DNA of 63,047 nt, counting the filler. It is 14 parts of 14 records of this genome, joined end to end, with 100 filler letters (N's around TTAATTAATTAA, not from the genome) between each part and the next. Parts side by side here need not be neighbours in the genome. Positions count along the whole stretch, not along the records: positions 57,063 to 63,047 come from SRR7504441_25887; 13 more parts are not named here. One strand, 5' to 3'. The notes below the pieces were generated by a model. It was given only the letters and a program-made list of their open reading frames with translations. It searched no databases and had not been told where the DNA came from. Below, in pieces: positions 1-63,047 of this stretch. Numbering within the stretch: the stretch's first letter is position 1; every line of letters starts with the position of its first letter. The translations under genes and the position numbers were made by a program.

Positions 1-21082: not shown

Positions 21083-22190
21083 ATGGACCAAGCGTTGGAG
21101 CAGCTCAAAGGGCTCAATATATCCGAGCAGGCCTCCTCCGCCCGCCCCAACGCTGCCGCCATAGCCGCCGCTGGCCGCACTCGCCGGTTTCTGTCGCCGG
21201 AGGAGGAGGGGGTCGGTCTCGTCCGGCCGGGCCGGGGCGAGCTTGGCGGCAGGTGGTGCAGCACGCCCAGATCGACCAGTTCGAGTGGATCGACACCATC
21301 GGAACCGGCACGTTCGGGGTTGTCCGACTGTGCCGGCTGCCCGGTGTCGACCGGCCACTATCTATGAAGATTCTGGGCAAGGGAGAGGTGGCCCTGCGCG
21401 GCCGGCCGGGCCTGAGCGCAGCGGGCCAGCTGCTCCGTCTGAACCAGGAGGTGCACATTATCTCCGAGCGTGATACGCTGGCCCAGATCCGACACCCATT
21501 AGTAGTCTCGATGTGCCGCTAGTAGCCAGAGGCCCGGCGAGCCGGGAGCAGGTACCGGACGTTTAGCTCCAAGAGCTACTTGTACATGCTGATGGAGTTC
21601 ATTCCCGGCGGCGAGATCTTCTACCATCTCCGTCGGTGCGACTGCTTCCCTCAGGCGACAGCGCAGTTCTACGCAGCGTCCATCGCCCTGGTGCTGTGCT
21701 GGCGGGGCGAGCGCTCAGCAGGGCCAGGTTTTCGAGTACCTGCACAGCCTGCGGATCGCGTACAGGGATCTCAAGCCCGAGGCGACCCGCCCTGCCCGCC
21801 GCACGCTCTGAAAATCTCGTGCAGAACTTGCTTCTAGGGGCTAATGGGTATATTCGAGTGGTCGACTTTGGATTCGCCAAGGTGATCCCAAAGGGGACCA
21901 AAACCTACACCATGTGCGGCACTCCCGAGTACCTAGCGCCCGAGATCATCACCATAGACGGGCATGGAATGGAGGTCGACTGGTGGGCTCTCGGGATATT
22001 TGTGTACGAGATGCTGATAGGCAGCACGCCGTTCTACCACGACAACCAGTCCGAGGTGTACAATCAAGTGCTCGGCGGCCGGATAGCCTTCCCGTCCTCC
22101 TTCGACCCGGTCACTAAGGACATTGTCCGCCGGCTGCTCATCCCTGACCCTTCCGCTCGCTTCGGATGCCTGCACAATGTGCCCCCCCCC
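21083..22190 (+). CDS. cAMP-dependent protein kinase catalytic subunit-like (AGC kinase), 3' truncated, at least 5 introns
   Basis: IGTGTFGVVRL; YMLMEFIPGGEIF; YRDLKPE|NLLL (needs GC-AG intron 21782-21824); DFGFAK; TYTMCGTPEYLAPEII; DWWALG. Confidence 0.92.
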
Positions 22191-22290
22191 NNNNNNNNNN
22201 NNNNNNNNNNNNNNNNNNNNNNNNNNNNNNNNNNTTAATTAATTAANNNNNNNNNNNNNNNNNNNNNNNNNNNNNNNNNNNNNNNNNNNN

Positions 22291-25058
22291 GGGGCTGAGC
22301 CAGCTGAGGCTCCGACGGCAGCAAGCAAAGACATATGTGAGAACAATACAGTAGTGGCAGAAGCAGTGCCCGATGATGCTTCTTGTTCAAAGCAGCGTGA
22401 GGGCGCCAGAGTAACTCATGAGGGTGACAAGCAGCTAAGGGATGAGCGTGACTCGTTGAATCAGCAACTAAAGGAAGCCTGGTCTGAGAAGGAAGCCAGC
22501 AACACACTGCTTAAGGAGCTAGAGCAGATAGCTTCTCAAGCCAAGACCGAGATCGGTGATCTACAAGACCGGATTTCAGAGGCAAATACGCAATACATAT
22601 ACGTAAATACGCAACTAGAGGCTGAGCGTAAGGCTGCTGTAACAGCACGCCAAGCGTTCAAAGATCGAGATGCGGAGGCTAAGCAAGCAGAGGCTGAGCT
22701 GGATGCAGTCAAGCAAACCATCCGTGATAACGATGACATAAAAGACCAAGCTGCTGAGATCACTAGGTTGAATAACGAGCTTGCTAAAGAGACGCAGGCT
22801 GCTGCGGATGCCAACGCACTCCTGAAGAAGGAGCGAAGAGCAGCTGAGGAAGCCAACAAAGCACTGAAGGAAAAGCGAGATGAGGCCAGACAGGCCGAGG
22901 CTGAATTAGCTGCAGTACAGGAGAAGCTGCGAATGGGCACTGGGTCTGAAACAGGTGACATGGACCAGTTGTTGGCTGAGCTGCGGTCAGCACAAGCAGA
23001 TGCTCAGCGTGCCTGTGATCAGAGTGACAAACTTCAGAAGGAGCTGCACGAGGTTCAAGCAGTGGCAAATAAAGCGTTCGACAAAGTCGACACCAATTCT
23101 GATGGAGTTATAAGCCGAGATGAGTTCCGTAAAGAATTTGCCAAACCCGAGGGCGGCGAACCCCTACAACTTGATATGCAGGCATCTCTCAGTGCGGTGC
23201 GTAAGCTAATGGGTACGGAAATAGCAGAGCTGCAAGCTGAGCTCAAAGAGCTTTCAGAGCAGCTAACTGATCAGGACGAGCTGAAGCAAAGGCATGCTAC
23301 ACAGATAAAGGAGCTTCAAGCAGAGCACTCAAAGGCACTCGGGGAGGCCGAGGTAGCTCTCGAGGATGCGAGAGAGCGGCCTCGGGATGCTGGTTTAGCA
23401 GTCTCTGAGGAGCCTAAACCTGCGCAGGAGACGCTTCCTGTGAATGCAGAAGATCTTTCAGTGCACGCAGCACCTGCTGCACCAGAGGGAGGGATCGAGG
23501 CAGCATCAATAGCAGATTCTCAAGATGCTGCTGTGGGCGATAGTGCGTTGATGGCGCTGCGAGAGAAGATCGAGGGGCTAGTTAATGAAGTTATCCCTAT
23601 TGAACAGAACAGGCCAGATCTGCCTGAGGACATTCTGGGCCAGGTAGCAGTCATGGTTAAGCTGCTATATGATGCCGCTCGAGAATGGCAGAGCGCAGCC
23701 CAGAGTACTGAGACAAGCTGCACAGAGGCTCAATCTCGTGCAGACGGGATGCAAGTGGAACTGCAGCAGCTACGAGCTTCCACAGCTGAATTGCGAAAGG
23801 AGGTTCGTGAGGCACTACAGCAGCTTGAAATCCAGCCAAGCAAGTCCTCTCATGCAGACGGCTTTAGAGAAGACATGCAATCCCTGCTTAAAGCAGTTTC
23901 AGACCAAGCCTTTGACAGGATCGACACGAATCAGGATGGAGTCATTACACGGGATGAATTCCACAACGAGCTTGCAGAGTTAGCCGAACTGAAGCTACTA
24001 GTGCAGCAGCGAGATGCTCAAATCGTCGACTTGCGCATGGCGTTCGAAAGTGAGAAGCAAGCTGCGGCTCATGCCCTGGAGCAGATAATGAGAGATCAAA
24101 GCACCCAGCAAATGATGAGAGATCAAAGTAGTCAACAAGGGGGCACCAGTGGTCTTGCTGAGGAGACGTCTAGCCAGCTAGGTACCCTGAAGGAGACGGG
24201 AGCACAATTAGAGAGAGAGCTAGATGATTGGAAGCACAAGTATGACAGCTTGAACCAGGAATTGCAGAGGACAACCGCATCTTTGACAGAGGTTTCAAAA
24301 CTCAACACAGCTCTGCAGAATGAGCTGATGGGCGCCGTAGAGGACATGGAGCAGCAGGCAAATGAAATCGAAGGCAATCAGGCTCAGTTGATGGGTGAAC
24401 TTGGAAACGCCCTAGAGCATCTTCAGAATGCAGCAGCACAGAGCCCAAGTAGGGCTGTAAGCAGTGTAAATGTAAATCCGAATGCTGCAAGCCCCACGGA
24501 CGCAGTCTCTCTTGAACTTGCCCTCAAGGTTGCTCGGATCCGGTTGGAAAAAGCCCGACTCGAAAGAGATCTTCCAAAGGCCACAGTATCAGAGCCACCA
24601 GCCATCAATGATCAAGAGGCAGCTGAAAGAATTCGGCTGAAGCAAGGACTACTGGACTTGTTGGCCGCTATAGAGAATGAGCTGACGCAGCCAGAGCGCT
24701 TGAAAGCCAGCCCAGGACCTGCCGAGCTGCCTCCAGCAGCTGAACCTCCGGTTGTCGAGACCGATGTCTGCAATGCTCTGTATGCCGAACTCCTGGCAGC
24801 ACACAAGGCCTTGCGACATTTACTGGCAGAGCGGTCTCAGGGTGGATTGGAAGCTCCAAACCCTGCTTCTATCCAACCTGTTGCAGAATCCCAAGCATTG
24901 GTTGAAACACCGCTCACTCCTGAGGCATCACTAACACAACAGAGTATTGTGGAGGTAGTGCAGCTCAATGCTAGTACACAGTGCGTGCTAACGGGTGGGC
25001 TGTTCAGGCGAGCAAGATCATCAGCAATCTTATGAGGAGTGCTTCGGGTGGGCAGTGA
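22291..25058 (+). CDS. Large coiled-coil protein with two isolated EF-hands, 5' truncated
   Basis: 893-aa heptad-rich ORF; AFDKVDTNSDGVISRDEF and AFDRIDTNQDGVITRDEF; probable last intron 24955-25007 (GCTAAC branch point) moves the stop to 25058. Confidence 0.8.
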
Positions 25059-25754
25059 CCAGCAGCTCCTGTACGCCACGGTGGACTGCAGGACCGTCAC
25101 ATTGCGCCAATCAACAGAGGTGGTTATTGAGTGTGTACTTATATAGTTCATGATTGTATAGCATAGTTTCTAGCGAATCTAGTCACTGTCACTGACTGAA
25201 TTCGGCTATGGTCTCTTGTCGACTTGTCATGTTCAAAGCCTTGCTTTTACTCGTACTCGTACGTGCTACGACGCTACAAGATTAATTATGATCGTGAACA
25301 GTGACGTTCGTGTGTAAACGAGGTCCGGGGTCATCACGGGGATGTGGTCAATTGGTTGTCAGCGTCATGCCGGCAACAGGCCGGCAAGTCGACTTGCTCA
25401 GTTCGACCTTCGAATACTAATCCGTATCACTGGTCAACCATCACTGAGTCTCTCACCTCGTTATCATGCTCGTGATCATTGCGACCGGACTCTGTTGGCA
25501 GNNNNNNNNNNNNNNNNNNNNNNNNNNNNNNNNNNNNNNNNNNNNTTAATTAATTAANNNNNNNNNNNNNNNNNNNNNNNNNNNNNNNNNNNNNNNNNNN
25601 NCGTGCAGCAGCTGACCTTGGACTGAACACAGTTCCGAAGGTCAGGAGCTGTGCACTATTGTACCGCTGTGCACTAAAATAGCTACACAAAATAGTGTAG
25701 ATCTGCGTGCGTTCCTGCTGACGGAACTTCACCGCTGCCAGGAAGACGGGACAG

Positions 25755-28678
25755 ATGCAGCCGAGAGCGGACGGCTTGGAGCTGATGCTGGCCGCACCAG
25801 CGTCGAACGAGGTGCCCTGGCCTACTGGTGCAGGCGGAGGGCCATCAGGTGCGTGCGGTGGCCCGTTTCCATCCCGGCGACATGGCCGCGCTCGGTGCGG
25901 CGATCGAGGACCTGGTCCGGCTGGAGACCCCATCCGGCCGCCAGGCGGTGGTTCGCGCCTGGCCGTGCAGCAACACTGCTCCAGGGACGGTCGGGGCGGC
26001 AGCCATCGCCCGGCGCTCACTGGAGGCCGCGGTGGGCGCCTCGGGCCTGACAGCCACCCGGATACCCCGGGCGGCCGCCGTGTGCGCCAAGCGGGTACGG
26101 GCGGTCTTCCAGGCGCGGCACGGCCGGCTAGCAGTGGTGAAACCGTTCGTGCGGGAAGTACTGCGGGGGCGGGTACTGCTGTCGGGCGAGCTGGTTGAGA
26201 TCCCGATCCTGGGTCAGTGGTGGCCAGTCCGGCTGCTGGCCGACGCCCATGGTCTGCTCCTGATCGGGCCTGACACCAACATCACCGTCTGTGAGCCGGC
26301 ACCCGATGCTGACCCGGCTCCAGTGCAGCTGGGTGGGCTAGAGCGTCCGTTGGCTGAGCTGGAGGCGGTGATAGACGCGGCGCTCAACCAAACGGAGCGG
26401 TTTAGGCAGCTTGGGCTGGCCGCACCGCGTGGGGTGCTGGTGCGCAGCCCCAACAGCAGCAAATAGGATGTGACCAACAGGTGCACGGCCCGCCGGGGAC
26501 CGGCAAGACGCTGCTTGTGCGGGCAGTGGCCGCCCGTTTTAATGCAGCACTGCACGTTGTGAATGGAGCCGAGGTGGAGCCCCTCCCTAAGCTGGGCTTA
26601 GAGCCGCCTGCCTGCAGGTGCTGGGCCAATTCTGGGGAGAGGCCGACATCAGACTGACCGCCGTCTTCGAGGCGGCAGCCGCTCAGCCGCCGGCTGTGTT
26701 ATTTTTAGACGAGGCTGACGCACTGGCCCCGGCGACCGGAGCAGGGGTGCGAGCTAGCCGAGTGCGGGCTGAATCTCTAAACAGATGGATGGGAGCGGGT
26801 CAGAGCGCCGCTTGATTGCTACGTTGCTGGACTTGGTGGATACCCTGCCGGCCCGGACTGTGCTGGTTGCTGCTACAAACCGGCCTAACGCTATAGACCC
26901 TGGGCTGCGGTAAGTTGCAGCAGCAGCCGCCTGTGACTGGAGGGCAGCCGGGCTGGGCGGCTGGATAGGGAAGTTGAAGTCCCGGTGCCAACCGAGCAGG
27001 AGCGGGATTCGATCCTGGCGGTCCATCTGAGCGGAGTGCCTTGTGAGATCAGTGAGGCGGTGCAAGCTCTGGCAACGGCTCTATAGATAGAGACTGGGAC
27101 AGGACCGGCGGGGCCTTGCAGGGCGGCTGCATGGGTACGTGGGGGCAGATATTGCGGCACTGGTGGCTGAGGCCGTGATCAGTGGCCTCGACCATGGTGG
27201 CAGCCGGCCAGTTGGATCTCACTGTGAACGTTGTGGCAGATGATTGTGTGATACGGATTGAACAGCTGGACTCCGCCACGTCTAAAGTGCGGCCCCTCGG
27301 TTGAGGTTGGACACAGTGAGCGCTAGTCGGTAGGTCAAGCCGAGCGCGATGCGGCAGCTAGCCCTGGAGGTGCCCTCAGTCAAGTGGGAGGACGTCGGAG
27401 GCCAGGCATTGAGCATTGCGACCGTGCTCAGGGCTCGCAGGCACACACCAAGCAGTTGATCAGGGAGGCGATCGACTGGCCGATGCAACACCCCGAGGCC
27501 TTCGCACGGCTCGGCGTCCGGCCGCCCCGTGGATTGTTGCTGTATGGTCCTCCGGGCTGCAGCAAGACATTGATGGCCAAGGTGTTGCATCAAGCTGCAT
27601 AGCATAGCTCACACGCAAGGCCAGGCGGTGGCTACTGAATCCAACTTCAACTTCATTGCCGTTAAAGGTGCCTACGGGCCTGCTGGCACAGCCAGCCACC
27701 AGCCAGGCCCCGAGCTCTTCTCGAAATGGGTTGGGGAGAGCGAGAAAGCCGTAATGGAAGTATTTCGCAAGGTGCTGCCCGGCTCTGCTAGGCCTCAATA
27801 AAGACAGGCCCGGCTGGCGGCCCCAGCGATTGTCTTCTTTGATGAGGTGCGACTGGGTGTGCTGTGCTGCTCAGGGCACAGCAGATCGATGCGCTGGCGG
27901 TGGCGAGGGGCAGCGGTGGGAGCCACGGCGTGGTGCTGGGCCGAGCTGGCTGGCGGTGAGCTCACCAACAGGCAGAGCGGGTGTTATCGCAGTTGCTCAC
28001 GGAGATGGACGGCGTGCAGGTCAGATTATTGGGAGGCACTCTCACGAGTGGGCAGTCGCTTGGGCAAGTCATGGTGATTGCAGCCACTAACAGACCAGAT
28101 TTATTGGACGAAGCGTTGCTGCGACCAGGTACCTCGATAGCCTGCCGACTGCGCAGGCCTCGGCAGGCCGGCTGGATCGTGTAGTGTACAGCGGGCTGCC
28201 TCAGCTTGCGGACAGGCTGCAGGCCTGTGGATCGGCCTGATGCAGATTGTGACCTCATGCAGGTGCTGCGAGTGCACACGAGGCGAGCGCCGCTCCACGT
28301 TGATGTCCAGTTGCAGTCACTTGCTGAGCGGACCCATGGGTGATCAGCAGGCCAGGCCGGTGCTCACTGGTTGCGATGCAGCTACTCGTCAGCTGAGCTT
28401 ATGCATCTGACCAGAGAGGTGCGCTCGAGCTTAGTTGTTGTGCTGACCAATGATCTGGATAGGCTGCAATGAACGCTCTCGAGGAAAGCCCGGACAATCA
28501 GTTCGTGGCAGCGAGGCACTTTGAGCGGGCACTCACGGCTGTTCGGCCGCGCACCCCGGCTGGTCTGCTGGAGCTGTATGAACACTTTGGGAGCTCAAGG
28601 CAACAGCCTGCTAGTGCAAAGCACGACTCGGTGGTCGAGCAAATTGATGCATTAGCGCTACACGAGGAGGAAGTTTGA
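25755..28678 (+). CDS. AFG2: Type II AAA+ ATPase, AFG2/SPATA5 (CDC48-like) family, about 19 introns of 35-47 nt
   Basis: D1: [43 protein letters not shown]2: [62 protein letters not shown]. Confidence 0.85.
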
Positions 28679-28789
28679 CGGGTTGACTAGGGACGTTTCA
28701 CGCTCCGATAAATATTCTAAAGGACTACTAAAGGATCTACCTACATGTACCGTACCCCCCATTATCATTATCGGACAAAACATTAATTT

Positions 28790-28949
28790 TATTAGATTGA
28801 TGTATCGTGCAATCTTCGGGGTCAAATATCACGCTGAGCTTGCACCAATAGAACGCAAGTGGATGTGGCTGAAAGCAAAAATCAGAAAATACTTGAATGG
28901 CAAGCTGGGTAAGCTGATAGATCTTGTGCACGATGCATACAAGCAATAA
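28790..28949 (+). mobile_element. Relic of an IS630/Tc1-mariner-type DDE transposase C-terminus
   Basis: AIFGVKYHAELAPIERKWMWLKAKIR resembles the LPxYHPELNPIExxWxxxK motif carrying the catalytic Glu; AT-rich; no upstream DDE domain. Confidence 0.6.
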
Positions 28950-29375
28950 CGAGTGCTCCAGGCCGGCCCTTCCTCCCGACTGATTGAAAGCCGGGTTTAG
29001 AGCCATGCTCCTGCCAATCGGCTTTGCACAGCGCGCACTCCGGCTCGCACAGCAGCCATCGCGGCTCTTGAAGGACGCAATGTGACCGGTTGTGGATTGT
29101 CCACCAATGTCGAGCTGAATGAAATGCTCGATTTCTCTCTCAGTTCATTCGGCAGCTGACCTGAGATAAGAATTGTGGCTCAGATGGCTCGAAAGATAAA
29201 GGCTTTATCTTTATAGGGGAAAAAACCGCATCTCTTAACTCATCTCCTATCAAAAATGCCGAGTGCCGGAAGTTGNNNNNNNNNNNNNNNNNNNNNNNNN
29301 NNNNNNNNNNNNNNNNNNNTTAATTAATTAANNNNNNNNNNNNNNNNNNNNNNNNNNNNNNNNNNNNNNNNNNNN

Positions 29376-32300
29376 AGGAGCAGGAGTACATGCGGTTCCA
29401 CCCGGCCATAGATGATCTGTATCCAGGCCATAGAAGCGAAAAGGTACAGTTGAATTACTGGAGGACTGTGATTGGTCATTGCCCTGTGCTAGAGTTGCCG
29501 GTTGACAAACCTCGAGCAACCGGATCCACAGACAGGCGCTTGAGCTGTGTCGAGGGGGGTTCTCTCACGCCGGAGGCAGTGGCTCACTTCAGTGAGAGAT
29601 GCGCTGCACAACAGTGCACTCTAGAGGTTGGCTTGCTTGGGCTTTGGCATTTGGTCGTGGGCCTCTGGTCGCGCGCAGACGAGGTGGTGGTGGCTGTACA
29701 CCAGACTGATGCCATCAAGGCAATGCCGGTCTACACGTGTGTACAGCTTGGCTTGCATTCGAGTGTGGACGCAGTCCTCCGACAAGTCCGAGACTCGTAT
29801 GCATCAGGCCTGCAGCATACAAGTATCAAGCACCTTCAACTTGTAGAAGCATTCGAGCCTCTGGATATTCCACTGCATTCAGGGCCTTTCGCACAGGTGG
29901 CCTATTGGTTTGACAGGCGGGCCCCGAATCTACCCAGAGAGGCCGATGTTCGCTACGAGCTCACTCTCGTGTGTACGCAAATCGACCATGAAGTGGTGCG
30001 GCTGTCGATTGCATATCAATGCAGCTTGTTTCTTGAGGCAACTGTCACTGCGCTATTGCAATCCATCACACTCCATGTGGCAGGCGTCAACGCTTTGATG
30101 CCAGCTGTAGCGAGAGATCCGCCACAAGGCTTTGCCTATAGATACAAGCTGTCTGCGTATCAGTATTACTACTACACTTCATCTGCATTTGCTCAGGCTC
30201 CAGGCCGCGGTCCGATACCATATGCACACATGGTTCAGTACGTCTCGAATCTGGACGCATTGTCTCCACCACGCTTACAGAAAGCCATAAATGTTTTAGT
30301 AGGTGCCTATTATCAACTCCGAACGAGCCTACACGACAATTGGGGAGCAGTTAGTCGTAATAGCCAACTCCTCCCCGAATGGATACGTGTTCATGGCAAA
30401 TTGAAATTGTGCAAGCTAGCTGCCAGACGTGATGCACCATTTGAACAGGACGCCGCACCACTGATGCGCATTACTGTATTTCACTGTGACACAGAAACTC
30501 TGCTGATGGTGGTAGCTCACCACAGCATCGTCGACGGTCTCATGTTGCAGCATCTTGTGCAGCAGCTGCTTTGGCTTTATCACAAACCTTCTTCTGAGTT
30601 CCGCATGCCATCGCTCCATGATGGAATGCGCGTGCCTGGTGCAACTCTCAGCCCTTACCCTGATGCGGTCAGAGGAACAGAACTTCCGACCCGCAAGCTG
30701 CTTTCAAAGACTCGTGCTAATGCGCAAGCAGTTTTCGTCTTCACTGCGCCCCAAACTGAAGAGCTTGCGAGCTTTGCACGCTGTTGTGACGCGACTATGT
30801 TTCAGCTGCTTGCCACCGCGCTTTGCGTTTCGCTCAGTCAACTGCTCAAGACGACAGCAGTGGCACTGAGGGTGCCTCATGCCGCATCTGGCCAAGCTAC
30901 CACCTGGATCACCTTCCAAGCTCACCTGCTTGGCCATGAAACGTTGGCCCAGGCAGTCCAACAGACGCTATACGTACGTGGCCCGCCCATTAGGCCCAGC
31001 AGCGGCGCTCCAGTTGCCGCAAGCTACATACGACGTAAAGGCCTGCCAGAAGGGTGGACTTGGGTGCCTGATGATGTGTACCCGTCGATACATTCGGAAG
31101 GCCTCTACTGCATGTTTCTCCATAACAGATCTTCACTCTCTTTTATCTTCAGTTTTGACGCGGCAGAGATCCCAGCAGCAACGGTAGAAAGCATTGCGCG
31201 AGGCACAATAGGAGTCCTTAGACAAGGAGTGCCATTGAACACAGGCGACCTGCAAGCACCGGTGATCTACGTCGAGGATAGCGACGGTGTGCCAAGGTGC
31301 CAAGAAATATGCCAAGAAATGCACCAAGAAATGTGCCAGTACTGGCAGACTGAAGTTCAGGGCGTTATGATTGCGCGTACAGACAACCCAACCGTGCCAC
31401 TCCACCTGCAGATGGAGGGCCGTGCAAAACAGGCGCCCACTGCCGTGGCCCTTGTGTCAGGAGACCGAAACATGACCTATCATGAACTGGATAGCCGGTG
31501 CACGACGCTGGCAGCACACTTGCAGCTGCTCGGAGTACGACCAGACGTGCTTGTTGGGTTAATGCTCGACCGTGGATTCGACCTTATCGTGGGCCTCCTC
31601 GGGATCCTAAAAGCAGGTGGCGCGTACGTCCCCATGGACCCATCTTTCCCAGAAAAACGGATCGAGATGATGGTGACAGACTTACAGCTTGATGTGATGG
31701 TGACGCAATCGTGCTATTTCCGAAGCTGCATCCGATTTAACGTCATTCTGGATGCTGTGTTGGACCAACAGAATCCTGAGGTGAGCCAAGAAGTGCAATT
31801 ACACCATTTAGCTTATGTCATCTATACGAGTGGGAGTACCGGGGCGCCGAAGGGTGTTTTAGTCGAGCACCGGGGACCTGTTGGCAAGCTCGACCTCTTT
31901 ATTGACACAGGGCGCCCACAACCGATTGACTCAGCATTCACCACGAGCATTAGCTTTGATCCTCACGTGCGAGAACTGTTTGTCGCGCTATGCAGCGGGG
32001 GTGCGGTTTCGATCTATCAGAACATACTCGACGAGAGCTTGAAGGACTCAACCACTTGGTTGAATGGAATATCGTCAGCAATGGAAGAAATGGTTCTCCC
32101 AGCATCACTGCAGATTGTGACCTTCTGTGGGATGCGAGTTTCCCAAAAAGCATGGGATCGTACTAACCACGTGGCGATGCGTTGGATCCACTATGGTTGT
32201 TCTGAGTGTTCGTATTTAGGTGCAGGCGTTGGTTCTGTTGCTGGTGCAAGCCTTCCTATGCATGTCGGCAAGCCCAACTCTCACACCCTATGCTACATCA

Positions 32301-33166
32301 TGAGCAAGAGCGGCGAGCCCTGCACAGCTGGTATCGCAGGTGAGCTGTGGATTGGTGGCGATGGCATTGCACGTGGGTACCACAATCGTTCAGATCTCAC
32401 CAGTGCAAAGTTCCTTGCAGACCCCTTCGGAACAGGGCGAGTGTATAAAACTGGCGACCGGTTTAAGTGGAACGCGGATGGCACGCTAGTCTTTCTGGGG
32501 CGAGTTGACCGTCAGGTCAAGATCAGAGGCTTCAGAATAGAGCTCAGCGAGGTCGAGGCAGCTGTCATGGTGCTTGATGATACGCAGAGTGCGATTGCTA
32601 CTGCCAACGGGGACGATTTGCTCGTCCACGTTACCCCTGCGGACGTCAACACCACACAAATTCGAAGTTGCCTGGCTGAAACGGTCCCTAGCTATATGAT
32701 TCCATCTTCGGTGCACGCCATGGAAGCCTTCCCCTTGACTGCAAGTGGTAAAATCGACTACAACAATACCGCCCTGTTGGCATCAAGACCCCTCGACGCC
32801 GTTTCAGGCAAGGGATTTGCATCAACCGAGTTTGTCTGCGAAGAGCGAACTATTTCAACACAAAGCCAACATGAGACCGCCTCTCCAGAACACGCGCAAC
32901 GTGTTCTCAGCGCATTAGTTTTGCAGCACGTGAAAGATGCAACGGGGATAGATGGGTTACAACCGACCGATAATTTACTAGAGGCCGGGCTGAACTCTCT
33001 CAGTGCCGTGCGGCTTGCTGCGTCGCTGCAGATGAAGCTGGAGAACAAACCTAAACTGCCTGCAACTTTGGTGATTCAATTCCCCTCAGTGTCTGCAATT
33101 GCACAACATGTCTGCGCCACTCGAAGCAGCGTACAAGAGCAGCACGGCAGGCTGGAGCAGCAGCTG
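29376..33166 (+). CDS. Non-ribosomal peptide synthetase fragment: partial C - C - A - T, truncated at both ends, uninterrupted ORF
   Basis: C: QLNYW...LELPVDKPR and VAHHSIVDG. A: MTYHELD, LKAGGAYVPMDP, LAYVIYTSGSTGAPKG, FDPH, GELWIGGDGIARGY, YKTGD, GRVDRQVKIRGFRIEL, SGKID. T: DNLLEAGLNSLSAVRL. Confidence 0.95.
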
Positions 33167-33400
33167 NNNNNNNNNNNNNNNNNNNNNNNNNNNNNNNNNN
33201 NNNNNNNNNNTTAATTAATTAANNNNNNNNNNNNNNNNNNNNNNNNNNNNNNNNNNNNNNNNNNNNTACGAGCTCGAGTTAAGCTCGAGTCGACGTCTAC
33301 AATACTCACTAGAGCTAGATACTGTATAGGCCACTAAATGAACTGTACATGGTTTCAAACGATTTAACAATTGATAATGATATTCAAACTTGCTTCAAGG

Positions 33401-35115
33401 TCATGCTTTCAACCTGGGCTCGCCGTACAAGAAAGTCAGATTGATCCTTCTATTCGCATACCCGGCCTTGAAGTCAAAACGGTCCGTCATATGGTCGCGG
33501 TCACTATCGAAGACCACGACTCGATTGGCGCGATACGGCACTGTCGTGTTCGCCCTGGGCTGGCCATCGGCGAAGGGCGGTGCGCTGCCGTCTTGAGCCA
33601 GATTCGGATGCTTGGTGAAAGAGTGCTTGACACTCTGGTTAAATATGATTAACCCACCGCAGCTCGGGTCGTTGTTAGCCTCGTCCGGAGTGATCCACAT
33701 GTTGACGTTGATCCGGGCCGGGTCGTGATGGATGTCGATCCCGGATCGGCCTCGGTCATACTTGTATGCCCACATCATTGTAAGCTTGTGATCTCCAAAC
33801 ACTCTCGGGAACCTCTTGGGCAGCTCGTGTGCAATTTGTAGGAAGATCGGATCAGTCAACCCGTCGTGCACGTATGCACCCAAGATGTGCCAGGGCTTCA
33901 CCTCGTGCCAGTAACTGCTCTCGAGCAGGCTGGCCCGAGCCCGTTCGAGAGCCCTGGGACTAAGCAGCTGGTCTGTTACGAACAGATGCGGCGACGACTG
34001 TGTGTACATGTCCTGGATTCCTTCGAAATCAAGATCGGGGTTGATCGCCGGGCCGTCTACCGCTGGGTACCGGGGAAGGTTCCAGATCCGGTTGTTGTAT
34101 TTGGCCACCAGCGGCAGCTCGAGCAGTTCTCGCGGTATCCGAACGTAGCCTGGGTAGTACACGAGCCTGCTGCTCCGGTATTCGGCTGCTGACGACATGT
34201 TGCTATGCAGCCCGCGCAGCATTGGCAAGACCTGCTTCTCGACCAGCGCCCTGCGGGGTTCGGACAGCCTGTTGTGCTCGATCAGGTACTCGGCCTGCTC
34301 TAAATCGTGCCATATCTTGTGCACCGCAGTGATTTCAAACCCTCGTTCAGTCTCGCCTCCAGCTTCGCGGCTCATCGACGCGGTCGCCAGCTCAACGTCT
34401 GCTAGCCCGGCCGGGCGTCCGTTGTGGTCGAGCACTCCGCGTCGCAGTTTGAGCGCGAGGTCTAGTAGTCTGACCGCCGCCGTTTGGTCCATCAGCAGCA
34501 GCTGCAGAGGGCTGCACTGGACCGACAGCACGCACTGCACCGCTGCATCCCCAGAAGACAGCAGCCCTGCCCCCACACCTCACCCTCCTACTGGCGCACC
34601 GCACACCGGTGGCCACCAGCGCCTCGCTGTACGCCGCCGCCGCTCCCAGACTCTCCCCTGCCCGCGCTTTGCCCCGCCCCGCCCACCAGTTCACCTTCGG
34701 CCGCCAGCGCGTCGCCCCGGTCGATATGTTTGCTCCGCCCGGTGGCCAGCAGCTCGATCTGAGCGAACCCGGCGCTCGTCCGCAGTTTGTCTAGCCGCGC
34801 TTCGGCCTGTTCCGGGCTCCAGCCAGTGACCTGCTGTCCGTGAATCGAGAGCAACCGGTCTCCCGGCCAGATCCTGCCGGGCCGCGTCGGCTCAAACTGG
34901 CCCGGCTGGACCGCGGCCACGGTGGGCCCGGCCGCCGGGCAGGTCCCGGGCCCGGGGCAGCCGGGCTCGAGCCGGATTCCGAGCGGACCGGGCCGCCTCC
35001 AGTACCCGAGCACAGTGTACCGTGAGCCGGGCCGGAGCTGCTGGCGGCACCCGGTGCAGTCACGGTCCACGGCCACCACGGCGAGCACCAGCACCAGCGC
35101 GGCCGCACTCCGCAT
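33401..35115 (-). CDS. Signal peptide + PDZ-like + TPR-like + 2OG-Fe(II) oxygenase-like protein, multi-exon
   Basis: MRSAAALVLVLAVVA signal; GPLGIRL...VAAVQPG...IWPGDRLLSIHG (PDZ); spliced RGDALAAEG|ESLGAAAAYSEAL (TPR-like); WAYKYD...IDIHHD...NVNMWITP...VPYRANR...DHMTD...RRINLTFLYG (HxD...H...R). Confidence 0.75.
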
Positions 35116-35220
35116 ATCCTGTCGGATCCCACGGACCGCACCGCACCCTGACCGGCCGCGGCTGCAGGGCGTGTGGCCCAGCTGCGCTGCAGCTGCAGTC
35201 GGCGGAAGTGGTGCTCAAAA

Positions 35221-36147
35221 ATGCCGGCTAGTAAGGGCAGCCTGGAGGCCGAGATGGCGTCGATGGAGGCACGGATGGACCAGCTGATCGAGCACAACTC
35301 GCCCACCCGGTCGCGCGAGCCGCTCGCTCCGGGCACCAGCCGACAGCTCCAGACCGTCTGGCGACAGCTCCAGCACGAGCGGGCTCTCCGCGTGGAGGCC
35401 GAGCGCAAGTGCGCCCGGGTGCGGTCGCCGGCGGGCAGGGCCGAGCCGGGCGGCAGTTGGCGGCCGAGCTCAAGGCGGCGGAGGGCCAGAACGCCCAGAC
35501 CGGCGGGGGGAAGAAGGTGATCGAGGAGCAGGCCAGGCAGATCGGGCAGCTGCGGCAGGCGCTGGCCCGGTCCACCGCGCAGGCAGCCAGCCCGCACGGC
35601 CCGTCTGAGCCAGGGCAGTGCAAGGAGCGCGATCTGCTCCCGGGGGAGAGCCAGATAGCCGAGGAGCTGGCAGTGCAGGCGACCCGGCCGCTGGGCGGGC
35701 CTGAGCCTGGGGCAGCTGCGGCAGCAGGCGGAGGCGGCGGCGACCGCGCGACGGGAGCTGGGCGAGATGAGCCAGATGTACGAGCAGGAGCGGGCGCGGA
35801 GCACCAGCCTGGAGGAGAAGCTTATGATGTGCGCTCGGCGGGCAGACAGGCCGGATGGGGAGGCTGAGGTCGAGTCTCGGCTGCACTGGGCAGAGAGGCA
35901 GCTGCAGCAGTCTGAACTGGAACTGGCAGAACTCAAGGCGAGCAGACCGGTGCCAGCCAGCACGGCTGCGGCCGAGCCTGTGCTCTTCCCGCGGACAGTA
36001 GCCCGACCGGATAGCTACGCACATATGAGTTCTCTCGAGCAGAAGAAGGCTCTGGAGATGGAGATTGCGATACTGCAAGAGGCCTTCGAAAAGCATAACA
36101 GCAAGCGCAGCCCGTGGAAGCCTGTGGGGAGCAGCGTTGCTTGGTAA
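35221..36147 (+). CDS. Hypothetical coiled-coil protein, multi-exon
   Basis: Heptad-rich segments in alternating frames separated by about 40-nt GT-AG introns; ATG at 35221, TAA at 36147. Confidence 0.65.
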
Positions 36148-36200
36148 TGATCATATGCAAGAGTAAGCACGTCACGTCGGAAGGCGTGGGCTAATTTAAA

Positions 36201-37169
36201 TTAATTTATTGCACAAATACAGGTTTCCCTATCATGATCGTCTAAGTAAGCCGAATCCTCCGGCCGAGCCTCCTCCACGGCACATTCCCCGGATTCGAAT
36301 AGCGCTACTCTAGCAGTGCTCACAGTCAGAGGAGTGAGCACGTTGTGTTGGTAAAGAAATCGCTTCATGGCACCCAAAACCTGGCCTTGAAACGGCTCTG
36401 TGAACACGTCATTGTGCCCCATCCCGGCGATGGTCACAACCTCCTTCACTGGGCTTCTGGTGGCGGCCGCAGCCAGCTCGGCGCCGTGGCTGGCCGGCAC
36501 GATCTCGTCGCTCTCCCCGTGCACCACGAGCAGAGGCGCCTCGCACTCACTGATCGCATCCACAGACCGCAGCCCGTCTCCCACCAGCGCCGCGGCCATC
36601 TGGCCCAGCACAGGCCGGCCGCCCGCGTACTGCACCACTGCGTTGAGCGAGCTGAACCCTGAGACAAGCAGCAGCCCGCCGCACGGCACCCGACTGGCCA
36701 GCTGAACCATCACGGCCGCCCCAATGCTCTGCCCGGCGAGCAGCACATCCCGGGGCTCAAACCCGCGCTGAGTTACCAAGTAGTCGTAAACCGCCCGGGC
36801 GCTCTTGACCGCCGACTGCTCGGACGGCTTACCGGGGGCCGGGCCGTACCCCGGGTACTCGAACCCAACCACGTGCAGCATCAGGACCTCGCTCAGTCGG
36901 GCCAGCCGCCGGTGGCAGCGCCACAGGTCCTCGCTGTTGGCGTGCCCCCAGACCAGCACCTGGGAGGCCCGGTGGTGCGCCCACCCGACGCACGGCACGG
37001 TCCTGCCCACCAGGAACAGCCGGGCGTCAAACTCGGCGAATGACGCGTCCTCGAGCTCGGCGTAGTAGCTCTCGCGGCCCACGTCCGGCGAGTAGCTCCG
37101 GAGCGGGCGCTCCCTGGTGTACGAGGCGGCACTGGGCGGGTGGAAGGCCCACGCGACCGGGTCGACCAT
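36201..37169 (-). CDS. ABHD17/ABHD13-like alpha/beta hydrolase, 322 aa
   Basis: AFHPP; WGHANSEDL; FEYPGYG; GQSIG; PLLVVHGESDEIVP; GHND. Confidence 0.9.
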   Translation of the reverse strand: MVDPVAWAFHPPSAASYTRERPLRSYSPDVGRESYYAELEDASFAEFDARLFLVGRTVPCVGWAHHRASQVLVWGHANSEDLWRCHRRLARLSEVLMLHVVGFEYPGYGPAPGKPSEQSAVKSARAVYDYLVTQRGFEPRDVLLAGQSIGAAVMVQLASRVPCGGLLLVSGFSSLNAVVQYAGGRPVLGQMAAALVGDGLRSVDAISECEAPLLVVHGESDEIVPASHGAELAAAATRSPVKEVVTIAGMGHNDVFTEPFQGQVLGAMKRFLYQHNVLTPLTVSTARVALFESGECAVEEARPEDSAYLDDHDRETCICAIN

Positions 37170-37273
37170 CCCGGCCGCGCACGCTCCTGTGCAGATCTGA
37201 GTCTAGGCTGTGCTGTGCCGTTAATCGCACCTCATCTACGACTGCACGGTTTCAAGTACGTCGTCGGTAATCG

Positions 37274-37385
37274 TTATTCTAGATCAGTAGCCATCATCGT
37301 CGGGTCGAGCGCGCTGATGGCTTCGTGCAGGACCTGCTGATTGTTGAACAGGTGCTGCAGATTCTTGACCATATTATGCTCCCGC
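37274..37385 (-). CDS. 3' end of an unidentified gene
   Basis: Open frame ...MVKNLQHLFNNQQVLHEAISALDPTMMATDLE* running from the contig edge. Confidence 0.35.
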
Positions 37386-37542
37386 NNNNNNNNNNNNNNN
37401 NNNNNNNNNNNNNNNNNNNNNNNNNNNNNTTAATTAATTAANNNNNNNNNNNNNNNNNNNNNNNNNNNNNNNNNNNNNNNNNNNNGTCGTACCTCCAGCT
37501 GGTCTCCGGGCCTCCGCCCTCGGTTTAATAGCATTGCTTGGA

Positions 37543-40500
37543 ATGGATCATCTTGAGCTGACTGAAGTGCAACGGGATAGATTTCATGATGCAGTCACCA
37601 TGAGCCAGGTAGGCCAGGATCGAGCAATTGCATTGCCGTCCAGTGCGTATGGCTCTCTAGCCAAATTACTGGCGCAGCAGGCAAGTTTGCAAGAAGCGTC
37701 GCTCGATGTGCTGATAGATATCAGTTTCAATGGCACAAGACCATTGAGACTTCACACGCCTGAGTTGCCTCATCATGTTCAACTTAGGCAGTTGGCAATC
37801 CTGGCACTGGCGGGCGTGTTTAAAACAAGTCTGGGGTATTATACAACACACATTTACGGAGAGCGGTACGGAGACAGTAACAAGCTAGCAGTTTGGGACA
37901 TTCGTAGTGCACCCAGACAGTCTCTAGTAGCAGACATGATCACCTGTCTGCAAACCACCGAAACCACAAAGTCGCATCGACAGATTCTGAAAGCGACGTT
38001 GCAGGCACTTGCTGATTTTGTAGGCGTCGACTCCGCAGTTTTGGACAATCGTTCTGTGCAGGAGCGCAGATGCCTCACCTTGATTTCTCAAGACATGGTG
38101 GTTGTCTTACTAAAGCTGCTTTGTGTCGATGTTTTGGCACAGTATGAAGTTTGCTGCCTGGCAGCCCAAGTAGCCGAGAAGACATTGCACATTGCACATG
38201 AATGGACATCGCTCCCGTTGGGTAAAAGGAAAGTTACGGAGGCGATAAGTATTGGATCCAGTCTGGTCACACCGCTCCTTATCAGTCTCCTGACAGATTT
38301 TCAAACTAACACGGAAGTGTCGAGAAAATGCTCAAGTGAGGGCGCCACTGGTCTGCAGAGTGCCCTGCAGCATCTGTTTGGGCTAGTTCAGGCCCTCCTC
38401 GGCCATTGTACCTCAGAGCAGACGCAGCAGCTGTTAGTCCCTTTAGCCGGCTCGCTCTACACATCTATCAGACTCGTTCCAGAGGAGGGTTTGATTCGTG
38501 AGAATATAGAGCGTGCTACTTGCGAGCTGACTTCCAGATGGCGACCTTCCGTGCTGAGTTCCTGCATTCAATTGCTGTGTCAACTGGCCGCAGAGAACGA
38601 CACTGCAATGGCTTTGGTCGTTGTGCTACTTAAGAGTCCCCTGTCGCAGCTTCGACAGCGTTGTTTGCTGACAAAGTTTTCGGAGCATGCACTGAGAAGA
38701 TATCAGAATGATGACCTCCCTTATCTACCTAGAGCCGTCCGGTTGGGTGCAGTTGAAACGGTTGTAGCGCTGCTGCTCCAGCACCAAACTCGCGCACACT
38801 GGTCACAGGAAGATTGCGCCGGTCGTGATATCCTGGATGTGTTGGCGAAGCTTGTGTTCTCGAGTCAGCTGCAACTATCGCACTTGACTGAACGAGCCGG
38901 CATTGACTGCATTTCTGCTATCGATCTTCTTATCTGCGTCGTTGGTGATCGGCAAATCCCTATCCTTAATCGATGCCTCGCCCAGCTGATACTCTGCCGA
39001 TGCCAGTCGAGGCAAGAAGAACATGAAATGGACCTACTCCTTGGGCGTACTAAAAGTTTGCAGGCGCTTGCTGAGCTGCTACACGATATGTACGAACATG
39101 CGTCCCTGTGGGGGCCCACGATATGTACGAAGATGCGTGGCGCAAGAAAGCGCTCGTTCAAATTGGGAAGCGATTGTTATGCCAGCCCGATAGAGGCGAC
39201 TGTAGGAATCCTGGAGAAGCTCACTGATGCAGATGATAGCGGAGGGAATGACATAATCGAAGAAGAAGCAGTGCCTGCTCTAGCATCTGCGCTCGTAAGG
39301 CTTTTGCATAAGGACAGCAATGAAGAGTGCATTCGACATCGCTTTCGCATGTTCGACCAGGAGGTGGTCTCTGACAGTACGCTTCGGATTCTTGTCAGAC
39401 TTTCTGAATCGTCTGTTTGCTCAAGGTCTTTGGCGATGTTTCTGCAGAGCTCAGCAAATATAGATATTCTTCTGCAGGTGTTGATAAGCGCGGAGGAAGG
39501 GAGCCCCGCTAAGAGAATTCATGCCCGAGAGGTTCTTCGAGCAGTTTTAGACAAGATAAATGACTGGCATGAAGATGGGGTCCTTGTGCGAAGCTACGCT
39601 GCAGACAGGGACTTTGGGAGTCAGTGTTGGCCTGGCGAGTATCAGCTAGTGCCGTGTGTAGAAATGCGGACAAAAGAACAGGTTTGTAACCAAATAATTT
39701 CTGCACTGTTGCCAGCGCTGGTTGTTTCAGAAAACCGGATGTCTATCTTGTTGTTGATCAGTCCAATGAAGCTAAATACCCTGGAGCATCGGCCTAAAGG
39801 CCTCATTGAAGCCATAGGCGACTGTTTGATATCACCAGATCCCTGTATTTTCATTGAAGCCTGCATTTGTCTGTGCGACAATCGCGATCATGAAGATTGC
39901 GAACCATTACCCATTGAAGTAGGCGCGGAGCTTCGGTGTAACCAGCTTGAAGCAGTCGTCGAGAGGCTTGCCGATGAGGATTGTGGCCAGCACGCGGTCT
40001 TCCTTTTGCAGTCCATCCCAAAGCACCTCCCAGCAAGCATCGTTGTGCGCATTATTGCAATGCTGTACAACCCGTCGGACGTGAAAGTGTCAGCTGCTCT
40101 CCAGGTGCTTGCGAAGCTGTCCGCAGACTTATGCACGGCCGAGTGCATGCACACTGCTGCCAGTCTGTTGCACAGTTTAGATGTTGATGTTCAATACTGG
40201 GCAATCAATTTCATCAAGGAAATGGCCGAACCAGGCAGTGTTGGGGCTATCGTAGCTGCAAACGCTCTTGGGACTTTTATTGAACTCTGTCGCAGTGAAG
40301 ATGATGATGTTCGAGATATAGCTGAAGATGTAGTAGTTGGGCACATCGATCTGGATCTTGTTGACGACGACATGCTTGTAAACGCGGTTTCGATGCTTGA
40401 TGCTGGGGATGAAGTACAGCACTATTTGTGTCTCATGTTCATAGCTTATGGTGAAAACTCCGAGGCTGATTTCGATCGAATGATCCGCTTGCTGGGCATG

Positions 40501-41199
40501 ATACTACGGCTGTTATCGGCACATCAGAGTGATACTGTTATGCCCAGTGACACTCTCATCTCTGCTCTCCGTGTCTTCACTGCGCTATGCGAGACACTCT
40601 GCAGAGACCGCCGGTATTGCGCAGCAGTTGCAAAGCAGCCTGGCATCCCTCAGGCCATTGTTGATCTGCTCCTTGCCTCCACAGGTGAGGCAGCACACAA
40701 GTATGAAGGTTATCAGGGTGTCGCAGCCCGTGCAATCAGGGCACTGGCGTCCTTGCCACCACTGCATTCGGAGCGTTTCATTGGCTCATTCGTGAAATTG
40801 CTGGATCAATCTCCGGGCTTCGAAGATTTCACCCCCAGTTGCCCAGTTGTGGATGCAGCTGCAGATGCGCTTCGAAGATTTCACCCCCAGTTGCTGTTAC
40901 CCAATTTCCAGTTACTGAAGTCAATAACTGATAGCATGTGCATTTATGACAAGGCGAGGCGTGGACTGACCGGGCTAATTCGAGGCACGGAGCAGTGGCG
41001 TGCCAATGTGCTAGCACTTGTGGTCAGTACAAGATGCATGAAGGATAGGTATGCATCACGAGCGCCAAGATACCCAGTATTGGCAGGGATCGCAACATCC
41101 ATGTCAAAGCTCATGACCAAGTCATGGTGCAACACGTACGGTGCAAACTGCTATAGCTGGCCGTCTCTAAGCCAAGCAAACCCAGAAGAGGTGTGCTGA
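37543..41199 (+). CDS. Large ARM/HEAT-like alpha-solenoid protein (about 1200 aa, possibly 5' incomplete)
   Basis: Uninterrupted Leu-rich helical ORF with ARM-like units (AVRLGAVETVVALL, IVAANALGTFIELCRSEDDDVRDIA, QPGIPQAIVDLL). Confidence 0.7.
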   Translation: MDHLELTEVQRDRFHDAVTMSQVGQDRAIALPSSAYGSLAKLLAQQASLQEASLDVLIDISFNGTRPLRLHTPELPHHVQLRQLAILALAGVFKTSLGYYTTHIYGERYGDSNKLAVWDIRSAPRQSLVADMITCLQTTETTKSHRQILKATLQALADFVGVDSAVLDNRSVQERRCLTLISQDMVVVLLKLLCVDVLAQYEVCCLAAQVAEKTLHIAHEWTSLPLGKRKVTEAISIGSSLVTPLLISLLTDFQTNTEVSRKCSSEGATGLQSALQHLFGLVQALLGHCTSEQTQQLLVPLAGSLYTSIRLVPEEGLIRENIERATCELTSRWRPSVLSSCIQLLCQLAAENDTAMALVVVLLKSPLSQLRQRCLLTKFSEHALRRYQNDDLPYLPRAVRLGAVETVVALLLQHQTRAHWSQEDCAGRDILDVLAKLVFSSQLQLSHLTERAGIDCISAIDLLICVVGDRQIPILNRCLAQLILCRCQSRQEEHEMDLLLGRTKSLQALAELLHDMYEHASLWGPTICTKMRGARKRSFKLGSDCYASPIEATVGILEKLTDADDSGGNDIIEEEAVPALASALVRLLHKDSNEECIRHRFRMFDQEVVSDSTLRILVRLSESSVCSRSLAMFLQSSANIDILLQVLISAEEGSPAKRIHAREVLRAVLDKINDWHEDGVLVRSYAADRDFGSQCWPGEYQLVPCVEMRTKEQVCNQIISALLPALVVSENRMSILLLISPMKLNTLEHRPKGLIEAIGDCLISPDPCIFIEACICLCDNRDHEDCEPLPIEVGAELRCNQLEAVVERLADEDCGQHAVFLLQSIPKHLPASIVVRIIAMLYNPSDVKVSAALQVLAKLSADLCTAECMHTAASLLHSLDVDVQYWAINFIKEMAEPGSVGAIVAANALGTFIELCRSEDDDVRDIAEDVVVGHIDLDLVDDDMLVNAVSMLDAGDEVQHYLCLMFIAYGENSEADFDRMIRLLGMILRLLSAHQSDTVMPSDTLISALRVFTALCETLCRDRRYCAAVAKQPGIPQAIVDLLLASTGEAAHKYEGYQGVAARAIRALASLPPLHSERFIGSFVKLLDQSPGFEDFTPSCPVVDAAADALRRFHPQLLLPNFQLLKSITDSMCIYDKARRGLTGLIRGTEQWRANVLALVVSTRCMKDRYASRAPRYPVLAGIATSMSKLMTKSWCNTYGANCYSWPSLSQANPEEVC

Positions 41200-41594
41200 T
41201 TCGGCGCAGCTTTGGCCTAAGCTTGGATTAGAGCTACCTTGAGACAATTTAGCGTTGATCAATCATAGAGATTTATACTCGTATTATATACTCGTAGTTG
41301 GGGCAGGTGAGCAACCTGCTAGGCTGGTCAGTCCTCCGGTGATTAGTGTAATATGCATGGTAACATTCATGAGTGCCCATCACCTGCGAGNNNNNNNNNN
41401 NNNNNNNNNNNNNNNNNNNNNNNNNNNNNNNNNNTTAATTAATTAANNNNNNNNNNNNNNNNNNNNNNNNNNNNNNNNNNNNNNNNNNNNACTGAGGTGG
41501 CCAATCAGCCGTTACTTTCAGTTTGCATGGCGCACCTGAACTCGCAGCGCGTCCTCAGTAGCGGCGTGTGAGCGGGCGGCGTGGGCTGGGCGAG

Positions 41595-44500
41595 ATGTCG
41601 GGCTTCCTTGTCGACCGCAAGCCTGATCCAGCCGGCCCTGCAGCACCGGAGCCCGGGGCGGCCGGGGCCCCGCCACGCAGTCGACCGGCCCGGCGGCCGT
41701 CAGCGGCCTGGATCACTGACGATCAGCAGAATCCAGCCCGCCCGCAGCCGGACCAGCCTCCGGCCGAGCCCAGCCGGCCGGCGGCCGAGCAGCTGTCGCC
41801 GGACGGCCGCTGGTTCCGGGGTGAGCCCCCGGGCGAGCCGGCGAGCGAGCCGAGTGTCCCCGGCAGTCCGCCGGAGAGCAAGCCGGCGGGGCGGGGGTGG
41901 TTCCAGGGGAAGCAGAGCCCGGAGGCGGCGGTGGTGGACCGGCTGGGCTGGTTCCGGGGCGAGCCGCGGGGGGAGTCGACAGAGTTGGACATCGCGGGCA
42001 CCAAATACAAGCTGCGGCTGGACAGCGCCGCGGAGGAGCTCGGACGGTACCAATCGCCGCTCAGCGAGCACGCCTCGCCGTTCGCGGAGGCGTCGTATTA
42101 CGCCGATATGATGGAGCCCGTGGTGGAACCGTTCAAGCAGGCCGGGCAGATGCTCACGGACAGCTCGCACCCGGCTATGCCGGACGACTCGACAGACCGT
42201 TCGGTGGCGGTGTACATCGAGCAGGACAAGCGGGGGACCAAGGAGCGGCACACGGCCCGGCTGTTCGAGGAGCGCACCCGGATACAGCAGCGGATCAGCG
42301 GGGCTCGCGACAAGCGGCAGCAGATCTGCCAGGAGCGGACCGCCCGGCGGCAGTTTGAACAGTTGGGCGGGAACGCATCGAGCTGGCTCACGAGCAGGTT
42401 CCAGAGCCAGGGCGAGATCGTCCAGAAGTTCGCCATACTGATCCAGCGCAAGTGGCGCCGGATCCTAACCCGGCGATCAGTCCGGCGCCACGTGCTGCTC
42501 ACCCTGTATGCGCCCTCTATGGTCCGCGAGCGCCGGAAGAACGAGGTCAGCGGCCGGGCTGGGCCGGGCGAGGCGGGGGCAGCTGCTGAGCGACGTGGTC
42601 CAGCTGCAAATCAAGTTCACCGACGCGCTGCACATGGCGCTGCTCGGTGGGCGGGCAGTGGGCGGGCTGAGCGGGCGCAGGGTACAAGTATCCAATGGAG
42701 AGTGAGCTCGGGGCGCTCGGGCAGCGAGTGGGCGCAGGTGCCGGCCGGGCAGGCGGGGCGCAGGCGGGGGCAGGGGTGCTGACCGAGAAGCGGTTTGAGT
42801 GTATCTTCTTTGGGGTGGAGGAGATCCTCAAGTGCCACGTGCAGGTGCTTGAGGAGGTGCTGATCATCTCCGAGGACTACCCCCGGATGCCGATCGGGAA
42901 CGCGCTGTACGCCATGTTCCAGCGGCTCCGGGTAGACCACAGCGAGACAATGCTGGGTTTCATGGCCAACTACGACAAGGCGACCGAGCAGCTCAAGCAG
43001 TGCATGAAGGACGGCGCATTCAGAAAGTTTGTGCTCGACCTGCAGCGCTCGCGGCTGTGCCGAGGGGTGGACCTGCCCTCGCTGCTGTTCATGCCGTTCC
43101 GTTACATGCAGCGGATGCAGGGGCTCTTCCTGGCGCTGATTGGGCTGACGGACCCGTCTGACCCGGACTACGAGGGCTGTCAGAGGACGTGCGGGATCCT
43201 TTCTGAAGTTGTGAAGGCGATGGGCGAGAAGAGCCAGGTGTACCAGGTGTGCAACGCCAAGCTGGACGACTTGATGCGCTCGATCTACGGCAATCCGTCC
43301 TCGATACACTCGGGGTCGTTCCTGATGACCTCAGCAGAGTGCCAGTGGCATTCGACCAGCAACTCGGAGGTGCAGACTGTGCACGTGGTGCTGCTCTCGG
43401 ACGGGGTGATCCTCAAGTTCCGCGGGTACATGGGCTACTTTGCGATCATGGCCCACATCCCTCTCGACTGCGCACTCGCCCAGGTCCCGGAGCTGGCTGC
43501 TCGAGAGGCCGAGGAGGTCGCCTGGGATCCGGAGCTAACGCTACGGCTGACCGACCAGGACGGCAAGCTGTACTACCTCTCGTTCGGCAGCACCGCGGCG
43601 CGCGACGGCTGGTTGCATTCGTTTGAGCACGCCCGCACGGTGGCGCAGGTGCTGGACTTCCCCCAGCCTGGGATGTCCAAGAGCTTCTTCAAGATCATGG
43701 ACGTGATATGGGCGCACTCGGACGCCGACATACACCAGGCTGACCTGATCGACGCCGCCCACGAGAACAGCGAGAACCAGATGACTCTGGATGGCCAGCC
43801 CCTCGGGGCGCCCAGCAGACGGGCGGTCCCCGCACCGGAGCGGTTAGCGCAGGTGGACGGGGCGGACCCAGACCAGCAGGAGGTGACCAAGATAGTGTAC
43901 AACGCGCTGCGGGCGCTGGAGGCCCGGTTTGGGATGATGAAGCGGGTGATGGTGTTGAAGGAGAAGGAGCTGATGGACCGGGTGTCTGATCAGCTGGAGG
44001 CGATGCGGCAGCGGCAGATACAGATGCTCGAGACGCAGGAGATCCAGCCGCTGGCCAACTACAAGGAGCAGGTGGACGTTGAGGGGATGCTCGACGAGCT
44101 GTTTGGCGACTTGGGCATGCTCCGGGTGGACGACGAGGACCACCACTCGATGGAGCAGCTCTCGGCGCTCCAGCAGGAGCGGAACAAGCTGGAGCAGCGG
44201 TCGGAGCAGCTGGACCCCAAGATCAGCCAGATCAAGGAGCAGCTGGCCACTCTGTCCCGAGACCTCGAGTTCGACAGGCGGTCGGTGATCATGTCGATGA
44301 AGCAGCGAGGGTACGCGTACTCGCTCGACAGGTCGCGCCCGGCGCAGCGGCGTCGGCTGCACAAAGAGCTGGTGGCCAAGTTTTATTTTCTGCAGCAGAA
44401 CTTTATCGGGATGCTCTCGTTCATGGACAAAGTGACTGCGAGGGTCCGGTCGGTGCTGGGCAACCTGGGCACAATGCTCAGAGCACACAAACTGCTGATG

Positions 44501-45709
44501 GAGGCGCTCGACAGGAGCGACGAGATGGGCAACTCGTTGCTGGTCGGGCGGATCCTGGAGAGCCACCTGATGCCCATCTTGATGGAGTACCGCAAGTACG
44601 CGCGCGGGTTTGACGGATCGATGAAGACTCTGGCTACGCTGCAGCAGACTGCGGAGATCAAGGCCACGCTCGAGGCACACCAGGTGGAGGATTGGTCCGG
44701 TGTGGACCTGGAATCGGTGCTCTGGCTGCCAGTGGACCACCTGCACCGGACAGCGGCCGTGCTCGAGGAGATGGTCGACGTGAACAGGCAGGAAGCCGAG
44801 TTCTGCACCCGGAGCTCAGCCAGGCAGCAGACTGGGCACGAGCAGGCGAGCATGTTCAGTGCGAATCTGGAGAAGCTGGAGCGAGTGCGGCAGCAGGTGG
44901 TGAGCACGTGCGAGGTTATGCTCGAGGCCAAGGAGATCAGCAAATCGATGAAGGCGGTCGGCGACCTGCAGGAGGAGCTGTGTGGCGACTTCCACAACTT
45001 TGTGGTCCGAGGCCGGCGCGAGGTGATGAAGGGCCGGCTTGTCAAGCTCAGCGAGACCCAAGGTATCGAGGTGAGCGCCCATCTGTTCCACGACATCCTG
45101 CTCACCGCCACCGACGGCGCCTCGGGCTACAGGGTATTCAGTTCCAAGACCAGCCTGCAGGCGGCCTCGGTCCTCCCGAGCGATCAGCACCCTTGCCAGT
45201 TCCAGCTGCTTGAGCGCGACAATGTGACCGATTTGGTGATCGCCACGCACACGTTTGAGGCCGCCAGCCGCCAATCGGCAGCCGACTGGTGCGCGAAGAT
45301 CAGGACTGTGGCGGCCGTGCTTAGTCAGACTGTGCGGTCCAAGGTGGTGGAGGTGCAGGAGAGGGTGCCGGGCGCGATCCTGGCCAAGCAGCAGGAGATG
45401 CTCGGACACCAGGTGGTCCAGCTGCAGCGCGAGATCAAGATGCTCAGCGAGGAAGAGCTCAAGTTCGACAACAAGCTCCAGACCACCATGAGCGAGTTCG
45501 AGGGCCTGCGTGTGCGCCAATGGGATATTGACTACGACAGAATGAAAGTGGGCCTGAGCCTGGATGATCGCACCAAGGCAGCCCTGGAGGAGTCGGCCTT
45601 GCCGGACGCCCAGAGCAAGTTTGCACCGGACAGCAACAAGCTGGAGGAGGGCAAACAGCAGCACCGGGAGCAGCAGATCGCAGCGGTTGGCAAGATACTG
45701 GACTCGCTC
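41595..45709 (+). CDS. RhoGEF with IQ motif and two DH-PH tandems plus coiled coils, 3' truncated
   Basis: ILIQRKWRRIL (IQ); IFFGVEEILKCH...DLPSLLFMPFRYMQR (DH1); ARDGWLHSF (PH1); VLGNLGTMLRAH...DLESVLWLPVDHLHR (DH2); HLFHDILL...AADWCAKI (PH2); short introns near 42547-42773. Confidence 0.85.
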
Positions 45710-46446
45710 NNNNNNNNNNNNNNNNNNNNNNNNNNNNNNNNNNNNNNNNNNNNTTAATTAATTAANNNNNNNNNNNNNNNNNNNNNNNNNNNNNNNNNNN
45801 NNNNNNNNNCAGTCGTTGCCCGATGCGAGCAGCTGTGAGTGCCATGTAGTGCATCCCCCTGAGATGTGCAGGGTGGCCTGTAGCCCGTCGTCGATTCGGC
45901 AACCTCTGTCGATCACGGGACTCAACGCGGCGACGCTGTGCTCGCCACTTTGGCGTGTGAACCTGGCACCTGCCACGCCCTCGGGTCACCGACACAGGAA
46001 CAGCATGATGCAAACGAGGATGGCAGGATCAGCCGCAGTAGCAGCAGCCCCAACCACCCCCACGAGCCGCAGTCGGCGCATCGGGCAGGGCCAACCCGCT
46101 GCGAGCGCGACCGGCCGGCCGGGCACCCCTGTTCGCGGCCAGATCCGACGATACCACGGGGGAGAGAGGTGGTGCCTCCGAGCACCCAGGGGAGGCCTCA
46201 GCAGCATCACGACAGGCACAGGAGAGCAGCAGGCCCGAAGACCAGAGGGCCGGAGCGTCGAGGGCTGCGACACTGATACGGACCCGCGCTCAGACACAGG
46301 GGGAGGTGGGCCACATGCAGCGGGGAGGCACACCTGCGGCCTCTGGGGAGGCGCGGCCTCGGGAAGCATTGAGCATGGCCATCTGCAGGGAGCTGGCGGT
46401 GTCGGCCTGGTATGGTGTCTCGAGGCAGATACATTAACTCTTCGAG

Positions 46447-47040
46447 ATGACGTCCGGAGTGCCCCGGGAAGAGGCAGCCCAGCATTTCAGCCACTACCTT
46501 GCTCGAATTCCCGCCGTATTTACGATTTGTAGTCTTAGCTTTATTTCTAGTTCTACGGACAGCCCTGGTATACATATACAGCTGAGTTGGAACAGGCTAA
46601 TTCGGTCCACAGGGGTGCCCGCGCAAGCGGTGATGCAGGACGAGATGCTGATCGGCAAGCGGGTGATAGCCAACGAGCTCTGGAACGCTCACAACATGCA
46701 GCACTCACTTGGCAAGCCGGCCCCCACGGCAGACGAGCGGATCGCCTCGGTGGATAAGCTGATGGAGATGGCCCAGCAGCACGGGGCCTTCATGCGCGAG
46801 TACGAGCGCTGCCGGCGGGCCCACTGGACGGAGGTGCAGCGCGGGTCGGGCCAAGTGCTCTCTTGCATCTCGAGGCCGATTGGCCCAATGGCCCAGCCGA
46901 TCTTTACGCACCACCCAGTGCAGATGCACAAGTCCAATGGCCGGCGGGCAAGTACCAGGAACGAGCTGTTCGAGTTGAGGAGACTCGAATACACTGAGGC
47001 GCAACGCAAGCAAGAGTACGATCGGATGATGAAAGGGTGA
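46447..47040 (+). CDS. Hypothetical protein (only the 3' part looks coding)
   Basis: GC3-biased codons from about 46600 to TGA 47040; no motif; start uncertain. Confidence 0.35.
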   Translation: MTSGVPREEAAQHFSHYLARIPAVFTICSLSFISSSTDSPGIHIQLSWNRLIRSTGVPAQAVMQDEMLIGKRVIANELWNAHNMQHSLGKPAPTADERIASVDKLMEMAQQHGAFMREYERCRRAHWTEVQRGSGQVLSCISRPIGPMAQPIFTHHPVQMHKSNGRRASTRNELFELRRLEYTEAQRKQEYDRMMKG

Positions 47041-47620
47041 CTTGCGCGTCCATTCAATCGATTAGGACGAGCTCACGGTAGAGATTTATACCATGCGTAG
47101 TTCATTCACCTATAATAGAACCATGTAGCTAGTTTACACTAAGTTTGATTTCAATCTCAACCGTTGAGGGGATCCCTCACGAACATCTCGCATCGAGTTT
47201 GGACACGTTAATCACGACTTACCAACCTGCGTGGAGTTGGCGAGAGACCCGACGAGCTAATCGTTATGGCTCGAGGTTGCGGAGTGACGCATAATTGATT
47301 ACAAATGGCCGACTCACGAAATTAGACTCTTTTCGACTAGCTCGCAGAAGTGAGAACAGCACAAAGAGAGAAGTAAGCGGAGTCGCGGTAAGCTGTTAAT
47401 TCAGTAACCCTGACGGCGTCGCTAGTGCCTACTATGGCCCGAAACCAGTCAGGGCGCTGAACGCGGCCGTTCCGCGCACTACTGCTTGGCAGGGTAAGTT
47501 GTCGACTCCTCACCTGCCGGCCCCCGATGATCAGTCGCCGCAGCCAGACCAGCCGGCCCTCTACCCACGCGCCCCGTCTCCCCCTTCCCACCCGTCGACA
47601 CCAAGTTTCGAGGCCCACGC

Positions 47621-47979
47621 CTAGAGCCGGATGCGAGCTGCGACAGGCGGGGGCTCGGCCCGCCCACTCGTCATCCCCCGGGCCCGGGCGTCGGAGGGGG
47701 TGGAGGGTGTGTCACCGTTGCCGACCCGCTCGCCCTTGTTCCAGGCCTGCAGGATGTAGCTCAGCTGCTCGTGCTTGACCGCCTGCCGTCCAATCAGTCC
47801 CCCGCCCCCTGCCGCTCGCCGCAGATAGCCATTCACAGAGGAGGGGGCGGTACCGCGGCCTTGGCCTCGGGCTTGAGGCAGTTGCGCACTATCGTGGTGG
47901 TGCTGCCCCCCTCGGTTCAAAACTCACCCGCCCGGCCGCCTCACCTGTTGAGCACGCGCAGGAAGCCCGGCTTGGACAT
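47621..47979 (-). CDS. ATP5F1E: Mitochondrial F1-ATP synthase epsilon subunit, 55 aa, 4 exons
   Basis: Splicing three GT-AG introns gives MSKPGFLRVLNSTTTIVRNCLKPEAKAAAVKHEQLSYILQAWNKGERVGNARIRL, matching the epsilon pattern VRNCLK...A...E......W..G. Confidence 0.8.
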
Positions 47980-48013
47980 TGCTGTTGTCTATCGCGAACG
48001 CCTCAACGGCACG

Positions 48014-49815
48014 ATGACGAAGCGCGGGCTCGACCGACTCGTTCTGCCGCTGCTGGCCGTGGCGCTGTCGGTGGCGCGGGCCGAGGAGACGAGCACGGAC
48101 CCGCCGGGCGCTCTGCTCACTGAGTTCACCCCTCGCGCCGACGGCATCTCCGGTGCGCCCACAGCCCAGCTGCGCCCCTCGAGCGGCCGAACGATCTTTA
48201 TTAAGGCTACCGGCTTTAGTGCGGCCGGCCGGCTGGCAATAGTAGTTGCCCGAGTGCCTATGTCCAGTCCTCTACGCGCGCCAGTACTGTGCCACTTGCG
48301 AGCGCCCGGGCTGCCGGCCGGCTCGCTCTGGATGATGTGTTGCTAAGATCTGGGACGGCAGGCAACTTCGACTACGTCGGGGCGGCCCGCTTCCTGGGCG
48401 AAGAGGAGGGGGTGGAGATCTCGGCCAACGAGGAGAACTCCGTCGGGGCCATCTGGTCCAAAGAGGTCCCCCCTGACTAGCCTGTCGTGTGTCGTGTCGG
48501 GCGTGCTGTGACTGGTGGTCATCGATCAGGTGAACCACGCGGACGGCTGGGAGCTCCAGTTCCTGCTGCACACCACTGGCGAGACCGACTCGCCCGGTGC
48601 CGCCGCCCTTCAGGAGGCTGGGTCTGGAGCCTGTGCTGCAGGCAAGGGGCTCGCCTTCTGGTACACCAACCAGCCGCTCGAGATCGGCACCCTGTACGGC
48701 AGCGAGGAGCGGTGCGCCGGCCGGGCCGGGATGGAGCTGAGCCGGCGGGCAGATTTGAGGGGTTCGGGCTGCTCTTTGATTCGCACGATGACGACGGCAA
48801 GGTGGGCGGCCGGCCTACCTCTGGCTGAGCTCTGCTGGTCAGAATGATAACCCGATCATCATGGGCTTTATGAACGACGGGACCAAGGTCGCCGTGCCGG
48901 GGCTGCTGGGGGTTGACCGTTGGGGTTTAGGTGTTCAACCACGACACTGACGGGCTGGGCACTCGATTTGGCGGGTGTCGGGCCAAGTACAGGAACCGTG
49001 GCAACAAGGTCGGGGTCAAGATCAGCTACCAGCAGGACTCGATCAAGGTGCTGCTCGACATGCGGAACAACGGGGTCTGGGAGCGCTGCCTGGCCAAGGA
49101 CTCGATCTACCTGTCGACCGGCTCGCACATCGGCTGGTCGGCCGCCAACATGGTCGACAAGGTGGGCGACCAGGTCAGGATCTCGGACATCAAGTTCTAC
49201 GACCTAGAGACCGACAAGGCCATCGCCGCCCAGGAGGCCGAGATCGCCAAGCAGGAGGAGGAGGAGCGCAAGTCGCGGACCGAGTCCGGCGAGATCCACA
49301 ACCTGGCAGAGCAGATCACCGGGATGCAGAAGAACCTGCACGACGAGTTCCTCCAGAAGATCGCCGAAATGATCCAGCGGGACCACGTCACCTCCTCGCA
49401 CGAGTTCCGGTCGATCCGGTTCCAGCTGAGCTCGATGCTCGAGAAGAGCAACTCGCCCAAGGAGAGCCTCGATGAGCTGCACGCCTCGATCACCCAGCTC
49501 AAGGAGCTGTTCCAGGGGGTGACCACCGAGCTGGAGGCGCTCAAGGAGGCCCGGGGCAACTCGGAGGACATCAAGTCGCTCACGCGCAACATCGCGAGCA
49601 TCAAGAACACCGTCGACTCTCACGCGAGCACCCAGGGCGGGATCAAAGATACGATCAAGGAGCACATCCAGAACGTGGACAAGATCGCCGACTCGGCCGG
49701 GGGCGGGGGCACCTCCTGGACTGTGCTCATCCTGTTCCAAGTCATGTTTGTGATCGCGCTGGTGCTCTGGAAGCGGCAATCCTCCGGGAGCTCGGAAAAG
49801 AGCCACATGATCTAG
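48014..49815 (+). CDS. Type I membrane L-type lectin, ERGIC-53/VIP36 family, multi-exon
   Basis: Signal peptide; GAIWSK; GKGLAFWY; FEGFGLLFDSHDDDG; NDG...FNHDTDG...GGCRAKYRN; coiled-coil stalk; TM WTVLILFQVMFVIALVLW; short cytosolic tail. Confidence 0.88.
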
Positions 49816-50201
49816 GCGAACGGCATCCGTCTGCTGACCGCTCCCGCGCTAGAATCATCCATCCGACCCACTAGCACTCAAAGTACTCTAAGAACCAACG
49901 GAGAAGATGAGTAGTTTCAAGACTAATCGACTAATCACAAGCTCGGTGTTTTAGTACAAACTCATAATATCATGTTTGCGCTGACATGAAGCTTTAGTAG
50001 TTCTCGTAGTAGCACGGCGCGGCCATACAGACCAATGGTTTGTACCCATCGTTGTGATCCTGATCGTGCATTCAGAGAGCGTCAAGTTGAACTGCGCCAA
50101 AGTTAAAATGCTTGACCAAACAAACGGCCAGTATTTCAGATCTCCCGCCAAGTATTGGGCGGCTCAGGGCGGCCGAGGGTTGAGAGGGTGAGCCGCACGC
50201 C

Positions 50202-50291
50202 ATGGAACCAGTCATGTCCGCCAAGCGCAAGCGGCTCGAGGAGGAGGTCATCTGCCGCATCTGCTACGCCGAGGAGTTCGCCGAGGGCAAC
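50202..50291 (+). CDS. 5' fragment of a RING-CH (MARCH-type) protein
   Basis: MEPVMSAKRKRLEEEVICRICYAEE; CRIC is the typical RINGv start; cut by the contig end. Confidence 0.55.
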
Positions 50292-50391
50292 NNNNNNNNN
50301 NNNNNNNNNNNNNNNNNNNNNNNNNNNNNNNNNNNTTAATTAATTAANNNNNNNNNNNNNNNNNNNNNNNNNNNNNNNNNNNNNNNNNNNN

Positions 50392-52271
50392 ACAACGGAC
50401 GGCCGAGCTGGAGCGGCAGCTCGCTGCAGACCAGAGGGAGCTGGCTGAGTTGAGTGAGCAGGCTGCAGGTCGTTCCCTGTTATGAGCATCTTTTTATCGG
50501 CAAGGTGCAGGGCGGAAAATGGCGGCTACGTCGCTGCGAGAGGTGGAGGATAGGCATGCCAAGGTGCTCCAGCAAGAAACAGCCAAAGTGGAGGAGCTGG
50601 TTTTGATTGTGGAAGAGATGGTGAGAACTGTTTATACTTAGTATTTCCTTTTCATCTCCATTTTCAGGCTAGAGAACGGGAGGCGCTTGAGTCAGCTACA
50701 AGGAACTGGGCTGTGACGGTTGAAATGGCGATTGAGAGGATCGGGCTTCGTGCTGGGATGCAAGGCATTCCCTGGCTAGTGAGCTGTGCCCTTATTGCGA
50801 GGGTTTTACAGCACAATTTGCCAGCCGGCAGCTGGAGGTGAGCCAGCAGCAGCGGAACCGAGAAGCCAAGGGGAGATTACAGGCATTCCCTTCTTAGGAA
50901 TCTTTCGCTTGGACGTTCGCTTACAGCACGGTTGCAGCTGCAGGAAGATGTGGCCCAGCTGCGGCTCAATCTACTTCAAGAGGAGAGTGCAAGGATGCAT
51001 GCCGAGAAGTCGCCATATCTGCAGTCCCCGCCGCCTGAGGTGTTCTTGTAAAGAAATTGAAACAAATTAACACATTTTACTTTGAAGGGAATCAAGACTC
51101 CAACTTTTAGGTCACCGCAGGCAGAACATTCGCCGTGCCGCCAGTCTCCTAGGGTGCCATCACGGCGGATTGCTCCGTTGGCTGTTTTCCAAGGACATCT
51201 GCAGGCTGTGCTTGCGCTGCTTGTTGCCAACAAGAAACTTTACACCGGATCGCAAGATGCTTGCTTGCGTTGCTTTGAGCTGGGCTCCAATGAGTGCATC
51301 CAAGTATTCCAAGGCCACACTGCTGCTGTGTCCGATCTATGCATCCAAGGCAGCCTACTATTCTCGTCTGCCCATGACGGCACGGTAAGACCGACTTATT
51401 TAGGGAATAGCCAGCCAATTTCTTCTTATTCAAACTGGGAATGACTGAGCTTGGATTGGTGCGTGCAGGTCAGACAATGGGATGCCGAAACTGGAGAAGC
51501 GACCCGGGTGTACAGGGCTGCTGGCCACCTGACCTGCTGCTGCGTGATGGGCGACTATCTTTGGATCGGCTCCCGAGGAGTTAAGGCTCTGCACTGCTGG
51601 TCGATAGGCAAGTCGTCCCTCATTAAAAAGGCGCTGACAAACACCGCAGAGAAGGCTGAGCCCATCTCCGCGTTGTGTCACTCGAGTAACAGCTCTGGTA
51701 GTGTATCTGCACTGCATGATGTGGATGGATTGCTGATTGCCGGCCGAGATTCTGGCGAAATCCGAGCAGAGTTTGACGCTTCCGCTTCCACCACCAATCA
51801 GGTCACCTCACGTGTTTTCAGCGGACATCTCCAGGAGGTAACTACATTGACTGATGATCGAGACAGCAGCAACTCGGCCCGGTAGGGAGTGGCTCTGGCA
51901 CTTTCCTAATTGCCTGCAGGCTGTACTCTGCTAGCCGGGATTGCACAGTCAAGCAGTGGTGTCTGCAGAGCACGCTGTGTCTTAAATCGTTTGTCGGGCA
52001 TCTAAGTGTAGTACGATCCCTTGCGCTGGTGAAAGGTAAGCTCCTCTCGGGCTCTTCAGATGGCACAGTGCGGAGCTGGGATGTGAATGAGGGTAATATT
52101 TATCTCTGTCTCTGATCATGAACTAACTGACCCACAGGTAATTGCGTTGCCATCTCAAAAGTTCATGAGGCTGCTGTGACTGCGATCGTGGTCTATACCG
52201 GCAAATTGTTTGTTGCATGTGCAGATGGAAATGTACTGATGGCACTCACTGGTTTCGACGCGTGTGAATGA
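50392..52271 (+). CDS. Coiled-coil + WD40-repeat protein, 5' truncated, multi-exon
   Basis: VFQGHLQAV...LYTGSQDACLR; FQGHTAAV...LFSSAHDGT|VRQWD; FSGHLQEV; LYSASRDCTVKQW; FVGHLSVV...LLSGSSDGTVRSWD. Confidence 0.85.
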
Positions 52272-52842
52272 GGAGTGTGGTCAAGATATATCGTAATCCT
52301 CGTTTTGAAAGCCACGGTCGCGGCTGTAAATTGAATTAAGAATTGCGGTGTCGAGACATTATAGGTGCTCGGTTCGGATACGGCTGTCCGGTTCTGATAC
52401 AGTTCATATAATTATACAAATACAACAATTATCTTAGAATACTTGCTACGTTTGCGCTTAAATCATCTGGGGTCCGCCATCTAATAAATGTAACTGAAAG
52501 AGGAGTACTCGTACGAGTAGAGTACGAGGTGATGCAGAATGCAAAAGGATCATCATGTAGCCTCCGTGCAGGAATGCTAGTCATTTGCAACTGGCTACTT
52601 ACGGGCATAGGGATGCTCATACTCAAGTAATACTCAAGCACTGTAAAGCAAAAGCCATCAGGGTCGTGTGGCTACGACATAATCAGGACGCTTGCCAATC
52701 CATGAAGACACGCGGGCTTGGATTCGCATAGAATGACGCACAAATCTTTAGCTTGGGAAGCCACCAACAAAGTTTGAAACAGTTATCCGCCTTCCACCAA
52801 GCAATATTGAAGTATTGAACGCTGGTCTCGTTGTATCGAGCA

Positions 52843-55800
52843 CTACTTCTGCTGCTTACACGAGAACTTGTGGTCAGAAGACCAGTGCTTTTTTTGGCAC
52901 GATTTGGAGCAATAAAACACTGATTTACACCGACTGCATGCAGAAAGCTTCCCCTCGCGCCCTTCTTTGCCACAGTTGGCACAAGTGAGTAGCATCAGAT
53001 GGTTGTGAGTAAGAGCGTGAGAAAGAACGCGATCCCCGCGCTTAATTCGAGGGGCTTCGACAAGGGCCACACTGAGCGAAGTTGCCTCGATCTTTGAGCG
53101 GAGCTCGACCGAGAGAAGCCCCTCGAAATCATTCTGCGGGATAGTATTCGCAATGCTTACACCTAAGTTGTGTGATAGGCTGGCAGTATTTACCATGTGC
53201 ATGGCTTGTGAAGTCTCCACGTACATTTGCGATACCACATCTGTGCGCACTGCTACATCTTCAAGCTCCAAAGCCTGACTGGCCTGAACTGTAAATGCTG
53301 ATTCATCGCCCTGCATCTTCCTCTGGGCATCCATAGCCTTAAGCACTTATGTCTTATGCTCGTCGAATCTTCGGATCTGCTTCGGAGGAACCAGGAAGAC
53401 ACCGAAGTCTGTGAGCTGTGTGCGTCCAACATCGACACTATCAATCACTTGCAGTACTTCTGCTGCATTATGACTGACACCGGGCCGAGAACTTGCTGCA
53501 CAAGCAACAATGAAGGCAATTTCAGAGGGCGACAACATTTCTACAAAGGTATCCAAAATAACGCCAGTATCGTTGCCACAAATTTGCTCAAGTGCCTTGC
53601 AGCGCAGGCACTCGCATGTAGAAGCGGTGGGCAGCAAACTCAAGAGACAGCAACTAAGAGTTTCAAACACTTCAGCGAGGTATTCCTCACTCGTATAATT
53701 TGAACCAGACAGATTTGAGTTAAAAACTGCATCTTTGGCGTGCATGCCTCCTTTTAACATCGCTGGAAGCACTAAGACCCATTGCGGGTACAGGGCAGCT
53801 TGAATTCGGTCGCGATTTTCCTGTTGTGAAGAATCAAAGCTTTGTGCCGGGCAAATACTAGTCTAACCAAATACCTGGCTACAGTAGAACTTATCTTTGC
53901 CACAGCCTCGAGCAACAGTCACCAGTTTGCCGCCTTTGGAATAAAGGCTGCCACTGCACATTTGATGGTAAAAGGCGAGAGCATCAATAAGGATCTTTGC
54001 ATCTTCGGAGGCAAAGTTGACTAGCGTGGCAGTGATGGCGTCGCAGACAAGTACCAGGGTGTCGGGTTGGAGTTTGTGCAGGCCCTTTTCAGGCTTCAGG
54101 TGCGCGAGCGACGGGGCACAGTTGAGAAGTGCGATCACACAGGCTTCCCTTGCGTATAGAAATTCTGCCATCGTTTCCTTGCACTCCGAGGATGGCTTAG
54201 CATGGGCTGGAATAGCGATCACGTAGGCAGCAATATGGCAAATCATGCGATCAAAGCTTGGAGACTGAATAATGTATCGATGGCTTTCTATGAACTCTGG
54301 CGCTGCTGTGGTTTGTGAGAAATCTCGATTAGGATTCAGCCCTTGGAGCAGATGCTGAAACAAGAAATGAACACCGAACGGAGATTCAGTACAAATTGAT
54401 TCAAAGACAGGGTTGGCAATCGCGGCCACAAGAGTGGCCAGGCCTGCCAAACCAGTTCACAAGAAGTAGCAATAAACCAGAAGAGCTACCTCCGGCATGC
54501 GCGAACTCTTTGAAATGAGATTCTCCAGCATCGTGCAGGACACTTGAAGCTATCATGAAGGCCCTCGGGTGTTGTAGTACATCACAGCTGCGGAGCACAA
54601 ATTGAATCAGCTTCAGTCTAATACATTGCCGTAAGGGTTTTAGCTATTTCGATTTACGGAGAAAAGTCGGATACCCGTCCAGCAGTAGAGCGAGCACCCT
54701 GCCATTGAACTTTGCTAGAACCCCGCCAGCGCCCACGAAGCTTGAGAAGACCCCTGGCCATAGGTCTTGAAAATCAGGAGTGGTGAGAAGGCTGTGAACT
54801 CCGGACATTCCAACACACCATGGATGCGCCGGCTCTGGAATACAGCACAGGCTATCTATGTGATACCTGTGATGGCGTTCCTGTGGCGGAATCGTCTGAT
54901 CAACAGGAAATATGGTCTCAGCGGCACTGTCGATCCACTCTCTTGCAAGCTGCCGAATCTGTGGATGGTCATTCTCTTCGAGTTCACCCATCAACTGCTG
55001 CAGCGTGGGCTTACGCGGTTTGCAAGTTCGCAGCCCTTTCTGGAAACGCTTCCACCTGTTCTTTACTTGCTGATTTTCCTCCCAGTCCGATGTAGGCAGT
55101 ACTGGTGTCTTTTTCCAAATCTTGGTTGCTGCGTCTGCAGAATCATGCCTGAGTGATACTTCAGACTGTGAATTTGGCAGCACTACGATGCTTTCAATGT
55201 GCCCCTCGGGGATCGGTTCGACCATGCCATTGGCGCGGAGCTGCTTATACCAATATGGGTGTTCTTTCCGGAGCAAGCGGACCATATCTTTTGGTGCAGC
55301 ATTGGCGACCAACGCAGCGATCTCCAATGCAGCAGGAGATGTGTTCATCGTGCAATAGAATAGAGGAAGTCCATGCAATGTGCTGCTGACCGTAAGTGCA
55401 TCTGGATGCAGCTCAAGTAGCTCTGTGATCAGTGGCGGGTGGCTGGAGTAGCAGCATGCTAGATGCAAGGGGAGCTCACCCTGGAGATTAGCTGCTGTAG
55501 TGATAGGCCCAGCCCTCAACAGGGTGCGGACAATCTGGAATGCGGCTGCACTCGTATTCTTGCAGGCAAGGTGCAAACACGTGTCTTCTGTGACACCTGG
55601 CTGTACAACCTGGTCCAAGGCCCTGGGCTCGAGTTCGATCAAGAGCTGTACAGCCTCGGCAGATGACGCTCCACACGCCAAGTGAAGAGGTAGCATTCCG
55701 CGCTGGTCAGGCATAAAGAGCCCGGCTGGACCCGCCTCAGCAAGAGCAGAGATGACGGAGACGTCTGGGGATTGAGAACTGGCCGTTGGGAGCCCACCCA

Positions 55801-56962
55801 ATCCTCCCAGCCAGCCATCCTTCGCTGCTCGATGCAACGGTAGCTCTCCAGTGGGCGTGTCCTCCTGCCAACCGCAAGTCAGCCAGGTTCGTATCAATGA
55901 GATGCGGATTAGCCATAATACCTGAAGAACCGCCTCGGGACACATCAAGATCAAGGAACGCACTAGCTGCTCCCGACCCTCCCCGCGATTGGCAGCAGCC
56001 AGATGCAGTGCAGTGCCTGTGCCCGTGGTCGTGGTGACACCTACCTGTGCCGCGCCGAGCGCTCCTCCTGAAGGGTTGCCGAACGCGGTGCGACACTGAT
56101 ACATGAGGGAAGGCGGACAACTGTCAGGCACCGGTCACGCGCCGAGGTAGGGGCAGGGCGCACAATTCAGCCATCATCGAGACTTGTTCGGTGAGCACCT
56201 TTGGATTCAGCATTACGTTGACGCACATCGCGTGGATCGGTAGGTTGTTACCAGCGTCTCCGAGCCAGAGGTACTCGGGCACCATCGTGAGCAGCGCGTT
56301 GATCTGCTCGAGCTCTCCCGCATTCCGGGCACTGATCATCAGCTGGGTCAGCCCATTCAGCCGCCCCGCGGACAATGCCCGGACAAATCGGAGTGCTTCC
56401 TCTGATGCGCCCCGGACAGTGAACGGTTCGGGCGGCCATGCCATCACGAGCTCAAGGGTGTCCTCGTCCTGTTCGATCCACTCACGACGTCGGGAGAGCA
56501 GCTCGCCGACTTCAGGCAAGGGCTCGCCGATAGGCTCGGGCCATTTGTTCCGGAGCACTCGCTCGAGCTCCTCACGAGACTTGAATCGAGCCCTCTTCTT
56601 CGTGCACTCCTCGCACTCGCAGACCACGCTCTCGGCTTCATTCATCGGTGGTTCGGTAACGGATTTGATTTTGCGGTCTGCAGTATCCGCCCAAGTCCTC
56701 GTGCTCGCCCTCCGTCCACCTGACCGTCACGTCCACCTCTATCAGGTCGTGATCCGTGTGCATCACTGCTCTTCTTGCGCCCTCGCCGTACCCCGCAAAC
56801 CAGTGAACGATGTAGCGCTTCCATACGCACTAGCGCAGTACACATGACGAGCCGGTGCCAGCCCGTGGATTTTTCTCGAAAATCCGGGAGTTCTTTTGCA
56901 AACTCTTCTCGTTGGACCCAGTGCACCCAGTGGAACCTGAACCAGAACCAGAACCCGCACCC
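52843..56962 (-). CDS. Ankyrin-repeat + helical region + C-terminal MYND zinc finger protein, 5' truncated, multi-exon
   Basis: Ankyrin: TALHLAA, GELPLHRA, GMLPLHLAC, TCLHLAC. MYND: CANCGK...CSRCKSVFYCSKSCQKKHW...HKFSC. The four downstream ORF breaks I checked and the 53347 stop are bridged in frame by 43-57-nt GT-AG introns; the most 5' junction (about 56645) was not resolved. Confidence 0.85.
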
Positions 56963-57158
56963 NNNNNNNNNNNNNNNNNNNNNNNNNNNNNNNNNNNNNN
57001 NNNNNNTTAATTAATTAANNNNNNNNNNNNNNNNNNNNNNNNNNNNNNNNNNNNNNNNNNNNTTATAGCTTTAGTCGAGCCTAGGAAAAATAAGTTTGGA
57101 TATCAATACTCGTAAACGAATTTAACTCTCTTATAATTACATGTATTGTTCTCACGGC

Positions 57159-60158
57159 TCATAGGAGCGCGTCGAGCACGGCTCCGACGTTGCCGTTGTG
57201 CGCATCCAGCAGCGCCCGGTTCCGGTCGGCGTCGGCAAACCCCATCTCCCGTAGCTCGTTCAGCTCGGGCTCCCAGGTCTGCAGTGGTTTGAGCGACTCG
57301 CGGATGGCGGCCTGCAGCTCCTCCTCCTCCGAGCACGTCGCGCTCGCAATGGACGGCGCGGGCAGCTGCAGCACCGGCGGCAGCGGCACGGGAGGCGGCG
57401 GCTCTTGCTGCCCGACGACTGGAGAGAACAGGATCGCGCTGATGTGTGGCCAGCAGCCCTCGGTCTGCAGCCGGAGGAGCCGCTCGCTTGCGGCGCCCGA
57501 GACGGTGAGCGTGAGCGGCTGCCGGAACCAGGCCATGGTGTCCGGCCCCCAGTTGGAGCCGCTCGTCCACTCGGAGGCCACCTCGCCGCACAGCACCCCG
57601 TCGAGCCGCAGCTGCAGCGGCCGTGGATCGGCCGATGTGTGGTGGGTGAACAGGCAGTACCGCCCGGGCTCGAGACAGACCCGGTACTCGGCCCAGCCGC
57701 CAAACCCGTCGTTGTAGCACATGTTCCGCTCGGGGCAGAACCGGTCGCCCCGGGCCGAGCTGTCTGCGAGCACCAGCAGCTTGGCACCCACCGACGCGCA
57801 AAGCCCCGTGCTCAGCCAGGAGCGCCTCTCGCCGTCTGTGAGTCCGGTCGGCGCAGTGGAGCCGGGCGCGTCGAGCAGCCCATGCAGATACTCAACGGCC
57901 AGGATCAGCGGCCGGCCCTTGCCACTGCTGCAGTCGCTGCACAGCCCCGTCTGGAGCGCCTCGGCCCGGCCGCCAAAGTGCCGCTCGCGCACCGTCTCCC
58001 GGTTCAGCCGGAACGCCACCTCGGCTCGCAGCACCTCGACGGCCGCGGTGGGCCTGGCGACCGGCCCCCCGTGCACGTCGATCCGCCGAATCCCAAACCT
58101 CTCGCCACCGCCGGCCGTCTCCAGCTCGAGCCTGACCACTCGCGTCGGAGCCGCCCAGCCCGCGACCCGCGACGAGCGGCCATTGTGCGAGCCTTCCGCG
58201 GCGGTCCGCACCGGCGTCAAGGTCGGAGCCCCGTGCTCGCCCGGGCGGCGGCCCATCACCCGCACGTTGCGGATCCCAAACAGCTTGCCGTGGTTCCAGC
58301 CGTCCGGATGCCCGTCGGCCAGCTCGATCCGGACAAACCGCGTGGGCTCGGGCCAGCCGGGGATCCCGCCGTGCCAGCCGTTGATCTCGCCGTCCCGGAA
58401 CCTCGGGACCGAGCTCGCGTCGGCCTGGGTCCGCTGCACGGTCCAGCTGCCGCCGTCGACCGATGAGGAGACGGCAATCGTGCTGGCGACCGCGAGCCCC
58501 CACCACTGGATGTGCACCGCAGTCACCCGGCACGGCTCAGGCAACTCGATCTGCAGCCAGGCCGTCTCGCGCTCGGCGTACCAGATTGTGTCGCCTGCCC
58601 CGTATCCCTCGCCGTCGGTGATCGCCCCGGCCATCTCCTCTGACTCGCTCACCTCAACCGGCGCTCCCCTGGACAGCTCGACTGGCCAGCCCAGCTCGAC
58701 CATCCGACCGCCGGCCGCGGCGAGCACTCGGTACTGGCGGGCCGGGCCGCTCTCCCAGTCGATGGTCAGGCCGCTCACCGCACAGTCCTGCCCGAGGTCT
58801 ATCTCGACCCAGCCGGCACCGGCGGTCGTGTGCCAGACCGAGTCTGAGCAGTCGACCAGGTTCTCGCACGCATACTCGAACCCCACGTCCGAGCAGCGGA
58901 CCGGCCGGCCCTTGCTGATCACCAGCCCCTCCTTCCCGAACCAGCTCGCCCGCATCGCCTCGAGCGCCCGGCCTACCCATGGCTCACAGTCGCAGCAGCT
59001 CGCTCGCACGTGCTCAACCCGCTCCTCCCACGCGCGCAGATTGAACGGGCACGCCGCGGTCGCCTCGGCCAGCAGCTCGCCCCGCCGGTCGCTCGGGCCG
59101 AGCCCGGCCGCCGTCCTGATCCGCTCGCTGAGGCTGTACTGAGCGAACTCGGCTTGGGCTTGCTCCATCAGCGGCACATTCCACACACCACAACTCTGGC
59201 CGGCCACGCCGCCGCCGTGCAGGTGCTTGCTGCTGGCCCAGCCCGAGATATCGTTGGCCAGGTACCATAGCCCGGGCCGCTTATGCACCAGCAGCGCGCA
59301 GTGCCCCGGCTGGCCCACAGGGAACGCCGGCAGCCCAAACGCCTGCGCGGCCCCCGTCGCAAAGAACGAGATCGCGCCGCACACGCCGCCGCACTCAGCG
59401 TACTCCTGCAGGCTGATATGCCCACCGTGGCCGTAGAACCCAACCGCATCATTGACGTCGTGCCCGTTCCGTTCGCTGGTGAATTTGACCATATCCCCCG
59501 GCAGCTCGACCGCCGACCCGTCCGGCTGCAGCTCGCGCGCCCGACGCAGGTCGGCGCACGCGCTCTGGGCCCAGTCGAGCTCCTGGTCGGAGCACATGCT
59601 CCGGAAGACGAACCGCAGCTGCCAGGGCATCAGCTGGTCGAAGCTGCCGAACAGCCGGCCTTCGCGGTGCCAGTCTACAAAGTTGAGGTAACGCGCCACT
59701 GGCTCCACCGGCACCCCACGGCCCTCCCGCAGCGCCTCGTTGCTGTCGAGCAGGTGCACCGGGGACGAAAACCCGAGCGCGCACCCGACCGCCAGCCTTC
59801 GCCGGAACGGGTCGTCCGTGCAGGCTGAGTCGATCTCGATCAGCCGGAGCAACAGGAGCACTGCGGCCGCCCAGCGGTCGGCCGGCGCGTCGGGGCTGAG
59901 CACCGAGCAGCTGGCGCAGTCGCCGCTCGACAGGAAGAGCTCGAGCAGCGCTCGGTTGGTGAGCAGCTGCCCGAAGCCGGGATGGTCGGCCAGCTCCAGC
60001 CGGCCCGGCCCGGGGCGGATCTGGGTGCGGTCCGGGGCCAGCTGGGCCAGCAGCTGAAACTGCAGCAGGCTGAGCATCCCGGCGTCGGTCGCCGGGTCGG
60101 ACAGCGCCGGGTCTGTCTCATGGCCCAGCCGCTCCAGCACAGACCGGATCTCCTCCAT
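57159..60158 (-). CDS. Transglutaminase/cysteine-protease-like core + F5/8C (discoidin/galactose-binding-like) domains + UIM + UBA, 999 aa, uninterrupted ORF
   Basis: GGVCGAISFF...GLPAFPVGQPGHCA...W.LAND (Cys-His-Asn/Asp); NLVD...W...WVEIDLG...LTIDWE and AITDG...WLQIELPEP...VHIQWW...SSVDGGSW (F5/8C); SEEEELQAAIRESL (UIM); LNELREMGFADADRNRALLDAHNGNVGAVLDALL (UBA). Confidence 0.8.
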   Translation of the reverse strand: MEEIRSVLERLGHETDPALSDPATDAGMLSLLQFQLLAQLAPDRTQIRPGPGRLELADHPGFGQLLTNRALLELFLSSGDCASCSVLSPDAPADRWAAAVLLLLRLIEIDSACTDDPFRRRLAVGCALGFSSPVHLLDSNEALREGRGVPVEPVARYLNFVDWHREGRLFGSFDQLMPWQLRFVFRSMCSDQELDWAQSACADLRRARELQPDGSAVELPGDMVKFTSERNGHDVNDAVGFYGHGGHISLQEYAECGGVCGAISFFATGAAQAFGLPAFPVGQPGHCALLVHKRPGLWYLANDISGWASSKHLHGGGVAGQSCGVWNVPLMEQAQAEFAQYSLSERIRTAAGLGPSDRRGELLAEATAACPFNLRAWEERVEHVRASCCDCEPWVGRALEAMRASWFGKEGLVISKGRPVRCSDVGFEYACENLVDCSDSVWHTTAGAGWVEIDLGQDCAVSGLTIDWESGPARQYRVLAAAGGRMVELGWPVELSRGAPVEVSESEEMAGAITDGEGYGAGDTIWYAERETAWLQIELPEPCRVTAVHIQWWGLAVASTIAVSSSVDGGSWTVQRTQADASSVPRFRDGEINGWHGGIPGWPEPTRFVRIELADGHPDGWNHGKLFGIRNVRVMGRRPGEHGAPTLTPVRTAAEGSHNGRSSRVAGWAAPTRVVRLELETAGGGERFGIRRIDVHGGPVARPTAAVEVLRAEVAFRLNRETVRERHFGGRAEALQTGLCSDCSSGKGRPLILAVEYLHGLLDAPGSTAPTGLTDGERRSWLSTGLCASVGAKLLVLADSSARGDRFCPERNMCYNDGFGGWAEYRVCLEPGRYCLFTHHTSADPRPLQLRLDGVLCGEVASEWTSGSNWGPDTMAWFRQPLTLTVSGAASERLLRLQTEGCWPHISAILFSPVVGQQEPPPPVPLPPVLQLPAPSIASATCSEEEELQAAIRESLKPLQTWEPELNELREMGFADADRNRALLDAHNGNVGAVLDALL

Positions 60159-60228
60159 ATTTTACCGGCAAGCCGTTACGGACACCCAGCGGAAGGGTGG
60201 GGTAGAGGCGTGGGTGAGGAGAGCGAAC

Positions 60229-61201
60229 ATGGAGCGGGCGATCTTGGAGGCCCAAAAGTCGCTGTTCCCCTGGGTGAAGCCCCGGCCGGCCTCCCCAGAG
60301 CCCACTCGGGGCGGGAGGGACAAGGCGCGCAGCAAGCTGCCCGACCCCGAGCCCCAGCCGGCCCGCGACTCGCCCAGCCCAAGCCCGCAGCAGGCCCGCG
60401 ACAGCACACCCAGCCCGGCGAGCGGCCGGGAGCCCAAGCACCGCCGGGGGCGCCCAGACGACAAGCAACTGGAGCGGCGAAGCTGCCCTGCGAGCGAGCC
60501 ACCTCGGGGCCAGCAGGCCCTCGAGGCCGCGCTGGCCAAAGCCGTGGCTGCCAAAGAGGCGGCCGAGGCCGAGGCTGCCTTTTATCGGGAGGCGGTAGCG
60601 GCGCTGGGGCAGGAGCGGGATCGAGCGGTGGCGGCCCAGCGGCAGGCGCAAGCGGAGGCGGCTAATGAGCGAGGCGCGCTTGCTGGTGGACCAGGCGATC
60701 GAGTGCGCGGCCAGCGCCCGGTGGCCAGAGCAGGCAGCGGCGGCAGCAGCAGCGGACAGCGGCAGCGCGCACGAAGAGGCGCGAGAGCAGCCAGTCAATC
60801 GCGGAGAGGTCGCACAGCAGCCGGCTGAGAAGACCATAACCGAATACCTAGCTGCAAGGGAACCAGCTAAATACAGCCCGACCCACCAGTCGCACGCAAC
60901 ACACGCAACGCTCCGGAATTCGCTGGAATATGGTGGCAGCATTGAATTCGAAGTTGTCCAACACGATCGCTTGGACCGGCACGAGTTTCCGTATGTGGTG
61001 CCTGGGCTTCACTGTGCGCCAATCGGCCGCACTCTAAGCGAGCAACGATTAGGCACTCCGCCGACTCCTCCGAAGGCTGCTTTCGGCAGCCATTTCACTC
61101 GGGTTACGTTGCCGCTTGACCCTACCTGTACCAGCCCCAGCTCTCCACCTCGGCCTGGGCCCCGTCGAACATGGGTGCGTAACAGGGTAACATCATCATA
61201 A
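60229..61201 (+). CDS. Hypothetical Pro-rich/coiled-coil protein, 1 intron
   Basis: ATG at 60229; a 43-nt GT-AG intron 60686-60728 joins ORFs 60214-60828 and 60665-61201 in frame. Confidence 0.6.
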
Positions 61202-61272
61202 TGAATGTTATTTGACTTGTATATAGCCATCACAGTCATGATTATCGTTGAATCAATCGTGGCCGCGTCGCG

Positions 61273-62457
61273 CTACAATCGGCTATTGTCGTCTTCGTGG
61301 TCGTCGCATCCGTGCGGGCCGTCGCCATAGATGTCGTACCTCCTATGCGTGTGCATTGGCATGTTACTCCGTGTCTCCTTTATCACCTTGGCCGGGCCGG
61401 CTAACAGACCTCTACTGTCGGGTGATACCTCGGGGTCGATCTCAAAAGTCTTTATTCCGGTGGTCTCCCCAAGGGCAGCGATACAAGTTCCCCAAGGGTC
61501 GAAGGCCACTGCATGCCCCCACGACTGCCGCTTGTTCCCGTCGCTATTGTGCACCCCAACCTGCGCAGTTCCCACCCATCGCTCAGAGCACGCAGCAGCG
61601 CCACACCTGTGCAGCTGCAACCACGTAGCACTGTGTCTCTATTGCGCGAGCTCGGAGCAAAGTCTCCCAATGTGCCCGTCCCGTCTTGACCGCGAATGCG
61701 GATGGCATCAGCAGCAGGTCAGCCTTGTGCACGAACCGCAGCTTCTGGTACAGCTCTGGGAACCTCATGTCATAGCAAATACTGACCCCAAGTCGCCCTG
61801 CTGGGCTATCTGCAACCACAAGCTCTTCTCCTGGGAGGGCCTGCTTCGATTCGACTAATCCTACGAACGGTGCGTCGTATAAATGGATCTTCCGGTACCT
61901 GCCCTAGACCGATCGAGCCATGATCTGGCCTGTGCTGCTAGCCTTGCAACGATCTCGCCCTCAGCATCCACAACCACGTGCGTATTGTAGATCCGATCAT
62001 CCCCCGGTGGCCCCCGCTCCTGCGATCTCCGGCTCAGCGCAGGCGAACACCACTGCTGGCCCACCTGGAACCCGCCCAGCGAGAGCCACACTGCGTTCTG
62101 CCGCGCCAGCTTGCGGTACTCAGCCATCAGTGGGCCTTCCAGCGGCTCTGCAGCGGCCTGCACACTGCACTGGGGGCGCGCATCGGGGGGGAGCACCTGG
62201 GCCTCACCAGGATTGGCCCCCATGAAGGCAAAGTTCTCCGGAAAGAACACGATCCGGCAGCCGCCTGCGTCCGCGCACTAGCTGCCACCCGTTGCCAGCC
62301 GGCGGCTACCATCGATTGCTTGCCGGACGGCCGCGGCGCACCAGGCCAAATTAGCTGCCGCGTCGTTCACCTGGCACCAGCTGTGCCTCGACTGGACGAC
62401 TGCCCTCACCGCAGTCATCTGGACCAGCGCCGCCTTGCACCGGGCTGCTCCCGCCAT
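61273..62457 (-). CDS. NIT1: Nitrilase-family Nit1 (deaminated glutathione amidase), multi-exon
   Basis: AALVQMTA; catalytic E-K-C motifs FFPENF, AR|YRKIHLYD (needs GC-AG intron 61942-61899) and SICYDMRFPELY; TGRAHWETLLRARAIETQCYVVAAAQ; GHAVAFDPWG. Confidence 0.92.
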
Positions 62458-62740
62458 GCGTCGATTTTTTATGCGGCTCCGGAATGTTGTGTACTGTACA
62501 CGTCGGTACCACTGAATCTGTACTGACGACAGTACGAGTATATCAAACTTGATAATTACGCTGTGCTAGTAGCTGCTGGTCAACTTGGACGAGTCTTGTA
62601 TGAGTTATGAATCGATCGTTCAAACAAAGAGATCTATAAGAGAGTCGATTTTATGCACACGGTACCTCTGTTCCATGTGCGCATTGAATCAAAGCTCATA
62701 CTCGTATACGGCCCTTTGAAGCGCAACGACCCGATCTGGC

Positions 62741-63047
62741 CTAGTCCTCCTGGAGCATGTTGACCGTGACGCCGTCAATCATGCTGGCAGCCTCCTGCTT
62801 CTCCAGCACGTTGCTGGCAGATGCCTTGTCTGCCAGGTACGTCTGGTCGACCGGGTCCAGCCCGAGCGAGTCGCCTAGCTGCGATTTGTCCTCCCCCATC
62901 ATCTGGTCGTAGGCCGCGTCCTCGTAGCTCTGGCCCTTGGTGGGCACTGTCACACCCTTGTCTTTCATTTTATTGATCGTGTACTTGAGCTGCTCGAGCC
63001 TCTTGGCCTGATCGGTCCCCTTTTTCATGGCCTGAATGTGCCGGCCT
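62741..63047 (-). CDS. 3' part of an unidentified protein, cut by the window edge
   Basis: Open frame with strong GC3 bias from the window end to TAG at 62741. Confidence 0.55.
   Translation of the reverse strand, partial: GRHIQAMKKGTDQAKRLEQLKYTINKMKDKGVTVPTKGQSYEDAAYDQMMGEDKSQLGDSLGLDPVDQTYLADKASASNVLEKQEAASMIDGVTVNMLQED

Follow-up and report, generated by a model that had tools for sequence, protein, structure and literature searches.

We report a 999-residue protein, encoded by a gene of a marine microbial eukaryote, which is, on balance, best explained as a cysteine hydrolase that belongs to the transglutaminase-like (papain-like Cys-His) superfamily, resides in the cytosol and combines several lectin domains with a tail that reads ubiquitin. 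From the N- to the C-terminus it comprises, as predicted, a helical region, a transglutaminase-like core (C260/H286), TPR-like hairpins, a nested double discoidin, a β-domain, a ubiquitin-interacting motif (UIM) and a UBA domain. No description of the full domain architecture was found in the domain libraries and literature searched, which agrees with the earlier note, where it had not been recognised.

The window, i.e. the whole stretch of DNA analysed (63,047 nucleotides), consists of 14 concatenated contigs with spacers of the form N44-TTAATTAATTAA-N44. Most seeming neighbours of the gene are therefore not true neighbours, and physical linkage to it is limited to positions 57063–63047. The 999-residue open reading frame claimed in the earlier note is present, followed by a stop codon. 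The assigned features are as follows.

57159–60158, minus strand: complete single-exon coding sequence, 999 codons and stop (TGA 57159–57161); from ORF and translation
59559–60158, minus strand: residues 1–200, all-helical N-terminal region, part of the conserved family domain; from model helices and conservation
59151–59558, minus strand: residues 201–336, predicted transglutaminase-like catalytic core; from VIA-align and hhalign
59238–59390, minus strand: residues 257–307, putative catalytic motif block; from conservation and placement in the model
58929–59150, minus strand: residues 337–410, TPR-like helical hairpins behind the core; from VIA-align
58662–58865, minus strand: residues 432–499, N-terminal half of the predicted outer discoidin (F5/8C) domain; from structure matches to the model of residues 415–999
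58233–58661, minus strand: residues 500–642, predicted complete inner discoidin (F5/8C) domain, nested within the outer one; from Pfam and structure matches
58062–58232, minus strand: residues 643–699, C-terminal half of the predicted outer discoidin domain; from structure matches
57765–58061, minus strand: residues 700–798, helical linker of no recognised family; from DSSP helices, low pLDDT
57384–57764, minus strand: residues 799–925, C-terminal β-domain, possibly CBM6/CBM35-like; from model strands and language-model neighbours
57333–57383, minus strand: residues 926–942, proline-rich linker; from translation, low pLDDT
57288–57332, minus strand: residues 943–957, predicted UIM, EEEELQAAIRESL; from Pfam on the tail alone and a model helix
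57162–57272, minus strand: residues 963–999, predicted UBA domain, Dsk2/ubiquilin-like; from phmmer, Pfam and model

The ATG is preceded, two codons upstream, by an in-frame TAA; behind the gene, AT-rich sequence continues for 96 nt up to the contig end. Comparison with the contigs revealed no joints inside the coding sequence. GC3 amounts to 0.88–0.92 across every segment and to 0.892 in the tail; this uniformity counts against a chimeric join. A contig from an RNA library covers positions 57134–57356 (the UBA end of the gene) with one mismatch, while no independent contig spanning β-domain and tail was found, leaving 57357–57421 uncovered. The closest relative was retrieved by sequence search with an E-value of 6.6e-268 and residues 1–430 are matched by 616 representative proteins or clusters at E ≤ 1e-3; this is a real gene and not a chance GC-rich reading frame.

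A Kyte-Doolittle scan detected neither a signal peptide, in agreement with the earlier note, nor a transmembrane segment. The 19-residue mean peaks at 1.47, and the N-terminal 10-residue maximum is 1.59 compared to 2.8 in a secreted bacterial relative. UIM and UBA are modules of the cytosol and nucleus. Judged by these features of its sequence, the protein is predicted to be cytosolic.

No model in Pfam or NCBIfam covers the catalytic domain and the family is without a name. Its bacterial members (59 loci from Planctomycetota, Verrucomicrobiota, Bacillota and others; 55 plasmid records) bear out the description of the domain as bacterial-looking; Planctomycetota, Verrucomicrobiota and Bacillus are rich in such proteins. 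As a rule, the bacterial members are secreted or anchored to the wall and carry diverse glycan-binding modules. F5/8C-type domains occur in 29 of the 65 relatives of a first set, with others carrying galectin, ricin-B, NPCBM, Mucin_bdg, CBM5/12 or SPRY domains; a second, more distant set of 72 contains F5/8C (14), Mucin_bdg (7), NPCBM (3) and CBM6/35 (1). Plasmid proteins of the Bacillus cereus group share the catalytic-type N-terminal domain (29–31% identity over 61–76% of residues 1–430), likewise followed by glycan-binding modules. They differ in being secreted, in carrying Mucin_bdg or F5/8C domains and in having no ubiquitin readers. Their annotation as [quoted passage not shown] names the binding module and ignores the Cys-His domain.

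The alignment of relatives starts at about residue 4–30. The N-terminal helical region contains an LLQ-x-QLL motif, and W179, R182 and W196 are nearly invariant in relatives. The motif block of the core, which had been noted before as GGVCG...QPGH...W.LAND, reads GGVCG (257–261), GQPGHCA (282–288, with QPGH at 283–286) and W298-YLA-N302-D303-ISGW (WYLAND at 298–303). On the minus strand, the codons of C260, H286, N302 and D303 are located at 59379–59381, 59301–59303, 59253–59255 and 59250–59252, respectively. C260, H286 and Q283 are each conserved in 64 of the 65 first-set relatives, N302 in 60 and D303 in 42; the corresponding numbers among the 72 more distant ones are 65 (Cys), 67 (His), 67 (Gln), 43 (Asn) and 24 (Asp). 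The conserved Cys-His pair stands within a transglutaminase-like fold; the third catalytic residue is not a clear-cut Asp, N302 being better conserved than D303.

The model of the catalytic domain is confident (pLDDT 85.8, pTM 0.87). It places C260 at the N-terminus of a helix (260–273), H286 at the beginning of a strand (286–294) and N302/D303 right behind another (297–301). Nearly all structural neighbours of residues 80–336 have a transglutaminase fold, as had been supposed. The best VIA-align match is 3isr from Cytophaga hutchinsonii, a transglutaminase-like putative cysteine protease (Z 7.0 and 6.9 over model residues 80..330); FXIIIa (Z 6.3), 3kd4 (BDI_1141 from Parabacteroides distasonis, Z 6.2) and TG2 (Z 6.1) are further matches. 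Single matches to the core are modest (Z 5–7, Foldseek E > 0.04), and Z below 8 may reflect merely a common arrangement. The PDB titles of 3isr and 3kd4 assign no function. The position of Cys at a helix N-terminus and of His on the next strand is common to the bacterial transglutaminase-like proteins.

At the profile level, the Cys-helix block is alignable with Transglut_core (PF01841): in an hhalign comparison of the family core with 12 such domains, C260 lies opposite the nucleophilic Cys (P = 2.6e-4, probability 42%), while the His pairing appears solely in a low-confidence extension of the alignment. Pfam matches Transglut_core in one of the 65 relatives (6.9e-6) and misses relatives in five bacterial genomes; the core of the 999-residue protein gave no match, either within the whole sequence or scanned alone. 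Unlike PF01841 proteins, it has about 200 additional conserved helical residues before the core and TPR-like hairpins after it. The hairpins are matched by TPR proteins over model residues 337..410 (VIA-align, Z 7–8.2), one relative matches Pfam TPR_14, and language-model clusters with Transglut_core plus TPR_14 provide a further lead. The invariant GQPGHCA motif and, in a low-confidence alignment, an Asn in place of the Asp also distinguish the protein from transglutaminases.

The model and the conservation support the assignment of residues 201–336 as a transglutaminase/papain-like core with a conserved Cys-His pair, for which catalysis is predicted; Cys, His and Gln are almost invariant in 137 relatives, which speaks for it. 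The same conservation argues against a catalytically silent scaffold bridging glycans and ubiquitin, even though non-enzymatic transglutaminase-like proteins exist and protein 4.2 is among the fold matches. A true transglutaminase with cross-linking or deamidating activity would fit the predominance of FXIIIa, TG2 and TG3 in the fold-match list, but 3isr, which ranks first, is a putative protease, and this speaks against a cross-linker. We regard transglutaminase or scaffold as quite improbable.

The glycan-binding part (residues 432–925) begins with a region matched by Pfam F5_F8_type_C (9.3e-12, 45.6 bits with a cut-off of 28.2; best stretch 508–577). In the model of residues 415–999, which is weak overall (mean pLDDT 49.9), 4zxe_A aligns with Z 11.6 (rmsd 2.5, 105 aligned residues) across positions 18..283, and about 45 single discoidin/CBM32 domains of ~130 residues are spread over the same range. 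Others, such as 3cqo (Z 9.1) and 7pmo (Z 7.6), match the inner part (about 77..228). Together these matches support the nesting proposed in the earlier note, in which residues of about 432–699 would form one discoidin within a second one. Discoidin-type chitosan-binding modules match at profile positions 419–477 and a hexosaminidase CBM32 matches the inner discoidin (9.5e-5); a Pfam scan of residues 643–699 alone yielded no match. The linker (residues 700–798) had no match in a Pfam scan either, and is conserved in the relatives P0002 and P0004. The β-domain is shared with these two only. Its description as CBM-like finds some backing in the strands of a low-confidence model and in language-model neighbours from CBM_6/CBM_35_2 clusters (0.88–0.90), and none in Pfam or in sequence matches to solved structures; a CBM6/CBM35-like fold is thus a lead.

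The predicted UIM and UBA fall short of the gathering cut-offs in a whole-protein Pfam scan. In the tail scanned alone, Pfam gave UIM_2 (0.001) and UIM (0.0046), under the 21-bit cut-off, as well as UBA_NBR1_C (2.9e-5) and UBA (0.0093), and phmmer matched solved Dsk2 UBA domains (6.1e-5 to 1.3e-4) and, less strongly, ubiquilin and NBR1. The UIM is modeled as one helix (944–955) and the UBA as three helices (963–998; 10-residue block-mean pLDDT 79–88 over about 965–999). We conclude that both motifs, as first seen in the earlier note, are supported as genuine predicted ubiquitin readers. Dsk2/ubiquilin and NBR1 likewise have a C-terminal UBA with an MGF loop, and here the UIM stands directly ahead of it. 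Those proteins and UIM receptors, however, are adaptors without enzyme or lectin, whereas here the readers are attached to an enzyme-lectin body of 925 residues.

The closest relative, P0002 (57–58% identical), carries a zinc finger at the same C-terminal position behind the same β-domain. Its best matches are ubiquitin-binding NZFs (Npl4 4.9e-6 and TAB3 8.9e-6, then TAB2, TRABID, Vps36, HOIP and HOIL-1L), with Nup153 ranking lower. According to PMC11372445, such NZFs are defined by a TF motif and a hydrophobic residue in the second CxxC. The finger of P0002 retains both. P0004, a third close relative with the same chassis, ends directly after the last β-domain. Among 152 inspected proteins, one has the UIM/UBA tail, one the NZF and 150 have neither; a link to ubiquitin is therefore no general trait of the family. 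The presence of two unrelated predicted ubiquitin readers on one chassis speaks for the importance of ubiquitin binding.

The tail could instead be regulatory, governing the protein's own ubiquitylation, stability or localisation, with glycoconjugates unrelated to ubiquitin as targets. Modules of these kinds are known for self-ubiquitylation that depends on a UIM and for stabilisation by a UBA. The clade can do without the tail, as P0004 illustrates, and the 150 relatives mentioned above have no such module. Yet the gain of UIM plus UBA here and of NZF in P0002 at the same position points rather to selection for the binding of ubiquitin on something else; regulation is still compatible with it, and we consider this reading unlikely.

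A deubiquitinase or ubiquitin-directed protease, whose papain-like core would cut ubiquitin or ubiquitin-like isopeptide bonds under the guidance of UIM and UBA, is highly improbable. Combinations of UIM/UBA with a Cys-His core do occur in several deubiquitinase families, and Q283 might, speculatively, form an oxyanion hole. The catalytic family, however, consists overwhelmingly of bacterial proteins that are secreted or bound to the wall and fused to lectins, which puts ubiquitin out of their reach, and almost all relatives lack the tail. The neighbours in structure searches are transglutaminase-like, with a deubiquitinase fold absent among the matches listed. Nothing favours the earlier suggestion of a deubiquitinase.

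An orthologue of NGLY1/Png1 was rejected on account of the missing zinc CxxC, PUB and PAW and a fold nearer to 3isr. A functional analogue of this cytosolic PNGase would strip N-glycans from ERAD substrates that have been ubiquitylated and retro-translocated; the discoidin and β-domains would play the role of PAW, and UIM/UBA would stand in for PUB and for the contact with Rad23. The UBA belongs to the type found in the shuttle factors Dsk2 and ubiquilin, and the fold matches include mouse and yeast PNGase (2f4o with Z 5.2 across model residues 80..335; 3esw with Z 4.7). The spacings of 26 residues (C to H) and 17 residues (H to D303) presumably resemble those of yeast PNGase. The logic also parallels that of NGLY1 (PMC9102325), where a transglutaminase-like Cys-His core is combined with a C-terminal β-sandwich that binds glycans and with a connection to the ubiquitin-proteasome system. 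PNGase, however, ranks under 3isr and true transglutaminases, zinc CxxC motifs are missing from the family (C81 11/65, C84 1/65), and PUB and PAW were unmatched in the Pfam scan; the protein is not a member of the PNGase family. The protein further differs from NGLY1/Png1 in that no Rad23-binding region was detected, in its lectin type (discoidin) and in a predicted ubiquitin link that is direct, via UIM and UBA, and not through p97 or Rad23. The lectin modules of the family are of galactose, GalNAc, mucin or chitin types and not mannose/chitobiose binders, and for the secreted bacterial relatives a PNGase role is not evident. A PNGase analogue therefore appears improbable.

For the cysteine hydrolase with a ubiquitin-reading tail, we propose the following mode of action. 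The lectin domains would dock the enzyme on a glycoconjugate of the galactose/GalNAc type, a sugar specificity assumed from the habit of the discoidin family. C260, at the N-terminus of its helix and activated by H286, could then attack a peptide or other amide bond within the glycosylated substrate or next to it, with N302 or D303 orienting H286. Candidates for the bond cleaved are the amide of Asn-GlcNAc, a peptide bond and other amides. In this eukaryotic lineage, UIM and UBA would retain the enzyme on ubiquitylated material, so that ubiquitin-marked glycoproteins or glycan-bearing structures might be processed in the cytosol; candidate targets are retro-translocated glycoproteins, ruptured endomembranes and invaders. 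The protein may act as a deglycosylase, amidase, peptidase or xenophagy receptor, and we give none of these roles preference. The architecture suggests an unstudied route that couples glycan recognition to the ubiquitin system.

We found the reading frame at positions 57159–60158 (minus strand), proposed in the earlier note on this DNA, to be a real gene of 999 residues. Its residues 1–430 match 616 representative clusters and its closest relative, P0002, aligns with an E-value of 6.6e-268, so that the frame is no GC-rich accident. An in-frame TAA lies two codons upstream of the ATG, and between the stop codon and the contig end lie 96 nt of AT-rich sequence (GC 0.32). GC3 is uniform along the gene (0.88–0.92 across all segments, 0.892 in the tail); catalytic part, lectin domains and ubiquitin-type tail thus share one codon style. 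The protein has neither a hydrophobic N-terminus nor a transmembrane segment, in agreement with the absence of a signal peptide noted before.

The window is divided by 13 spacers of the form N44-TTAATTAATTAA-N44 into 14 pieces of 3.1–6.6 kb with GC contents from 0.505 to 0.657.

Spacers in the window
4503–4602, spacer 1
7772–7871, spacer 2
12183–12282, spacer 3
15787–15886, spacer 4
22191–22290, spacer 5
25502–25601, spacer 6
29276–29375, spacer 7
33167–33266, spacer 8
37386–37485, spacer 9
41391–41490, spacer 10
45710–45809, spacer 11
50292–50391, spacer 12
56963–57062, spacer 13

Since the pieces are separate contigs, gene order and neighbourhood across the spacers carry no meaning; given the GC spread, the pieces may come from more than one organism. 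The gene is located on the last piece (57063–63047). Reading frames with ankyrin, RhoGEF/PH, NRPS-like, EF-hand and NHL domains were rejected as its neighbours, all of them being on other pieces. The NRPS-like frame (1274 aa, 29390–33214, plus strand) encodes a single module of Condensation, AMP-binding and PP-binding domains on a separate contig, and the assembly containing it seems eukaryotic. On another separate contig, a 943-aa frame (4842–7673, minus strand) gave weak matches below the cut-off to the six-hairpin (8.4e-5) and C-terminal (0.0032) domains of bacterial α-L-rhamnosidases. Directly upstream of our gene, within its own contig and on its strand, two pieces of a CN_hydrolase (carbon-nitrogen hydrolase) reading frame were observed.

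Pieces of the CN_hydrolase gene
61273–61620, minus strand, CN_hydrolase piece (Pfam profile positions 195–249, E = 1.1e-4)
61861–62250, minus strand, CN_hydrolase piece (Pfam profile positions 36–107, E = 1e-6)

Judged by these profile positions, the two look like one nitrilase/Nit-type gene with at least one intron (at least two exons). A split gene on the piece 57063–63047 argues for eukaryotic nuclear DNA.

The public sequencing runs that share sequence with the window, at shares of at most 0.11, are all marine or aquatic metagenomes or metatranscriptomes. A contig from an oligo-dT RNA library covers 57134–57356 with one mismatch and takes in the UIM and UBA together with the stop codon and 25 nt of the 3'UTR. 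Another contig, of 188 nt and depth 35.7 and from a metatranscriptome, agrees perfectly with 59940–60119. It departs from the window at 60119–60120, 39 nt past the ATG, its other 8 letters being unmatched. An AG acceptor is absent at 60119, for which reason we rejected a splice site there; the departure may stem from a difference between strains, from an artefact at the end of the contig or from an alternative 5' end. A diverged public contig piece aligned at 58023–58289. No joints were seen in the public contigs aligned to the gene, which are short pieces and uninformative for the parts that they leave uncovered, and none of them bridged 57357–57421 (the proline-rich linker). We take the cover by RNA-library contigs as weak evidence of expression, with no sign of an intron.

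Neither Pfam nor NCBIfam gave a match within residues 1–430. An AlphaFold model of this region, based on an alignment of 65 relatives, reached a pLDDT of 85.8 and a pTM of 0.87. The weak Foldseek list and both VIA-align runs for residues 80–336 consisted mostly of transglutaminase-fold proteins. This fold is one of those that the earlier note had suggested looking for. Foldseek returned no PDB entry at E ≤ 1e-3 for the N-terminal model and listed designed helical proteins at the top. The putative cysteine protease 3isr aligned with Z = 7.0/6.9 (147–148 residues, r.m.s.d. 4.7), and factor XIIIa (Z = 6.3), 3kd4 (Z = 6.2) and TG2 (Z = 6.1) aligned as well. All of these core matches are modest; a Z below 8 may mean a mere common arrangement. 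TG3, TglA and TgpA were also among the matches. Residues 337–410 resemble TPR hairpins (Z = 7–8.2). Because of the modest core scores we sought independent support from conservation, topology and profile comparison.

Cys260 and His286 are each present in 64 of the 65 aligned relatives, the remaining one having a gap. Gln283 (64 of 65), Cys287 (59), Asn302 (60) and Asp303 (42) follow. In 72 further, more distant relatives the cysteine is found in 65, the histidine and the glutamine in 67 each, the asparagine in 43 and the next aspartate in 24. In the model, Cys260 opens a helix (260–273), His286 opens a strand (286–294) and Asn302/Asp303 come after the strand 297–301, a predicted placement that is the canonical papain/transglutaminase layout. 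A profile comparison by hhalign of 64 family cores with 12 bona fide Transglut_core domains, taken from five bacterial genomes that also contain relatives, paired the GGVCG...AFGVPA segment with the nucleophile helix of transglutaminases (g-C...GIPaR) over 36 columns (P = 2.6e-4, probability 42%). A greedy, low-confidence extension of this alignment paired His286 with the transglutaminase histidine and Trp298 with the conserved tryptophan; counted from the latter, the position of the transglutaminase aspartate is occupied by Asn302 and not by Asp303. The cysteine and histidine of the Cys-His enzyme proposed originally are near-invariant, and the family's third catalytic residue is likely to be Asn or to vary.

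A direct Pfam match to Transglut_core was obtained for one of the 65 relatives (6.9e-6). PF01841 did not match the query protein at E ≤ 1 (whole protein) or at E ≤ 10 (residues 202–336 alone), Transglut_core is absent from the 25 Pfam families listed for the 72 further relatives, and PF01841 searches of five genomes containing family relatives did not return these relatives. A transitive link by way of distant Akkermansia and Luteolibacter relatives was also sought, with no match to Transglut_core. Run against solved-structure sequences, the family profile gave matches to the lectin and TPR parts only and nothing for the core. Language-model neighbours of the core include Verrucomicrobiota clusters with Transglut_core and TPR_14, which we regard as a lead only. 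The core is thus like Transglut_core in its fold and nucleophilic cysteine but does not reach the score of the Pfam model. From fold, conservation, topology and profile comparison taken together, the domain belongs to the transglutaminase-like Cys-His superfamily, within which it is a distinct family not covered by Pfam or NCBIfam models. It has no name in Pfam or NCBIfam, nor among solved-structure sequences or in source annotations. A protein with such a core might also be a cross-linking transglutaminase or a silent scaffold, which we regard as quite unlikely.

According to passages in PMC9102325, the PNGase core requires zinc-binding CxxC motifs. The only CxxC strings in residues 1–430 are Cys81–Cys84 and Cys388–Cys391, and neither is conserved: Cys81 occurs in 11 and Cys84 in one of the 65 relatives, and positions 388–391 are mostly gaps or other residues. 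PUB, PAW and Rad4-type domains were not among the six Pfam families found in the query at E ≤ 1. Since fungal and plant PNGases likewise do without PUB and PAW, as described in the same passages (PMC9102325), their absence alone does not exclude the PNGase family. The PNGase structures (mouse 2f4o, Z = 5.2, 142 residues, r.m.s.d. 4.9; yeast 3esw, Z = 4.7) rank under 3isr, 3kd4 and the animal transglutaminases. Given the missing zinc motifs and this ranking we rejected membership in the PNGase family. The parallel to NGLY1 as described in parts of PMC9102325 would favour a strict PNGase analogue acting in ERAD, but the same two observations and the lectin types of the family speak against it, and we consider it unlikely. 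By analogy, the logic of the protein would be closest to NGLY1, and its action most like that of a transglutaminase-like cysteine hydrolase with appended CBMs.

Searching with residues 1–430 against representatives of 50% identity clusters yielded 616 matches at E ≤ 1e-3, 196 at E ≤ 1e-10 and 42 at E ≤ 1e-30. The family members inspected number 152, and of the 616 representative matches the best 150 were covered. The source names of ten family clusters are 'hypothetical protein' with the exception of one 'chitin-binding protein'; a set of marine eukaryote transcriptomes is the source of one cluster. The 59 family loci in bacterial and archaeal species genomes belong mostly to Planctomycetota and also to Verrucomicrobiota; the remaining ones are from six Bacillaceae, Eubacterium multiforme and a Fimbriimonadia MAG. 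A tblastn search of plasmids added 55 records (Bacillus 49, Enterococcus 6), annotated as 'putative mucin/carbohydrate-binding domain-containing protein', a name derived from the binding module only. Domain partners in the set of 65 relatives are F5/8C-type (29), SPRY (2), galectin (2) and one each of NPCBM, Mucin_bdg, ricin-B, CBM5/12 and fn3; in the set of 72 they are F5/8C (14), Mucin_bdg (7), NPCBM (3), Cry1Aa-domain-IV-like (3) and CBM6/35 (1), together with choline-binding repeats, the KxYKxGKxW signal and CWB2. A crude test of hydrophobicity assigned a signal-like N-terminus to 61 of the 152 proteins. The theme shared across the family is therefore a conserved Cys-His domain brought to glycoconjugates, mostly outside bacterial cells. 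The earlier note had also allowed for a deubiquitinase. Pfam DUB models did not match the query, an absence that counts as no evidence, but the mostly secreted and bacterial nature of the catalytic family makes a deubiquitinase very improbable.

No consistent hint of function came from the bacterial gene neighbourhoods; the neighbours seen included a SASA esterase, DUF1501 and DUF6288 and, on a Bacillus thuringiensis plasmid, DUF3472 and PI-PLC. The family member is a standalone gene on two plasmids of this species (NZ_CP097258.1, 128017–144865, and NZ_CP009349.1). On one such plasmid it lies by DUF3472, a second 'mucin/carbohydrate-binding' protein, a PI-specific phospholipase C and a Tn3 transposase. 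These plasmid members and the Cry1Aa-domain-IV-like relatives resemble factors secreted for interaction with a host. In Akkermansia-like and Luteolibacter MAGs (L057:3932–7045, L057:9477–10991 and L052:5825–7048), distant members are found near DUF6288/PDZ/HEAT and SASA genes, the flanking SASA gene encoding a sialate O-acetylesterase.

A FastTree tree was calculated from 172 core-domain rows after 39 of 211 with less than 75% coverage of the core profile, among them P0002, P0005 and P0007, had been dropped. The query pairs (value 100) with P0004, its close relative that has no ubiquitin-type tail, and the two belong to an unresolved group adjacent to a clade of Planctomycetota (47 rows, value 98); Bacillota and Verrucomicrobiota lie in the other half. 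As most rows carry no taxon label, the tree gives no donor and no transfer direction.

C-terminal of the TPR-like region, Pfam assigned PF00754 (F5_F8_type_C, 45.6 bits, cut-off 28.2) and PF22633 (42 bits, cut-off 27.8). The model of residues 415–999, computed from four sequences, is of low confidence (pLDDT 49.9), and we used it only for discoidin matches and for the helices of the tail. It superimposed on 4zxe_A with Z = 11.6 and an r.m.s.d. of 2.5 for 105 out of 132 aligned residues, followed by about 45 more discoidin/CBM32 entries. Single discoidin domains cover residues 18–283 of this model and a second set covers 77–228 (3cqo, Z = 9.1; 7pmo, Z = 7.6), from which it follows that one discoidin domain lies within another. 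The model supports a complete discoidin domain (about 500–642) inserted in an outer one (about 432–499 and 643–699); of the nested or tandem arrangements considered before, the nested one was borne out. A local F5/8C profile (two bacterial domains, 9 domain rows, too narrow) gave insignificant matches only. The last β-domain (about 799–925) is common only to the query, P0002 and P0004. Its suspected CBM-like nature is consistent with language-model neighbours of CBM_6/CBM_35 type (0.88–0.90, a lead only), but no Pfam or solved-structure sequence matched it.

The 75-residue tail (residues 925–999), searched alone, matched UBA_NBR1_C (2.9e-5, 24.3 bits, cut-off 27), UIM_2 (0.001, 19.3 bits), UIM (0.0046, 17.1 bits; both UIM cut-offs 21) and UBA (0.0093, 16.2 bits, cut-off 22.4), all below the cut-offs; in the whole protein UBA_NBR1_C and UBA scored 19.2 and 11.8 bits. 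A phmmer search of solved structures aligned residues 32–75 of the tail, including the M-G-F loop, with the UBA of Dsk2 (2bwe, 2bwb, 1wr1 and 4un2, 6.1e-5 to 1.3e-4), two of these four entries being listed with ubiquitin-complex codes; ubiquilins and NBR1 were weaker. The modeled tail contains one helix in the putative UIM (944–955) and three UBA helices (963–971, 977–986 and 991–998), has block-mean pLDDT values of 79–88 over about 965–999 and is the sole confident stretch of the 415–999 model. The Dsk2 match, the three-helix bundle and the MGF loop bear out a terminal UBA of the NBR1/ubiquilin type despite the Pfam scores. In a UIM, an acidic run precedes the pattern hydrophobic-x-x-Ala-x-x-x-Ser, and both lie on one helix. 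The segment EEEE-L-QA-A-IRE-S fits this description and has a single modeled helix; with its Pfam scores under the cut-off, we take it as a putative UIM.

Of all results, the comparison with two relatives tells the most. P0004 (985 aa, 43–45% identical) has an equal chassis and ends directly after the last β-domain, at which point P0002 (57–58% identical) runs on into a zinc finger. Compared with solved structures, this finger matched Npl4 (4.9e-6) and TAB3 (8.9e-6), then TAB2, TRABID, Vps36, HOIP and HOIL-1L, and all these ubiquitin-binding NZFs outranked the Ran-binding Nup153 fingers. It retains both features that define ubiquitin-binding NZFs according to sections of PMC11372445, namely the Thr-Phe motif and a hydrophobic residue within the second CxxC. 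Of the 152 inspected proteins, which cover the best 150 of the 616 representatives, a motif search showed one with the UIM/UBA tail and one with an NZF. A word-index search with the whole protein found only two relatives, a search with the C-terminal region found P0002 only, and neither a search with residues 780–999 nor two scans of metagenome contigs found a relative. Two unrelated ubiquitin readers thus stand at one position in the sister lineages of the query and P0002. This argues for selection on ubiquitin binding and also shows the reader to be a recent, local addition to the catalytic-lectin chassis.

Ubiquitin is coupled to the recognition of cytosolic glycans by sugar-binding F-box proteins, by PNGase with p97/Rad23 and by galectins with autophagy receptors. 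To our knowledge these couplings all involve separate proteins, whereas the protein described here holds enzyme, lectins and ubiquitin readers in one polypeptide. A search of full-text literature (subscription journals and supplements lie outside its scope) found no description of the family or of an architecture of transglutaminase-like plus discoidin or mucin-binding domains. The data show the architecture, the conserved site, the glycan theme of the family and the convergent ubiquitin readers; hydrolysis, the type of bond cut, the sugar specificity and actual ubiquitin binding by the query are inferred. We lean, by a little, towards a cytosolic lectin-guided Cys-His hydrolase that would be kept on ubiquitylated material by its UIM and UBA. 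That the ubiquitin-type tail would instead serve self-regulation seems improbable to us. The best place for the protein is a new family of its own in the transglutaminase-like superfamily, with a new architecture.

Beyond the lectin-guided hydrolase itself, we tentatively raise a new class of cytosolic glycan-surveillance enzyme, a possible but doubtful extension: an amidase or peptidase with a Cys-His site, guided by lectins and of bacterial-type ancestry, for ubiquitin-marked glycoconjugates, with UIM plus UBA and NZF gained independently in related protist lineages. If true, the protein would take the place of PNGase in the disposal of glycoproteins, or work beside it, although not its orthologue; or it would be enzyme and receptor in one, directed at glycans that ruptured vacuoles or invading cells expose. 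The sister lineage of P0002 arrived at the same design with a different reader. The idea of ubiquitin-guided glycan processing can be tested directly with one recombinant protein. It would also be a case of domain accretion, leading from a secreted bacterial-type enzyme chassis to a cytosolic eukaryotic protein. Nearly all inspected family members carry a glycan binder along with the conserved Cys-His-Gln site and are therefore good candidates for a new, glycoconjugate-directed class of cysteine hydrolases. This unnamed enzyme family is sizeable (616 clusters), its annotation names binding modules only, and some testable members come from cultured bacteria, such as the Gottfriedia endophytica protein at L043:7986–10364. 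If the proposal is true, the catalytic domain would represent a new secreted, glycan-targeted cysteine hydrolase family of Planctomycetota, Verrucomicrobiota (Akkermansia-like genomes included) and Bacillus plasmids.
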